The notes below the pieces were generated by a model. The model had not been told where the DNA came from and did not search any database. It was given only the letters and a program-made list of their open reading frames with translations. Of a stretch of 54,498 nucleotides of DNA, positions 1 through 54,498 are shown one piece after another. Source of the DNA: Armatimonadia bacterium. Lineage in GTDB: Bacteria; Armatimonadota; Zipacnadia; Zipacnadales; UBA11051. The stretch spans positions 1 through 54,498 of the forward strand of contig JBDKRC010000113.1 in the NCBI GenBank assembly GCA_039683575.1, written 5' to 3'. How positions within the stretch are numbered: position 1 is the first letter of the stretch; the number at the start of each line of letters is the position of its first letter. The position numbers and the translations under genes were made by a program.

Positions 1-1438
1 TGGGGCGGGGGCGTGTACACCGACGGCCGTTATCCACAACCACCAGAGCGGCGCGCTACAAACCCCCGCCCAACAGCTTCCCGACGTGGTAACACAGCAA
101 TGTGGCTACGAAGTCGAGAAACTCGAGGCCCGCGCGGACTGGATCTGGCGCAACGTGCGTGCGGAGTGGATCGCCTTCTGGTCGGAGCGCTGGGCAGCCT
201 TCTGGCAGACGGTGCTGGCGGCGCTGCATGCTGAGGGGAAGCAGGCGGTCATCAACTCCGCGTGGGGGCGTGCGCCGTTTGAGGCGCTTTACCGCTACGG
301 CGTGGACTACCAGAAGATCGCGGCGGCCGGCGTGGATGGCATGATCGTCGAGACCGCGGCGGCGGGGCTGAGCCTCGACCCGCGGGCGGCGGATGAGGGG
401 CGGCATTTCGACTTTCTCTCCATGTTTGGCCTCGTGCGCGCCTATCTGCCCGATCTGCGCCTGATCTTCCTGCACAACGCCCATGACATCGTCGAGGAGT
501 GGGACGCCCTGCGGCACGTGCCGGCAGTGCTGGAGAAGGAGATCTGGTCGCTGGCGAACGTGTGGCATGTGACCCGCAATGGAGCTCTGGAGAGCCCTCC
601 CACGGAGGTACAGAGCCATTTGCGGCCCGCTGCCGACGCCTTTCTCGTCTGCCTCGGAGATGGCCTGAGCGCCGAGGAGTGGGGCTGGCTGCGGCGCATG
701 TGGGAGTTCAGCTTCGGCGAGGCGCCGATAGGGGTGCTGGGGGCGATGCTGGTATGGTCGGATGCGGCCATGCAGGCGGAGGTGGAGGACTTCACGCAAA
801 ACCGCTGCCCGCTGTCGCACCGGCTCATCTTCGAACTGATGACCCACGGCGCGCCCATCGGTGCTACCGTACGCATCGAGGACCTGCAGGCGGCCCATGG
901 CCCGCTGCTGGTCATCAACTCCCACCTACTCCCCGCTGAGGAGATCGAGGCCCTGCTGAAGTATGACCGCGGGCCCGTGATGATGATTGGTCGCGCCGGT
1001 ACCTCGCTCAACGCCTACGTCACCAGAGGCGGGAATGCGGTCATTGTGGAAGAGCGGCGGCTGCCGGGCATGCCGGATGACGCGCAGGGACTGATCGACT
1101 CGCGCGGGTACTGGGACCACATGAAGCAGCGCCTGCCGGATGAGCGGTTCTACACCGACTGCATCCACGTCATGTGGCACCTGGTGCTGCCGGACACGTC
1201 CTTCCCGGCGGATCAGGTCTGCCTCGCGGGCCTGTGGGGTCAGGATGGGCGGCTGCGACTGGCAATCAAGAGCAAGCTCTGGGTGTACTGCAAGCCGGAG
1301 ATCAACCTGGGACGGGAGATCGAGAGCCTTGACGTAGTGACGGAGTTCCCATCAGTGCGGGTGCGGCCGGACGGGTCGAGGTTCAGCGTACGCATACCGC
1401 CACGAGGTATCGTGGTGCTTGACGTCGTCTTCAAATAG
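1..1438 (+). CDS. Hypothetical protein, 5'-truncated at window edge (possibly carbohydrate-active, TIM-barrel-like); contains REP-derived in-frame segments
   Basis: Frame of ORF 86..1438 is open back to position 2; host-like GC3 codon usage; lies upstream of a GH29 gene; no recognisable family motif. Confidence 0.65.
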   Translation, partial: GAGACTPTAVIHNHQSGALQTPAQQLPDVVTQQCGYEVEKLEARADWIWRNVRAEWIAFWSERWAAFWQTVLAALHAEGKQAVINSAWGRAPFEALYRYGVDYQKIAAAGVDGMIVETAAAGLSLDPRAADEGRHFDFLSMFGLVRAYLPDLRLIFLHNAHDIVEEWDALRHVPAVLEKEIWSLANVWHVTRNGALESPPTEVQSHLRPAADAFLVCLGDGLSAEEWGWLRRMWEFSFGEAPIGVLGAMLVWSDAAMQAEVEDFTQNRCPLSHRLIFELMTHGAPIGATVRIEDLQAAHGPLLVINSHLLPAEEIEALLKYDRGPVMMIGRAGTSLNAYVTRGGNAVIVEERRLPGMPDDAQGLIDSRGYWDHMKQRLPDERFYTDCIHVMWHLVLPDTSFPADQVCLAGLWGQDGRLRLAIKSKLWVYCKPEINLGREIESLDVVTEFPSVRVRPDGSRFSVRIPPRGIVVLDVVFK

Positions 1439-1447
1439 ATCCTTCGC

Positions 1448-1541
1448 GTAGTGCGGGCGTCTCGCCCGCCTGCCATTTCCGCTGTAGCCGTTTCCGCTGT
1501 AGGGCGGGGGCTCCGTACCCCGCCGGCCGTTATCACCGACC
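1448..1541 (+). repeat. Pair of GTAG-type REP-like hairpins plus conserved tail gccgttatcaccgacc
   Basis: gtag-t-gcgggcg-tct-cgcccgc (1448-1469); gtag-ggcgggg-gctccgta-ccccgcc (1499-1524); tttccgctgtag twice between them; first unit recurs exactly at 2871-2892. Confidence 0.75.
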
Positions 1542-1556
1542 CTGGAGGAGATCATC

Positions 1557-2807
1557 ATGGCCAGGCTGACTGCCGAGGAGAAGGACCGCGAGAGGCGTCT
1601 CGAATGGTTTCGCAAGGCACGCTTTGGAATGTTCATCCACTGGGGGCTGTACGCGCAACTGGGGCGGCACGAATGGGTCATGAACCGCGAGCGCATCCCG
1701 GTCAGGGAGTATGAGAAGCTCGCCGCGACCTTCAAGCCGAAAGCCAACGCCCCGCGCAAATGGGCGAAGCTGGCCAAGGAAGCCGGCATGCGCTACATGG
1801 TGATGACCACCAAGCACCATGAGGGCTACTGCCTGTGGGACAGCAAGCTGACCAAGTACTGCGCGACCAAGACCGGGCCGGGACGGGATCTTGTGGCGGA
1901 ATATGTCGAAGCAGCCCGCGCCGAGGGCATGCGCGTAGGCTTCTACTACTCGCTGATGGACTGGCACCATCCGGACGGCGCGCGCTGTCTGACCGACGAG
2001 TCAGCCCGCAAGCGCTTCATCGAGTACACTCACGGTCTCGTCGAGGAGCTCTGCACCAACTACGGCAAAGTAGACATCATGTGGTACGATGTTAGCTGGC
2101 CCCTGGACGCGGCGGGCTGGGAGTCGGCGAAGCTCAACGCGATGGTGAAGTCCCACCAGCCGGATATCATCATCAACAACCGCAGCCAGCTTCCCGAGGA
2201 CTTCGGCACGCCTGAGGGCCACATCACGCCCGAGACGGGCGGACGCGCGTGGGAAGCCTGCATGACGATGAACGATAGCTGGGGCTACACCCCGATTGAC
2301 ACGAACTACAAGTCCTCGTGGGAGATCATCCGCATGCTGCGCACGTGCGCGGCGGGCGGCGGCAACCTGTTGCTCAACCAGGGCCCCACGCCAGCAGGCG
2401 ACGTCCCCCCGCAATGCGTGAAAGCCTTCCGCGAGGCTGGCAAGTGGCTCGAGAAGTACGGCGACTCGATCTACGACGCAACCACGCCGATGCAGCAGGA
2501 ATGGAGCGTCCTCGGCGCTTTCACAGCGAAGGACGATACGCTATACTTCCATTGTAGCCGCTGGCCGGGCGAGGAACTCGCTATCGGTGGCCTCGTCAAC
2601 AAGGTCAAGTCGGCCAGACTCATGGGCGGCGACGAGGTCCCATTCGTCCAGAAGAAGGACCGGCTGGTAATCAGCGGCCTGCCCCAGACCGCCCCGGACG
2701 CCCTGGACACGGTGATTGAGCTGAAGGTCAAACCCGGCGAGCCGCTGGTACAGAAGCTCGGCGCGGGATGTATATTCCCGAAGGACGATCCGTGGGGGAA
2801 GAAGTAA
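1557..2807 (+). CDS. Alpha-L-fucosidase (GH29)
   Basis: WFRKARFGMFIHWGLY, TTKHHEGYCLWD, YYSLMDWHHP and IMWYD motifs; GGAGGAG RBS upstream. Confidence 0.93.
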   Translation: MARLTAEEKDRERRLEWFRKARFGMFIHWGLYAQLGRHEWVMNRERIPVREYEKLAATFKPKANAPRKWAKLAKEAGMRYMVMTTKHHEGYCLWDSKLTKYCATKTGPGRDLVAEYVEAARAEGMRVGFYYSLMDWHHPDGARCLTDESARKRFIEYTHGLVEELCTNYGKVDIMWYDVSWPLDAAGWESAKLNAMVKSHQPDIIINNRSQLPEDFGTPEGHITPETGGRAWEACMTMNDSWGYTPIDTNYKSSWEIIRMLRTCAAGGGNLLLNQGPTPAGDVPPQCVKAFREAGKWLEKYGDSIYDATTPMQQEWSVLGAFTAKDDTLYFHCSRWPGEELAIGGLVNKVKSARLMGGDEVPFVQKKDRLVISGLPQTAPDALDTVIELKVKPGEPLVQKLGAGCIFPKDDPWGKK

Positions 2808-2824
2808 CCCGCCGTTGCCTAGCC

Positions 2825-2892
2825 GTAGGTGCGCGGGCATCCTGCCCGCAGCCGTCATCACCGACCACGCGTAGTGCGGGCGTCTCGCCCGC
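2825..2892 (+). repeat. Pair of GTAG-type REP-like hairpins separated by the tail gccgtcatcaccgacc
   Basis: gtaggtgc-gcgggca-tcc-tgcccgc (2825-2849), tail 2851-2866, gtagtgcgggcgtctcgcccgc (2871-2892) identical to 1448-1469. Confidence 0.78.
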
Positions 2893-2914
2893 TCCCGCCA
2901 TGCTTTGCATGCCA

Positions 2915-3574
2915 ATGACCAAACCAACGCTCGACACCATCGCCCACTACGAGCACCTGGCCGAGGTCTTCGCCGATCCGGCCCAGCCAAAGATCGGCGA
3001 CCCCTTTCACGACCCGCCTCAGGTCGCCCGGTGGCTCGCGCAGGCCGACGGCGCTGACTTCTGGCAGGCAGTGGGCCCCGTGGAGGGCCAGACCGTCCTG
3101 GAGATTGGCCTCGGCACCGGGCGAGTGGCCGCCAAGATGCTGCAGCGCGGCTGCGCGCACCTGACCGGCCTTGAGGTGTCGCCGAAGACGCTGGAGCTTG
3201 CCAGAGCCAACCTGGCGCAGGACCCGCGCGTCGGGTTCCTCTTGCAGGACGTGGTAGACTTCATCCGGCCGGCAACCTACGACCTCGCCTACAGCGTCTG
3301 GACGTTCTTTCACATCCCGGACAAGCCGCGAGCCTTGAGCAACATCGTCACTTCGCTGAAGCGGGGCGGGCGGTTGGTGTTGTCGATTGAACGGACGGCT
3401 GAGTGCCTGGACCATGGGACACACGTGGTGCGCCAGTACCCCGTTGAGCCGGAGCAATACGTCCGGTGGCTTCAGGAATTCGGCTGCGACGTTGATGAAC
3501 TTGTACCCGTAGCGGACAGACAGAGCGCGAATCATGAGACGCTGACAACCATTGTGGCGGCGCGGAAACGATGA
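2915..3574 (+). CDS. Class I SAM-dependent methyltransferase
   Basis: VLEIGLGTGR motif I, LTGLEVS, YDLAYS, LKRGGRLV; start placed at the ATG after the REP block (2900/2909 are alternatives). Confidence 0.85.
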   Translation: MTKPTLDTIAHYEHLAEVFADPAQPKIGDPFHDPPQVARWLAQADGADFWQAVGPVEGQTVLEIGLGTGRVAAKMLQRGCAHLTGLEVSPKTLELARANLAQDPRVGFLLQDVVDFIRPATYDLAYSVWTFFHIPDKPRALSNIVTSLKRGGRLVLSIERTAECLDHGTHVVRQYPVEPEQYVRWLQEFGCDVDELVPVADRQSANHETLTTIVAARKR

Positions 3575-3599
3575 CGTAGCACGACAGGAGTGCAGTAGC

Positions 3600-4910
3600 A
3601 TGGACACGTCTTACCCACAAGTACAACTGGCGCTGGACTTTGCCAATCTCTCCCAGGCCCTACGCGTGGCGCATGAGGCCTGGGACGGCGGCATTCGCCG
3701 TCTTGAGGCCGGGACCCCGCTCATCAAGAGCGAGGGCCTGCAGGCCGTGCGGCAACTCCGCGCCGAGTTCCCCGACGCCACCATTGTCGCCGACATGAAG
3801 GTCATGGACGCCGGGCGCGCTGAGGTCGAGATGGCCGCCAAGGCCGGCGCTAACGTCGTTGCGGTGCTCGGCGCGGCGTCGGATGCGACCATTGCCGAGT
3901 GCATCGAGGCCGCCAAGCACTATGGCGCCGAGATCATGGTGGATCTGATCGAGGTACCGAACCTCGCCGAGCGGGCCAAGCGCGCGCAGGAGCTTGGTGC
4001 GGCCATCGTCGGCGTCCATTGTCCCATCGACGTGCAGATGCGCGGCGGCGACCCCATGGCGGCGCTGCGCGAGGTCGCGGCGGTGGTAGACATTCCCATC
4101 GCGGTCGCGGGCGGGCTCAACTCCGAGACCGCACCGCAGGTCATCGCCGCCGGGGCGAGCATTGCCATCATCGGCGGGGCGATCATCAAGGCCCCTGACG
4201 CCAAGGCCGCCTCGCAAACGATCCTGAATGCCATCGCCAGCGGTGAAGGGGTCGCGACCGACCTCTTCAAGCGAGGCGGGGCCGACCAGCTTCGCGAGAT
4301 GTTCATGCGCGCCACGACCGCGAATATCTCCGATGCCATGCACAACACCGGCTACCTGCCGGGCATCCACGGCCTGAGGCGGGGCCTCAAGTGCGCGGGG
4401 CCGGCGCTGACCGTCTGGGCCTACCCGGGAGACTGGAGCAAGCCGGTGGAGGCCATTGATCAGGCCGAGCCGGGGACGGTGCTGGTGATCGACGCCCACA
4501 ACATGGGCCCGGCGCTATGGGGCGAGGGTGCGAGCAAGAGCTGCGTGGCGCGCCACTTGGCCGGATGCGTCATCAACGGCGGCGCGCGCGATACCGACGA
4601 AGTCCTCGAACTCGGCTTCCCGGTTTTCTCGTCCCTGATTGCACCACAGGCCGGCCAGCCGAAGGGTGTGGGCATGATCGGCGTGCCGCTAAAGATCGGG
4701 GAGACCCCGGTGAAGACGGGCGACTGGATCATCGCTGACGGCGACGGGGTGGTCTGTGTGCCGCGCGAGCAGGCGGTAGAAGTGGCCAACCGCGCGATGG
4801 ACGTGGTAGAGCGCGAGATGCGCGACCACACCGAAATCGCGCAGAAGGGCATTACGCTGGCGGAGATCTCGGAATTGGAGCGGTGGGAGCAGAAGCGCGG
4901 GAAGGAGTAG
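3600..4910 (+). CDS. hxlA: 3-hexulose-6-phosphate synthase fused to a C-terminal RraA/HMG-aldolase-like domain
   Basis: QLALD, EAGTPLIKSEG, IVADMKVMDAG, AVAGGL (HPS/KGPDC family) followed by TANISDAM, GPALTV, ALWGEG, GGARD, GDWIIADGDGVV (RraA-like); AGGAG RBS at 3586. Confidence 0.88.
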   Translation: MDTSYPQVQLALDFANLSQALRVAHEAWDGGIRRLEAGTPLIKSEGLQAVRQLRAEFPDATIVADMKVMDAGRAEVEMAAKAGANVVAVLGAASDATIAECIEAAKHYGAEIMVDLIEVPNLAERAKRAQELGAAIVGVHCPIDVQMRGGDPMAALREVAAVVDIPIAVAGGLNSETAPQVIAAGASIAIIGGAIIKAPDAKAASQTILNAIASGEGVATDLFKRGGADQLREMFMRATTANISDAMHNTGYLPGIHGLRRGLKCAGPALTVWAYPGDWSKPVEAIDQAEPGTVLVIDAHNMGPALWGEGASKSCVARHLAGCVINGGARDTDEVLELGFPVFSSLIAPQAGQPKGVGMIGVPLKIGETPVKTGDWIIADGDGVVCVPREQAVEVANRAMDVVEREMRDHTEIAQKGITLAEISELERWEQKRGKE

Positions 4911-4912
4911 CC

Positions 4913-5455
4913 ATGTCGGAACTGCCGCTGGAGCAACTGCTGGCAATTCAGGATCCCTTCGAGCGGCGGCTGCTGTTTGCGGCGCTGCTGCAGGAGGCGC
5001 TGGCGGCACGAGATGAGCGCTCCGCGATTGTCGGCGGCCATGCCGTCGAGGCCTATACACTTGGGGATTACACGACAGGTGATGTGGACCTGGTCGTTTT
5101 CTCAAAGTCAGCGGCAGCATCTATACTGCAAGCATGGGGCTTTTCCCAGCAGGGCCGCATCTACTGGAACGACGAGCTCGCCGTAGCAATTGACCTGATT
5201 GGGGAGCGCCTGGCTGGCGACTGGAAGCGCGTAGTTGAGATGGAGGTCGCCGGTCACCGTGTCATCGTCATTGGCCCCGAAGACCTGATCATAGACCGTC
5301 TGAATGCCTGCGTTCACTGGAAGTCACAGGAGCATTGCGATTGGGCGCAGCAGCTTGTGACGCGCCAGCGGGAGGCGCTCGACCTGCCGTACCTGCAAAA
5401 GCGCGCCACCGAGGAGGGCCTGACGGAGCGCCTGGAGGAGATTCTGGAGCACTGA
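4913..5455 (+). CDS. Putative nucleotidyltransferase (Pol-beta superfamily, AbiEii/DUF6036-like)
   Basis: IVGGHAV...TGDVDLV motif and PEDLIIDRL; ATG 2 bp after the previous stop with GGAG RBS. Confidence 0.65.
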   Translation: MSELPLEQLLAIQDPFERRLLFAALLQEALAARDERSAIVGGHAVEAYTLGDYTTGDVDLVVFSKSAAASILQAWGFSQQGRIYWNDELAVAIDLIGERLAGDWKRVVEMEVAGHRVIVIGPEDLIIDRLNACVHWKSQEHCDWAQQLVTRQREALDLPYLQKRATEEGLTERLEEILEH

Positions 5456-5456
5456 C

Positions 5457-5714
5457 ATGCGCCGCATGAGACTGGAAGACGAAAGAAAGCGCCCGCGCGA
5501 GATGCCGCCGGGCCTGAACCGCCCGCCCGAGGAGCGCGTGCGCCGCAAGCCGCGCGATCCGGACGAGCGCGAGGCGCTGAGCAAGCTGTCGCAGGCCAAG
5601 TGGGAGCTTTGGTTGGCGGCGGGGAAGTTGGAAATACTGGAGCCGCGCCGCTGGCGGCTGCACCTGGGACAGGAGAAGATCATTGAGTACCTCAGAAAAC
5701 ACGGCAAACATTGA
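5457..5714 (+). CDS. Small basic hypothetical protein, possible partner of the upstream nucleotidyltransferase
   Basis: 85-aa ORF starting 1 bp after the upstream stop, GGAG upstream, host-like codons; overlaps the panE start. Confidence 0.55.
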   Translation: MRRMRLEDERKRPREMPPGLNRPPEERVRRKPRDPDEREALSKLSQAKWELWLAAGKLEILEPRRWRLHLGQEKIIEYLRKHGKH

Positions 5715-6723
5715 ACGAATCGGCATCGTCGGCCCCGGCGCCATCGGGCTGATGCATGCAATCCATATGGCCCAGAGCGGCCTGCCAGTGATGTTGCTGG
5801 ATCATCGCAAGAGCCGCGCGCGGAGGCTCAGCGGCGGAATCGCGCTGCAAAAGCCCGCTACGGAGGGGCAAACCGAAGTCGTGCGCCTGCAGGTGCCCTG
5901 CCGCGCCTCACACCTGGTCAAAGAGCCCTTCAACCTGCTGATCTTCACCGTGAAGTCGCAATCCACGCTGAAGGCGGTCGAGGGCGCCAAGCACTTGATC
6001 ACGCCGGAGACCGTGTTGGTCTCGCTGCAGAACGGTCTGGGCAACGTCGAGACGCTGCAGCAGCATCAGCGGCCGGAACTGGTACTGGCGGCGGTCACTA
6101 CCTCCGGAGCGACGCTGCACGATGAGCATACGGTCGTCGAGCGCGGCTTTGGCACCATCGCCGTGGGCTCGCCCGCCGGCAATATGCCGCTGGCCGAGCA
6201 GGTGGCGGCGCTGTTTGCCGGGGCACAGTTGCCAGCGGAGGCGGTTGAGGACATCTGGCCCGTAGTCTGGCGCAAACTAGCCGTGAACTGCGCCGTGAAC
6301 CCGCTGACTGCCCTGCTGGACGTTGAAAACGGCCTCCTCCTGGACGCGCCGGTGCGACACTTGATGGGCGAGGTGGCGCTGGAAGTCGGGGAAGTGGCGA
6401 AGGCCGTGGGTATCGACATCGAGCCCAAAGCGCTGCCCAGGGCTGTTGAGGAAGTCTGCAAGCTCACCGGGCATAACGTCTCCTCCATGCTTCAGGACGT
6501 GCGCGCGGGGCTGAACACCGAAGTGGACCAACTGAACGGGGCTGTGGCGCGCGCGGCCGAGAAGGTGGGCATGAAGGCGCCATTGAATATGGCGCTCGCG
6601 GCACTCGTGAAGGCACAACTGTGGCGGCGGGAGCGGGGAGAGCAGGAGCGCCGGCGTCAGGTCGAAGAGCGGCGTGAGCAGCGGAGGCAGAAGCGCGACT
6701 CGAGCCAGGAGAATGCGTCATGA
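5683..6723 (+). CDS. panE: 2-dehydropantoate 2-reductase (ketopantoate reductase)
   Basis: IGIVGPGAIG Rossmann motif, FTVKS, LQNGLG, WRKLAVNCAVNPLTAL, SSMLQD, TEVDQLNG; start codon uncertain. Confidence 0.9.
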   Translation: MSTSENTANIERIGIVGPGAIGLMHAIHMAQSGLPVMLLDHRKSRARRLSGGIALQKPATEGQTEVVRLQVPCRASHLVKEPFNLLIFTVKSQSTLKAVEGAKHLITPETVLVSLQNGLGNVETLQQHQRPELVLAAVTTSGATLHDEHTVVERGFGTIAVGSPAGNMPLAEQVAALFAGAQLPAEAVEDIWPVVWRKLAVNCAVNPLTALLDVENGLLLDAPVRHLMGEVALEVGEVAKAVGIDIEPKALPRAVEEVCKLTGHNVSSMLQDVRAGLNTEVDQLNGAVARAAEKVGMKAPLNMALAALVKAQLWRRERGEQERRRQVEERREQRRQKRDSSQENAS

Positions 6724-7523
6724 TCATCATCGGCGAACTCATCAACGGCACGCGCAAGGCCGTTAAACAGGCCATAGCGGACAAGAACGCGTACTTCATC
6801 ATGGATCTGGCGAAGAAGCAGGCGGAGGCCGGCGCGGACTTCATCGACTGCAACCCCGGCACCACCGGCGACGCCGAGATCACCGACATCGAGTGGCTCG
6901 TGAAGCTCGTGCAGAGCGTCACTGACAAGCCGATCTCCTTTGACACCCCCAACGGCGTGGCCCTGCAGCGCGCCCTGGAGGTCTACGAGGGCAGGGCGAC
7001 GCCGATGATCAACTCGATCACGCTCGAAGCCGAGCGCATGGCGAACACGCTGCCGATCATTGCCGAAAGCGGCGTGAACTGCGTGGCGCTGGCTCTGGGT
7101 GACGACGGCATGCCCTGCACGGCCGGCCAGCGCGAGAGTACCGCCCGTCAGCTCATCAACAAGCTACTCGAAGCGGGCGTCGCCGCCGACCACATCTACC
7201 TCGACCCGGTCATTGCGCCGCTTTCGACAGACCAGTCCGTGGGACAGCAGATAGTGCAGGCGATCCGCGTGATCCGCGAGGAGTTCCCGGAAGTGCACAT
7301 CACCGCGGGGATGAGCAACATCTCATTCGGCCTGCCGGTGCGCAAGCTGCTCAACCGCGTCTTCATGGCCATCTGTATGACCGCCGGGCTCGACAGCGCG
7401 ATCTGCGACCCGCTGAACCAGGACCTCATGGCAGAGATCACTGCCGCCGAGGCGCTCTTGGGCCGCGACGAATGGTGCATGAACTACATCACGGCAAGCA
7501 GGGCGGGGAAGCTCGGGGAGTAG
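6720..7523 (+). CDS. Methyltetrahydrofolate:corrinoid methyltransferase-like pterin-binding protein (AcsE/MetH pterin domain)
   Basis: MIIIGELIN, QAEAGADFIDCN, ISFDT, MINSI, YLDP, GMSNISFGLP, GLDSAICDP. Confidence 0.87.
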   Translation: MIIIGELINGTRKAVKQAIADKNAYFIMDLAKKQAEAGADFIDCNPGTTGDAEITDIEWLVKLVQSVTDKPISFDTPNGVALQRALEVYEGRATPMINSITLEAERMANTLPIIAESGVNCVALALGDDGMPCTAGQRESTARQLINKLLEAGVAADHIYLDPVIAPLSTDQSVGQQIVQAIRVIREEFPEVHITAGMSNISFGLPVRKLLNRVFMAICMTAGLDSAICDPLNQDLMAEITAAEALLGRDEWCMNYITASRAGKLGE

Positions 7524-7535
7524 CGTCTCTTTCGC

Positions 7536-7606
7536 GTGGCAGGCATGCTCCGCATGCCGGAACTCGCCTCTCTTCTCTCGCGTAGGCCGGTTCGTCCCGA
7601 ACCGGC
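7536..7606 (+). repeat. Two GTGG/GTAG REP-like hairpins between convergent genes (possible terminator role)
   Basis: gtggca-ggcatgc-tcc-gcatgcc (from 7536) and gtag-gccggttcg-tcc-cgaaccggc (7582-7606). Confidence 0.65.
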
Positions 7607-7608
7607 AT

Positions 7609-8922
7609 CTACTGTAACCGCTCCTCCATCCGCCCCAAAAGCCTCTCGGCCTCCTGGCGCTCGGCTTCGGAGCCACCGTCGCGAACCGTCTGGAGCGCTG
7701 AGCGCAGGAGCCGGGTCAAACGCTCGATGACCTCACTGCGGCGCGCCCAGGGCTCGAGGCCGAGCAACTCCTCTATCCCCCACGAGGCCAACTGCAGAGC
7801 CTCGCCGTAGTCCTTCTCAGTCACCATTACCCTCGCCTGCGCGACGTGTGAAGTCGCGCAGGCGAGGCCATCGCCATAGCGCGCCGCCAGAAACACCCCC
7901 CGCGCGCTCTTTACGTCATCCACTTCCATTGCCGCGAGCGAGGCGATACCCGCCGCCAGCGCCCCTGCCTGCCCCGTGTGCAGCGCCTCGACCATCTCAT
8001 CCACGGCATCTTCCCAGCGCCCGCTCAAGAGCAGCACGCGTCCTGCCTGCTCGTGCGCCCGCCCGCTCTTGGGCTGGGCCTCCACTGCCCGCTTGGCCTG
8101 CACGAACGCGTCCACCAGATCCCCCCGCCGCAGGCTCACCTCGGACCGGACCAACGCCACTTCGGCGTAGTAGCTCTCATCCTTGGTACGCGCCACCTGG
8201 TCCACCGCCCATGCGGCGGTGTCCGTATCATCATCATTCAGGCTCGCGTTGGCGATGATGCTGTAGCTGCGCGCCTGCTCACTATCCGGAAGAGCGCTGA
8301 CCGCGGCCCGCGCCAGCCGATGCCGCCCTTCCCGCGCCTGCAGCCGCGCATAATCGAGTATCAGTGCCCCGCCATGCGGCACTTCCTGCAATAGCTCGCG
8401 GATCTCGCTCACCGGAAGGCTACCCAACCCCACGCCCGTCGCGAGCCGGTGCAGCAGCACGAGGCGAGGCGAGTGTACTTCCAACTCATCGGCCCGCACA
8501 CATGCTTCCCGTGCCTTGGGCGCGCGGCCAGTGCTCAGATACGACCACGCCAGGGCGCCCCACATGTCCTCGGTGAGGGCAGCCGGCTCTTCTTTGGCCG
8601 CCCGCTCGAAGATCGCAATCGCCTGCTCGTTCTCGCCCGCCAGCGTGTACGCCAGTCCCAGTTGTGCCTTTACCCCTGTCGCCTCCGGCAGTCCCCGATC
8701 AGCTTCGCGCAGAAGCTCGATGGCCAACTCCGGGTTGCCACGTTCGAGAGCCATCCGTCCCTGCAGGTACCGTAGCCACTGTGCAGCCTGCGGGTGCCCC
8801 GGCCATAGCGCCACTGTCAGGCGCAGTAACCGGTGGGCGTGGCCGACACCCCACCGGCCCGTCGAGAGGGACGCGCGGGCCAGTTCGTAGGTGAAGTCGG
8901 CGAGTAGTTGGCGGATAATCAT
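7609..8922 (-). CDS. Tetratricopeptide repeat protein
   Basis: Repeated helical TPR-like units (LGLAYTLAGENEQAIAIFERA, AHEQAGRVLLLSGRWEDA); ATGA overlap with the fumarase beta stop at 8919-8922. Confidence 0.75.
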   Translation of the reverse strand: MIIRQLLADFTYELARASLSTGRWGVGHAHRLLRLTVALWPGHPQAAQWLRYLQGRMALERGNPELAIELLREADRGLPEATGVKAQLGLAYTLAGENEQAIAIFERAAKEEPAALTEDMWGALAWSYLSTGRAPKAREACVRADELEVHSPRLVLLHRLATGVGLGSLPVSEIRELLQEVPHGGALILDYARLQAREGRHRLARAAVSALPDSEQARSYSIIANASLNDDDTDTAAWAVDQVARTKDESYYAEVALVRSEVSLRRGDLVDAFVQAKRAVEAQPKSGRAHEQAGRVLLLSGRWEDAVDEMVEALHTGQAGALAAGIASLAAMEVDDVKSARGVFLAARYGDGLACATSHVAQARVMVTEKDYGEALQLASWGIEELLGLEPWARRSEVIERLTRLLRSALQTVRDGGSEAERQEAERLLGRMEERLQ

Positions 8923-9473
8923 GTTGCGCGGCCAAGCGTGGCATCGCCGGGGAAGGCGCTGCCGCCTGCGGCATCGTAGGCAACGATCAGGGGCAAGTCT
9001 GCTACGACAAGGCGACGCACCGCTTCCGGCCCGAGTTCCGGATAGGCGATGACCTCCGCCTCGATAACACAATCGGCCAGGACCGCACCGGCCCCGCCGA
9101 CGGCGACCAGGTACAGGCAGGTATGCTCGACGCAGGCCCACCGCACCGCCTCATCGCGGTTGCCCTTGCCAATCGTTGCCTTGAGGCCCCGGCTGTACAG
9201 CAGGGGCGTGTATGGATCCATCCGATAGCTGCTGGTCGGCCCCGCCGAACCCAGAGCGCGCCCTGGCGGCGTGGGAGCCGGACCACAGTAGTAGATGACC
9301 TGGCCGCCAAGGGCAAAGGGCGGCTGCTCACCGGCGTCCAGCGCCTGCACAATGCGCTGGTGGGCCGCGTCGCGAGCCGTATACACGACACCTGACAGCA
9401 GCACCTGCTGCCCGGCACGCAGCCCGCGTACAGCTTCATCATCCAGGGGAGTTGTAAGTTTCACTGCTTCCAC
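8919..9473 (-). CDS. Fe-S fumarate hydratase (class I, two-subunit) beta subunit
   Basis: TARDAAH, IYYCGP, SAGPTSSYRMD, IGKG, ELGPEAV motifs; GTG start inferred. Confidence 0.92.
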   Translation of the reverse strand: MEAVKLTTPLDDEAVRGLRAGQQVLLSGVVYTARDAAHQRIVQALDAGEQPPFALGGQVIYYCGPAPTPPGRALGSAGPTSSYRMDPYTPLLYSRGLKATIGKGNRDEAVRWACVEHTCLYLVAVGGAGAVLADCVIEAEVIAYPELGPEAVRRLVVADLPLIVAYDAAGGSAFPGDATLGRAT

Positions 9474-9481
9474 TTGCCGCC

Positions 9482-10324
9482 TCAGATTATTGCAGTCTTG
9501 TGCCGCGCCGCATGGCACTGCACGTTCAGCGCCAACGGCAGGCTCGCGATGTGACAGGGATGCTCCAGAACATGCACCGCCAGCGCGGTCGTGTCGCCAC
9601 CCATGCCCATGGGCCCGATGCCGGTCGCGTTCACCTGCTCAAGCAGTTCACGCTCCAGGCCAGCGACCTCGAGGTCGGGGTTGGGCTGCCCCAGCGGGCG
9701 CAGAAGCGCCTCTTTGGCCATTAGTGCCGCTTTCTCGAACGTACCGCCGAGCCCCACGCCAAGCACCAGCGGCGGGCACGGCTTCCCGCCCGCCTCGCGG
9801 ATGCGGGCGACAATGCTGTCAACAACCCCGGCCCTACCCGCCGAAGGCGACAGCATCCACACCGCGCTCATGTTCTCGCTGCCGCCGCCCTTCGGCGCCG
9901 CGTGAAGGGTCAACTGCTCTCCCTCTACGAGCCGCACGTGCACGATCGCGGGGGTGTTGTCGCCCGTGTTGCTATTGCGCTGCAGCGGGCTTGCGAGGAC
10001 CGACTTGCGCAGATACCCCTCGCCATACGCCTGCCGCACTCCCTCATCCACCGCCTTGTACAGGTCGCCGTCGAGGTGGCAATCCCGGCCGAGCTCGGCG
10101 AAGACCACGGCCAGCCCGCAGTCCTGGCACATCGCCAGGCGCTTCTCGGCCGCGATCGAGGCGTTCTTGATGAGCGTTTCGAGAATACCGCGGGCCAGCG
10201 GCTGGGTCTCGTTGTCCCGCGCACACTCAAGTGCCGCCAGCACGTCTTGGGGCAGGTCAAAATTCGCCTCGGTGAACAGGCGTACCACGGCCGCGGTTAT
10301 GTCCGCGCAGCGAATCTCTCTCAT
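9482..10324 (-). CDS. Fe-S fumarate hydratase (class I, two-subunit) alpha subunit
   Basis: MCQDCG, YLRKSV, NTGDNTPA, KGGGSEN, CPP, GIGPMGMGG, CHIAS, QCHAAR; ATGA overlap with the mdh stop. Confidence 0.93.
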   Translation of the reverse strand: MREIRCADITAAVVRLFTEANFDLPQDVLAALECARDNETQPLARGILETLIKNASIAAEKRLAMCQDCGLAVVFAELGRDCHLDGDLYKAVDEGVRQAYGEGYLRKSVLASPLQRNSNTGDNTPAIVHVRLVEGEQLTLHAAPKGGGSENMSAVWMLSPSAGRAGVVDSIVARIREAGGKPCPPLVLGVGLGGTFEKAALMAKEALLRPLGQPNPDLEVAGLERELLEQVNATGIGPMGMGGDTTALAVHVLEHPCHIASLPLALNVQCHAARHKTAII

Positions 10325-11253
10325 TGCTGCTGTAACCTCTGCCATGCTTGTACCGTCTCGCGCACATGGCCCGCCGAGGCATGCAGAGCGGCTTGCTCTT
10401 CGTCATTGAGCGCTACCTCAATCACACGGTCGAGGCCGTTCTTGCCCAAGATCGTCGGGACGCCCACAAACACATCGTCAAGACCATACTCGCCCTGCAG
10501 TCGCACTGCCGCGGGCAGCAGGCGCTTCTCATCGCGCAGGATGCTGGCTACCATCTGCACCACCGCCGCCGACGGCGCATAGAACGCGCTCCCGGTCTTC
10601 AGGTAGCTAACAATCTCCGCGCCACCATCGCGCGTGCGGCCAACGATCTCCGCCAGGCGGTCCGCCGAGATGAGTTCCGTCACAGGCACGCCGTTCACCG
10701 TCGCATGACGGGGCAGCGGCACCATCGAATCGCCGTGGCCGCCAAGCACCATCGCCCGGACATCCGCCGCCGAGCAGCCGATCTCCATGGCGATGAAGGC
10801 GCAGAAACGCGCCGTGTCGAGTACTCCGGCCATGCCGATGACCCGCTCGCGGGGAAGTCCGGAGACTTCCTGAGCGATATGGGTGGTGACATCCAGCGGA
10901 TTTGACACCATGATGATAATGGCTTCGGGACATACGGCGCTGATGCTCTCGGTAACCTTGGTCACGATCCCGCCGTTGGTCTGCAGCAGGTCGTCACGCG
11001 ACATTCCCGGCTTGCGTGCGATCCCGGCGGTGATGACGACAATGTCCGACCCGGCGGCGCCCTCGTAGCTCTCCCCGCCCTCGATGCGCTGGCCGTGGCC
11101 GATGATCGGCGCGGCCTGCATCATGTCCAGGGCTTTGCCCCGCGCGAGCCCCTCGACGACGTCCACCAGGTATACGTCAGACAACCCGCCCTCTACCAGA
11201 CGCTGCGCGCAAGTTGCCCCAACATGTCCCGCCCCGACGACAGTCACTTTCAT
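10321..11253 (-). CDS. mdh: Malate dehydrogenase (LDH-like)
   Basis: VVGAGHVG, ITAGIARKPGMSRDDL, GMAGVLDTARF, LGGHGD, GGAEIV..LKTGSA; GGAGAGGAG RBS. Confidence 0.95.
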   Translation of the reverse strand: MKVTVVGAGHVGATCAQRLVEGGLSDVYLVDVVEGLARGKALDMMQAAPIIGHGQRIEGGESYEGAAGSDIVVITAGIARKPGMSRDDLLQTNGGIVTKVTESISAVCPEAIIIMVSNPLDVTTHIAQEVSGLPRERVIGMAGVLDTARFCAFIAMEIGCSAADVRAMVLGGHGDSMVPLPRHATVNGVPVTELISADRLAEIVGRTRDGGAEIVSYLKTGSAFYAPSAAVVQMVASILRDEKRLLPAAVRLQGEYGLDDVFVGVPTILGKNGLDRVIEVALNDEEQAALHASAGHVRETVQAWQRLQQQ

Positions 11254-11278
11254 CCCTGCTGCTCCTCTCCGCTGGTTC

Positions 11279-11287
11279 TGCTATAAT
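11279..11287 (+). promoter_or_regulatory. Extended -10 element (TGcTATAAT) just upstream of the 11297 start
   Basis: tgctataat at 11279-11287, 9 nt before the ATG; no RBS on the + strand. Confidence 0.6.
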
Positions 11288-11296
11288 GCCTTCGTC

Positions 11297-12064
11297 ATGA
11301 ACCTGACCGAAGCTCTCATCGCAGTCACTGCTGAAGCAACGCTGCTTTTCCTGCTATCTCGCCTGCTCTTTGGCTGCGTGATATCCTCATTCGCCGACCG
11401 CCGCGGCAAGGGGTTCTCGCTGGCGGTACTGCGCCTGCCCGGCAACTTCGTCCACGAATTCAGCCATTGCCTGGGCTTCTGGCTCTGCGGCTACCGCGTC
11501 AAGCGGATGCTGCTATGCATCTTCGACCCGCAGGGACGCGGTTCCTGCCGCCCTGGCCGCGCCTGGTCACCCGTAACCTTCCCCCAACTCGCCATCGGCC
11601 TGGCAGCGCTGATGCCAATCGTCAGCGGAAGCCTGATCCTGATCCTCACCGCGCGCCTGCTGGGCGTCGGCGAGCATGTGCCGTCCGTCCAGCCCGACCA
11701 GTTGCTGGAGACCATCTGGCAGCACGCCTTCGGCTTCGTCCACGCGCTCAACTGGCAGCACTGGCAGACGTACCTGTTTCTCTACCTGGCCCTCAGCATC
11801 GGCGCGGAGCTCTCCCCCAGCGCCAGTGACCTACGCTACGCCATCCCCACGCTCATTTTCCTGGCCCTCGGCACCTGGCTGTTCTTCTTTGCCCTTGGCC
11901 ACGCCCACAATCTCCAGCACTACCGCCTCACCATGCTGCACTGGCTCCAGGAGAGCCTGCTGCAGCTCAGTTCCGTCCTCGCCGTGGCCCTCGTGATCAC
12001 CGCCGCCGCTGCCGCCCTCACCATCATCCCCGGCCTCATGCTTCAGGCCCTCCGCCGCCGTTAG
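11297..12064 (+). CDS. Multi-pass membrane protein with HExxH motif (M50B-like metallopeptidase)
   Basis: LPGNFVHEFSH zinc motif, several hydrophobic helices, LSPSASD motif. Confidence 0.7.
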   Translation: MNLTEALIAVTAEATLLFLLSRLLFGCVISSFADRRGKGFSLAVLRLPGNFVHEFSHCLGFWLCGYRVKRMLLCIFDPQGRGSCRPGRAWSPVTFPQLAIGLAALMPIVSGSLILILTARLLGVGEHVPSVQPDQLLETIWQHAFGFVHALNWQHWQTYLFLYLALSIGAELSPSASDLRYAIPTLIFLALGTWLFFFALGHAHNLQHYRLTMLHWLQESLLQLSSVLAVALVITAAAAALTIIPGLMLQALRRR

Positions 12065-12158
12065 CGCAAACGGCCACCCTCCGATCTGGCTGATCGTGAA
12101 GTGGCCGTTGCTGTTCAGGAGACGAACGGCTGCAAAGCCGTCGGCCCGTCATAGGCGT

Positions 12159-12842
12159 CTAGTCGTACAGGATGCTGGTCCAGTTGCCCGGGTTGCTGCG
12201 GCCGGGTATGAACTTGGCGTGTCCGTCCGCGAAGCAGACGTTGAAGCCATCGTTGTGCCGCTTGGCGACGCAGGACTGGTTGGTGCTGCTGAGGTCAGTC
12301 TGATCCAGCAGGCGATGGCCGCTGGTGCCGTCCCCGAGAATCTCCCAGGCCAGCGAGTCCACGATCATGAATGTTCCGGCCGGATCCTGGACATTGGCCA
12401 TCGGGGACCGCGGCACCGGGGCGATTGCGACATTGTTGATGTCCACGCTCATGTCGGGCATGGCGTAGGAGGAGATGAGAGGATTCGGGTAGATGAGCAC
12501 GTTGTTGGCGGTCACCAGATTGGGCCGGTAGTCGTAGACAGTGAATGAGCCCGAGGGGCAGACGAACAACTGGTAGTTGTTGACATAGGGCTGCACGAGG
12601 TCTATCCACAGGAATCGCCACGTGTTGTTATTGGCCCAGCGATAGGTCGCCGGGTACTTCTCGTCGTAGTCCTGCGCATACTGCATGCACGCGATGCCCA
12701 TCTGCTTCATGTTCGACAGACAACTGCCCTGACGCGCCTTCTCCCGGGCCTTTGCGAACACCGGAAAGAGAATCGCCGCCAGGATCGCAATGATTGCGAT
12801 TACGACCAGGAGTTCAATGAGTGTAAAGCCCTTTGTCTTCAT
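12159..12842 (-). CDS. Prepilin-type N-methylation / DUF1559 / H-X9-DG domain protein
   Basis: [36 protein letters not shown]-terminus; C-terminal [26 protein letters not shown]. Confidence 0.92.
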
Positions 12843-12869
12843 CGAGAATCGGCCTCCCTCTGACTGCTG

Positions 12870-12898
12870 ATAGTATGCTCCTGCCACTATTGCTGCAA
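12870..12898 (-). promoter_or_regulatory. Sigma70-type promoter for the DUF1559 gene
   Basis: TTGCAG-N17-TACTAT on the minus strand. Confidence 0.5.
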
Positions 12899-12967
12899 AA
12901 CGAGCCTGTTTTCGACGTTACCTCCCATGGCACCTGCTACGGGTTGTCGAAATATTGAGAAAGTTTT

Positions 12968-14047
12968 CTACAGCGCGGCGATGATGGCGTCCGCCATCTC
13001 ACTCGTCCCTACGGCCGTCGGGGCATCCCGCTCCGGCTTGAGGTCATAAGTGACGTCTTTGCCCTCGGCAATCACCCTGGCAACCGCGGCCTCCAGCCGG
13101 TCCGCAGCCTCACCCTCACCCAGATGCCGCAGCATGAGCACGCCCGACAGGATCGTCGCCACGGGATTGACCTTATTCAGGCCCTTGTATTTCGGCGCGC
13201 TGCCGTGGGTGGGCTCAAAGACCGCGATTCCCTCGCCCATGTTGGCCCCTGGCGCCACTCCCAGCCCGCCCACGAGCCCGCAGGCCAGGTCGCTGAGGAT
13301 GTCGCCGTAGAGGTTCGGCAGCACCAGAACATCATACAGCTCGGGCTTCTGCACAAGCTGCATGCACATATTGTCAACGATCCGGTCCTCGAACTCGATG
13401 CCGCTGTCGGCATACTCTTCAGCTACTCGGCGCGCCGTGGCCAGATACAGCCCGTCGCTGAATTTCATGATATTGGCTTTGTGAACCGCAGTCACTTTCT
13501 TCCGGCCGTTCGCCTTGGCATACTCAAACGCCCAGCGGACGATCCGCTCGCTGCCTGAGATCGAGATCGGCTTGATGCTGATGCCCGAATCGCGCTTGAT
13601 CTTGGCCCCACTGAGCCGCTCGATGGTCTCAATGGCCTCCAAACACTCCGGCGTACCCTCGGCAAACTCGATCCCGGCATAGAGGTCCTCGGTATTCTCG
13701 CGCACGATGACAATGTCAGCTTCGGGATAGCGGGAGCGCACCCCGGGGTAGTACTTGCACGGCCGCAGGCATGAGAACAGGTCGAGTTCCTTGCGCAACT
13801 GAACGTTCACGCTGCGGAAACCCTTGCCGACGGGCGTAGTGATGGGGCCCTTGATGGCTACCTTGTTGCGCCGAATGGATTCGAGGACCTCAGCCGGGAG
13901 CGGCGTGCCCTTTTCCTCCATCACATCTACACCAGCATGCTGCTCTTCCCAGTCGATTGCCACCCCGGTCGCGTCAACACAGCGGCGCATGGCCCAGGCT
14001 ACCTCGGGCCCGGTCCCGTCGCCCGGGATGAATGTCACTTTGTGCAT
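12968..14047 (-). CDS. icd: Isocitrate dehydrogenase (isocitrate/isopropylmalate dehydrogenase family)
   Basis: [25 protein letters not shown] (isocitrate-type), [42 protein letters not shown]. Confidence 0.88.
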
Positions 14048-14095
14048 GAAAACCTCCAGCGATCTTCCGTAACCAGGTTCTTATCTAGCTACGTA

Positions 14096-14293
14096 ACTAT
14101 TCAACTGAAACCTTAAATAGGCCTCTTAGCGGCCTCTTTCGCGTGTGCCCCGCTTCGCATTTTCCGACTCCGTGGAAAACCCGAAAACGCCCTGCATGCC
14201 CTCTACGCGGCTCTGAGGCCGATTCCTACCTGTTCACTTTTTTGAGGCCCTTTTGAGGCCCGGAATCGGCACTATTCAACGAATCCCTTAAAT
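14096..14293. repeat. Imperfect direct repeats flanking a ~150-bp intergenic segment with an internal hairpin
   Basis: actattcaactgaaaccttaaat (from 14096) versus actattcaacgaatcccttaaat (from 14271); internal gccgattcc/ggaatcggc and tandem ttttgaggccc. Confidence 0.55.
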
Positions 14294-14335
14294 GGCGGAA
14301 AGTGCCATCCTGAGCCCTCTCAGACGCTCTACGCG

Positions 14336-15520
14336 CTAGGCGAGAGCGTCTTTCAGCCTCTGGACGCCCTTCTCGATCTCACCCATGCTGCAGGCAAAAC
14401 TGAGCCGGATGTAGCCCTCGCTGCCGAACGGTCCGCCCGCGACGGTCGCGATCAGCGCGTTCTCAATGAGGTACAATTCCATGTCAACTGAGGTCTTCAT
14501 TTCCCGTCCACCGAGGGTCCGCCCGAGGTGGGCCGAGATGTCCGGGAAGACATAGAACGCCCCGCCCGGCTTGGCGCACTTCACGCCCTCGATCTCATTC
14601 AGCGCCGGGACGAGGTAGTCTCGCCGCGCGGTGAACGCGGCCAGCATCTCCTGCACCGAGTCCTGCGGCCCCAGCAGCGCCTCAACCGTCGCCCATTGCG
14701 CAATTGAGTTGGGGTTGCTGGTTTCCTGGCTCTGCAGGTTGTCGGCAGCCTTGGCAAAGGCCGGCGGTGCGATCATCCAGCCGATCCGCCAGCCGGTCAT
14801 CGCGTAGGTCTTGGCCACACCGTCGGCGATGATGGTGCGCTCCTTGAGTTCATCGCTCAGGGCCGCGGTTGTCAGGTGCTTGCGCCCATCGTACAGGATG
14901 TGCTTGTAGATCTCGTCCGAAACGATGGTCAGGTCATGCTTGCAGGCCAACTCGCCCAGGCCGGCAATGGTCTTCTGGTCGAAGACCGCGCCGCTGGGGT
15001 TGGAGGGGCTATTGATCAGGATGGCCTTGGTTCGGGCATTGATCGCGGCCTCAACCTGCCCCAAGTCGGGCTGAAAACCATTGTCGCCGCTGGTGGAAAT
15101 CTGCACATGCTTCGCGCCACACAGCCGCACCTGTTCGGGGTAGCTGACCCAGTAGGGCGCAAACATGATCACTTCGTCGCCGGGGTCGAGGAGGGTGCGC
15201 CAGATGTTCATCAGCGCGTGCTTGCCGCCGTTGCTGACCACAATCTGGTTGGGCTCGTACTTGAGGCCCAGATCGCGCTCCTGCGCCGTGCAGATTGCCT
15301 TCTTGAGCTCGGGAATGCCACCCGCCGGCGTGTACTTGGTCTTCTGCTCGGCCATGGCGCGCTGGGCCGCGTCAATGATATTCTGAGGCGTGCCGAAATC
15401 GGGCTCACCGATGGCGAAGGAGAGAACGTCCTTGCCCTCGGCCTTCATCTGTTTGGCTTTGGTGGATCCGGCAATGGTCGGAGACGGCGAGATACCGGCA
15501 ACAAGATCGGAAATCTTCAT
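14336..15520 (-). CDS. aspC: PLP-dependent class I/II aminotransferase (aspartate aminotransferase)
   Basis: IGEPDF, KYTPAGG, SNGGKHAL, PYWVSY, NSPSNPSG, SDEIY, KTYAMTGWRIG. Confidence 0.9.
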   Translation of the reverse strand: MKISDLVAGISPSPTIAGSTKAKQMKAEGKDVLSFAIGEPDFGTPQNIIDAAQRAMAEQKTKYTPAGGIPELKKAICTAQERDLGLKYEPNQIVVSNGGKHALMNIWRTLLDPGDEVIMFAPYWVSYPEQVRLCGAKHVQISTSGDNGFQPDLGQVEAAINARTKAILINSPSNPSGAVFDQKTIAGLGELACKHDLTIVSDEIYKHILYDGRKHLTTAALSDELKERTIIADGVAKTYAMTGWRIGWMIAPPAFAKAADNLQSQETSNPNSIAQWATVEALLGPQDSVQEMLAAFTARRDYLVPALNEIEGVKCAKPGGAFYVFPDISAHLGRTLGGREMKTSVDMELYLIENALIATVAGGPFGSEGYIRLSFACSMGEIEKGVQRLKDALA

Positions 15521-15578
15521 ACAATGACCTCACAGGAGAGCTTAGGGCGACTTGGAAAGCGAGGTAAGTTCAGGGGGC

Positions 15579-16481
15579 CTACAGGCATGCGAGCGCTGGC
15601 TGCGGCAGGTCCTGGCTCAGCAGCTTCAGCTCATCTCTCGCCTCTTCATAGCTGGGGTCGAGCGCGAGCGCCCGGCCCAGCACCAGTCGTGCGGTGGGCT
15701 TACGTCCCAGTCGCGCATAGGCCGCGCCGAGGTGATAGTACATCTCGGCGCTTTCAGCAGGCAAGTGGAGCCTGACCGCCCGCTCCAGGTAGAACGCAGC
15801 GGCGGAGAAATTGCCCAGCTTGTACTCTACCCAGCCCATGCTGTCCACATACGCGGCCTGCTGGGGCTCCATGTTCACGGCAGCATCGACAAGCGACCGG
15901 CCCTGTGGCACGTCCAGGTCGGCAACCGCCCGCACATAGCCGATATTGTTGAGCATCAGCGCATACAACTGTGACGGCATCTGATTGGCCCGCCGCGCCC
16001 GGTTCATCTCCTGCGTAACCTGCTCGAGCAGGTTGGCGCCCTCCTGCCGCGAGCCAGCCATCAGCAGGCTCTGCGCCAGACTCACCCGCGTCAGCAGGCT
16101 CTGGCCCTGCTGGCGACGCAGCCAGGGCAGCGCTTCCTTGTAGGCACGCAGGTTCACGTACAACTGCGCCGCATTCTCGCTCACCAGCGGGTGATTGGGT
16201 GCCAGCGTCGTCGCTCTCGCCAGGTCGGCCAGAGCCTCCTCGCGGCGCACAGGGTTCCCCTCTGACTTCACCTGCGCCGCGCGCACATAGTTCAGCGCCA
16301 CAAATTCGCGCCGCATCCGCCCCACCTGCGCGCCCAACCCGAAAGGCCACAGCGCGCCCCCTATCACCAGTACGCCGCCGATGAAGACCAGCCAGCCCAG
16401 CCTGGCGAGGCGTGGGTCGGCAATTTTGATCAGACCGGCCCCCGGAGGCGCCGGGATACGCATTCTTCGCCTGAACATCAA
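15579..16481 (-). CDS. Membrane-anchored tetratricopeptide repeat protein
   Basis: N-terminal TM helix, then TPR units (LNNIGY, YVDSMGWVEYKLG, YHLGAAYARLG); starts 9 bp after the STAND gene stop. Confidence 0.78.
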   Translation of the reverse strand: MMFRRRMRIPAPPGAGLIKIADPRLARLGWLVFIGGVLVIGGALWPFGLGAQVGRMRREFVALNYVRAAQVKSEGNPVRREEALADLARATTLAPNHPLVSENAAQLYVNLRAYKEALPWLRRQQGQSLLTRVSLAQSLLMAGSRQEGANLLEQVTQEMNRARRANQMPSQLYALMLNNIGYVRAVADLDVPQGRSLVDAAVNMEPQQAAYVDSMGWVEYKLGNFSAAAFYLERAVRLHLPAESAEMYYHLGAAYARLGRKPTARLVLGRALALDPSYEEARDELKLLSQDLPQPALACL

Positions 16482-16490
16482 TCTACTTCC

Positions 16491-19400
16491 CTATTCGGCC
16501 GGAGCCAGGGCTGCCACATCGTAGTAGTCTAGCCCGATGTACAGGATGTTATCGGCAATCGCAGGCGATGAGTACACCCCATAGGCTGTCTGGTGCCGCC
16601 ACAGATGCTCGCCCGTGTCCAGCGCCAGCGCGTACAGAGCCCCATCCTTACTCCCGATGTAGACGATGTTGCCCGCAATCGCCGGAGAACCGAGCACTTC
16701 CTCGGCGCTCTGCACCGACCACACGGGGTCCCCATCAACAGCGGTCACGCAGACGATCCGTCCGTCCACACAGCCGACAACCACTCGATCGCGCGCCACA
16801 GCCGGTGACGAGCGAATCTGGCTGCCCAGTTTCATCCGCCAGTAGACCTCGCCGCTCTCGAGCGAAAGCGCATAGAGGTGGCCGTCGTCCGAGCCACAGT
16901 AGACCACATTCTGGACAATCGCCGCCGAGGACGCGACCGGCGCCTCAGTTACGCGCTGCCACAGCTTCGTCCCGTCCTCAGTCGCGTACGCGTAGAAGTT
17001 GCCGTCCCAGGAGCCCACGACCATCGTGCCATTTGACACGGCTGGGATGGCAGAGACCTCCCCGGCTGTCTGCGCCTTCCACAGCACCGAACCGCTGTCG
17101 ATGCTGATGGCCGTTACATGGCCGGTGCGGTTACCTACGAAGAGCCGGTCACCCGACAGCGTGACCGAGGAGCGGATTGGCGCCCCGACGTCGCGCTGCC
17201 ACAGCCTTCTCCCCGTGTCGGCGGCCGCCGCATGAACGCGCCCGTCGTGTGACCCGACAAAGACCCGGTTATTGGCCACGGCAGGGGTGCTCTCAATACG
17301 GTCGCCCGTCCGTAGCCGCCACTGTTCGGCGCCCCGCTTGGCGTCGAGCGCGTACAGGTGTCCATCACGCGAGCCGACGAACACGAGGCCGCTGGCCACC
17401 ACTGGAGAGCCCATGATTGGGCCCCTGGTGCTGTAACTCCAGACCTGCCGCAGGGGCGGAGCGATCTCAACCTCGGTGGCTCCGTCATGCGTCGCTGCCC
17501 GGTGGAACATAGGCCACGCATTGATCGCCAACACCGACTTCTGGCGCTGTTGCTCAACTTCATCAAGCGCCGTCTGCACGGTGTCCTGCCCCAGGTCCGT
17601 CCGCGACAACCGTAGCGCCGCCTGCAGGTAATTCGCCGCCTTATCGTAGTCCCGTCTCTGGTTGGCCGCAACGCCCAGCGCGTACTGCAGCTTCGGCAGC
17701 TCCGGATAGGTCTCCACCGCCGAGTTCAGAGCCTGCAACACGTCATCCTGCGCCGCCAGGTACCCGAGTGCATAGGCGCCTGCCCAGGGCAAGCCTTCCG
17801 GCCCCGTCAGCCGCTTCAGCAACGCCTCGTGCGCCCTCGGCTCGGAGAGTTCCAGCAGTGCCTCGGTCACTTCATGGCGCAGCGTCTCATCGCCGTCCTC
17901 GATGGCCGCATACAGGTGCCGCAGGCCGCGCCGCAGGTGCAGCTTGCCCACACCCCGTGCCGCCCATGCCCGGGCGCTACCGGGCCCGCGCCGCAACTCC
18001 GCGAGCAGTTCCCGCTCCATGCCTCGCAGCGCCTCGGCCGCATCGGTCCGCACCCGCTGATCCTCGTCATCAAGCAACATTACCAGTTGCTGGATGTAGG
18101 CCCGGTCCGGATACTTGATCGTCGCCCGAGCAGCCGTCAGCCGCACGTGGGGGCTCTCATGTCCCAGCAGCGACCGCAACAGCGCCGTCTGCCCCTCGCC
18201 TAGCTCAGTCAACCGCCCAAACCAGTACTCTTCATCCATCTGCTCGATGGCAGAGCTGCGCAGAACCAGTTCAAGCTCTTCAGGCGAAATCGACAGCGCC
18301 TCGCGAGCATCGTTGATAATGCGCAACTCATCGGCATGCATCAGGATGCCGAACTTCTCGTAGTTGTTTAGCTGCCGCGTCAGCAGGTCCTGGACATCCT
18401 GAACCTGTATCTCCCGCTGCGACAGCCACTGGCCTATCTGGTCGGCCAAGTACTCGTGGATCAACTCATACTGGCGCTGCCGCTCCTTACCCACTCCCCG
18501 CACCAGCCGCAGGTCCATCAGTCGCGCCAGCACCCGCTCAACTTCCTCACGATCCTCGTTCACATCGCCCGCAATGCGCTCGAGCGTACGCATCACGCGC
18601 ACCTCGCTGGACGCCACCATCTGCTTCAGTATGGCCTTGGCAATGCGGCGGTCCAGGGGCGGCAGCGACATGAGGATCTGATCCAGGAACTCGGCCAGTA
18701 TCTTCTGCGACCCGCCTGCCCGGTCATAGATCCCCATAGTGATCGTGCGCATGCTGCGCGGCTTGCTCTGGTACAGCCGGTCGCACACGATCTCGAGCTG
18801 CGCGGGTTCAATGCCATCCCGGTACAAGTCATCCAGTAGCCGGTCCACCAGCGTGCGCTCCAGCCGGATATCGAAATTCTGTGCCGGCTTGATGATCGCG
18901 TCCTCCGCCTGCTCGCGCGTAAGGCGCCGCAGACGGTACATGTGGTGCATGATATCCGGCAGCTTCCGCTGCAGGTCGTACAGGCTACCCACGAAATCTT
19001 CACGAATCGACAGCAGCCAGTGCACTTCCGGCAACTGCTCGATGCAGTCGCTCATCTCGTCAAGGAAAGTCTCCTGGACCCGCGGGCCCAGGTGGACAAA
19101 GTACTCTTCAAAGTGATCGAGGAAGATCGCCAGCTTGCGGTTCACGAGCTTCTGCACACCCGCCAGGAAGCTCCGCAGGTCCGCGATCTTGCCTATGCCC
19201 GAGGGGTCGAAACCGATCTCTTCCACCGCTGCCACGAAAGCGTCCTTGATGCTCTGGGCGGGGTCATCAACACAGCGCGCCGTGATTGGCAGCCAACTCT
19301 CGTCCGGCGTGTCAGCCTGTTCGGCCTCGTGCTGCAGCGCGGCAATCAGTCCGGCGCGCACCAGCGAAGTCTTCCCAATTCCCGACCGGCCAAACAGCAC

Positions 19401-20432
19401 CATTATCGGGTTCTGGCGCATCATCTCCAGCACCACGTCCACGTCATCTTCCCGGCCGAAGAAGAAGTCCTCGTCCTTCATATCGAAGTAATCGAGGAAC
19501 CGGTACGGCCCACCGCGCAGCACGGTCAGGTCCTTGCGCCGCCGGTCGTGCGGCCGGTGCGACCGCCGGATCAGCCGGCCGTGCATCTTGCCGAAGAAGT
19601 CGTTGAACGTCCCCGGCTCCCGGCAAAGCAGGTGCCGTCCGGAGTGTCGCGCTTCGAGCAGCGCCATTACCTCAGGCTGGAAACGGTGATACTCGACACT
19701 CGCCGGGTTCTCAACCTTCAACTCGTCAAACAACCGCTCATCCCGCATGGGGATCATGCGGTTGACCCAGAACACCTTGCCCCCATCACGGCTCACATGC
19801 CGCAGCACCCGTTCATCCCGATCGGCAAAGGCCGAGAAGACCGAGAACACGCGGAACGTGTCGGCGATGACGTCGTGCAGGTCGTCATAGCACGCCGCCA
19901 CCTCAGCCTGGGACATCGGCAGGAACTTGCTCTCGGCATCACCCGCGCACTTCACCAACACCACCCGGGTCGAGTCGCGCAGACCCACACCGATAGTGTC
20001 CGCGTCATCGATGCCGGCGACGAAGTGGTGGTAGTCCTTTTCCGGCTCCATGTGGTTGACCTGGAGGCATTGCTCCAGGATCCGGTCGGGTTCAGCGAGG
20101 AAGATCGTGGGGAAGTACCCATCCTTGATCAGACGGGCGAGGCGGATGTGTCCCTCGGAGGGGCGAGCATCGGCAAGCCGCTGCTTGAGCATCAGGCAGC
20201 GCTCGGCGTGGTCGGGCACTTCGCGGGCATAGAGCTCTATTGCCTCCGGCCCCCGGCGTTCCGGGGGCAAGGCGTCAAGCCGGTGCCCGGCCCACTCAAG
20301 CGCCATCTCCTGCAGCAGTTCATCCACCCGCAAGTCGCGCGGGGGGATGACGACGGCGCTGCCCACGAAGAGCGCGTGCTGTCCGAGTTCGTGTCGGTGT
20401 AGTTTGATGAAGTCTGCGATGACGCTTAACAT
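16491..20432 (-). CDS. Large STAND-type NTPase: degenerate SIR2-like N-domain, nSTAND1-like ATPase, HEAT/TPR repeats, C-terminal PQQ-like beta-propeller
   Basis: GPYRFLDYF...FFGRE, Walker A GRSGIGKTS, Walker B IFLDHFEE, LSIREDF, YELIHEYL; HEAT-like units; ~8 repeats of SSPAV..G.VYVGS.DG.LYAL...G...W; start could be up to 20492. Confidence 0.85.
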   Translation of the reverse strand: MLSVIADFIKLHRHELGQHALFVGSAVVIPPRDLRVDELLQEMALEWAGHRLDALPPERRGPEAIELYAREVPDHAERCLMLKQRLADARPSEGHIRLARLIKDGYFPTIFLAEPDRILEQCLQVNHMEPEKDYHHFVAGIDDADTIGVGLRDSTRVVLVKCAGDAESKFLPMSQAEVAACYDDLHDVIADTFRVFSVFSAFADRDERVLRHVSRDGGKVFWVNRMIPMRDERLFDELKVENPASVEYHRFQPEVMALLEARHSGRHLLCREPGTFNDFFGKMHGRLIRRSHRPHDRRRKDLTVLRGGPYRFLDYFDMKDEDFFFGREDDVDVVLEMMRQNPIMVLFGRSGIGKTSLVRAGLIAALQHEAEQADTPDESWLPITARCVDDPAQSIKDAFVAAVEEIGFDPSGIGKIADLRSFLAGVQKLVNRKLAIFLDHFEEYFVHLGPRVQETFLDEMSDCIEQLPEVHWLLSIREDFVGSLYDLQRKLPDIMHHMYRLRRLTREQAEDAIIKPAQNFDIRLERTLVDRLLDDLYRDGIEPAQLEIVCDRLYQSKPRSMRTITMGIYDRAGGSQKILAEFLDQILMSLPPLDRRIAKAILKQMVASSEVRVMRTLERIAGDVNEDREEVERVLARLMDLRLVRGVGKERQRQYELIHEYLADQIGQWLSQREIQVQDVQDLLTRQLNNYEKFGILMHADELRIINDAREALSISPEELELVLRSSAIEQMDEEYWFGRLTELGEGQTALLRSLLGHESPHVRLTAARATIKYPDRAYIQQLVMLLDDEDQRVRTDAAEALRGMERELLAELRRGPGSARAWAARGVGKLHLRRGLRHLYAAIEDGDETLRHEVTEALLELSEPRAHEALLKRLTGPEGLPWAGAYALGYLAAQDDVLQALNSAVETYPELPKLQYALGVAANQRRDYDKAANYLQAALRLSRTDLGQDTVQTALDEVEQQRQKSVLAINAWPMFHRAATHDGATEVEIAPPLRQVWSYSTRGPIMGSPVVASGLVFVGSRDGHLYALDAKRGAEQWRLRTGDRIESTPAVANNRVFVGSHDGRVHAAAADTGRRLWQRDVGAPIRSSVTLSGDRLFVGNRTGHVTAISIDSGSVLWKAQTAGEVSAIPAVSNGTMVVGSWDGNFYAYATEDGTKLWQRVTEAPVASSAAIVQNVVYCGSDDGHLYALSLESGEVYWRMKLGSQIRSSPAVARDRVVVGCVDGRIVCVTAVDGDPVWSVQSAEEVLGSPAIAGNIVYIGSKDGALYALALDTGEHLWRHQTAYGVYSSPAIADNILYIGLDYYDVAALAPAE

Positions 20433-20467
20433 GAGGGAAGCGCAAGCCTCTGTGTCACATGCAGTGG

Positions 20468-20485
20468 CGCCAGACGCGTCTGGCG
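20468..20485. promoter_or_regulatory. Perfect 18-bp palindrome upstream of the STAND gene
   Basis: cgccagacgcgtctggcg equals its own reverse complement. Confidence 0.4.
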
Positions 20486-20624
20486 TCGGCACCGGTGTAA
20501 GGGCCGGCAGGGCAAGTGGCTTGCCTGCTCCCGACTTCGCCCTGACCTACAGCCAAAGACCAAATCGCCACTCCGCCGCCGGGCACAGCCCGATGTCTGG
20601 AGTGGCGTCGGTTAACTACTGTTG

Positions 20625-20700
20625 TGGTGGGCCCGGCCGGATTTGAACCAGCGACCAATCGGTTATGAGCCGACTGCTCTAACCGCTGAGCTACGGGCCC
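20625..20700 (-). tRNA. tRNA-Ile2 (anticodon CAT, lysidine-type)
   Basis: Minus strand GGGCCCGTAGCTCAGCGGTTAGAGCAGTCGGCTCATAACCGATTGGTCGCTGGTTCAAATCCGGCCGGGCCCACCA, 76 nt with encoded CCA; CTCATAA loop; paired G1-C72; position after rpoD as for E. coli ileX. Confidence 0.92.
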
Positions 20701-20725
20701 GGAGCACATGCCTATAGACCCCTGC

Positions 20726-20754
20726 ATTATACCCCTTCCGACATGCGTGTGCAA
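20726..20754 (-). promoter_or_regulatory. Sigma70 promoter of the tRNA
   Basis: TTGCAC-N17-TATAAT on the minus strand. Confidence 0.75.
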
Positions 20755-20778
20755 CTGACCAAGCTGGCCGTGGACGGG

Positions 20779-22854
20779 CTATTCCAGGTAGTCCCGCAGC
20801 CGCTTGTTCCGGCTCGGATGGCGCAGCTTCTTCAGCGCCTTCGCCTCGATCTGCCGGATGCGTTCGCGGGTCACTTCAAAGATGTGCCCCACTTCTTCCA
20901 GCGTCCGCGAGTACCCGTCCTCGAGGCCGAAGCGGAGCTTCAGCACCTCGCGCTCGCGCTCGCTCAGGCTCCCCAGCACCTTCTCGAGCTGCTCGCGCAG
21001 CACCATGTTCGAGGCGGCATCTACCGGCGTATGGATCTCTTCATCCGGCACGAAGTCGCCCAGATGGCTGTTCTCTTCCTCGCCCACCGGCGCCTCGAGC
21101 GACAGCGGCTCCGGCGCGATGCGCTTGATCTCGCTGACCCGCTCCAGCGGCATGTCCATCTCCGCCGCCACTTCCTCCAGCGTGGGCTCTCGGCCCAACT
21201 GCTGCAAGAGTTGCCGGGAGGTCTTGACCAACCGGTTGATCGTCTCAACCATGTGTACCGGGATGCGAATGATCCGGCCCTGGTCGGCGATGGCGCGAGT
21301 AATGGCCTGTCTGATCCACCACGTCGCATACGTGCTGAACTTGTAGCCCTTGCGGTAGTCGAACTTCTCAACCGCCCGCATGAGCCCCATGTTACCTTCC
21401 TGGATCAGGTCCAGGAAGCTCATGGACGAACGCCCCGTATACTTGCGCGCGATGCTGACTACCAGGCGCAGGTTAGCTTCCGCCAGCGCCTGCACCGCTT
21501 CCTCGTCCTTCAGCGTCAGTGATCCGGGATCAACCGTCCCCTGATCGAGCACGCTCGAGAACTGGACGGTCAGATGCCCCGAAAGCGGCGCGCCCTTGCT
21601 CTCAGGCGGAGGAAGCTGGTTCACTATCACAGGCTGTGGCAGCTCTTCGCCGGTGTTGAAGGTAAACTGGTACGTCTCTGGCAGGTTGTAACCGGCAATC
21701 CCCTTCAGGCCGTTGCGCCCGGACTTGAGCGTCACAGTGTACGCCATATCGCCCGTCAGCGCCCGCTCGGGCACCAGCCGCACCTGCCGACGCTCGTCAT
21801 CATAGTAGACCGTCGCTGCAACGACGCTGTCCATGACGTCCTGCAGCACCACCGTCTTCTCGTTGACGCTGTCCGGCGCCAGCCGCTGGTCCAGGGTAAC
21901 CATAACTGCCCCGGCGCGCGGTGCACCCTCAGTACCGGGTGCCGGGTCTGTAGACACAACCCGAGGCGCCGCCTTGGCCGCCACGGTCTCAAAGGACACC
22001 TTCATGTCCTTTTCGAGATTGCCGTAGCCCAGGCTGCGCACGCCGCCTGTTCCGCTCTTGATGGTGAGCGTATAGCCGGTGCGATAGCGCAGGCGCTCGG
22101 TGGGAGTGAAGACGACGCGCCATGGACGCGGGCCGATCTCCAGCTCGCCAGCCACCCGCTTGCCCGCCTTGTCAGCGACGATGATGGTCTCGGCGTTGAC
22201 TGTGTCCGGCAGCACCGCGTCGCTGAAGTGCAACGCAATCAGCGGGGTGACTTCAACGTTCTTGCTTTTGTGCTTCGGAAAGACTTCAGCGACCCGCAGG
22301 CGCACATCAATGGAGCCGGTGCGGATCGTCCAGACTTCGTCCTTCTCCAGGTACCTTCCGGCGATGTCGTGCAGCCCGCCCTCGCCGCCGCGCACGGAGA
22401 TCTTGTACACCGTGTTCGGCTCCAGCCGCTCAATGGGCGTGAAGTGCAGCGAGTTCGTCAGTGCGTCAAACTCAACATTGCCCTCACTCTTTTGGATGCG
22501 ACGGGCTAGTTCGACCTCTTCCTGCGCCGAGAGCAATGGCACGCGACCGATGTCCCGCAGGTACATCCGTACGGAATCATCAATCGGGACCTCGTCGAGC
22601 TCTTCGAGTTCCTCGTCAGCCAGTGGCGCCGCTTCCTCCTCTTCCTCCTCAGCTTCCTCGTCATCAACCACGCGAATGCCGGCGTCAGTCAGCAGGCGGT
22701 ATACCTCATCAATATCCGAGGCATCCAGCTCTTCGCTCTCGCTGAGACCATCTTGGATTTCGGCGTATGTGAGCACGCCCTGGCGTTGCCCCTTGCGCAT
22801 TAGCGCACGGACTTCCTCCAGTTCGTGAATCTCAGCGTCCTTCCCCTCAGGCAA
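20779..22854 (-). CDS. rpoD: Primary RNA polymerase sigma factor RpoD with a 324-aa Ig-like (Big_5) insert between regions 1.2 and 2
   Basis: Region 1.1 ([15 protein letters not shown]), 1.2 ([16 protein letters not shown]), 2 ([41 protein letters not shown]), 3 and 4 ([21 protein letters not shown]); downstream of dnaG; TTG start at 22854 inferred from AGGAG. Confidence 0.95.
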
Positions 22855-22888
22855 AAGACAATCAACTCCTCTCGCCAGCTTGCGCTGA

Positions 22889-24886
22889 CTACTCGTCCGG
22901 CGCGGCCGGCTCCGGCTCGCTACTGGGCTGTGACGCCCCCTCACTTGCTGACAGCGCCGTCAGGCCGGCCTGATCCGAAAACCCCTCGCGCCCGGCGCCC
23001 CGGAACTTGCGGCTCAGTTGAATGAACCTTAAGAAGTCCGGATCCCCCGGTTTCATCTCTCCTCGGTCAATCGCTGCTGCAACTCTTCGCCGCCACGCCT
23101 CAAAATCCTCCCCGTCATCCTCCACTGGGTGCGAATCTGTTGTTTCTTCGTGCACGACCTCATACTCCCGCCTCAGCCCACGCATGCTCCGATACTGCAA
23201 CATCTTCTCGATAAGGCCCGTAAAGACCTCCTCGGTGCAATCATCATTACTAACAGATAACTCCACCGCGCGTTCCCGCACCCCACCCTCATCCGGCAAG
23301 GTCGGCACAATCGCCTGCGGCACGAACCCCTCATCCCCGGCACGCGCAAACAACGCCGCCGCAATTGCCTGGTGGCATTCATCATGAAAAAGATCTGGCG
23401 TCACCCGCGAGGCCAGTTCACGGCATGACGTCGTATCCGTCAGCGCCATGAACAGTAACTGCGCCTCCACGCCCAGCACGCCCGGCGGTACCTCCCCGGC
23501 CTGCCGCGCGACGGCATCGAGAATCGGCGCCCGATCCCGTGCGGCGTTCGGACGACGTCGAAAACGCGGCTGCTCGCCCGCGCGCCTCTGAAACTCCAGA
23601 CGCAGCGCCCGCGACAATGCCTCACCCCGGCCCGGATTCGATTGCGCCCAATAGTCCGCAACCCGGTCCAAAAGCTCCTGGCGCCGCGCGGGCTCGTGAA
23701 CCTTAACCAGCACATCCACCGCCGACCGCGCCGCCCGCACCCGCCCGTCACCGTCATGCACGTTATACTGCTCGAACGCCATCCGGATCTGATACTCAGG
23801 AAAGCTGATCCCAGCCGCCACCGCCTGCCGCACTGCCTCCGGTCCGCGCTGTCGCACACACTCATCCGGGTCCAGCCCGTCCGGCAGCGTGACTATCTTG
23901 GCATCAGCGTCACTGCTCTCAAATACCGCGATATTCCGCAGCGCCGCCTGCTTCCCCGCATTATCCGCATCATAGATGAAGTACAACTTCTCCGCATATC
24001 TCGACAGCAGCCGCAGGTGCGCCTCTGTCGTCGCCGTTCCCAGGCATGCCACCACGTTCTCAAACCCCGCCTGCACCAGCGCGATCACGTCCATGTAACC
24101 TTCGACAACCAGCACGGACTTGCTGGACGTGACTGCCTGCCGCGCCAGGTTCAGCCCGTAGACCGTCGCGCCCTTCTTGAACACCGCCGTGTCCGGGCTA
24201 TTGAGGTACTTCGCCTGTTCGTCCGGGTCCAGCGCCCTGCCCCCAAAGGCAATCACCCGCCCCGACACATCAACGATCGGGAACATGACCCTGTGACGGA
24301 AGACGTCGTAGTGGCCCGCCGAACTCCCCCGCGGCTTCACCAGCCCCGCCGCCTCCAGCGTCTTCTCGTTGAAACCCTTACCCGAAAGATGCCTGAGCAG
24401 GCCATCCCAGCCGTTGAGCGCATACCCGATCTTGAAGGTCTTGATGATCTCCGGCGTCAGCCCCCGCCGCTCCAGATAGTCGGCCGCCACTTTCCCCTGC
24501 GGCGAGTGAAGCATCTGCTGAAAGTACTCCGCCGCCAGCTCGTTCGCCTTCAGCGCCGTCTGGCGGTCCCGCCCGGTCTTCTCGCCGCCCGGTCCGGACG
24601 ACTTCCATTCCACGCCTGCCCGCTGTGCCAGCCGCTCCGCCGCTTCCGGAAACGTCAGGCCCTCAATCTGCATCACGAACGTGAAGATATCGCCGAACGC
24701 CCCGCAGCCAAAGCACTTCCAGTTCCCGCGCTCGGGATCGACGTAGAAAGACGCGGTCTTCTCCTGGTGGAACGGGCACCGCGCACCGAAGCGCCGCCCC
24801 ATGCGCTGGAGCGGCACGTAACGAGACACCAGTTCGACGATGTCGATCCGTCGCCTGATCTCTTCCTTGATTTCGTCGGAGGTCAT
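22889..24886 (-). CDS. dnaG: DNA primase
   Basis: [11 protein letters not shown]...WKCFGC zinc finger, [46 protein letters not shown]. Confidence 0.96.
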
Positions 24887-24975
24887 GGGTATAGGATTCT
24901 CTCGGGGTGCGGCTTTGACCTGCAGATAGCTTCCGGGTTGGTCCTCCGTGGCCGCTTGGTACTGTTTGTACCAGA

Positions 24976-25584
24976 CTATTCCACGTCGCCCAGACGAAGG
25001 GGCTCTTCTGTCTTGTCGGCAATAACCCATTCGGCGGTGTATCGTCGGAGTTTGCGGAACACTCCTAGGCCATATCTCGGACTTACGGTCTCTCCCCAAA
25101 TTGCGAGACGATACTCACCAGGGGGAAGGGCGAATGCTCTGGTCATACTTGGGGCTATCTCAGTATGCATCCTGACCGGGCCATCGAAAGACATGTATAC
25201 GGTCTCGTTGGACGAGTTGACCATGACCAGTTCTGGTGTCTGCGAAGTGGATTCCGTCTCAGTGAATGGTGAGCCACTGGGCCGCGACTGCTCCCCTTTC
25301 GGCGGCTCAAGGCTCCGTCTTCGGCCCTCGCTGAGACTAGGCGTTCGCTTCATGTCTATGGATCTGCGCACGCCGTCTGCTAAGCCATCCAGTTGCTCCG
25401 TGGTTGGCAGCAGAGGGCGATCAAGCACTGATGGTGGGTCGGCGAACAGAGAGGATCGGCATTTGAGAGACAGAACGGAGACGGTAGAAACTATCCCGAC
25501 TGCAATCAGGGACAGCCCCACCGTACGGCGCCGTCGATTCCGTACAATGACTTCTTGCCTATGCGATGGACAACTGGTACCCAT
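24976..25584 (-). CDS. Hypothetical membrane-anchored/secreted protein (atypical composition)
   Basis: 202-aa ORF with basic stretch plus hydrophobic helix and a C-terminal beta-rich segment (LPPGEYRL); weaker GC3 bias; start uncertain. Confidence 0.5.
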   Translation of the reverse strand: MGTSCPSHRQEVIVRNRRRRTVGLSLIAVGIVSTVSVLSLKCRSSLFADPPSVLDRPLLPTTEQLDGLADGVRRSIDMKRTPSLSEGRRRSLEPPKGEQSRPSGSPFTETESTSQTPELVMVNSSNETVYMSFDGPVRMHTEIAPSMTRAFALPPGEYRLAIWGETVSPRYGLGVFRKLRRYTAEWVIADKTEEPLRLGDVE

Positions 25585-25591
25585 AGAGCAC

Positions 25592-26617
25592 TCACTGCAC
25601 CGGGTATCTTGCTGATACCTCGGTATAGACTCGGAGGGCTGTCTTATTGTCTGGGTACTTCATCCGTATGAGGTTCGAACTCAACAGACCATACGCAGGA
25701 AAACCGTGGGCTCCAAGCTCCCATGCATTCGTAAGAGTATTGTCTATCCACTTTTCGCTGTCAGGCTCGGCCCGCTCAACATAGGCAGTCGTTGCCTTGG
25801 CCATGGCCTCCGCGGCTGCGGCGGTTCTGGCTGGATCGTCGGAAGCCAAGGCCATCATCCAAGCGAAACCAGCCACCATAGCGGCATCGAAATGACGCCC
25901 TTGACGGGAGTGCAGATCGACACTCCTTGTCAGAGCCTGCCACTCCACCCCCATCTCGGTAAGCGCAGCGAGGTCAACAGCACGCAGGTAATCTTCTTTG
26001 GCCTTCAGGGCGTATTGCCTGTTGAAATTGGCCAAGTACTCCTGTCGCGCCATCTCTCCAAACCACGCTGCCGCATTAGCTTCCTCGATGCCCGCCATGG
26101 CTTCCTCAGCCTCTGCCCGCGCCGCGAGGCGTCTGGCCCCCTTGATATTCCCCGAAAGAAGCGCCATACCAGCTGCCGTGTAGCTCGTATTCGATTCCTT
26201 CCCCCACACTGCCGCCGCTGCAGCATGACCCGTCCCCTCCCCGTCGGCGTATGCCGCGTTGGCATCCCGTTGGGCGGCCATTGTCTCCCCGGCCCTAGCC
26301 GACTTCACGTATAAGTTCCATCGCTGCTGAATAGCGTGGAGTTTCCGTTCAAAGGTCGGCTGATATGCAGCGGCGCAGTAACTGCATGGTGCGTACCCTG
26401 CATCGAGGGCCATTCGGGCAGTATCAAACATGACGCGAAAGCCAGAGATCCATTCTATGCAGGGACCATCAATCTTATGAAACAGCTTTGATTGATAGTA
26501 AGCCCCCATCACAGGCATGTCCAGCTGATCGGGTTGTCTATTCTGAGTTGTTTGACACTCTGCCTCGATCGACAGGAGAACACTCGCTACTGCTGCCAGA
26601 CGAACTATGGTGAGCAT
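25592..26617 (-). CDS. Secreted hypothetical protein with an Ada-type metal-binding domain
   Basis: Signal-like N-terminus, then SKLFHKIDGPC...FDTARMALDAGYAPCSYC, then Ala-rich helices; GGGAGGGG RBS. Confidence 0.6.
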   Translation of the reverse strand: MLTIVRLAAVASVLLSIEAECQTTQNRQPDQLDMPVMGAYYQSKLFHKIDGPCIEWISGFRVMFDTARMALDAGYAPCSYCAAAYQPTFERKLHAIQQRWNLYVKSARAGETMAAQRDANAAYADGEGTGHAAAAAVWGKESNTSYTAAGMALLSGNIKGARRLAARAEAEEAMAGIEEANAAAWFGEMARQEYLANFNRQYALKAKEDYLRAVDLAALTEMGVEWQALTRSVDLHSRQGRHFDAAMVAGFAWMMALASDDPARTAAAAEAMAKATTAYVERAEPDSEKWIDNTLTNAWELGAHGFPAYGLLSSNLIRMKYPDNKTALRVYTEVSARYPVQ

Positions 26618-26648
26618 ATAGCCCCCTCCCCATATGTCTCTATTAGTC

Positions 26649-27524
26649 TTACTTCTCCCAGATATGTATTCTGGTCACGACCATGTCGTGCAGTGTGAAC
26701 TCTACGTTATTGTTTCCGGTGTACCGTAGAATGCAGTCACGCGAGTACGTTCGGCTCGTCGGCCCGAAAGTCACTGTAATGCTACCACCACCAAGTGAAC
26801 CGTTCCCGGGGCCACTCGATGTGAATGTAAGCGCTTCATCTGGATATCCATACCTGTATATGACGCGTTTGAAGTCATCGCCTAGCTTGATGTAGCGGTG
26901 CGGTCGCCATAGGGCAGTCCGCGCGTAGTTGCATTTCTCTGCGGCGACGGCGATCACCTTGACAAACCCATTGGGGTCCAGAACAAAACCCAGTACTACA
27001 GGACCTTCACTATAGACCCACTCGACCTCTCCAGGTCCAAGCGTTACCCAGATAGCAGTTGCCCAGATTGGGAACGGCTCAGTCTGCAGGCCACCAGCTG
27101 CCGTCGCGCCCGGTGCGGCAGCACCTCCAGGGCCGCCCGCAGCAGCTTCCGGCCCTGCCCCTGGAAACGCTCCCGCGCCGCCCGCTTCCATTCCCGGCAT
27201 GCCGGGCATTCGTTCCCCGCCCATGGGTCCCATCCCGCCTGGCATAGCTTCCATGCCAGGTGCACCCGGCCCGGTGATACCGGGAATACCTTCGGGAGCT
27301 GACACCTGGGGCGCGCCGGCGGCTCCTTGCGCCGCTGCGATCTCCTCGCCTTCGCCCACGGCGATCCCGTCAGGCGTGCCGTAGACATCCAGCAGCGTGA
27401 TGGCGTGGTCGCCGAGGCGAATCCCAGCCAACTGCACTTCCTTTGCCTCGGCTGCAGTCACAAGAGCTGACAGTGTGAACGCCAGACCCGCCGCTAGTAG
27501 TGCGCGGCTCAACAGGAAACGCAT
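26649..27524 (-). CDS. Secreted hypothetical protein with a central Gly/Pro/Ala/Met-rich linker
   Basis: Signal peptide (MRFLLSR...AAEA), AGGAG RBS, low-complexity PGMGG/GAGP segment. Confidence 0.75.
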   Translation of the reverse strand: MRFLLSRALLAAGLAFTLSALVTAAEAKEVQLAGIRLGDHAITLLDVYGTPDGIAVGEGEEIAAAQGAAGAPQVSAPEGIPGITGPGAPGMEAMPGGMGPMGGERMPGMPGMEAGGAGAFPGAGPEAAAGGPGGAAAPGATAAGGLQTEPFPIWATAIWVTLGPGEVEWVYSEGPVVLGFVLDPNGFVKVIAVAAEKCNYARTALWRPHRYIKLGDDFKRVIYRYGYPDEALTFTSSGPGNGSLGGGSITVTFGPTSRTYSRDCILRYTGNNNVEFTLHDMVVTRIHIWEK

Positions 27525-27596
27525 AATACGCTCCTCTTTCACGCCAGGACTGCGATGCGTGCTGCAATCCAGCAACTTGTTCTATTTCAAGCGCTG

Positions 27597-27625
27597 AGTA
27601 TAGCACAGGAGGAAGCGGTTTTCAA
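27597..27625 (-). promoter_or_regulatory. Sigma70 promoter with extended -10
   Basis: TTGAAA-N17-TATACT with TG upstream of the -10, minus strand. Confidence 0.7.
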
Positions 27626-27661
27626 CCCGCCACTATACCTGTGAAGCCATCTTGAACGACC

Positions 27662-28339
27662 CTAGTCCGAAGCCAGATCGTGGCTCACGAGTTCGTAGGT
27701 GTAGTCCAGCACCTGCCCGTACCACCGCTCCTGCCGGACCTCCCCGATATTCGGAGCATACCAGCTTCTCAGTATGTCAACCGGTTCGCCCGCTGCCGCG
27801 ATGGTATCGTCCACCTTCACGCAACCTTGGTAGGTCACGCCATTGGACACAACTGTCTGATCTACACCGGTAATGGTGAGGCTCTCGTCCTCAAAGGGCA
27901 CGGTCCAGGTGTTGCCAACGGTCAGCGGCACCTTCAGCAGATAGTACCCCTCGTCCGCAAGCCCCTCCTTGATCAGCAGCCCCTGCGCCGCATGGCGCGC
28001 ATAGAGGGTCACCGCTTCCGTCTCCCCGGCATAGAGCGCCTCACGCACATACCACGTGCTGCCACCGATTTCCTCGGTGCCGGTAATCCGGATGATATCG
28101 TTCTCATTGCTCTGCTTGGTCCGCATGATGCCACGGGCCCGCGGCTTCAGCCCCTTCACGCTCGCCGTCTGCGCCACCTGCGTGAACTTGTACTGCCATT
28201 CGTTCCCGACGGCCAGAGGCATATACGCCGAAGTTGCCGCCGAGCCACCATCGCTGCTCCCGCCTCCCCCACACCCACTCAGCGCCACGCCAAGCCCAAC
28301 TATCGCCAAAACGACGAGCATCTTGTGCAACATCTTCAC
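27662..28339 (-). CDS. Putative lipoprotein
   Basis: Lipobox LSGC followed by GGGGSS; YMPLAVGNEWQY and WYAPNIGEV motifs typical of beta-rich lipoproteins. Confidence 0.75.
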   Translation of the reverse strand: MKMLHKMLVVLAIVGLGVALSGCGGGGSSDGGSAATSAYMPLAVGNEWQYKFTQVAQTASVKGLKPRARGIMRTKQSNENDIIRITGTEEIGGSTWYVREALYAGETEAVTLYARHAAQGLLIKEGLADEGYYLLKVPLTVGNTWTVPFEDESLTITGVDQTVVSNGVTYQGCVKVDDTIAAAGEPVDILRSWYAPNIGEVRQERWYGQVLDYTYELVSHDLASD

Positions 28340-28453
28340 CTCGATATCCCTATTAAGCTGGACCTCACGCGTGGGGCCGACAATGCGTGGCGGCTATAGC
28401 TCGTTCCAGTTGCCTGTTCCCAGTTCCCCGCCTCTTTGACACCCCCGGGCCAC

Positions 28454-29473
28454 TCAGGTTCCCATCACCAACATGATCTTCATGACCTCCGCCCCACCCC
28501 GCCGTGCCAGCGCAAAGGCCTCTTCGTACTCATCTATCCCAAACCTGTGGCTGATTACCGGCCGCCCCTTCAGCGCGTCCCCCGCGAGCATCTCCACCGT
28601 CTGCGGGTACACATTCGGGCTCCCCCGTACCCCGATTATGGTCTGCTCGCGGTCAATCAGCGTCTCCATCGCCGCCACCGGCTCGCGTCCCGACAACCCC
28701 ACAACGCCGATCCGGCTCGTGTATCCGCCCAACTGCAGCGCGTCCCGAAAGGCCCCCGCAGTGCCCGCAGCCTCAATCACTACGTCAAAGAGCCCCGCCC
28801 ACTCCGCCAAATCAACCTCTTTCGAGTTCACAGTCTCATCCGCCCCCAGCTCCCGCGCCAACCGCAGCTTCGGCTCGCTTCGCGTCACCATAGCCACGTG
28901 CCGCGCCCCGAAAACCTTCGCCGCCTGCGCGCAGAACTGCCCGATGCTCCCTCCGCCCACCACCGCCACCCGGTCAAGCGGCGTCACTGCCGTCTTCAGA
29001 CAAGCATACACCCCCACCGACGCGGGCTCCACCAGCGCCGCCAACTCCGGGTCATCCACCGGGAACCGGTGCACAAAGTCCGCCCGCTGGACGTGGTACT
29101 CCCTCATCGCCCCATCCCGCCGCACAATCCCCGTCTCCGTCCCCTGCGGGCACAGGTTGTGGTGGCCAGTCAGACAAAGCCGGCACCGCAGGCAACCAAT
29201 GCCCGTCTCTCCCACCACCAAATCCCCTTCACGCAGCCCCTCAACGCCCTCCCCCACCTCCGTCACATATCCCGCCCACTCATGCCCTGGCGTAATCGAG
29301 TACTTAGTCAGCCCCCGCAAAATCGCCCCATGCTCGCCGCTGATGACTTCAAGGTCCGTATGGCAGATCCCCGCCGCCGCTACCCGCACCACAACCTCTC
29401 CCGGCCCCGCCTGCGGCTGCGGCACCTCTTCCATCCTCAGGTCATTCGGCCCATGTACCCTAAGGGCCCACAT
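28454..29473 (-). CDS. Zinc-dependent alcohol/polyol dehydrogenase (MDR family)
   Basis: GICHTD, GHEWAG, CLRCRLC...C, VEP, GGGSIG. Confidence 0.9.
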   Translation of the reverse strand: MWALRVHGPNDLRMEEVPQPQAGPGEVVVRVAAAGICHTDLEVISGEHGAILRGLTKYSITPGHEWAGYVTEVGEGVEGLREGDLVVGETGIGCLRCRLCLTGHHNLCPQGTETGIVRRDGAMREYHVQRADFVHRFPVDDPELAALVEPASVGVYACLKTAVTPLDRVAVVGGGSIGQFCAQAAKVFGARHVAMVTRSEPKLRLARELGADETVNSKEVDLAEWAGLFDVVIEAAGTAGAFRDALQLGGYTSRIGVVGLSGREPVAAMETLIDREQTIIGVRGSPNVYPQTVEMLAGDALKGRPVISHRFGIDEYEEAFALARRGGAEVMKIMLVMGT

Positions 29474-30305
29474 TGCGCCCTGCCTTCGGCTCGCAGCACA
29501 CCGACACAGCCACATCGCCACTGTGAATGTCTCCCCCGCGCGCCAGCACCCGGGCCTCCGCCTGCGTACCGCTGACCTTCGTGATCATCACACTCGCCAG
29601 AAGCTTCTGCGGCACCCGCTCCTCGCCTTCAGTCCCCGCCCGGTACAGCAGAAACCGGAATCCCGTCTCTGCTCCCGAGTTCTCGGGCAGCTTAAGCTTC
29701 ACGGTAGTCCCGTCGCCCTGCTCCGCCACCTCGCCGATGATCCCCGTATACTTCCCCGCCGCCACCGCCACCTCGGCCAGCACCCCTGCCAGAGCCCGCC
29801 CGATCAGCACGTCGGTCGGCTCAGGCGTCCGGTCATTCCTCCGCACCTCCGCCGTCTTCGTCACCGCCTGAACCGCCTGCCCCGACACCTGGTCAATCGC
29901 CTCCACAAACACCGTCATCCTGATTGCCCCGGTCTTCTTATCCACCTCCAGGCGCTGCACCGTCCCCGTGAACAGCACATCCGCCTGCAGCGCATGGCCG
30001 ATTTCCTGTAGGTACCCCACGGCATACGGCGGCCGCAGCCCCCGCTGCTCCAGCGCCTGGTCGGTCTGCGCCCGGTCCACCACCCGCCACACACCCGTCG
30101 CCCCCAGTTCCAGCGCCAGTTGGTCAGCCGCCCGCCGCCCCAGCAGGTGTCCCGAATACATGCTCGTGTTATGGAAGGGCAGCACTGCCGCGCCCGGCCT
30201 GAAAGTCGCCGCACCTGCCGCGGAGTGCAGCAAAACGGCCGCCAGGCCCCATAGCAGGACCTGGCGGCAACTAACTGACAACCTGGATGGACTTCCAGAT
30301 ATCAC
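29460..30305 (-). CDS. Secreted CsgG/TolB-N-like domain protein with a FlgT-C-like beta domain
   Basis: Signal peptide; AVLPFHN...WRVVDRAQ...IGHALQADVLFTGTV; overlaps both neighbours (operon). Confidence 0.55.
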   Translation of the reverse strand: MISGSPSRLSVSCRQVLLWGLAAVLLHSAAGAATFRPGAAVLPFHNTSMYSGHLLGRRAADQLALELGATGVWRVVDRAQTDQALEQRGLRPPYAVGYLQEIGHALQADVLFTGTVQRLEVDKKTGAIRMTVFVEAIDQVSGQAVQAVTKTAEVRRNDRTPEPTDVLIGRALAGVLAEVAVAAGKYTGIIGEVAEQGDGTTVKLKLPENSGAETGFRFLLYRAGTEGEERVPQKLLASVMITKVSGTQAEARVLARGGDIHSGDVAVSVCCEPKAGRNVGP

Positions 30306-32509
30306 TTCTTAAGCTCCTCCAGTTGCGCCGGCGTCAGCGTTTCCAGCCCCTCCGGCCCAATCTCCACGCCCACGCGCCCCACCTGTACCTGCACCCGCGA
30401 CCCCAGCGCCAGGTACTGCCCCAAGTCCGGTCGCGCCTTCAGCAGATCAAAGTACGCCTGGCTGAACGCCTTCACCTTCAGGATCTGGCCCTTCTCCTGC
30501 CAGGCCGTATCCTGCCATACTTCGCCATCCTGGAAGAATGTCCTCTGCCCGACGCTCTGGTAAGTCTGATACCGCCCGTCGGACTGTGCGTTCTCCTTCA
30601 TCGCCTGGATGTTCTGCGCCGCAACCACCGCCCCGGCCCCGATCTGCGTCTTGCTCATGGCATCGTAGGCCGCGCGCGGTGCCGGCGCTCCGGCGGGCAT
30701 CGCGTGGTTGAACGCCTCCTGCTGCCGCGGCGCCGCTGCCGCCACAACCTTGTCTTCCTGCACCAGATAGCTCGTGTACGGGGTCACAATCCCGAACTTC
30801 AGCGCCAGCCGCACGACTTCTTCCCTGATCTCCTTGTCATCGCCGTGCAGCCGCAACTCATCGAGCAGGTGCCCGATCCGCCGTCCGGCCCAGACCCGCG
30901 CCAGGAACGGATTCCCCAGGTTCTCCGCCGGGAAGCTCGCCTCATAGGTGAACGTCCGTTCCTGGCCCGCCCCGGTTCCCGTCAGCGTGATCGCGGACCC
31001 GCCGCTGCCATCATACCGTCCCACCAGCACCAACTGCGACCCCACAAACAGGTCCGGCAACTTCTGCGGGTAGATGTCATGTGTCTGCGCGCTCGCCACC
31101 TTCACCCGCAGGTTTGACAGCACCGGGTGGCTCATCTTCGAGTAGAGACTCGATACCGCCGCCTCGATATCCTCCCCGGGCCGCACATAGTTGCTCGACC
31201 CGCCATTGCCGTCCGCCACGCGGTCCAGCAGGTGGGTATTCACGTCATCGCCCACACCGAAAACGAACATCCGCGCCACTCTCTCCCCCGCCTCATCCTT
31301 CGCCTCGCTGTGGTTGGCCTTCGCCACATTCTTCAGAATCGCCTCGAGGTCACGTTCCCCGGCCGTGGGCAGCCCATCGGTCAGGAAGATGACCATCTTC
31401 GGACGCTCGCCGGGCTTGCCCGCCAGTTCCAGCGACTGCACCAGCGCGTCGTTCAGTGCCGTCGAGCCCGCCGCGTCGATCTTGGCGACAGACTCCTTGG
31501 CCCGCTTCACATTCTCCGGCGACGCCTCCAGCAGCTTGTCCTCAAACGACCGCGTCTCGGTCGCGAAGCTGATCAGCCCAAACCTGTCCTTCGGCCGCAG
31601 CGCCCCCAGACAGAACTCAAACGCCTTCTTCGCCTGTTCGACCTTCTCGCCCGTCATGCTGCCGGACGTATCCACGGCGAAGATGACGTCCTTACCCTCG
31701 ATCTCCTGGTTTCCCCACTCCTGCTTGGGCGACAGCAGCATCATGAAGTAACCCGGCTCCCCCTCTTCCCGGTGGGTCAGCACATTCAGACCGAAGTCCT
31801 TCTCCGCCATCGTGTAGAACAGCTCAAAGTCGCTGTTGAAATTGGTGTCATCCAGTTCCAGCCCCGCCGACACATTGTTGTCGCCCTTGCGCACAACCTC
31901 GATCTTGTGGCTCGGCGAGTACACGGACTTGATCGGCACCTGCGACTTGATGTTGATGTCCACGACCAGCTTGCCCACGTTCGGCTCGCTCCGCCCCAGC
32001 TTGACCGCGTGGGTATACCGCACCACGCCGGACTCTGCCTTCAGAACCTGCGTGAACTGCAGCTTGGTCTGCACATCCCCATCCGGCGGCACCGGGAAGA
32101 TGCTCGCCTTGAACAATCCCCCACCCTCATACTCAAGCAGCGCCGGGTCGCGCATCGTCCTCACGATGTCTTCGTAGATCTTCCGTGCTTTATCCCGGTC
32201 CAGGAGCTCCCCCTTCATCTCCTTGCCATTCATCCAGTACGAAAAGTCGCTAACCGACGCACCCACCGGCAGCGGGTACAGGAACGTGCCCTCAACCTGC
32301 TGCCTATGCGGGTTGTGCAGGACAGTAGTGACAGTCGTCCGCGCGACCTGATCATTGATCTGGGTCTCAACATGCTGCGACTTGCACTGCAGATAAAGGG
32401 GCTTGATCTCAGGTCGTGGTGGCGGATGGGGGATAACAACACAAGCGCTGACCAGGCCGCAAAGCAGCACCGCCAGAACTACACTCACGGGCACCAAACA
32501 CCTATGCAT
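30302..32509 (-). CDS. Secreted VIT + von Willebrand factor A domain protein
   Basis: Signal peptide; VIT (VEGTFLYPLP...DPALLEY); MIDAS DTSGSM, LTDG; LALKFGIVTPYTSYLV; GAGGTGAG RBS. Confidence 0.9.
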   Translation of the reverse strand: MHRCLVPVSVVLAVLLCGLVSACVVIPHPPPRPEIKPLYLQCKSQHVETQINDQVARTTVTTVLHNPHRQQVEGTFLYPLPVGASVSDFSYWMNGKEMKGELLDRDKARKIYEDIVRTMRDPALLEYEGGGLFKASIFPVPPDGDVQTKLQFTQVLKAESGVVRYTHAVKLGRSEPNVGKLVVDINIKSQVPIKSVYSPSHKIEVVRKGDNNVSAGLELDDTNFNSDFELFYTMAEKDFGLNVLTHREEGEPGYFMMLLSPKQEWGNQEIEGKDVIFAVDTSGSMTGEKVEQAKKAFEFCLGALRPKDRFGLISFATETRSFEDKLLEASPENVKRAKESVAKIDAAGSTALNDALVQSLELAGKPGERPKMVIFLTDGLPTAGERDLEAILKNVAKANHSEAKDEAGERVARMFVFGVGDDVNTHLLDRVADGNGGSSNYVRPGEDIEAAVSSLYSKMSHPVLSNLRVKVASAQTHDIYPQKLPDLFVGSQLVLVGRYDGSGGSAITLTGTGAGQERTFTYEASFPAENLGNPFLARVWAGRRIGHLLDELRLHGDDKEIREEVVRLALKFGIVTPYTSYLVQEDKVVAAAAPRQQEAFNHAMPAGAPAPRAAYDAMSKTQIGAGAVVAAQNIQAMKENAQSDGRYQTYQSVGQRTFFQDGEVWQDTAWQEKGQILKVKAFSQAYFDLLKARPDLGQYLALGSRVQVQVGRVGVEIGPEGLETLTPAQLEELKK

Positions 32510-32608
32510 GAGGCTCACCTCTACTTTGAACTCGTTGCTATCAGCTAAGAGCCCGCCAGGCCTCAGTTTCTTCCCAACTGTCCTCTCAAGTGACGACTCC
32601 GACATCCC

Positions 32609-32741
32609 ATAGTGCGGACGTCCCGCCCGCCGCCGTCATCACCGACCAGCCCCCGCTCCGGCGGAGGGGCCGAGCTTCAGCCGGCCCAAGCCGCTATCAC
32701 CGGTCTTCACGCCGCCTAGCGCGGGCGTCCCGCCGGCCGTT
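32609..32741 (+). repeat. Cluster of three degenerate REP-like hairpins and two copies of the conserved tail
   Basis: atagtgcggacgtcccgcccgc, gccgtcatcaccgacc (32632), ggaggggccgagcttcagccggccc, gccgctatcaccggtc (32690), ctagcgcgggcgtcccgccggccg. Confidence 0.7.
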
Positions 32742-33101
32742 AACATGAGTCATCAACACGAAGGAGGTACCAATCGGGGAATTGCCGGAGGTCTCTGCCG
32801 CTACGACGACAGGAACCGGGGTGCCGCTTTGCCTGGCCCACTCCAGAGCGCGCTTCTCGTCTTGCAGCGCACGTGGATCCCGGTAGCGCTTCAGAACCAG
32901 CAAGTCAGCATTGCCGTCGGCATCCTGCGTGTGGAGGATCGAGACATGAGGACGGGGGTAGGCAGGTCCGGAGGGCAGCATCGCATTGACAATGACTGTC
33001 CGCCCTCGCTGCGCCGTGAGCACAGACCCGAGGTAGGCCAGATCATCGGTCACTGCATCGGGGTACGGCTCGTCAGACATGGGAACCTCGGGGGTGCTCA
33101 T
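32697..33101 (-). pseudogene. Truncated APH/choline-kinase-like phosphotransferase (N-lobe only)
   Basis: AGGAGG RBS; VLKRY...DEKRALEW...TPVPVV...FVLMTHVNG, then reads into the REP cluster and stops; no HGD/D catalytic lobe. Confidence 0.6.
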
Positions 33102-33242
33102 CCTTGGTGGCCTCCTGTGGTTCAACCCATCATTCTGGCACCGACGAACCCTTCCCGTTCCCCACGGCCCCCCGAGGAAACCGTCCACCCTCAAAACCCA
33201 GCTCTGTACGAGCGATCACGGATCGCGACGCTCTCCGCCCCA

Positions 33243-34484
33243 CTACTTCACATGAATATGGTAGACTTCGCCGCGCGTCTCAATGCGATACGCGCACGCA
33301 TCGCATAGAATCTTGAGCGCCGCTTTGAATGGCACGCCCGCGCTGTAATCCTGCGTCACCAACTGGCCGTTCACGCCCTCATGCAGCACCACTCGCGCCC
33401 CAACTGCCGCTGCCATCTCCCGAATGGCCTTGGACGATGGGACCTCACGGAACACAAGCCTGATGATGGCGTCGTCCTGCGGCGCAGGTTCTCCGGTGAA
33501 TCCCGGCACCAGGGCCTCCAATTCCGCTGCCACACCCGGCACGTCCCCTTCCAGCCGCACCTGTAGCCGATGCGTCCCCGCCCGCGCCGCCACCATTTTC
33601 ACCGGCAGTTGCAGCTTCTGCCCCCGACGCATCTCCCCACGATACAGCACGCCCTGGTCACTCCCCATCACCCGCAACCCGTCGTGCGGCAGCACGGACA
33701 CCCGCACTACAGCCTCCGCCTGTCCTGTGATCACCAGTTGCCCCACCACCGGTACCCCGACCGGCCGTTCCACCGGCGGCACGAAGGCCAACTGCACCTC
33801 ACCTGCCTGTCTCTGCAGCGGCGCCGGCACGTTGCCCGCATCGTCCCCCGCCGCGAACGTCCCCGCCGGCTTGCTGCCACCGCCCGGCGCCACGGGGACA
33901 CTCACCAGCTTCGCTCCCCACGAACCGAACGTCGGTGTTCTGCCCTCGCCGGCCGGCGGCGCCACCATCGGCGGCCTGACAAAGCCTCGGCCCCTCCCCC
34001 AGCCACCACCACGAGCGGCTCTGTATGGCCGCTGCAGGCCTGCCGGCGCCCCAGAGTGGGGCTGTGGCTGCATTGCGGGAGCTGGCTCGGCGCCCCGGAC
34101 AACTGCTTGCTGCATGGGGTTGTACGCGAACGGGGAACTCTGGGGCAGATCTACGACGTTCACTGGGTTAAGAACGAAGGCCCACAGCGCGATCAGGCAG
34201 CAAGCGGCCATCGAGGCCGAGGCCGCGACCGGGTGCCAATAGGTGCGCCAGAACGAGTAAGTGGGGGAAACCTCATCCAGCGCGCGGCTGATGCGAGACA
34301 GCAAATCCGCCGGAGGGGTGACTTGGGGCAATGAGCGCAGGTCCGCCACAGTGGCCTTGAAGCCCGCAAGATCGGCCGCGCATGTCGCGCATTGCTCAAG
34401 ATGCAGCCGTGCCTCGACTGCTCCCGGCGACTGGCTCCCCTCCAGTACGTCGGTGTAGTGTTCATGACAGGTTGCGCAGTCCAT
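33243..34484 (-). CDS. Zinc-finger (ZAS) anti-sigma factor with TM helix, Ig-like region and C-terminal STN-like domain
   Basis: MDCATC...HLEQCATC, TM segment, C-terminal RLVFREVP...AIREMA...VPFKAALKILC...GEVYHI; directly downstream of the ECF sigma. Confidence 0.78.
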   Translation of the reverse strand: MDCATCHEHYTDVLEGSQSPGAVEARLHLEQCATCAADLAGFKATVADLRSLPQVTPPADLLSRISRALDEVSPTYSFWRTYWHPVAASASMAACCLIALWAFVLNPVNVVDLPQSSPFAYNPMQQAVVRGAEPAPAMQPQPHSGAPAGLQRPYRAARGGGWGRGRGFVRPPMVAPPAGEGRTPTFGSWGAKLVSVPVAPGGGSKPAGTFAAGDDAGNVPAPLQRQAGEVQLAFVPPVERPVGVPVVGQLVITGQAEAVVRVSVLPHDGLRVMGSDQGVLYRGEMRRGQKLQLPVKMVAARAGTHRLQVRLEGDVPGVAAELEALVPGFTGEPAPQDDAIIRLVFREVPSSKAIREMAAAVGARVVLHEGVNGQLVTQDYSAGVPFKAALKILCDACAYRIETRGEVYHIHVK

Positions 34485-34571
34485 GCTGTGGCCTCGAGGA
34501 CGATGTAGACGGCTGTAGACCCAGGCGTGCATCCTGTGCGTTGCCTGGCGTCTGGCGTTAGGACTTCTTCT

Positions 34572-35147
34572 TCATCCGATTAGTTCCAGGTCCTTTTCCA
34601 TCTCCTCACGCAACGCCAACCGCGCGCGGTTCAGCCGGCTCTTGACCGTCCCCAGTGGCAGCTTCAGCATCTCCGCGATTTCCTCATATGAGAACCCCGC
34701 CAGGTCATACATTATCAGCACCGTACGGTGCTCCATCCGCAGCCGCCCCAGCGCCTTGTGCACCGTCTGCTGCAACTCCGAGTCCATCGCCGTCCGCTCC
34801 GGCAGAGCCCTGGTGTCAGGGATTTCGCGCTCTGCCAGCGGCTCCTCCGGCGAATCCAGAGTCAGGCTCTGCGCATGCCGCTTCTCGCGCCGGACCATAT
34901 CGAGACAAACATTACTCACAATGCGGTAAAGCCAGGTGGTAAACGAAGAGGAACGACGGAAGGTCCGCAGCGAGCGGAAGGCCCGCACGAACGACATCTG
35001 CGTGGCATCCGCGGCAGAGTCATGGTCGCCCAGGATCCTGTACGCGGTATTGAAGACGAGCGGATATGCTCGAGCCACAAGCTGATCAAAGCTGTGCCTG
35101 TCGCCGGCCTGCGCCTGTACGATCAGGTCATTCTCACTGAAGCCCAA
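34572..35147 (-). CDS. ECF sigma-70 factor (SigW/RpoE-like)
   Basis: GDRHSFDQL, DATQMSF, FTTWLYRIVSNVCLD, FSYEEIAEML.LPLGTVKSRLNRAR; TTG start with GGAGGGG. Confidence 0.93.
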   Translation of the reverse strand: MGFSENDLIVQAQAGDRHSFDQLVARAYPLVFNTAYRILGDHDSAADATQMSFVRAFRSLRTFRRSSSFTTWLYRIVSNVCLDMVRREKRHAQSLTLDSPEEPLAEREIPDTRALPERTAMDSELQQTVHKALGRLRMEHRTVLIMYDLAGFSYEEIAEMLKLPLGTVKSRLNRARLALREEMEKDLELIG

Positions 35148-35279
35148 ACCTGCCCCTCCAACTCTCCCTCAAATCAATCCCGCCAGCCCTGATCGCCAAG
35201 CCGGCGCCACCACAGCCCAAGCTTCGCACACTGGTGTACGCCCAACATTCCTGTCGGGCACGCCCCTCAACCACTTTGG

Positions 35280-36119
35280 TCAGAGCCGCTCTGAAAACAC
35301 CCGTTCATCATCCAGCCGCACCCGCACCCGCGCCCCCTCAGGCCCGGACCGGTCCACGTCCACAATCTCCCCCGGCCGGCACAACCGCTCCAGGAAAGAC
35401 TTATCCATATCCGAGCCCTGCACCGTAACCGATACCAACTGCAGCGCTTTGCCCTGCGGCACGGTGATCTTCAGAGTGCGGAACACGAACTTCTTCCCAT
35501 CCGCCAACTCAAACTCGCTGAAGTCCTTCCCGCCACTGACCAGCAGATTCACTTTGCTCTTGCGGTTCAGCACGGTCCCGGCAGGCGGGGTCTGGCTCAA
35601 TATCTGGTCTGCGGGGGCGTCATCAGTCTTCCGCTCGGTCTCACCAATCTGTAGATCATTGTTGGTCAACTTGGCGGCAGCTTCTTCAAGCTGCATGCCC
35701 TTCACCATCGGCACTTTGACAGTCCGCGTCCCCCGGCTGATAACCGCCCGCACCTGCCGTCCGGCCCGTACCTGCTTCCCCTCATAGGGGCTTGTTGAGA
35801 TGACGCTGCCTTCCTTGACGTTCCTGTTGTACGCATAGTTGACGACAGTCATCTTCAACCGGGCCAGTTCCAGCCGCTCCTCCGCCTCCTTGCTAGGCAT
35901 CCCGGTCACCTTGGGCACTGTCACCAACGGCGCGGCCGGCCCGAAGGCCGCGAGCATTGCCCCGGCCACCAGGGCGAGAATGACCACGAACACGATGCCG
36001 AGGCCCACAAAGCCTGTCAGGGTGGCCGCGGCCCAGTCGCGCATCTCCACCGGCTCGTGTGAGTCGCGGTGCCCGCTCGGACGTAGCTGACTGCGCAAAA
36101 GTGATAGCATCTCTAGCAA
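35280..36119 (-). CDS. Membrane-anchored PASTA-domain protein (no kinase domain)
   Basis: TM helix, then two PASTA repeats (VTVPKVTGM...GSVISTSP; VKVPMVKGM...ILSQTPPAG...VSGG); start uncertain. Confidence 0.8.
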   Translation of the reverse strand: MLEMLSLLRSQLRPSGHRDSHEPVEMRDWAAATLTGFVGLGIVFVVILALVAGAMLAAFGPAAPLVTVPKVTGMPSKEAEERLELARLKMTVVNYAYNRNVKEGSVISTSPYEGKQVRAGRQVRAVISRGTRTVKVPMVKGMQLEEAAAKLTNNDLQIGETERKTDDAPADQILSQTPPAGTVLNRKSKVNLLVSGGKDFSEFELADGKKFVFRTLKITVPQGKALQLVSVTVQGSDMDKSFLERLCRPGEIVDVDRSGPEGARVRVRLDDERVFSERL

Positions 36120-36321
36120 CCCATAGCGAGTGGCACTGTCTGCCGGAAGTTCAGGTCCTGCGGAGGGGCAGAAGGGTGAGTCTCATACCTCGGATAGTAC
36201 CCCAGTCACACCACAAATCTGAACCCTTTTGATTCCCACTATGCCCAAGTCCCGAATCTGCCCCGAATCGCAACATCGGGTAGCTTCGTTGTTTCATTTG
36301 TACCCGTTTTGGAGACGGTAA

Positions 36322-37479
36322 TCACCCCGTCACGAGCTCTTCAAGTGCCTTGACTAGCTCATCCATCGGGGCCCTCTCCTGGATCACGAACCGTCCAATC
36401 TCCGGAACCAGTGGCAGTCGCACCGCCCCATCCACAGCCTTTTTGTCGTACAGTAATGATTGTTTCGCACGGGCCAGGTCAAGCGACAACGGCCCCTGCA
36501 GCAGCCCCAGCCGCTGCAGCAGCCTCTCCTGTCGCTGAGCCACCTCTGGCGCGGAGAGACCCAGTCGCACCGCCAGCCGGGCCTCGGCCACCATGCCCCA
36601 CGCCAGCGCCTCACCATGCCGCAGGTCCCACTCCCCCGCCCCCACCTCAACCGCGTGGCCTACCGTGTGGCCATAGTTGAGGCACGCCCGCATACCCTTT
36701 TCGAGTGGGTCAGCCTCAACAACTGCGGCCTTGATTTGGCAATTACGCGCCACCAGCGGGCTCAGGAGCCCCATATCGCGCCCCAGCAGCCGCTCTGCAG
36801 TTTGCTCGAGCCACTCAAACATTACTTCGTCCGCGATGGCGGCGTGCTTCACGATCTCGGCCATCCCCGCACGCAGTTCGCGGTCCGGCAGCGTCTGCAG
36901 CGTCTCGACGTCAATGGCCACGAGCGAGGGCTGATGGAACGCGCCGACGAGGTTCTTGCCCCGGGGCAGGTCTACCGCGGTCTTGCCGCCCACGCTGGCG
37001 TCTACCTGCGCCAGCAGCGTGGTCGGCACCTGCACAAACGGCAGCCCACGCATGTAGGTCGCGGCCACAAATCCCGCCAGATCGCCCACTACCCCGCCGC
37101 CAAGTGCGAAAATCGTTGAGCTACGGTCGAGAGCCGCCTCGAGGCACCCTTCATAAAGCCGCTCTGCCTGTGCGAGCGTCTTGCTGGCCTCGCCATCCGG
37201 TACTTGCAGCAGCGCAACCTGCCACCCGGCCTCTTGCAGCGAACTCAGGCACCTGTCGGCATAGAACCCTGCCACCGTAGCAGCGCTGATCACCGCCGCA
37301 TGTTTGCCTGCGGTCGGCGGCCACAGCTTTCCCAACTCGTCAAGCAACCCGGCACTGACGTGGATGTCGTAGGCATGCTGCCCCACCCGCACGGGCACCA
37401 CGAATGCCTGCTGCGCCGTGCCTGCTGGAGGGCTCCCCTGATCAGGAAGACAAACCCGTTGCCGGTTGGTTTCACTCAT
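36322..37479 (-). CDS. aroB: 3-dehydroquinate synthase
   Basis: PDGEASKT, ALGGGVVGDLAGF, PTTLLAQVDASVGGKT, KNLVGAFHQP, LNYGHTVGHA, HGEA; start uncertain. Confidence 0.95.
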   Translation of the reverse strand: MSETNRQRVCLPDQGSPPAGTAQQAFVVPVRVGQHAYDIHVSAGLLDELGKLWPPTAGKHAAVISAATVAGFYADRCLSSLQEAGWQVALLQVPDGEASKTLAQAERLYEGCLEAALDRSSTIFALGGGVVGDLAGFVAATYMRGLPFVQVPTTLLAQVDASVGGKTAVDLPRGKNLVGAFHQPSLVAIDVETLQTLPDRELRAGMAEIVKHAAIADEVMFEWLEQTAERLLGRDMGLLSPLVARNCQIKAAVVEADPLEKGMRACLNYGHTVGHAVEVGAGEWDLRHGEALAWGMVAEARLAVRLGLSAPEVAQRQERLLQRLGLLQGPLSLDLARAKQSLLYDKKAVDGAVRLPLVPEIGRFVIQERAPMDELVKALEELVTG

Positions 37480-37561
37480 TGGGCAGACTTCTTCCCTAAG
37501 GTCAGCAAACGGCGCCACAAGTGCGCCGTTTGCCGGTAAGACAACTCGAAAGCGATCCGAT

Positions 37562-39304
37562 CTATTGGGCCGGAACGTCGCGGACGATCCGCGGCGTCAC
37601 GAAGACCAGAAGCTCAGAATTCCGCTTGCTAGTGCTATGCGACTGGAATAGGCGGCCGAGGATCGGAAGCTTGGATAGCAGCGGCGTCTCGCGGATATTG
37701 ATGCTCTCGTCCTTGCGGATGAGCCCGCCGAGTACAATGGTCTCGCCGTCGCCCACGCGAACCTGCGTGCTAACATACTGTGAGGTGACGATGGGGATGG
37801 ACTCCCCGTTGGGGCCGGTAACCTGGCCAACAGTGTCCTCCAGCGTCGGCTCGAGGTAGACGGTGACGCTGTCGTCGGCGTTGATCCGCGGCACGACCCA
37901 GAGCGAGTTCTCAACTGTGATGAAGTCGCTTGTGAAATCAACCTCACGGGTACCAAACTGGTTGTAGGAGACCTCCGCGGAGAAGTACGGGATCTCAGTG
38001 TAGAAGTTGATCTCCGCGAACTGGTTGTTCATCGTGATGACGTGGGGCTCATTGATGACAGTGGCGCGGCCACTGGACAGGAGGGCATTCAACTGCGCCT
38101 CGAACCGCCCGCGCGCGAACCGCACTACGTTGTTGACGGCCTCACCGGGGGCAAAGCCCTGGTTGAAAAACTCCAGCGAGCCGTTCGAGGTGCTCCAGTC
38201 GATACCAAACGCTTTGTCGGCGGTTGTCTGGACTTCAATGAACTTCGCTGCGCTCTCAACCTGTTTGGAAGGCTTGTCGAGCAGGTCGAGAATCTCGCGG
38301 AAGCGATCAATGTCTTCCTGCGTCCCGCGGACGAGCAGCGCATTCTGAGGCATGAAGGCTGTCGGGGGTTCCATGTCTCCGGGGAGCAAGTCTCCAAGGC
38401 CGCCACCGCCACCGCCAGTTCCACCACGACTACCACGGCCGGTTGTGCCTGTTCCGCCCTGGTTATCACCACCGCGGCTACTACGGCCGCCGCCGCGGCT
38501 ACCGCGCCCGCCGCCGCCCTGGTCGCCGAAATCCTGGTTGAGGCCAAGCGCCGAACTGTTCCCGGAGGTCGGGGCACCATAGCCACCTGCGAAGACACCG
38601 GCTGCTGACAAACCGCGCCCGCCTCGAGATACACCGTTCTTGATCCGGTCGGAAGACGAACTCATGTTGCCGAAGACCTGCGAGGCGGTACCACCGGAGC
38701 AGACTGTTCCGCCAAACATGTAAGCCAGTTGCTCGGCGTCAGCGAACTGCAACACGATCATCTTCGTCTCAATCTTTGGCTGTGCAGCAGTAGCTGTGCC
38801 AGCCGCAGGGGTGGAATCAACCACAGTCAGCGGAGGTGGAACCACAGCGGGTGCGCTATTGCCGACAACCGGCCCGGCGTGCGGGATGTTGATTGCAGGC
38901 GAGGAAGCCTGCGTCGCAGCCCCGGACGAAGCCGAAGCAGTCTCCTGGGGAGCGGACGAGGCAGGCCGCGGCTGCTTGGAGACCGTGTAGATGTTGTTGT
39001 CACGGTACCAGTAGAAGCCCTGGGAAGTGGCTATGGCGCGCAGGGCATCATCCACCGTGACATCACGCAAAGTCACAGCAGGGATGACGCCTGTCACGTC
39101 ATGACTGATGATGATGTTGACGTTGGCGGCTTTCGCCAGCATGCGCAGCACCTGCTCGACTGGCGCATCCTTGACGTCAATGTTGATCAGTTGGCCATCC
39201 GCCGCTTCGTTGCCTACGGCAGCGAAGGCGGTGCTGATCAACCCTGTGCAGAGCGCGGCGAGCAGTATGAGCGGCATGCCGTGGCGCCTGTTTGGCTTCA
39301 ACAT
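37562..39304 (-). CDS. pilQ: Type IV pilus / T2SS secretin with N-terminal STN domain
   Basis: Signal peptide; STN (INIDVKDAPVEQVLRMLA); NolW-like (NALLVRGTQEDI); secretin C-domain (GETIVLGGLI, PLLSKLPILGRLF, ELLVFVTPRIV). Confidence 0.88.
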   Translation of the reverse strand: MLKPNRRHGMPLILLAALCTGLISTAFAAVGNEAADGQLINIDVKDAPVEQVLRMLAKAANVNIIISHDVTGVIPAVTLRDVTVDDALRAIATSQGFYWYRDNNIYTVSKQPRPASSAPQETASASSGAATQASSPAINIPHAGPVVGNSAPAVVPPPLTVVDSTPAAGTATAAQPKIETKMIVLQFADAEQLAYMFGGTVCSGGTASQVFGNMSSSSDRIKNGVSRGGRGLSAAGVFAGGYGAPTSGNSSALGLNQDFGDQGGGGRGSRGGGRSSRGGDNQGGTGTTGRGSRGGTGGGGGGLGDLLPGDMEPPTAFMPQNALLVRGTQEDIDRFREILDLLDKPSKQVESAAKFIEVQTTADKAFGIDWSTSNGSLEFFNQGFAPGEAVNNVVRFARGRFEAQLNALLSSGRATVINEPHVITMNNQFAEINFYTEIPYFSAEVSYNQFGTREVDFTSDFITVENSLWVVPRINADDSVTVYLEPTLEDTVGQVTGPNGESIPIVTSQYVSTQVRVGDGETIVLGGLIRKDESINIRETPLLSKLPILGRLFQSHSTSKRNSELLVFVTPRIVRDVPAQ

Positions 39305-39420
39305 GGTCTCCTCCCGGGCGCCCTCTGGCGTCCCCGATGGCTGGCTGGTACGACGATGCTAGGTTGTAAGGCTTCGACTATTGCTGCGTTAGTCCCCCCC
39401 AGGTACTGCTCGGTGCTACT

Positions 39421-40155
39421 CTAGTAATTGCTGCTGCTGCGGCTGCTACCACCGCTCCGGCTGCTGCCACTGCTTCGACTACTACCACTGCTGCCACTAC
39501 TGCGGCTGCTGCCACTGCTGCCGCCGCGGCTGCTACCACTGCTACCACTGCTGCCACCGTACCCGCCACCACTGTTGCCGCCACCACCACCGCCGCCACC
39601 GTACAGCCCACCACCCTCGATGATCTCGCCACCAAACAGGTCGGCCATGTCAGCCGGGTCAGCATACTTCATGATGATCAGGCGGAGCGGGAGGTTCTTT
39701 TCGTCGTCAGCGGCCGCCGTCGTTGCCGCCGCCGCACCCGGGGCCGCCGCGGCCGCCACATCCGTGGTCGCGCCGGGAGCCGTCGGCCGGTTCATAAAGA
39801 CCGGCGCCGGGAAGCGCGGGGTAGGCCGCTCGCCGCGCTCGGTGCGCCGCTCGGGCTTCTCGCGGATCTGGTAGACGCCAGCATCCTTGACCGACATCAG
39901 TCCTGCTTGACTGAGCACAATCTGCAGAGCCTCGTCTACGGTGACCTCTACGAGCGAGGCCGTGACTTTGATGTCGCCGAGGTTGCCACTCATGGCGAAC
40001 TGCAGGTTCTTGTCATAGCGCTTGAGCATCTCCAGGACGGAGCTCAGCGGCGTGTCTTTGAATTCGATCGAGAACCTGTCCTGCGCGCACACCATTGATG
40101 TGCTACACACGCACAGCAAGCATACGATTGCGATAAACCCGCGAATGTGTCCCAT
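39421..40155 (-). CDS. Secreted STN + partial NolW-like (secretin N-domain-only) protein with Gly/Ser tail
   Basis: Signal peptide, FSIEFKDTPLSSVLEML...VTVDEALQIVL, LIIMKYADPADMADLFGG, GS-rich C-terminus; AGGAGG RBS. Confidence 0.72.
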   Translation of the reverse strand: MGHIRGFIAIVCLLCVCSTSMVCAQDRFSIEFKDTPLSSVLEMLKRYDKNLQFAMSGNLGDIKVTASLVEVTVDEALQIVLSQAGLMSVKDAGVYQIREKPERRTERGERPTPRFPAPVFMNRPTAPGATTDVAAAAAPGAAAATTAAADDEKNLPLRLIIMKYADPADMADLFGGEIIEGGGLYGGGGGGGGNSGGGYGGSSGSSGSSRGGSSGSSRSSGSSGSSRSSGSSRSGGSSRSSSNY

Positions 40156-40204
40156 GATGCGCCTCCTGTATACTGCACTAGACCAGGCGGACCTGTCGAA
40201 TTGC

Positions 40205-41020
40205 TTAGCGAACCGGCGGCGGCATGCCTCCGCCACCACCAGGCGCCGCGGGCATTCCGGGCTGACGTCCGGGCCGCTGGCGCCCGCCGCCGGCTGGCGG
40301 AGTGGGTGCTGCCGGCTTCGGCGGCGTCGCGCCACCGGGTGTGTAGTGAATTGTCTGGCGCCGGCCAGTCTCACGATCGGCCACAACCATGCGGTCGCGC
40401 CAGATCTCCACGACCTGCCAGCCGTCAACTATGTCTCCGGCCCGCACGTCGCCGGTATTGCGTCCACTGCGATAACTGACAATGGCATCGCCCTGCGGGG
40501 TCCAGAGCATGCCGGTGATCGTGACATCGAAGGAAGGCTCTTCTTCAGGCGTCGGCGGCGTCACAGCACGTCGTGCCGGGACGTTTGGCCGCACGAAGCC
40601 GAGACGCGCCGTGATCGGCAACTTGCTCCAGTTGGTACCATACTGGGTGACGAACGGTATTTCCTTAGGTTCGGCCTCCCCGCCAGCTCCCTCTTCCCGC
40701 GAAACGAAGGGGTTGGTGCGGCTGGCCTCGAGGGGCGGGGTCTCCACATCGGTCGCAGTCGCGGCACCGCCGCCGGCCGCTGCAGGAGCGGCCCCAGGTC
40801 CGGCCTCCGCTCCGGGAGGGGCACCGGGGCCTCCGCCAGGAGGTCCGCCGGGGCCACCGCCGGGAGGTCCTGCCTCAGCAGGCGGCCCGCCTTCTTCCTG
40901 CGCCATCGTCTGCCCCGTGCCGTTGATGCCGGGTATAACGAACAAGAACAGGATTACGCCCACCAGTACCAGCACCAGTAGGCTTCCCGCGATAACTAGC
41001 TTACCCTTCTGCTCGTCCAA
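40205..41020 (-). CDS. PilP-position pilus assembly protein (T2SSC/PilP-like C-domain)
   Basis: TM helix, Gly/Pro linker, RTNPF, VTITGML...VRAGDIVDGWQVVEIWRDRMVV; synteny. Confidence 0.6.
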   Translation of the reverse strand: MDEQKGKLVIAGSLLVLVLVGVILFLFVIPGINGTGQTMAQEEGGPPAEAGPPGGGPGGPPGGGPGAPPGAEAGPGAAPAAAGGGAATATDVETPPLEASRTNPFVSREEGAGGEAEPKEIPFVTQYGTNWSKLPITARLGFVRPNVPARRAVTPPTPEEEPSFDVTITGMLWTPQGDAIVSYRSGRNTGDVRAGDIVDGWQVVEIWRDRMVVADRETGRRQTIHYTPGGATPPKPAAPTPPAGGGRQRPGRQPGMPAAPGGGGGMPPPVR

Positions 41021-41067
41021 CTCGTTCCTCCAGGAGATACGACGCCAAAATCACCGGTCCGTTTCGG

Positions 41068-41871
41068 CTATTCGTCTCCGCCGCCGCCACCGCTATCATC
41101 CTTGGCCGGCTTCTCGTCGGCCTTCTCGTCCTTCTTGTCCTTCTTGTCGCCGCCCTCTTCTCCGCTGGGGCCAGTTGGTGGACCACCAGCCTCGGCACCT
41201 CCGCCTGGCCCGGCAGGGCCTGCGGCAGCAGCGGGTGCAGGCGGCGGTGAAGCCGCTTCAGCACCCTCTACGAGGATGTAGAGTGTCAGCGGGACGGTGG
41301 CCGTGAGCTGGTCGCCACTGCCCGTGAGGCTGAGCGAGCCGATCGTTGCAATACGCGGCAACAGAGCGAGGTTCCGGTAGAGTCGCTCGATCGCTCCGAG
41401 TGAACCAGATACTCTCAGATTCAACGGCGCGTTGCCCGGCACCTGCAAGAATCCTGTGGAAGGCACAGTTGGGGGAGCCAGTGGCGGCCCGGCTATGCTG
41501 GCGCCTTCAAGTATCGTCACGCCCTGGCTATCAAAGTACCTCTTTATGGCCAAGGGCAGGTCGTCGCGGAACTCATACCACAGGGCCGTCATGGCGAGCA
41601 GTGGCATGTGCATCGAGATGCGAATACTCTTGCGCTCACGCAGGGCTGCGAGTTCCTCCTGCGCCTGGAGCCACTTCTGGTCGATCTCGGCCTTGTCCTT
41701 CTCGGCCTGTGCCTTCTGGGCCACCACGGCTTCCTCAGCCGCGAGGTCTTCCCGCAGCTTGGTCAGCTCTTCCCGCTTCGGCTTCACCAGGAAGTAGGCG
41801 GCAGCTACGCACATGCCGATGATCAGCACGGCTACGATCGCAATAATGGCAATGGTCGGTATTTTTCCCAT
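41068..41871 (-). CDS. pilO: PilO-like type IV pilus assembly protein
   Basis: N-terminal TM, coiled coil, LNLRVSGS...LPRIATIGSLSL ferredoxin-like segment; synteny. Confidence 0.65.
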   Translation of the reverse strand: MGKIPTIAIIAIVAVLIIGMCVAAAYFLVKPKREELTKLREDLAAEEAVVAQKAQAEKDKAEIDQKWLQAQEELAALRERKSIRISMHMPLLAMTALWYEFRDDLPLAIKRYFDSQGVTILEGASIAGPPLAPPTVPSTGFLQVPGNAPLNLRVSGSLGAIERLYRNLALLPRIATIGSLSLTGSGDQLTATVPLTLYILVEGAEAASPPPAPAAAAGPAGPGGGAEAGGPPTGPSGEEGGDKKDKKDEKADEKPAKDDSGGGGGDE

Positions 41872-41985
41872 TTACCGCAGGCTCCCATGGAGCGTCACAA
41901 TGAACAGTTCAGACGTCATTTCGAAAACCACCCCGCACATTTCGGGCGCGCAGGCTGCCGTCACCCCCGACGGTTCGGCACGCTA

Positions 41986-42876
41986 TTAGGCTTCGCCGCC
42001 TCCGCCCCCTCCGCCGGCATCTCCGCCACCAGGAGGTCCGCTAGGCCCGGCGCCGCCGGCAGGTTCCCCGGGACCGCCCGGGGCACCAGGCGCGCCAGGG
42101 GCACCAGGGGCTGCACCGCCGCCACCAGCCGCGGGTGGGGAGGGAATGCTGATGGGCTGTTTCAGCGTGCAACTGACGGTAAATCTGATCGGGCCGCCGC
42201 CAGCCGTGCCGCCGGCGGGGGGCGCGCCTCCGGGCGCTGCTCCCGGGCCACCAGGAGGTGGTGCACCGGCTTCAGGCCCTGCGGGCGCTCCGGGTGCGGC
42301 GCCGGGTGCGCCAGCACCAGCTCCTGCGGCTGCGGCCCCCGCAGTACCCTCAATGGTGCCGCCCTGCATCGTCGTGGGCGCAGAGAAGCTGAAGCTGGTG
42401 ATATACGGACAGCGGACCATGTTCAGGATGAAGCGTGCGGCGTCCTCAGTCGTCTCCACCTCGGCGGTGAAGGAGACTGAAGCCGGCGGGGTGATGCTGA
42501 AGCTTGAAACGACAGCGCGGTCGTAGATGTAGCGGTTCAGCTGGTGGAAGCGGTCCCAGAACTGTGAGCCGGACCCGTCAGCCTGTTGCACGAAGGTGAT
42601 TTTGGCCTGGATGGGCGCGAGCTCGTCCTGCCGTGCCTTGGTTTCACCCTGTAGCTTCCGGACGGCGTCCGCCTGGGTCTTGGTCTCTTCCAGTTTCTGC
42701 TTGGTGTCGTTGATCGTGGAGTTGATGTGCGCGAGGTACCCGAGCCACCCTAACACCACCAGCACCAGCAGTGGAATCGACATGAACAGAACCTTACGGT
42801 TCCGTCGGGCTATGGCATAATGTGCCGGAAGCAAGTCTAGCTTGAGCAAGCTGGGATCCTCCCTGTTGCTGCTCAT
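41986..42876 (-). CDS. pilN: PilN-like type IV pilus assembly protein
   Basis: LKLDLLP (INLLP-like PilM-binding motif), TM, coiled coil; follows pilM. Confidence 0.7.
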   Translation of the reverse strand: MSSNREDPSLLKLDLLPAHYAIARRNRKVLFMSIPLLVLVVLGWLGYLAHINSTINDTKQKLEETKTQADAVRKLQGETKARQDELAPIQAKITFVQQADGSGSQFWDRFHQLNRYIYDRAVVSSFSITPPASVSFTAEVETTEDAARFILNMVRCPYITSFSFSAPTTMQGGTIEGTAGAAAAGAGAGAPGAAPGAPAGPEAGAPPPGGPGAAPGGAPPAGGTAGGGPIRFTVSCTLKQPISIPSPPAAGGGGAAPGAPGAPGAPGGPGEPAGGAGPSGPPGGGDAGGGGGGGEA

Positions 42877-42944
42877 GTCGCGAGACGGGCCACAACCTCA
42901 ACCCGCCGCCGCGAACCTTGAATAGGTGTTTCGCGCGGCTACAA

Positions 42945-44303
42945 CTACCCGAACATGTCCCGCATTGCCAGACCGACAGCGATGACACACCCCGGTGCTA
43001 CGTCCCTGAGATACTCTTGGGGCACTTCTTCGTCATCGTGTTCCACGTACTCAAACGGGTTGGCAATCTCGCAGGTCAGCCCGACTTCGCCACCGATAAA
43101 GTCAGCGATGCCGGGGATGACGGCGCTTCCGCCCGAAATATACATCCGGTCAATATCTTCATTGCGATGGTTGCGCCGGTAGAAGTCCAGCGACCGCCGC
43201 ACCTCGGTCGAGAGGTCGAGCAGGGGCTGGGCGATGGCTTCGTAGACCTGCGCCTGGACGGCTTCAACCTCCGGCGGCACGGGCTCCTTGGCCGCCGGGG
43301 CCGGGGCGCCCCCTACCGGCGGGGCAGCAACGGTCTGGTCGGGCGGCAACTGGTAGGCTTCGGAGCCGGTCTCAACTTCCAGCTGGGTCGCTGCTTCGTC
43401 GAGAGCCATTCCGCCGCCAAGGTCTGTTGCGCTGCTATCGGAGACCTCAAACACGGAGTCTTCTTCGTCAACTCCGCCTATCGCATCGAAGGATGAAGTG
43501 TCTTCCCCGTAGCCGGTGTCAGCGCCGCCGCCCTCGAAGGCATAGGCCCCGGTGAGGTCGGCGAACAGCCGCTTAACGCTCTCGGCGGAGGCCTCGTCTT
43601 CGGCCACGTTCTGCCGGATGGCCGAAGTGAAGGTGGCGCCAGCGGTAGGGATGCTGCGGACAAAGGCCAGAAGGCCCTTGCGAATGATGACGATGGCAGT
43701 GTTGCTCGCGCCGATGTGAACGACGACTATGGTCTGGTCCGCCAGCGCCTCACCGCCCGCATCAGCCATGGCGCGTGCAATCGCCAGGGGCTCGACGTCG
43801 ATCGCGAGCGGCATGAGTTTGGCCGCCATCATCGATTCGACGTGGGCGTCTACCATTTCCTCCTGCGCCACCGCCAGTAGAACTTCCATGTTCTGGGCAT
43901 CCGGAGGCGTGTCATCGCGTTCGATGGGGCGGTAGTCGTAGACTGCCTGATCAACGGGGAAGGGAGCCTGGCGTTCCAGCTCCCACTGAATGGCTTCTTC
44001 GAGCTCTTTGCCGGTCATCTTGGGGACTTCGATGATCCGGACCACCACATCGGTATCCCCGCCCACCGAGGCCACTACCTTCTTGACTCCGAAGCCACCG
44101 TTGCGGCTTAGCAGATCGGTAAGTGCTTCGCTGACTGCCGCACTGTCAACGATCCTTCCCCCCGACACGCTGTGTTCGGGGGTAGGAACAACCACCGGGC
44201 GCCCCACCATGCGGATCTCGTGTCCCGCAAGCCGAAGCTCCACGGCCTTTATGGCCTGGCTCCCTATGTCTAGGCCCAGGACGTGTGTTGCGCCTCTGGC
44301 CAT
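42945..44303 (-). CDS. pilM: Type IV pilus assembly protein PilM
   Basis: LGLDIGSQAIKAV, IDVEPLAIAR, HIGASNT, EVRRSLDFY, ISGGSA, AVGLAMR; AGGAGG RBS. Confidence 0.92.
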   Translation of the reverse strand: MARGATHVLGLDIGSQAIKAVELRLAGHEIRMVGRPVVVPTPEHSVSGGRIVDSAAVSEALTDLLSRNGGFGVKKVVASVGGDTDVVVRIIEVPKMTGKELEEAIQWELERQAPFPVDQAVYDYRPIERDDTPPDAQNMEVLLAVAQEEMVDAHVESMMAAKLMPLAIDVEPLAIARAMADAGGEALADQTIVVVHIGASNTAIVIIRKGLLAFVRSIPTAGATFTSAIRQNVAEDEASAESVKRLFADLTGAYAFEGGGADTGYGEDTSSFDAIGGVDEEDSVFEVSDSSATDLGGGMALDEAATQLEVETGSEAYQLPPDQTVAAPPVGGAPAPAAKEPVPPEVEAVQAQVYEAIAQPLLDLSTEVRRSLDFYRRNHRNEDIDRMYISGGSAVIPGIADFIGGEVGLTCEIANPFEYVEHDDEEVPQEYLRDVAPGCVIAVGLAMRDMFG

Positions 44304-44361
44304 ACTTCGGCTCCTCCTACAATGCAGGCAGCAATTAGTGCAGAGACGTTACTCCATGAGG

Positions 44362-44390
44362 AGTTTAGTCTCTGCCAGTGTCATTGTCAA
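44362..44390 (-). promoter_or_regulatory. Sigma70 promoter of the pilM operon, overlapped by an inverted repeat
   Basis: TTGACA-N17-TAAACT on the minus strand; gcagagac..actcc / ggagt..gtctctgc arms span 44340-44375. Confidence 0.75.
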
Positions 44391-44597
44391 GCGCAGGAAA
44401 GCAAACAGACAAAAGGCTACGCCCGCGCCGTCTGTAGGGGCAATTCCCCACTCCCCTGCCAGTGCCCTTCATACCCTAGCAGACATTTTTCCCGCTGAAT
44501 GGTTCCGGTTGATGATGATGATGAGGCCAGGTAGACCGGGCGCGAGCTTCCCGTCTGTGACGGCCGCGCGCGCCCGGAGTTGTATCGCGCTTGTGGC

Positions 44598-47500
44598 TTA
44601 GGGCACCGGAATGGCGCGCAGGGGCCGCTCAGGTGCAAGGCTGCCGAATTCGGGCGCAACTACGGCCGTGTAGATGTCAGACGAGGGATGCACGGGCGCG
44701 TCGTAGGGACCGGTCGCACGGGTTCCTGCGGGGTTCTCCACCAGCCTCATGTCCCACACGCCGCGGGGACTGGCCCAGAAGAGCCAGTAACGCACCGCGG
44801 GGACCAGCACAGCGGGATCAGCCGGATCGGTTGCGGGCACGTTGAACTGCTCGGGCACCGCCACCAGGGAACCCTCGCCGACCACGGTGTCCACCGGAAC
44901 CACCATCTCGCGGCTCCAGCCGATGACCTGGTGCCGCTCACTATAGGCCCGCCCATCGGCCGAGGTGTAGTTGATCGTCAGGTAACGGTCGATATCAGCG
45001 GGGTCTGCGGTCAGAATGCCCGCGTTGTTGGCGGTGACGTAATCCGCCGTGCTGCCGGTGACCGAGTCCCAACTCGCTACCGGGGGCCGTCCCACCTGCA
45101 CCGAGGTTGAGTAGGCCTTGTACATGAATGCCGGCCGACCGAAGTGGGGGGCTTCGCTGGTCGGATAACTCCGGCGCCAGAAGACCACGAGGCGCTGGGT
45201 TATGTCTCCATCCCACGAGGCCGAGGGGCAATCATCCTGCGCGCCGCTGCGGGTTACTCGATAGACGTAGGGGTAGTAATTGACACAGAGTACGACATTG
45301 CGCAGGGTCTCCAGCCCGTCGCGGGCAGCGTCATCGCCGAAGACTGTCCGGGGGTTGCCGGGCGTGTCCTCATCGAACAAGGGCGAGCCAAACTGGACTG
45401 TGCCAGCCACCGGGTTTATGTCCATCATCAGCCGACGGGTTGCCGGACCGTTGGGGTCGCGCAGGTAGAAGATGCCGTCGCCGTCGTCGTCTACGATGTA
45501 ACCGGCCGGCAACGTCGCGCCGCCAATGCCACGCAGCAGAGGCGCGACCCGGTAGAACCCGCGGTTGCGGTAGTCGGCGACTGCGCGGTCACGCTCCGCT
45601 GCGGGCAGGTCCCAGATTACGTCGAATCGGCGTACCGAGCCATCGGAGAAGCGCAGCCGCAACTCGAAGGTCGGGCTGAAGCCGTCGAAAGAGGCGCTCA
45701 GTCGGTCGCTCAGGTAGGCGAACTGCTGCCCTACCTGCCAGTCGAGATGGCGGCTTCCGAATAGCTGGTGGTAGCCGTCGGTCGCCATCTCTTCGCTGTC
45801 GGAGATGCGCATGAAGGGCAGCTTGCTCAGCGGGCTGGTATTCGTGGTCGCGATCGGGTCAGCCGGAATGCGGTACTGGGTCCAGCAGATGTCCGCCTGC
45901 CCCTCATGGGTGACAAACCCTGAGAAGAAGACGTGGGCGGTGTTGCCTGTGGCGAACACTGATACGTCCTTGGTTGAGGTGAAGGGCCCGGACTTGGGCC
46001 GGCGGATCGTTACGTTGGTGCCATCTGGCAACACCGCCGTGGCCAAGTCAGTGGTGCCCGCCCCTATGGCGCTCGAGACTGGCAGCAGGGCCTGGTTGTT
46101 GTTAGGCGTACCAGTGAAGTCCCAGCGATAGTTGAGCTGCTCGCGCCCCGGGGTTCCGGCGTGCCAGAAGAGCCAGGCCCCATTGGTCCGAGCAAAGCCG
46201 CGGAGGCCCTGCTTCATCAGGCCGGTGTCATACACGAAGTTTGCAGCGGGCACGGCAGGCCAAGTCCAGGTGTCCGCGGCCACGGAATTGAACACGAGGC
46301 GCGAGTCGACGCCGCCGGCATGGCGCTGTTGACGCTGCCAGAACGCCCACTTCGTCGCCCCGGTAACGTCATACATGACCCACGGCGCGCCGTTGACTAC
46401 TGTGCCGGAGTCTGCGGTCATCAATTCCGGCAGGTCGAGGATGCCGCTGACCGGGTCGGCGGGCCAGACGTAGCGGCGGAAGAGGGGATCATCAGCGACG
46501 TCAATGTAGCCCCGCGGGGTGGCGTAGACGAGATTGGACGCAGCAGTGGGGCTGGGGATGTGTCCCTGATTGGTCCCGACCGCTCCCGAGGGGGCCACAG
46601 CAGAGGTGGCCAGGCGGTTAGTGGACCATAGGACCTGCATTCGTCCGGGCTGCGGACTCGGCAGCACCACGGGGTCGCTGTCGCGCGAGTAGTAGTCATT
46701 CTGCGGCAGCCTGGCCTCGAAGACCCGCGACTGCCCGCGCAGGACGCCCGTAAGCGGCTCGCGAGCCAAGTCTATGGCCGGGTTATACTGGCGCGCGGCG
46801 GTGGTGGTGTCAACCCAGGCCGAGCCATCCCAGTAGCTGAAGTCAAAGGCGCCGTTCGCGATGGCGTCAACATACTGCAACTGTGACCCCAGATAGGTAC
46901 CTACCGGCTGCCCCAGCGGCACCGGCTTCGGGGTCCCGCGGCCTACGTAGCTCCCAGCGCTGACGTACCCGTAGGCCTCATTCCCGGCTGCGGAGCCGGG
47001 CTCAGTGGCCAGGGTATTCCAGGCTGCTGCGGTGTTCATCGCGTTCTCGTAGATCAGGCCGAGGTCGCCCTCAGTGCGCGGCACGAAGGTATCCCGCGTA
47101 AGGGGACCGCTGCCCGCCTTGCGAGCATACGACGATGTCGGGTCAACGTCTACCCGCAAGTAATGATCCAGCGCGCGATCAGCTATCGCAGCGTCATCGA
47201 GGTCATATACATTCGCCAGCCGCAGCGGTGTCTGCACGTTGCCTTCATTGCGCAGCAGCACCTTGGCTTCGGTAGCGCGGTATGGCGACCGGGGCACAAG
47301 CGACACGTCGGAGGGGAAGGCCCGGTGGTTCGTCAGGACACCCGTGTTCAGGTCTGGTTGCCTGCTCGGCACACCCGGCGTGACACGCCCTACCGGCACA
47401 TCCTCCGTCGTCTGCGTCAGTTCACCCTTGCGGGCCACCGAGACCTGCAGGTCGAAGGGGTCATATTCCTCGGCGACGAGGTGCTCATCGCGCACCGCGA

Positions 47501-50435
47501 GGTTGTAGGGTATCTGGTCGGTACCGGCGACGGTGTGGCCGTCGAAGGGGCAGTTACTGGGATTGTTGCGGAATTCGGAGCCACAGACCGCACAGTAGAA
47601 GTGCCTGCCCTCTGCAGGAGTGCTTCCAGCAGGGGCGGAGGCAGCAAACACGACGCTGCCATTCACCAGGAACGGCCATTCGCCCGCCCGCGGCTGGAAG
47701 TACCCGTTGTCGGGGTTCTTGTAGAAAACGTCCCAGCCATCGGTCATTGGCGAGTTGGCGTTGGGGGCATCGATATTGTGGTACAGCACCTGCCCGCCGC
47801 GGTAGCCCTGGTCGAGGCCGAAGTTGTTGACCACGCCAGTTCCCGGCACGGATGGCGGCTGATAGCGGGGGATCGAGACCGAGAGTTGCTCGGGCTGTGC
47901 AGTGGCATGGTTGCTGGCATAGCCAACACCGACGCCGCTGCCGACTACCGCTTGCCCCGGCAGCACGTGGCGCTTGTCGGGAAGCGAAGCCTGTCGCTCG
48001 TCATGCCCGGTAGCCGTAATCGCCCGCCAAGTATCCTCCCTGGCTGTGAAGCCGCCGCCGCCAACCGGCGAGCTCACTCGCGTCGCGGATCCGGTTACGG
48101 ACCTTACCACGGCACTGGGTGCCTGGCCTGTCCCGGCAGGGCGCGTCTGCCAGGTTATGCCAGCGTTCAGCGGAGCTTTGGGCTTCTGAGTGCGATAGGC
48201 GTCCTGGGAGGCCGTACTCGCGGCAAGCGTCCAACGACTGCCTTTGTAGTATAGGACATGGCCCGAATCCAGAACGTAGACCGGCTGGGCGTTGAAGGTC
48301 CCTTCCTGATAGTACCTCCCGTTGTAGTCGCCGGATCCTGCGCCGGTGACGGTCACAAACGCCGGATTCATGTGATAGGGGCACTGGCCATTGGAGGGAA
48401 GGTCCGTCTGCTGCAGGCCCTGGGGCAGCGCCTCCGAGGCCAGCGGGTAGATATGGTCGGCCCAGAGTCCGCCGCAGTTGGTGCAGACCTGCGTCTCGGC
48501 CAGGCCGTCCCAACGGTTCACAACGTCGAGCGGCCGTTGAGGAGTGGTTCCACCGGGGGCAAAGCTCCCCCTGACAAGTCCTAATCCCAGCCAGCCAATG
48601 AAGGCCTTGGGATATGCGGCGTCCAGGTTGTTAGCTTCAGCCGCCTCATCGCCAGTGCCGTCCGCGTTTCGGTCCCAGCTGTCCCCGCTCGGGAGCACGT
48701 CGGGCTTGGTGCACATGAAGCGCGCCGCCATCATACGCACGTACGGCGAAGCGGCGGTGTAGTTGTTTACCTGGGTGGACATGATCTCGGCGTTTGTTAC
48801 GTTCTCGCCGGTGTCATATTGCCATTCAGCATAGGGGGTGTCACGAACGGCCTCCGTAGTGTCACCCACATGGGCGGGAGCGCGGAGGGTGAAGACGGTC
48901 CCCGCCGGGGCCGCGACAGTCGGGGCCGGGTCCCACTCAGCGTCGTCTGGCAGGTCGCCAGCCCACTGCACGGCGATTGGACCCATGCCCGTGGTATTGG
49001 GTGGCAGCACATAGCCCTGCGGGGTGCCGGCAGCACCCTCGATATCGGTCTCGGTGGTGATAGTGGGTCCGGTTCCGGAAGTGGCCGCGAATGAAGGGGT
49101 CTTGACGGCATCCGTAGCTGGCCCAAACTGATCATTGGTCGTGGGGTCGTCCTCTGCCAGCCTGAACCCGCTGTCTCCGTACTGCACACCGTCCAGCCCA
49201 CGGAACTGAGGAAAGTCGTTGTCGTCCACTGCGGCCATGTCCTGCCAGCCGGGGATCATCCGGCAGTTGGAGCGAGTCATGAAGCCCATTGTCCATGTAT
49301 TCCACCCGCCGGCAGGGGAGGCCGCGCCTGAGAATGGCGTGTGGAACCGCAACCGCACGGCGCCGCTGGGGACTACCACGTCAAAGGACTCGACGTCGGC
49401 CTCACCCGCGTCCACGATGTTGTTGCCATTGGCGTCATCCCATGCAGGCGCAACTACCAGTTCGGCCTTTGCTCCGGACACCAGTTGGCCCTGCCAGCCG
49501 TACATCACGCTATAGACTTCGACCGCCGCGCGTCGCGCCTCAATTACCCCGCCCCCCATGTCCACTGCTTCTTCCCGATAGCGCACCCACCAGTAGTCGC
49601 CGTCGTCCACGCGATACGGGTTCAGCCCCACTTCAAGGAAGTTGGGCAGATCGGCAGCCGTGATGTCCTGAGCATTTCCCGCTCGATCCAGCAGTTGGAG
49701 CCACGAATCGTCGGCCAGGTCAAGTGCCTGCTCGTTGACGGTGGTGGCGGGATCATCAGTTGCGGTCGTGGCGGCATCGGTTGCATCGTACGGGCGCACC
49801 TGTGCCATGGGCCGTCGGTTCGGCAGGCCGTTATCCTGTCCGGTGGGGTCGTTGGACTGCGCTTCACGCCGCAGAGGCGTTGGGGGGATAACCATGAACC
49901 GCAGATGCATGCCTGCCGTGATGGGGCTGCCGGTGCTGACGAGATTCGCCGCTTGCGCATACAGCCGGGAGCGCCGCTGATTGTGGTTCGTAACGGTGTC
50001 CAGATCGAAGGGCTTGAAGGGCCGTCCAAGTACGGCCCGCGGGTGCAAGACGCCGCCTATGTCAACGATGTTCAGGTCAAACTTGTCGGCGGGCATGTCC
50101 TGGCCCGTGATTGACAACAGCCGATGCCGCAACGTAGAGCTCAAGTCAAGCAGGGCGACCGTCGGGTGACCGGAGACGTTCCAGGGATTGGGGCAGTTGC
50201 CGCCTACGGCGCGCGAAAACGAGCAGAAGGGGCAGACCCACCGGGCCTTGATGTTGCTTTGGAGGTACTGATAGCTGGCAGTACTCGTGCCCGTGCCGTC
50301 AGTGCATGTGGGATCATCGGGGTTCCCGGTCTGACTCAGGAACGTCCGCACCTCCCACTCCTGCCCCCAGGCCGCCGCCGTGGCAGCCATAAGGGCAATC
50401 AGGATGAGACCGCTGGGTATGATGTTACGATGCAT
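44598..50435 (-). CDS. Giant secreted protein (~1950 aa) with three CxxC...CP motifs and Ca-binding-like Asp motifs
   Basis: Signal peptide (GLILIALMAATAAAWG); CPFC, CTNC, CAVC motifs; DANGNNIVD, DDDGDG; start may be 50474. Confidence 0.8.
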   Translation of the reverse strand: MHRNIIPSGLILIALMAATAAAWGQEWEVRTFLSQTGNPDDPTCTDGTGTSTASYQYLQSNIKARWVCPFCSFSRAVGGNCPNPWNVSGHPTVALLDLSSTLRHRLLSITGQDMPADKFDLNIVDIGGVLHPRAVLGRPFKPFDLDTVTNHNQRRSRLYAQAANLVSTGSPITAGMHLRFMVIPPTPLRREAQSNDPTGQDNGLPNRRPMAQVRPYDATDAATTATDDPATTVNEQALDLADDSWLQLLDRAGNAQDITAADLPNFLEVGLNPYRVDDGDYWWVRYREEAVDMGGGVIEARRAAVEVYSVMYGWQGQLVSGAKAELVVAPAWDDANGNNIVDAGEADVESFDVVVPSGAVRLRFHTPFSGAASPAGGWNTWTMGFMTRSNCRMIPGWQDMAAVDDNDFPQFRGLDGVQYGDSGFRLAEDDPTTNDQFGPATDAVKTPSFAATSGTGPTITTETDIEGAAGTPQGYVLPPNTTGMGPIAVQWAGDLPDDAEWDPAPTVAAPAGTVFTLRAPAHVGDTTEAVRDTPYAEWQYDTGENVTNAEIMSTQVNNYTAASPYVRMMAARFMCTKPDVLPSGDSWDRNADGTGDEAAEANNLDAAYPKAFIGWLGLGLVRGSFAPGGTTPQRPLDVVNRWDGLAETQVCTNCGGLWADHIYPLASEALPQGLQQTDLPSNGQCPYHMNPAFVTVTGAGSGDYNGRYYQEGTFNAQPVYVLDSGHVLYYKGSRWTLAASTASQDAYRTQKPKAPLNAGITWQTRPAGTGQAPSAVVRSVTGSATRVSSPVGGGGFTAREDTWRAITATGHDERQASLPDKRHVLPGQAVVGSGVGVGYASNHATAQPEQLSVSIPRYQPPSVPGTGVVNNFGLDQGYRGGQVLYHNIDAPNANSPMTDGWDVFYKNPDNGYFQPRAGEWPFLVNGSVVFAASAPAGSTPAEGRHFYCAVCGSEFRNNPSNCPFDGHTVAGTDQIPYNLAVRDEHLVAEEYDPFDLQVSVARKGELTQTTEDVPVGRVTPGVPSRQPDLNTGVLTNHRAFPSDVSLVPRSPYRATEAKVLLRNEGNVQTPLRLANVYDLDDAAIADRALDHYLRVDVDPTSSYARKAGSGPLTRDTFVPRTEGDLGLIYENAMNTAAAWNTLATEPGSAAGNEAYGYVSAGSYVGRGTPKPVPLGQPVGTYLGSQLQYVDAIANGAFDFSYWDGSAWVDTTTAARQYNPAIDLAREPLTGVLRGQSRVFEARLPQNDYYSRDSDPVVLPSPQPGRMQVLWSTNRLATSAVAPSGAVGTNQGHIPSPTAASNLVYATPRGYIDVADDPLFRRYVWPADPVSGILDLPELMTADSGTVVNGAPWVMYDVTGATKWAFWQRQQRHAGGVDSRLVFNSVAADTWTWPAVPAANFVYDTGLMKQGLRGFARTNGAWLFWHAGTPGREQLNYRWDFTGTPNNNQALLPVSSAIGAGTTDLATAVLPDGTNVTIRRPKSGPFTSTKDVSVFATGNTAHVFFSGFVTHEGQADICWTQYRIPADPIATTNTSPLSKLPFMRISDSEEMATDGYHQLFGSRHLDWQVGQQFAYLSDRLSASFDGFSPTFELRLRFSDGSVRRFDVIWDLPAAERDRAVADYRNRGFYRVAPLLRGIGGATLPAGYIVDDDGDGIFYLRDPNGPATRRLMMDINPVAGTVQFGSPLFDEDTPGNPRTVFGDDAARDGLETLRNVVLCVNYYPYVYRVTRSGAQDDCPSASWDGDITQRLVVFWRRSYPTSEAPHFGRPAFMYKAYSTSVQVGRPPVASWDSVTGSTADYVTANNAGILTADPADIDRYLTINYTSADGRAYSERHQVIGWSREMVVPVDTVVGEGSLVAVPEQFNVPATDPADPAVLVPAVRYWLFWASPRGVWDMRLVENPAGTRATGPYDAPVHPSSDIYTAVVAPEFGSLAPERPLRAIPVP

Positions 50436-50551
50436 ATGTACTCGCACCCCTTGCAGGGAACGTCTCGCTGTCATTATCTTACGGCTCCTGCGCGGGAGTG
50501 GGTTTTAGGCGAACCCACCTGCGCGTCTGTGCCTACCGTCGACAAGTGTGC

Positions 50552-53500
50552 CTACCGCCGGTCGGCGTAGGCCGGCTGGTTGATCGGGTCCGGCCAGTCC
50601 GGCTCGTGCGGATCGGGAATGACCTCGCGCCGGTCGAGAGCATGGAGATCATTCTCGGGGGCATCATCGTTGTTGTCGTCGCTGCTTACCACGAACACGC
50701 TGCTGAACAGCGAAGCGGGGGACGACTTGTCCACCACGTTGTCCCGCGTCAGGTTCTGGATGATCTCGGCGTAGTTGGCCACAAGGTGACGCACCTGCCG
50801 CTGGCCCCCCACCGGTCGCCTGTCCACAGGCAAGCGGATCGCGGATACGGGGTTCCAAGCCATGTCGAGCCAGTGGGCCGGATCGTCGTCATCGTCGGCC
50901 GCGCCAGCATCATCGTAGTGGATGTTGGTCAAGCCTCGGCGGTGATCGTTGTCAAGATTGTACGGATCCCAGTAAGTGTAGTTCCGGCGCGTGAACCACC
51001 ACGTCGGATCATCTGCCGTTACGGCAGGCCCACCGGCTATGTCCGTCGGAGCCACACGGTTCCAGACGCCACCGGTGCTTCTGATCTCAAACTCGAAGAT
51101 ACCGGCGCCCTGCTCGCCCAGGAAGTGCGTCGGCTGTCCTGCGCGCATCGCGGCGAGGCGCCCGCCGTACTGCCCGCAGGTCACAGTCAGGTACATTGAG
51201 GTACCATCCCGCAGCACTTGTCCATCCCGCAGCACGCATCCCTCCCCCAGCAGTTGCACGTCGCGGATGTTGCGGAAGACCAGGGGATCGTTGGCGCGGT
51301 AGTTCGCGCCGCCGATGTCATAGTCGTAGAGCCAGGCCAGCCACTGCCAGGTCGATCCTGCCGGGCCGCATGGTGGCGTGGAGCCATAGGGCGGGTTAAC
51401 ACGGATCGTGGCCGCGGGGTTGCTCTGCCGCTCGACTATCATGACCTGGTGGAGGTTGGCGGCCACGCAGAGGTAGCCGATTACCTCGTTCGTAGACGGG
51501 TCGAAGATGGGCTGGGCCTTGGTATAGGCAATCTTGACCATGCCCTCGGTCAGCCGAATTCTGGAGGGCGTGAGCACGTTCACGGTATGCGCCTGCACAC
51601 CGAGGGCGTTCACCGTCGTCACCAGGTCCACTACGCGGTTGTTGCCGGGATCGGCGATGACTGTGTGAGTCTCCGTCCCCGGCAGCATGTTGCCATTGGT
51701 TGACGTGTATGTGTTGCCGCCCGCCACCGTCACGTAATACCGGAAGCAGTCGGACGGCCGGTCGAGGCTCAGGTTGGTGTTCAGAGCTGGATCACTGGTG
51801 TAGTAATCATAGCCATTGGCATCCAGCGGCCACACCTGACGGCCGTGCCGGTCGATCTCGATGACGCGGTTGTTGCCGCTGTCGGCGACAAGGATATTGC
51901 CATTGGCCAGGTAGATCGCTTTGGCGGGGCGGCTGAAGGGCGTCGGCTTCTGATCCTGCGCCCAGCTTGCCATCGGGTCGTTCAGCGTCTCATGGTAGTG
52001 CGCAGCGGTACTGCCCACACATACCCACGTCGGCTTCTGCCCTGTAACCTCGACCAGGCGGGTGTTATCGCAAATCAACGTACGCTCGGGCTTGAGGCGG
52101 CTCACGAAGCCCACATCCTCGCCCTGGTACTGGTCGGCAGGGGCGGCGACGACACTTAGTCCTGCCATCATCCGCGAGCCGACCACTATCCCATCAGCAT
52201 CCACAGCCGCGGTGGCCGAGGTGACGGGCGTACCCAACGCCGCATAGGAGAGCGCTTCCGGCAGCACCGTCTGCGCGAGGCTTCCTCGCACTACGCGAGT
52301 GATCGGGTCGATGAGGACCGACAGGAAGCTCTTACGCAGGCCGTTGAAGGTGACCAGCGGCCCCTCCGTGCCCTGGGTGGGCACAACGTCGGGGTTCCAT
52401 AGCGCCACGCCACGCTCGCCTGTCGGCAGGTAGCCCTCAGTGCCGACATGCACCACATTGCCGGCGACTACAGGGCCGCCATTGGGGACGCCGAAGTTGA
52501 CGGGGACCTGATGGCGCTCATGGGCAGTCACCGGGCGGTAATACCAGGTGCCGGCGCCGGCGTCGTAGTACAGATCTGCGTAGTCGTAGGTGACAATGAT
52601 CTCACTGCCCGGCGGCAGGAACTCGCCGCTGGGGAGGCGGAGGTAGCGAACGTCGAGCACGCCGCGTATCAGGTACCCGCCGGTCCACGAGGCCACGGGC
52701 TCGAGGCCCGTCATCTGCTCGTTGCGGGTGGCTTCGTCGGTGTAGGTAAGGGTGTCAAAGGGCGCCACGTATGGGGGGCGTGTCAGGACAATGCCATTGG
52801 GCAGGTTGAAGCTGACGCTGCCGGCCCGCACCATGCCATGGTTGAGCTTGATGTACCGCGGGGTGTACTGCGCCCGCAGGATGTCCGGCAGCACGTGCAG
52901 TTCGTCGGTCACTGCGGTGCTTGAGCCTGTGTGGGTATAGGTCACCCAGACCGGCTTGCCCCAGAGGCCACCAAGGTTGTCGAGATCACTTGCGGCGTTC
53001 ATGACCCGCCCCGCCTGATCGGGCAGGAACGTGATGGTCTTGGTGCTGGGATCGACCTTATAGGCCGTGGCCGGCACTTCGTTGATTGTGCTGGGGTCGG
53101 TCGCATCATACGCGTCGGTGTAATCGTCCACCGTCTCGACGCGAACCGTCAGGTCCTCACGCAGCCACGTATCCTCCCCGCCGCCACGAAGCTGTATCTG
53201 CAGTTGCGGCTGGCCGTTGAGCGATATGATCTGCGGCCGGACGTTGAAGCCATAGGTGGCGTCCGGAGAGAGCGTGTGCGCCATCGCCCCGTAGACGCTG
53301 TCCTTCGACCGATCCACCGCGAGGTTGCCTTTGGATAGCTGCATCCTGTTGCCCACGCCCGGCATAGCCGACCGCGCGTCATACGTCCACTTGATCGTGT
53401 CGCGGCAGTACGTGAGCATCCCGGCTCCGGACGTAACGTTGCCGGCGACCTGCCGGTACGTGAAGGTGGTGGCCGTCGGCACCGTCTCCACTGCAAAGGT

Positions 53501-54498
53501 ACCGTTGAAGGAGGTATCCGTCACGCCGGAGATGGTAACGATATCGTGGGGTCTGAGGCCATGTGCAGTGGTGGTAGTGATGGTAACAAGGTTGGCGTTA
53601 CGGACCGCTCCAGTTGCCGCCGCTGCAATCGCCCTGTTAGTCACGGAGCCATTTGCGGTGCCAGAGAAATCAGTCTGACGAGCGATTATCTGAGAGTTGC
53701 TGGCGTTACCGGCGACGGCTGCGCGGTCGTTGCGCAGCAGCACACCGTTGGGCTGGCCGGTGAGGCGGCCCTCGATGCCATCTTGTGACAAGTACTGAGT
53801 TCCCCCGCTCACTGTTGCCGCAGCCACGCGGCGCGTGGCGCTGGTTCCCGAAACCGTCGCCTGGCGCACTGGGCCACGCAGCAGGCCCTGCACCGTCAGG
53901 CTCGGAGCCGTATCGTCCCAGGCGATGGTGTCGTTGTCCCGCACCTGGTACTGCACGGGTATCGCGCAGCCCTGCGCCAACGCCAGCCAGTTGGAGTTGG
54001 CGGTCTCAGGCAGCAGGTATTCCCGGGCCTCGCCGGAGCGCAGATAGGCGTAGACGCGCCCATCCGCTGGATCTTGCCAGTCGTCGGTCACAGTGGCATC
54101 GATGGCGGCAGCGTCAGCGCGAGCAACTGCCACGGGGAATGGTCGCGTATTGAGCGGCGTCACTGCCTGCGGCAGCCATACGCGGTAGGCGCGGGCGTTC
54201 AGCAGATCTCCCAGCGGGTTGACTGCCGCGGAAGCCGAATTGCGCGGCGTCGGCACCAGCACATAGTCGGTTCCGCCCACGCCGGGGTTGATGTCAACCT
54301 CCGCGTTGGCGGGAGTGCGGTCATTCCACCAAAATGATACAGGTGTGCTGACATGCAGCAGTACGTCAAGGCCGCTGTCGGCGAACGGCCCCTCCGGCGG
54401 CGCCAGTGTGGGCTTCTGCGTCGGAAACGGCGGGAGAATGGGGCGCGTGGCAAAGGGCGCCACTCCCGCTACCCAGTATGGGTCCTGGAACGGCGGCA
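50552..54498 (-). CDS. Giant extracellular-type protein with NHL/beta-propeller repeats, 5'-truncated at window edge
   Basis: Frame open to the window end; FSRPAKAIYLANGNILVADSGNNRVIEID and VIADPGNNRVVD NHL-like repeats; Thr-rich beta module. Confidence 0.78.
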   Translation of the reverse strand, partial: PPFQDPYWVAGVAPFATRPILPPFPTQKPTLAPPEGPFADSGLDVLLHVSTPVSFWWNDRTPANAEVDINPGVGGTDYVLVPTPRNSASAAVNPLGDLLNARAYRVWLPQAVTPLNTRPFPVAVARADAAAIDATVTDDWQDPADGRVYAYLRSGEAREYLLPETANSNWLALAQGCAIPVQYQVRDNDTIAWDDTAPSLTVQGLLRGPVRQATVSGTSATRRVAAATVSGGTQYLSQDGIEGRLTGQPNGVLLRNDRAAVAGNASNSQIIARQTDFSGTANGSVTNRAIAAAATGAVRNANLVTITTTTAHGLRPHDIVTISGVTDTSFNGTFAVETVPTATTFTYRQVAGNVTSGAGMLTYCRDTIKWTYDARSAMPGVGNRMQLSKGNLAVDRSKDSVYGAMAHTLSPDATYGFNVRPQIISLNGQPQLQIQLRGGGEDTWLREDLTVRVETVDDYTDAYDATDPSTINEVPATAYKVDPSTKTITFLPDQAGRVMNAASDLDNLGGLWGKPVWVTYTHTGSSTAVTDELHVLPDILRAQYTPRYIKLNHGMVRAGSVSFNLPNGIVLTRPPYVAPFDTLTYTDEATRNEQMTGLEPVASWTGGYLIRGVLDVRYLRLPSGEFLPPGSEIIVTYDYADLYYDAGAGTWYYRPVTAHERHQVPVNFGVPNGGPVVAGNVVHVGTEGYLPTGERGVALWNPDVVPTQGTEGPLVTFNGLRKSFLSVLIDPITRVVRGSLAQTVLPEALSYAALGTPVTSATAAVDADGIVVGSRMMAGLSVVAAPADQYQGEDVGFVSRLKPERTLICDNTRLVEVTGQKPTWVCVGSTAAHYHETLNDPMASWAQDQKPTPFSRPAKAIYLANGNILVADSGNNRVIEIDRHGRQVWPLDANGYDYYTSDPALNTNLSLDRPSDCFRYYVTVAGGNTYTSTNGNMLPGTETHTVIADPGNNRVVDLVTTVNALGVQAHTVNVLTPSRIRLTEGMVKIAYTKAQPIFDPSTNEVIGYLCVAANLHQVMIVERQSNPAATIRVNPPYGSTPPCGPAGSTWQWLAWLYDYDIGGANYRANDPLVFRNIRDVQLLGEGCVLRDGQVLRDGTSMYLTVTCGQYGGRLAAMRAGQPTHFLGEQGAGIFEFEIRSTGGVWNRVAPTDIAGGPAVTADDPTWWFTRRNYTYWDPYNLDNDHRRGLTNIHYDDAGAADDDDDPAHWLDMAWNPVSAIRLPVDRRPVGGQRQVRHLVANYAEIIQNLTRDNVVDKSSPASLFSSVFVVSSDDNNDDAPENDLHALDRREVIPDPHEPDWPDPINQPAYADRR

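Follow-up and report, generated by a model that had tools for sequence, protein, structure and literature searches.

Few bacterial proteins are as strongly conserved as the primary sigma factors, and to our knowledge the only large sigma insert that has been studied in depth is the helical non-conserved region (sigma-NCR) of proteobacteria, whose role took decades to begin to emerge. The E. coli sigma-NCR has been described as contacting DNA at -16/-17 and aiding open-complex formation, and the same account, in the part available, has the size of the sigma-NCR varying by phylum, with RbpA filling that space in mycobacteria (10.1101/256826). Among the lineage-specific insertions of the beta and beta' subunits, the cyanobacterial SI3 is portrayed as reaching sigma, in what has been termed an 'SI3-sigma arch' (as cited in PMC13114784). 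Here we describe a sigma factor from an Armatimonadia bacterium that carries a large insert related to bacterial Ig-like domains precisely at the site of the sigma-NCR, between regions 1.2 and 2.1, where a preliminary description of the locus had placed it. The gene lies in a stretch of 54,498 nucleotides, hereafter the window (GenBank assembly GCA_039683575.1, contig JBDKRC010000113.1, positions 1 to 54,498).

The rpoD coding sequence occupies 20779..22854 of the reverse strand and specifies a protein of 691 aa, with a TTG start codon at 22854-22852 and a stop codon at 20781-20779. This TTG at 22854 has an AGGAG motif 11 nt upstream, and the relatives start at the aligned MPEGK; the 721-aa open reading frame that had been listed (20779-22944, reverse strand) begins too early, and its correction to 691 aa brings the protein into line with its relatives. 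The Pfam amino-acid positions of the sigma regions given here follow the numbering of that 721-aa frame. On the reverse strand, regions 1.1 (22600..22818; PF03979, Sigma70_r1_1, E 6.7e-15, aa 43-115), 1.2 (22489..22578; PF00140, Sigma70_r1_2, E 1.1e-16, aa 123-152), 2 (21274..21486; PF04542, E 5.2e-23, aa 487-557), 3 (21016..21246; PF04539, E 2.5e-26, aa 567-643) and 4 (20818..20979; PF04545, E 4e-24, aa 656-709) follow one another in order, all above the Pfam cut-offs, and the sigma factor is intact from region 1.1 to region 4, as had been claimed. Directly upstream of rpoD on the same strand is the primase gene dnaG (22889..25099), recognized by matches to Zn_ribbon_DnaG, DNAG_N, Toprim and DnaB_bind, so that the reported dnaG-rpoD synteny is confirmed; the dnaG coordinates are those of the open reading frame as listed, and the real start probably lies further in. 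Directly downstream, at 20625..20700 on the reverse strand, ARAGORN predicts a tRNA-Met with anticodon CAT where the preliminary description had a tRNA-Ile2; it may be either of the two.

With the RpoD_Cterm model (TIGR02393, curated cut-off 354) the protein scores 380.1 bits and the genome search yields 383.4 bits for the same gene, the only one of four matches above the cut-off (the remaining three score 100.6, 82.6 and 24.6 bits); no second, plain rpoD was found by this search of an assembly of 352 contigs that is 96% complete. Taken with the dnaG-rpoD synteny, this supports the earlier assignment of the gene as the likely primary (housekeeping) sigma factor, of which it is the only one by all of these tests. 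In the available part of the Fimbriimonas genome paper, 'three rpoD' are counted.

The Ig-like insert is encoded by 21508..22479 of the reverse strand, which translates in frame into 324 aa after '...RIQKSEG', and the 972-bp in-frame Big_5 insert first noticed in the bare sequence is thereby confirmed. The whole protein matches Big_5 (PF13205) with an E-value of 6.9e-38 and 130 bits, against a cut-off of 23.6, in three stretches, and for the segment between regions 1.2 and 2 the Pfam scan lists Big_5 and a weak Big_10 and no other family. The Pfam E-values, together with the conservation of the insert in 47 further genomes, exclude a chance match to Big_5. At the aligned insertion point plain relatives read '...RVERGD-REAK...' or '...RIDHGD-EEAK...', where the present protein has '...RIQKSEG[324 aa]DEEA...'. 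As the plain relatives join at a two-residue G-D turn, simple geometry indicates that the two ends of the insert must meet within the span of a turn.

The insert had been described as a set of tandem repeats; its Ig-like Big_5 nature stands, but it is not an array of whole domains, being composed of a half, two wholes and a further half, all on the reverse strand. Piece 1 (22306..22479, aa 156-213) is the C-terminal half of a Big_5 domain with four predicted strands, and aligns with positions 60-103 of the 105 in the profile (E 0.0012, 20.0 bits, alone under the cut-off). Pieces 2 (21976..22305, aa 214-323) and 3 (21646..21975, aa 324-433) are complete Big_5 domains, aligning respectively with positions 5-105 (E 6e-14, 53.1 bits) and 3-105 (E 5e-16, 59.8 bits). 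Piece 4 (21508..21645, aa 434-479) is an N-terminal half with four predicted strands that runs into the region 2.1 helix and aligns with positions 4-41 of 105 (E 0.097, 13.8 bits, alone under the cut-off and not significant). Since pieces 1 and 4 are complementary on the Big_5 profile, the two halves may be read as one split domain.

In an AlphaFold2 model of the full-length protein the segment from 155 to 479 is all-beta, its four blocks being predicted with pLDDT values of 85-94 and 4+8+7+4 strands. The strands of piece 1 span 155-160, 165-170, 179-184 and 203-209 (pLDDT about 90), and those of piece 4 span 440-444, 449-452, 458-462 and 476-479, followed by a helix from 481. The insert modelled alone (336 residues, 35-row alignment) reached a mean pLDDT of 93.3 and a pTM of 0.86, which fits a fixed arrangement of the domains better than beads on a string. 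Foldseek searches with the insert model recovered as best matches the tandem bacterial Ig domains of LdtMt2 (4hu2, E 3.7e-11), titin, RPTP Ig1-2 and the S-layer protein SbsC, with TM-scores that are low (0.2-0.39) because the arrangement of domains differs. By these models the insert has an Ig-like beta-sandwich fold; a sequence search of the PDB with it gave no match at E <= 0.01. With the full model, all 50 rows listed by Foldseek were sigma chains, with about 240 columns aligned, and the first-ranked was a plain SigA gapped across the insert.

The pairing of the two halves was approached by predicting pieces 1 and 4 as a complex, which scored 0.38 against 0.01 for the best control and gave weak support, with runs agreeing in at least 95% of contacts and a partner pLDDT of at least 70. 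In the benchmark of this procedure 58 of 80 solved complexes and 2 of 110 mismatched pairs attained the mark, figures that apply only roughly here because an alignment of our own was used; at scores of 0.60 or less it was reached by only 7 of the 80 solved complexes, together with both of the mismatches that passed. Halves of Ig folds may pass such a test through their resemblance to solved structures. We infer that the two halves probably pair, and regard a closed module with a split, circularly permuted Ig domain as the probable architecture. A segment of an array cut from mid-domain to mid-domain would consist of a C-terminal half, two whole domains and an N-terminal half; the two terminal halves would complement each other as a third, circularly permuted Ig domain, whose C and C' strands would lead into and out of the insert. 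In that case the 324-aa block would form a compact and closed module of three Ig domains suspended from sigma domain 2, a picture in part demonstrated and in part modelled.

The possibility of a chimeric assembly, against which the preliminary description had cautioned, is rejected, as the insert is found in 48 genomes and both junctions are spanned by contigs from other runs. A single long rpoD of this kind is present in 47 genomes besides that of the window, in some of them on contigs of over 500 kb. Two contigs (X2 record 13 and X4 record 22) end at 21509 and 21508, at the downstream junction, without a loose end, and these stops probably represent forks in the assembly graph where the highly conserved core begins; X1 record 6 bridges this junction. 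The four runs share a single study, and the source of the window may be among them, so they do not count as independent support. Contigs of two RNA libraries also carry the insert, and one of these bridges the upstream junction, with DNA carry-over as a possible origin; for a role in housekeeping transcription they are indirect support.

Of the genomes sampled from the class, 49 have a complete rpoD, and 48 of these carry the insert at the same site. In the order-level sample 41 of 44 genomes match it, and the three that do not also have no RpoD_Cterm match and are 80-89% complete. The other orders of the class contributed six long RpoDs, all six with Big_5 between r1_2 and r2 and with the same half-domain ends. 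Plain RpoD frames of 369-384 aa were found in one genome of the same class (G397) and in three of other classes (G001, G315 and G360). A tree of the sigma core from which the insert columns had been removed places all 35 Ig-bearing rows on one side of a branch with an SH-aLRT value of 93; with only three plain rows and the root of the tree not established, gain in the Ig-bearing clade versus loss in the G397 lineage is not strictly settled.

A profile search of 1.84 billion representatives returned, among the best 150 matches, only three that were full-length and in a single stretch (P0030, P0036 and P0046), the remainder being giant Big_5 proteins or sigma factors. In 18 other sigma-like proteins from these 150, picked by length, by the presence of three stretches or by a match reaching into the insert, no Big_5 or other Ig family was found, and weaker inserts of Ig type may rank below these 150. 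A search for the locus with the single RpoD protein returned one relative. The giant proteins, of 1333 to 7573 aa, match with 5-34 stretches and align with three consecutive domains of the insert, which fits an origin from such an array. The genome of the window has 39 Big_5 matches of its own; as for a recent donor gene among them, tblastn recovered only the internal repeat of the insert (25.6% over 266 aa), and this candidate source was set aside. We propose that a segment of a tandem Big_5 array was inserted once into the housekeeping sigma factor, at the G-D turn between the helices of regions 1.2 and 2.1.

The insert combines almost fixed lengths with a rapidly changing sequence. Its pieces measure 58/110/110/46 aa in nearly all of the 29 order-level sequences, and piece 4 has 46 aa in all 35. 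NG86 estimates of dN/dS for the insert lie at 0.13-0.38 in 12 of 13 pairs and at 0.61 in one, against 0.006-0.077 for the sigma core; as rounded figures, the insert stands at about 0.2 and the core at about 0.01-0.04. The mean identity to the window is 27-44% for each of the insert pieces against 89% for regions 2-4, and the sigma core is 78-98% identical across the clade. Class-wide, conservation falls mainly on the Gly, Pro and aromatic residues that belong to the Big_5 fold itself, so that no functional surface stands out. We are all but certain that the insert is real, of single origin and under selection.

As to function, the module would act as this clade's rigid counterpart of the sigma-NCR, placed alongside the beta' clamp and the DNA upstream of -10, where it would tune the stability of the holoenzyme or open complex or present a surface on which a clade-specific partner could dock; it would be cytoplasmic and unrelated to the usual role of Big_5 in surface proteins. 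On present analysis such a sigma-NCR-like or docking function is a tentative assignment to which we give slightly less than an even chance. The roles put forward in the preliminary description (docking, ligand sensing, DNA contact or localisation) stand as candidates. The beta' subunit is long (1633 aa) and carries additional sequence within Rpb1 domains 1 and 5; a co-insertion specific to the Ig-bearing sigma was dismissed on finding the same large insertions in the plain-sigma relative G397 (beta' of 1757 aa), so that no co-inserted partner is seen at that resolution. The idea that the module replaces CarD likewise gained nothing from PF02559, which matches one long, Mfd-sized frame in each of five genomes, with Ig or plain sigma alike, and is uninformative. 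A more ambitious version, in which the three-Ig ring is a regulatory hub, bound by a clade-specific partner (whether protein, nucleic acid or small ligand) that thereby controls all transcription by the primary sigma, or in which the ring replaces accessory factors of the RbpA or CarD kind, we regard as doubtful; if true, it would be an Ig-fold, permuted-closure mode of global control without a described sigma counterpart.

The most serious competitor of these functional readings is that the insert is a tolerated passenger, a neutral or nearly neutral accretion in a permissive surface loop with no transcriptional role of its own, retained for no other reason than that an unfolded or truncated form of it would damage an essential protein. 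The low identity of the pieces, a dN/dS about 5-30 times the core value, the lack of conserved charge and the restriction of conserved positions to the Big_5 fold all sit well with this. Against it stand the retention of the insert across all but one of the class genomes with a complete rpoD, the near-invariance of piece lengths across the order with no domain gained or lost, a dN/dS well under 1, and the cost of carrying 324 additional residues on the most abundant sigma factor, when clean loss of the insert would need only the restoration of the G-D turn. We consider the passenger unlikely, to about the same degree as the hub. Less probable still is a module acting by direct DNA contact, in which the Ig block extends to promoter DNA upstream of -10 and, by that contact alone, makes the open complex more stable. 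The insertion site is that of the sigma-NCR, whose R157 in E. coli reaches promoter DNA, and the partial account at hand pairs this contact of the E. coli NCR with the presence of RbpA in the same space (10.1101/256826). Ig2 in the genome of the window is also basic (+5, pI 9.7), a property from which the preliminary description had surmised DNA contact; this cue fails across the clade, where Ig2 has net charges anywhere between -11 and +10 in the 35 sequences and the charge of the other pieces varies too. A Lys in the Ig2-Ig3 linker is mostly conserved and no conserved basic patch was otherwise seen, although contact through a single conserved residue would be possible.

A different kind of objection is that the gene is not the housekeeping sigma at all, and is instead a specialised or defence sigma-70 paralogue of the MzaA type, or a chimera, the true rpoD being absent from the bins. 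Two full-length RpoD equivalog models do fall under their cut-offs (NF006666 at 517.2 against 572, NF004208 at 510.9 against 555, in two stretches each), MzaA, the MZA anti-phage sigma-70 family protein (NF041931), is listed at 365.3 bits, and the assembly is fragmented and incomplete to the extent given above. The equivalog shortfall fits an N-terminal part interrupted by the insert and is not read as evidence against RpoD identity, and MzaA was rejected, its score lying far below the cut-off of 800 with a best stretch confined to the sigma core. The RpoD_Cterm score, unmatched by any other copy in the genome, the dnaG-rpoD synteny, the 78-98% identity of the core across the clade, the recurrence of the same single long rpoD in the other genomes and the bridging of both junctions by contigs of other runs leave this objection with very little probability. 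Considered as a whole, the explanation that combines a single origin by insertion of an array segment, a closed split-domain module and a sigma-NCR role is the one that we favour, with moderate confidence.

In keeping with the preliminary description, which knew of no sigma factor with Ig domains, we found no report of one in the literature searched and no solved structure of one in the PDB searches; nor did that literature provide a sigma example of repeated beta-rich insertion in a surface loop. The clade offers a natural experiment, in that close relatives with and without an all-beta module of 35 kDa at one and the same turn can be compared, and this clean presence or absence makes directly testable what sigma2 can carry and what effect it has on initiation. 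It may further provide an example of how a piece of a repeat array becomes insertable by re-closing through a permuted domain, and of a 'surface-protein' Ig family found inside the cytoplasm. Should the module dock a regulator, a phylum about which little is known would have revealed a new way of controlling transcription globally.

Of the described systems the sigma-NCR is the closest by position: as far as the available account extends, it too lies between regions 1.2 and 2.1, is lineage-specific and of variable size, and by its example the insert would be expected on the outer face of sigma2, close to the DNA upstream of -10 (10.1101/256826). Unlike the E. coli sigma-NCR the insert is predicted to be all-beta and Ig-like rather than helical, and no helical NCR family appears in its Pfam list; it is also larger (324 aa), built of repeats and probably closed by a permuted domain, and close relatives of the bacterium are without any NCR and have only the G-D turn. 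RbpA of Actinobacteria, which is described as occupying the space that separates a short sigma-NCR from promoter DNA (10.1101/256826), is a possible functional analogy, and yet is a separate small protein with a fold unrelated to that of the insert. The lineage-specific insertions of beta and beta' (beta'i2, beta'i6/SI3, beta i4 and i9, of SBHM and other types), as represented in the part of the survey at hand, resemble the insert in being a small, repeated beta-rich fold in a surface loop of a universally conserved transcription protein that became fixed in one lineage (PMC2939025); they differ in that the host here is sigma and the fold is Big_5 Ig-like and not SBHM. By sequence family the insert belongs with the Big_5 arrays of giant secreted and surface proteins, from which it is set apart by domains that are cytoplasmic and lodged inside a sigma factor, with both cuts falling in mid-domain, and that have probably been re-closed.

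The minus-strand ORF at 20779-22944 encodes a protein in which a Pfam scan recognized all five sigma-70 regions (r1_1 at residues 43-115, r1_2 at 123-152, r2 at 487-557, r3 at 567-643 and r4 at 656-709 of the 721-residue ORF), with a Big_5 (PF13205) match in three stretches lying between r1_2 and r2 (E = 6.9e-38). This Ig-like insert, first proposed in a preliminary description, is the 324-residue in-frame translation of 21508-22479, flanked by '...RIQKSEG' and a 17-residue stretch not reproduced here. The RpoD of relatives starts at an aligned 'MPEGK', a position at which a TTG (22854) is found eleven bases behind an AGGAG; thus, the listed ORF begins too early and RpoD comprises 691 residues. 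The gene is adjoined upstream by dnaG and downstream by a tRNA gene with the anticodon CAT (20625-20700, minus strand), assigned to Met by ARAGORN and previously read as Ile2. Directly past this tRNA is a gene (16491-20492, minus strand) for a 1333-residue protein combining an nSTAND1/NACHT STAND NTPase, HEAT repeats and a PQQ/BamB-type beta-propeller, an architecture typical of signalling or defence NTPases.

The insert-bearing sigma scored 380 bits against the NCBIfam RpoD C-terminal model (cut-off 354), and was the only one of four matches above this cut-off (the others scored 100.6, 82.6 and 24.6 bits) in the genome (6.23 Mb in 352 contigs, 96.4% complete), which therefore shows no second, plain rpoD by this measure. 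The full-length RpoD equivalog models scored slightly below their cut-offs (517 against 572 and 511 against 555 bits), each in two stretches, as expected for an interrupted N-terminal part. The defence-associated MzaA was rejected as an identity, its model scoring 365 bits against the 800 required. Contigs from other sequencing runs bridge both junctions of the insert: upstream, DNA contigs of two runs (X1 record 7, 21932-22950; X2 record 14, 21885-22843) and an RNA-library contig (X4 record 27, 22351-22567), and downstream one DNA contig (X1 record 6, 21355-21949), while RNA-library contigs of X3 within the insert are identical to the window; all four runs belong to one study, which may include the window's own source, and the RNA libraries may hold DNA carry-over. 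Two further contigs, one from a DNA run and one from an RNA library, stop without loose ends at exactly 21508 and 21509, the boundary of the insert with region 2; these stops are probably assembly-graph forks at which the conserved sigma core shared by co-occurring relatives begins. Given the sole above-cut-off match and the bridged junctions, we regard it as very improbable that the gene is not the housekeeping sigma or that the insert is an artefact.

Scanning four pieces of the insert against the Big_5 profile (105 positions) showed that residues 156-213 match profile positions 60-103 (E = 0.0012), 214-323 positions 5-105 (E = 6e-14), 324-433 positions 3-105 (E = 5e-16) and 434-479 positions 4-41 (E = 0.097). 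The insert hence consists of a C-terminal half, two whole domains and an N-terminal half: the tandem Ig-like domains of the preliminary description are present as Big_5 repeats, but not as a string of whole ones. In an AlphaFold2 model of the full protein (31-row alignment) the four pieces comprise 4, 8, 7 and 4 strands in blocks of pLDDT 85-94, with the region 1.2 helix stopping at residue 152 and the next helix starting at 481. Plain sigmas from the same phylum read '...RVERGD-REAK...' (G397) and '...RIDHGD-EEAK...' (G001) where the window has '...RIQKSEG', the 324 residues and 'DEEA...'; the insert thus occupies a two-residue turn, and both of its ends must sit side by side. It is quite likely that pieces 1 and 4 pair as one permuted Ig domain that closes the insert, whose C-C' hairpin would be made by the final strand of piece 4 together with the initial strand of piece 1; such pairing would be the simplest way for the ends to meet. 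Modelled alone (336 residues, 35-row alignment), the insert gave a mean pLDDT of 93.3 and a pTM of 0.86, which fits the pairing. Complex prediction of piece 1 with piece 4 lends it weak support, with a score of 0.38 against 0.01 for the best control, at least 95% of contacts agreeing between runs and partner pLDDT of at least 70; the run used a custom alignment, and halves of a common fold may pass through likeness to solved structures. Of 80 solved complexes, 58 attain the mark applied, as do 2 of 110 mismatched pairs; only 7 of the 80, plus both passing mismatches, attain it with scores of 0.60 or less. Foldseek searches with the insert model recovered tandem Ig domains, those of LdtMt2 (A and B; E = 3.7e-11), titin, RPTP Ig1-2 and the S-layer protein SbsC, with TM-scores kept low by the differing domain arrangement.

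Querying 5.8 billion proteins with the insert by word-based search returned 32 proteins of 670-729 residues, all sharing one set of six Pfam families, with identities of 37-89% across the insert; the sources of two name them RpoD of 'Armatimonadetes bacterium'. The locus of a close relative (L062) is titled 'uncultured Armatimonadia bacterium'. Among 401 sampled genomes of the phylum, the insert was matched in 41 of the 44 from the window's order, its own genome not counted (E = 2.5e-131 to 2.4e-47; frames of about 690-740 residues, apart from a 502-residue frame in G337 broken off by a contig end); the remaining three (80-89% complete) also lack an RpoD C-terminal match, implying that rpoD is unassembled there. 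Six genomes from other orders of the class (G092, G317, G367, G054, G264 and G185) have long rpoD frames, all with Big_5 between r1_2 and r2 and with the same half-domain starts and ends. G367 additionally has, at a contig end (L048, G367:C29), a C-terminal fragment of a plain RpoD that belongs to another sequence type, which may represent contamination (listed at 5%) or a true second group-1/2 sigma. In the same class, the rpoD of G194 is broken off by a contig end, and G397 (completeness 100%, 7 contigs) encodes a plain sigma in a 378-residue frame, 364 residues from the chosen start, with r1_2 extending to 123 and r2 beginning at 129. Counting the sampled genomes of the class in which rpoD is complete, 48 of 49 have the insert. 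Outside the class, G001, G315 and G360 encode plain sigmas in frames of 369-384 residues, their weak insert-like matches being other proteins elsewhere in the genome. In a sigma-core tree without the insert columns (38 rows, 278 columns), all 35 insert-bearing rows fell to one side of a branch supported at SH-aLRT 93, with three plain rows only and the root not fixed.

Against the window, 34 relatives (29 of the 41 order-level matches, less the contig-end fragment L015, plus the six class-level sequences) showed mean identities of 48% in region 1.1, 78% in region 1.2, 44, 32, 42 and 27% in pieces 1 to 4, and 89% in regions 2-4. Piece lengths are 58, 110, 110 and 46 residues in nearly all order sequences, piece 4 having 46 in 35 of 35, and most positions invariant throughout the class are Big_5 core residues (Gly, Pro, Phe and Tyr). 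Of 13 pairs, 12 gave an NG86 dN/dS of 0.13-0.38 for the insert, the exception being a divergent pair at 0.61; the two pairs with the least saturation stood at 0.19. The sigma core yielded 0.006-0.077. The near-constant lengths and these ratios point to purifying selection on the fold and geometry of the insert, whose surface is, as judged from sequence, far less constrained than the core.

Giant many-repeat Big_5 proteins align with three consecutive insert domains simultaneously, and identity among the insert domains themselves is 25.6% over 266 residues. The genome has 39 Big_5 matches (e.g. on contigs C63, C79, C238 and C275), several in very long frames of up to 4649 residues; tblastn revealed no close donor gene among its sequences. 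These observations fit an ancient, one-time capture, from a tandem array, of a segment cut within a domain at either end, which would be insertable because its ends re-close.

The preliminary description knew of no sigma factor with Ig domains, and full-text literature searches likewise yielded no description of these or of an Armatimonadota RpoD insert; one Armatimonadetes genome paper gives a count of rpoD genes. The insert has no sequence match in the PDB. With the full RpoD model, the 50 Foldseek matches listed were all to sigma chains, with alignments of about 240 columns, and the first was a plain SigA with gaps across the insert. Beyond the clade no similar sigma turned up: when 1.84 billion representatives were searched with a profile, only 3 of the best 150 matches were full-length in a single stretch, the remainder being giant Big_5 proteins or sigma factors, and Big_5 was absent from the 18 other long sigmas scanned among them. 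Five other primary sigmas among these matches (P0140, P0077, P0127, P0154 and P0130) have large stretches without a Pfam match between regions 1.2 and 2 (about 370 residues, 124 to 494, in P0140 and about 340 in P0077), some also with long N-terminal extensions.

The insert is placed where the sigma non-conserved region (NCR) lies, a region that in E. coli touches beta' and helps promoter escape. We tentatively propose that the insert, as a closed three-Ig module, is the NCR of this clade: a rigid body that would lie on the outer sigma2 face, close to the beta' clamp and to the upstream border of the -10 region, and would tune the stability of the holoenzyme or open complex or present a docking surface. 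A tolerated passenger is a less likely reading. A purely DNA-contacting module seems more doubtful still: the preliminary description took the basic second Ig domain as a cue for DNA binding, but its net charge, +5 in the window, varies between -11 and +10 among the sequences compared and is not conserved, which removes the cue. No co-inserted beta' partner was found, the beta' of the plain-sigma G397 having the same large insertions, and stand-alone CarD (PF02559) was absent from the five genomes examined with either kind of sigma. Beta' is unusually long in both the window's genome (1633 residues; L063, G000:C190, 606-5504, minus strand) and G397 (1757 residues; L064), with about 185 extra residues in Rpb1 domain 1 (clamp region) and about 220 in domain 5 (trigger-loop region), neither matching a Pfam family.

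Beta and beta' are well known to carry lineage-specific modules of beta-rich repeats, among which beta'i6 matters and beta i4 and i9 look peripheral (PMC2939025), and a cyanobacterial SI3-sigma arch has been cited (PMC13114784). The NCR itself varies by phylum, with 72 residues in Thermus and 29-32 in mycobacteria, where RbpA occupies the space between the short NCR and DNA, while in E. coli its R157 contacts DNA at -16/-17 and aids open-complex formation (10.1101/256826). The E. coli NCR is a helical domain of 247 residues, whereas the window has 324 residues of Big_5 Ig-like fold at the same site. The RpoD insert is a lineage-specific insert at the NCR site, whose fold is new there, as is its probable way of closing.

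What the first reader, a model, noticed from the sequence alone, without database searches (positions are those of the whole stretch)
21505..22482. The Ig insert is circularly permuted: sigma core sits in the loop of a split Ig domain
Seen: the order is C-terminal half domain (GNVEFD...[15 protein letters not shown]...WTIRT, 22482-22318), full domain (22302-21985), full domain (21969-21652), N-terminal half domain (QPVIVNQLP...TVQFSSVLD...SLTLKD, 21636-21505). The two halves are complementary and break at the 'L.D..G..V.G' hairpin, reusing the G and D of the usual sigma 'G-D-EEA' junction. Inference: the halves fold into a third, permuted Ig domain whose adjacent termini fit the 1.2/2.1 helical hairpin, making a closed three-domain ring. 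This suggests origin by excision of a repeat circle from a surface-protein gene and argues against a random misassembly.
Basis: partly seen in the sequence, partly recalled or inferred. Interest (0 to 1): 0.82.

Follow-up and report, generated by a model that had tools for sequence, protein, structure and literature searches.

The report
Three-Ig ring inside housekeeping sigma factor
The main transcription-start factor of one class of Armatimonadota bacteria carries a block of three antibody-like domains, one of them assembled from the two ends of the block so that the block closes on itself; what it does is still unknown.

Summary
Observation confirmed. The ORF at window 20779-22944 (-) is the genome's only primary sigma factor (RpoD, downstream of dnaG). 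It carries 326 residues of Big_5 Ig-like sequence at the region 1.2/2.1 turn, where insert-less relatives read 'GD'. The order is C-terminal half domain, two whole domains, N-terminal half domain. The halves cover complementary parts of the Big_5 profile. Rejoined in a script, they score as one full-length domain in 33 of 33 orthologs and align to D1 and D2 as well as those align to each other, with one 7-residue gap at the C-C' hairpin. The insert is therefore three 111-residue periods minus 7.

Folding of the halves into a third domain is predicted, not seen. The evidence is AlphaFold2 on the insert alone (pLDDT 94.7, pTM 0.87), adjacent entry and exit points in the whole-protein model, and weak support from a two-chain prediction (0.46, best control 0.01). 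I could not view coordinates.

The architecture is conserved in 26 of 27 sampled genomes of the order and 5 of 5 others in the class, so it is not a misassembly. The 'repeat circle' origin is untestable and not needed. Function is unknown; it is probably a new all-beta form of the sigma non-conserved region.

The scan found the same design before on another genome (e1-1425109).

The parts
20779..22944 (-). rpoD open reading frame (721 aa from GTG 22944). The probable true start is TTG at 22854-22852, giving 691 aa. Residue numbers in this report count from 22944.
   Evidence: Orthologs begin at the residue aligned to L31. AGGAG lies 11 nt upstream of the TTG, and the dnaG stop TAG lies at 22891-22889.
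22600..22818 (-). Sigma region 1.1 (res 43-115)
   Evidence: Pfam PF03979, E 6.7e-15
22483..22578 (-). Sigma region 1.2 (res 123-154), ending ...RRIQKSE just before G155
   Evidence: Pfam PF00140, E 1.1e-16. Aligns to SigA chains up to their junction residue.
22318..22482 (-). C-terminal half of the split Ig unit (res 155-209; strands C' to G)
   Evidence: Big_5 profile 60-103 of 105. Four strands in the AF2 models with pLDDT above 85. It is the best-conserved part of the insert (majority fraction 0.68).
21985..22302 (-). Whole Ig-like domain D1 (res 215-320)
   Evidence: Big_5 5-105, 53.1 bits. VIA Z 13.1, rmsd 1.6 over 95 residues to 3bc9_A, and Z 13.0 to the CopC-like 9c14_A.
21652..21969 (-). 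Whole Ig-like domain D2 (res 326-431)
   Evidence: Big_5 4-105, 58.6 bits. VIA Z 13.4, rmsd 1.6 over 94 residues to CopC 6nfq_A.
21505..21636 (-). N-terminal half of the split Ig unit (res 437-480; strands A to C), ending ...SLTLKD
   Evidence: Big_5 profile 4-42. Exactly 44 residues in 33 of 33 orthologs and in 5 of 5 class-level orthologs.
21274..21504 (-). Sigma region 2 (res 481-557), starting [15 protein letters not shown]
   Evidence: Pfam PF04542. 97% column majority across orthologs.
21016..21246 (-). Sigma region 3 (res 567-643)
   Evidence: Pfam PF04539, E 2.5e-26
20818..20979 (-). Sigma region 4 (res 656-709)
   Evidence: Pfam PF04545, E 4e-24
22889..25099 (-). dnaG primase immediately upstream (dnaG-rpoD arrangement)
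   Evidence: Pfam Zn_ribbon_DnaG, DNAG_N, Toprim and DnaB_bind

Best explanation
This is the housekeeping sigma factor of an Armatimonadota (Armatimonadia-like) bacterium. The short turn between regions 1.2 and 2.1 is the usual site of the sigma non-conserved region. Here it holds a 326-residue block of three Big_5 Ig-like repeat units taken out of register.

The block starts in the middle of one unit (strand C'), runs through two whole units, and stops in the middle of a fourth (strand C), exactly three 111-residue periods minus the 7-residue hairpin tip. The first 55 and last 44 residues are predicted to fold together into a third, circularly permuted Ig domain. D1 and D2 act as a 222-residue connection between that domain's native termini.

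Because the cut is at a beta-hairpin, the two ends of the block lie side by side and plug straight into the 1.2/2.1 turn. Sigma domain 2 can therefore keep its normal fold while a compact three-domain body projects from it.

What is shown: sequence register, complementarity, conservation and the insertion point.
What is predicted: pairing of the halves and the compact closed shape.
What is inferred from position only: the block works as a lineage-specific, all-beta sigma non-conserved region on the outer face of sigma-2. [quoted passage not shown]

Most likely origin: capture, before the class diverged, of an out-of-register fragment of a tandem Big_5 surface-protein gene.
For: Identity of the gene:
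- All five sigma-70 regions score above Pfam cut-offs.
- dnaG lies upstream.
- It is the only match at E <= 1e-90 to the sigma core in this genome.

Insertion point:
- B. subtilis, C. difficile and S. aureus SigA align up to query residues 152-153 and resume at 480, with 0-1 residue between.
- Four insert-less Armatimonadota RpoDs read ...GD.(E/Q)AK... there (L021-L024).

Register and complementarity:
- Pfam and surrogate-HMM coordinates.
- A single 7-residue gap at the join.
- hhalign 99.4% probability over 100-103 columns, equal to D1 vs D2.
- The whole insert (1-326) aligns colinearly with contiguous stretches of ordinary tandem arrays that start and end mid-domain. For example, P0044 746-1063 lies between domains 695-799 and 1019-1123.

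Folding:
- AF2 on the insert alone, with no sigma tether: mean pLDDT 94.7, pTM 0.87, no residue under 70, and a strand pattern periodic at 111 residues through both halves.
- In the whole-protein model the insert blocks have pLDDT 85-93.
- A 94-residue RpoS fragment with no insert (5h6x_A) superposes on model residues 137..557 with all 94 residues at rmsd 1.7 and Z 15.7. So residues 154 and 481 sit as neighbours.
- The two halves given as separate chains scored ipSAE 0.46 (runs 0.43-0.50) against a best control of 0.01. The tool's verdict was 'weak support': the mark was reached by 58 of 80 solved complexes and 2 of 110 mismatches, but at 0.60 or under by only 7 of those 80 and by both mismatches. 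Runs agree in at least 98% of contacts and partner pLDDT is at least 73.

Conservation:
- 32 of 32 database homologs cover the whole insert.
- Insert length is 326-333 in 33 of 33.
- 26 of 27 sampled genomes of the order and 5 of 5 of the rest of the class carry it.
- The five class-level orthologs, at 24-27% identity, keep the order C-half, D1, D2, 44-residue N-half. Their rejoined halves give one HMM alignment across the join in 5 of 5.
Against: - No coordinates, contact map or PAE could be viewed. Pairing is read from confidence values, secondary structure and superposition ranges.
- The two-chain test gave only weak support, a class the tool calls more often wrong than right unless the guess was likely beforehand.
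- Each half alone is below Pfam's cut-off. The rejoined unit was scored with a surrogate HMM, not with Pfam's own model.
- Sequential structure aligners tested only D1 and D2, not the split unit.
- AlphaFold may complete a familiar Ig fold whether or not it forms.
- Function is not addressed by any result. Net charge of the insert is slightly negative (-1 to -23 in 33 orthologs), which gives no hint of DNA binding.
- No partner is known.
Confidence: 0.77

Rival explanations
1. The half domains do not pair with each other. They are decayed remnants that serve as linkers or lean on D1 and D2, so the insert is two Ig domains on floppy tethers and there is no third domain or closed body.
For: Each half alone is sub-threshold for Big_5 (20.4 and 13.9 bits against 23.6). 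The two-chain prediction is only weak support. No contacts were visible to me.
Against: The C-half is the best-conserved part of the insert (0.68 against 0.58-0.63 for D1 and D2). The N-half is exactly 44 residues in all 38 orthologs examined. Rejoined halves score additively as one domain. pLDDT is above 90 for both halves and pTM is 0.87 for the untethered insert. Controls in the two-chain test scored 0.00-0.01.
Confidence: 0.1
2. Origin by in-situ amplification. A single out-of-register unit (C-half + N-half) was inserted first. Tandem duplication of it inside rpoD then produced C-(N-C)-(N-C)-N, rather than capture of a three-period fragment.
For: Tripling a C-N unit gives exactly the observed order. 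In two trees the 36 sigma units (12 orthologs x 3) lie on one side of a branch, away from 45 and from 93 non-sigma Big_5 units (SH-aLRT 99 and 90). The three positional classes are equidistant.
Against: D1 and D2 have C-C' hairpins of normal length that a head-to-tail copy of the cut unit would lack. No sigma with one or two units was seen. RpoD frames in the 70 genomes that matched (of 121 searched) are about 355-470 aa, 603-663 aa (a helical insert) or 687-787 aa, the triad forms plus one frame that is long only at its N-terminal end. All 38 orthologs have two whole domains. The clade may also be partly compositional: sigma units are 25-27% charged against 16%, and the tree tool flagged odd composition.
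Confidence: 0.2
3. Origin by excision of a circular three-repeat DNA from a surface-protein gene and its integration into rpoD, opened at the hairpin.
For: A circle formed by recombination between repeats would automatically hold a whole number of periods, and any opening point gives a permuted unit. Tandem Big_5 arrays are abundant: 37 further matches in this genome and 5111 library proteins at E <= 0.001.
Against: The product cannot be told apart from capture of a linear fragment. The length is three periods minus 7, not three. No donor is closer than about 32% identity and no DNA repeats are left. The event predates a class, so no junction evidence survives.
Confidence: 0.1
4. Assembly or annotation artefact: a chimeric contig or read-through joining a sigma gene and a surface-protein gene.
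For: None beyond the oddity of Ig domains in a cytoplasmic protein.
Against: There is one uninterrupted frame. The same architecture occurs in 32 independent database proteins, in 31 of 32 sampled genomes of the class and in a separately named MAG contig (L025). No second primary sigma exists in the genome.
Confidence: 0.01

Closest known systems
[quoted passage not shown] E. coli sigma-70 and the spirochaete sigma
   Same: Same insertion site between regions 1.2 and 2.1, and lineage-specific. [quoted passage not shown] The spirochaete NCR protrusion contacts -17 to -19 (10.64898/2026.02.09.704077, passages read).
   Different: Those are alpha-helical. This one is all-beta (three Ig-like units), has no Pfam Sigma70_ner match and closes through a split, permuted domain. 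Within the same phylum, other families carry an unrelated insert of about 230-240 aa at the same site (L019, L020).
Beta' SI3 arrays of sandwich-barrel hybrid motifs in the trigger loop (E. coli, cyanobacteria)
   Same: Repeated beta-rich domains are inserted into a tight loop of the transcription machinery and must return to their entry point. In cyanobacteria the array reaches sigma domain 2 and stabilises the open complex (PMC10120043, abstract and passages read).
   Different: SI3 returns by nesting. Its fin and body are each built from an early and a late segment in normal order (residues 424-478 + 884-973, and 478-619 + 729-884; PMC10120043 passage). Here the return is by circular permutation of one unit (late half first). 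The fold (Big_5 Ig-like) and the subunit (sigma) also differ.
Circular permutants and tandem domain swaps of Ig-like repeats
   Same: Complementary parts of neighbouring homologous repeats can fold into one domain, and a unit made of a C-terminal part followed by an N-terminal part is a circular permutant (PMC6863430, passages read).
   Different: There it is a misfolded state of two-domain constructs, with no deposited structure as of that 2019 review. Here it would be the native, conserved state, with two whole domains as the connector and a host protein attached at the cut.
Velcro closure of beta-propellers (recalled, no call)
   Same: A closed repeat assembly whose last unit is completed by strands from both chain ends.
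   Different: Different fold and scale. Here whole half-domains, not single strands, are contributed, and the ends continue into a host protein.
Solved bacterial Ig-like domains: CopC, LdtMt2 BIg A/B, S-layer SbsC
   Same: D1 and D2 superpose on CopC-type domains at Z 12.7-13.4 and rmsd 1.6-2.3 over 94-99 residues. The tandem LdtMt2 domains are the best Foldseek match (E 1.9e-11).
   Different: Those are secreted or periplasmic and linear. Two-domain superpositions have rmsd 5.7-14, and no chain covers the model's three-unit geometry (TMq at most 0.31).

Membership tests
Group-1 (primary) sigma-70 family, RpoD/SigA | Regions 1.1, 1.2, 2, 3 and 4 all present | tested here: met
   Pfam PF03979, PF00140, PF04542, PF04539 and PF04545 are all above their cut-offs. 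The core is 60-72% identical to solved SigA/RpoD chains.
Group-1 (primary) sigma-70 family, RpoD/SigA | Housekeeping copy: dnaG-rpoD arrangement and no other primary-like copy in the genome | tested here: met
   DnaG lies upstream. G000 has 1 match at E <= 1e-90 to the core. The genome is 96% complete.
Pfam Big_5 (PF13205) bacterial Ig-like domain | Full-length match above the gathering score | tested here: met
   D1 scores 53.1 bits and D2 58.6 bits against 23.6. Fold confirmed at Z about 13.
Pfam Big_5 (PF13205) bacterial Ig-like domain | The split unit (N-half + C-half) is a full Big_5 domain | tested here: inconclusive
   The halves alone score 20.4 and 13.9 bits, below 23.6. Rejoined in a script, the unit gives a full-length hit to a surrogate HMM of this genome's Big_5 domains (30.2 bits; 33 of 33 orthologs) and hhalign E of about 1e-21 to D1 and D2. 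Pfam's own model was not run on the rejoined unit.
Circularly permuted domain | Same two sequence segments as the parent domain, in swapped order | tested here: met
   The C-half covers profile 60-103 and precedes the N-half, which covers profile 4-42. There is a single gap at the join. The whole insert aligns colinearly and out of register to ordinary arrays.
Circularly permuted domain | The swapped segments fold into the parent fold | tested here: inconclusive
   Only predictions are available: pLDDT 94.7 and pTM 0.87, adjacent insert ends, and a two-chain ipSAE of 0.46 against 0.01, rated weak. No coordinates were seen, and the sequential aligners did not test this unit.
E. coli-type sigma-NCR (Pfam Sigma70_ner, accession recalled as PF04546) | Sequence match to the helical non-essential region | tested here: not met
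   No such family appears among the 9 families listed at E <= 1 for the whole protein. The site is shared but the domain is not.

The most novel reading that the evidence does not exclude
A whole bacterial class has rebuilt the surface of its essential sigma factor with a self-closing ring of three Ig domains. This would be a native, selected example of a repeat array captured out of register and closed by complementation of half-domains about 220 residues apart. The ring would act as a built-in initiation co-factor, doing by a beta-sandwich platform what helical NCRs, RbpA or CarD do elsewhere: holding upstream DNA or the clamp, or docking class-specific regulators. If so, it gives both a new structural class of sigma-NCR and a general evolutionary recipe for inserting rod-like repeat domains into tight loops.
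Probability: 0.35. Interest if true: 0.8.

Novelty: new variant of a known kind. Interest (0 to 1): 0.64.

Why it matters
Lineage-specific inserts in RNA polymerase and sigma shape promoter melting and regulation. The sigma-NCRs in the papers I read (E. coli, spirochaetes) are helical. An all-beta, three-Ig NCR conserved across a class would be a new structural type, in a phylum for which my literature searches turned up no transcription study.

The permuted register matters for protein evolution. It shows how an elongated tandem-repeat array, whose domain termini lie at opposite ends (general knowledge of Ig-like folds, not from a call), can be fitted into a turn that tolerates only adjacent termini. 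It would also be a native counterpart of the half-domain complementation so far described as misfolding of tandem Ig repeats.

Five searches of the held paper library found no description of it. That library lacks most subscription journals, and no supplementary files could be read.

Tried and rejected
- Foldseek of the whole-protein model against PDB returned only sigma chains and said nothing about the insert.
- Foldseek and VIA-wide on the insert model matched only D1 and D2, singly or as a pair. They are sequential aligners and cannot test a permuted unit, so they neither support nor oppose the third domain.
- The ESM Atlas look-up gave one sub-threshold sigma cluster (0.84) and ran no structure search.
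- Donor search found nothing close. The best non-sigma relatives are about 24-32% identical giant tandem Big_5 proteins. Of the top 150 library representatives, only P0029 carries a sigma core. No sigma+Big_5 protein outside this lineage was seen, but the list was cut at about E 1e-40.
- No one-unit or two-unit intermediates were found in the RpoD frames of 70 matching genomes of 121 searched.
- G174 and G209 hits of about 700 aa looked like possible sigmas but are secreted 4xBig_5 + Ice_binding proteins.
- G049's 781-aa frame is only an upstream open stretch, and its RpoD has no insert.
- A DNA-level repeat search found only a chance-level 30-nt pair.
- dN/dS was not attempted. The nearest DNA available is about 62% identical in protein.
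- The genome-contig scan returned one named relative (L025, 'uncultured Armatimonadia bacterium'). Cluster look-ups gave only MAG names, so no cultured carrier was identified.
- The two earlier-findings look-ups by place and by sequence gave nothing near this window and one note from another genome.
Full report
WHAT IS THERE

The frame at window 20779-22944 (-) encodes a 721-residue protein, P0001. It has all five sigma-70 regions above Pfam cut-offs: 1.1 at residues 43-115, 1.2 at 123-152, 2 at 487-557, 3 at 567-643 and 4 at 656-709. It also has a strong Big_5 match (E 6.9e-38, three stretches).

The upstream gene is DnaG primase, and tRNA-Met follows downstream. The real start is probably TTG at 22854, for two reasons. 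Orthologs begin at the aligned residue 31. An AGGAG lies 11 nt upstream, just after the dnaG stop.

This genome has a single match to the sigma core at E <= 1e-90. This is therefore the housekeeping sigma.

THE INSERTION POINT

Solved Firmicute SigA chains align to the query up to residues 152-153 and resume at residue 480, with 0-1 residue of their own in between (7ckq_F, 7l7b_F, 8x6f_E). Insert-less RpoDs from other Armatimonadota families read ...RIDQGDEEAKRKLTEANLRLV... at this place (L022; also L021, L023 and L024).

The window protein reads ...RRIQKSE-G155-NVEFD...SLTLK-D480[15 protein letters not shown]. So 324 residues lie between the G and the D of the ancestral 'GD'. Counting those two residues, 326 residues have Ig character.

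THE OBSERVATION

- C-half: 60-103
- D1: 5-105
- D2: 4-105
- N-half: 4-42

Pfam's model could not be run on the rejoined halves. I therefore built an HMM from the 37 other Big_5 matches of this same genome and scored script-made rejoined units with it.
- The window's N-half + C-half gives one alignment over positions 5-104 of 108 (30.2 bits).
- In native order it gives two partial hits.
- All 33 orthologs hit, with a median of 27.5 bits and 99 positions.
- N-half alone has a median of 4.8 bits and C-half alone 22.0.
- Shuffles have a median of -1.9 bits and a maximum of 1.1; 26 of 33 gave any hit.

The rejoined unit aligns globally to D1 (26 of 104 identical) and to D2 (28 of 103). That is as good as D1 to D2 (25 of 111). 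The only gap is 7 residues, exactly at the join, opposite D-KAGKRVA-G of D1.

Profile-profile comparison gives E 2.9e-21 and 8.8e-22 for the rejoined unit against D1 and D2, and 2.6e-22 for D1 against D2. In native order only the C-half aligns.

The insert is therefore 3 x 111 - 7 residues. It behaves as an out-of-register window on a tandem array. The whole insert aligns colinearly with contiguous stretches of ordinary giant Big_5 proteins that begin and end mid-domain:
- P0044 746-1063, between domains 695-799 and 1019-1123
- P0048 747-1067
- P0061 595-916

DOES THE SPLIT UNIT FOLD?

I could not view coordinates, so this rests on four indirect results.

1. AlphaFold2 on the insert alone, with a 36-row alignment and no sigma tether, gave mean pLDDT 94.7 and pTM 0.87. 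No residue was under 70. The strand pattern repeats every 111 residues straight through both halves. A chain with two unpaired half-sandwiches would not be expected to score so (my inference).

2. In the whole-protein model (pLDDT 75.3, pTM 0.53) the insert blocks score 85-93.

3. A 94-residue RpoS fragment that has no insert (5h6x_A) superposes on model range 137..557 with all 94 residues at rmsd 1.7 (Z 15.7). E. coli sigma-70 (7xya_F) superposes on 120..556 at rmsd 2.1 over 112 residues. So the insert leaves and re-enters sigma domain 2 at neighbouring points. Strands 155-160 and 476-480 start directly at those points.

4. Given as two separate chains, the halves scored ipSAE 0.46 (runs 0.43, 0.46, 0.50) against a best control of 0.01.
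- The tool's verdict was weak support.
- The mark was reached by 58 of 80 solved complexes and 2 of 110 mismatches.
- Only 7 of those 80 solved complexes passed it at 0.60 or under, and both passing mismatches did.
- The runs agree in at least 98% of contacts, and partner pLDDT is at least 73.

Structure searches confirm the Ig-like fold of D1 and D2 (Z about 13, rmsd 1.6 to CopC-type domains; LdtMt2 tandem BIg domains are the best Foldseek match). Being sequential, they do not test the permuted unit.

CONSERVATION

All 32 database homologs cover the whole insert at 37-89% identity. Insert length is 326-333 in 33 of 33.

In a sample of 301 genomes of the phylum (G000 included), the insert matched end to end in 26 of 27 genomes of the same order. 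The one miss is 83% complete. It also matched in 5 of 5 genomes of the other orders of the class.

Those five are only 24-27% identical, yet they keep the order C-half, D1, D2 and a 44-residue N-half ending ...KLKD. Their rejoined halves give one HMM alignment across the join in 5 of 5.

A relative at 63% identity bears the record title 'uncultured Armatimonadia bacterium'.

Outside the class, the nine other matching genomes had partial, repeat-type matches. The three I opened are not sigma factors. Two carry a signal peptide-like N-terminus; Pfam, run on one of them (L016), found four Big_5 domains and an Ice_binding domain. The third has a single Big_5 match and no sigma match.

RpoD frames elsewhere in the phylum are mostly 355-470 aa with no insert. 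Nine genomes have 603-663 aa frames. The two I opened (L019, L020) carry an unrelated, helical-looking insert of about 230-240 aa at the same junction, with no Big_5 and no Pfam match.

The core (region 2: 0.97 column majority) is far more constrained than the insert (0.56-0.68). The C-half is the best-kept part of the insert.

ORIGIN

In trees of single units, the 36 sigma units (12 orthologs x P, D1, D2) fall on one side of a branch.
- Against 45 Big_5 units (37 of this genome and 8 of two relatives): SH-aLRT 99, with P 88, D1 99 and D2 84.
- Against 93 units from 26 of the best library hits: SH-aLRT 90, with P 90, D1 97 and D2 96.

So the triad is older than the order, and its three units are nearer to each other than to any sampled outsider.

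There is a caveat. The sigma units are compositionally shifted (25-27% charged residues against 16%), and the tree tool flagged this.

The data fit capture of a three-period fragment from an array of similar repeats. They are also compatible with in-situ tripling of one cut unit, but D1 and D2 have full-length hairpins and no one-unit or two-unit forms were seen.

The length is three periods minus 7, not three.

FUNCTION

Nothing here measures function. By position this is a sigma-NCR.
- In a spirochaete a helical NCR protrusion touches -17 to -19 and occupies the place of RbpA's C-terminal region (10.64898/2026.02.09.704077, passages).
- In cyanobacteria a beta-domain array from beta' reaches sigma domain 2 and stabilises the open complex (PMC10120043, abstract and passages).

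The triad is mildly acidic overall, with D1 mildly basic in the closer orthologs. I therefore favour a docking or steric platform over a DNA clamp, at low confidence.

COMPARISON AND NOVELTY

The site and the idea of a lineage-specific sigma insert are known. The new elements are the fold (Ig-like), the number of domains and the closure by a permuted split domain.

SI3 solves the same return-to-start problem by nesting segments in normal order (PMC10120043 passage), not by permutation.

Half-domain complementation between tandem Ig repeats is described as misfolding, with no deposited structure as of a 2019 review (PMC6863430, passages).

Five library searches found no description of Ig domains in a sigma factor. 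The library lacks most subscription journals, and supplementary files were not readable, so SI figures of the SI3 papers that may bear on the nesting comparison were not seen.

An earlier report of this scan on another genome (e1-1425109) reached the same reading. I tested it independently here.

VERDICT

The permuted third domain and the closed body are well supported by sequence and by prediction but not demonstrated. The origin story is open and the function is unknown.

Noticed in passing
L019:415-2403 (+) and L020:495-2336 (+); nine genomes: Other Armatimonadota families (f29, f24, f26) have RpoD frames of 603-663 aa. In the two opened, an unrelated, helical-looking insert of about 230-240 residues sits at the same 1.2/2.1 junction with no Pfam match, and there is a short extra stretch in region 3. 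This is a second, independent NCR type in the phylum.
   Followed up: partly
window 20625-20700 (-), with a promoter-like site at 20753-20726 (-): tRNA-Met (CAT) lies about 80 nt downstream of the rpoD stop, with its own sigma-70-like promoter match (10 of 12). No terminator-like site was found after rpoD.
   Followed up: no
window 22852-22944 (-): The longest frame starts at GTG 22944 and overlaps the end of dnaG. Orthologs and an AGGAG box point to TTG 22854 as the real start, so the first 30 residues of P0001 are probably not translated.
   Followed up: yes
P0013 in alignment A1, columns 601-750: One ortholog is identical to its neighbours through the insert and region 2, then switches to a clearly different region 3-4 sequence. 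It is probably a chimeric metagenome contig. It was left out of alignment A2.
   Followed up: no
L016:501-2606 (-), L017:775-2895 (-): In another family of the phylum there are proteins of about 700 aa with a signal peptide-like N-terminus, four tandem Big_5 domains and a C-terminal Ice_binding domain (Pfam run on L016 only). They are an example of the ordinary array type that the sigma insert resembles.
   Followed up: partly
G000 contigs C63, C79, C238, C275 and others: The genome holds 37 further Big_5 matches in large frames (up to 4649 aa). None is close to the sigma units: the best is C63 at 28% identity, E 3.7e-7.
   Followed up: partly
window 21505-22482 (-) and orthologs: The sigma-borne Ig units are 25-27% charged residues, against 16% in the genome's other Big_5 domains. 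The main difference is more Asp and Glu, consistent with long residence in a cytoplasmic protein.
   Followed up: yes
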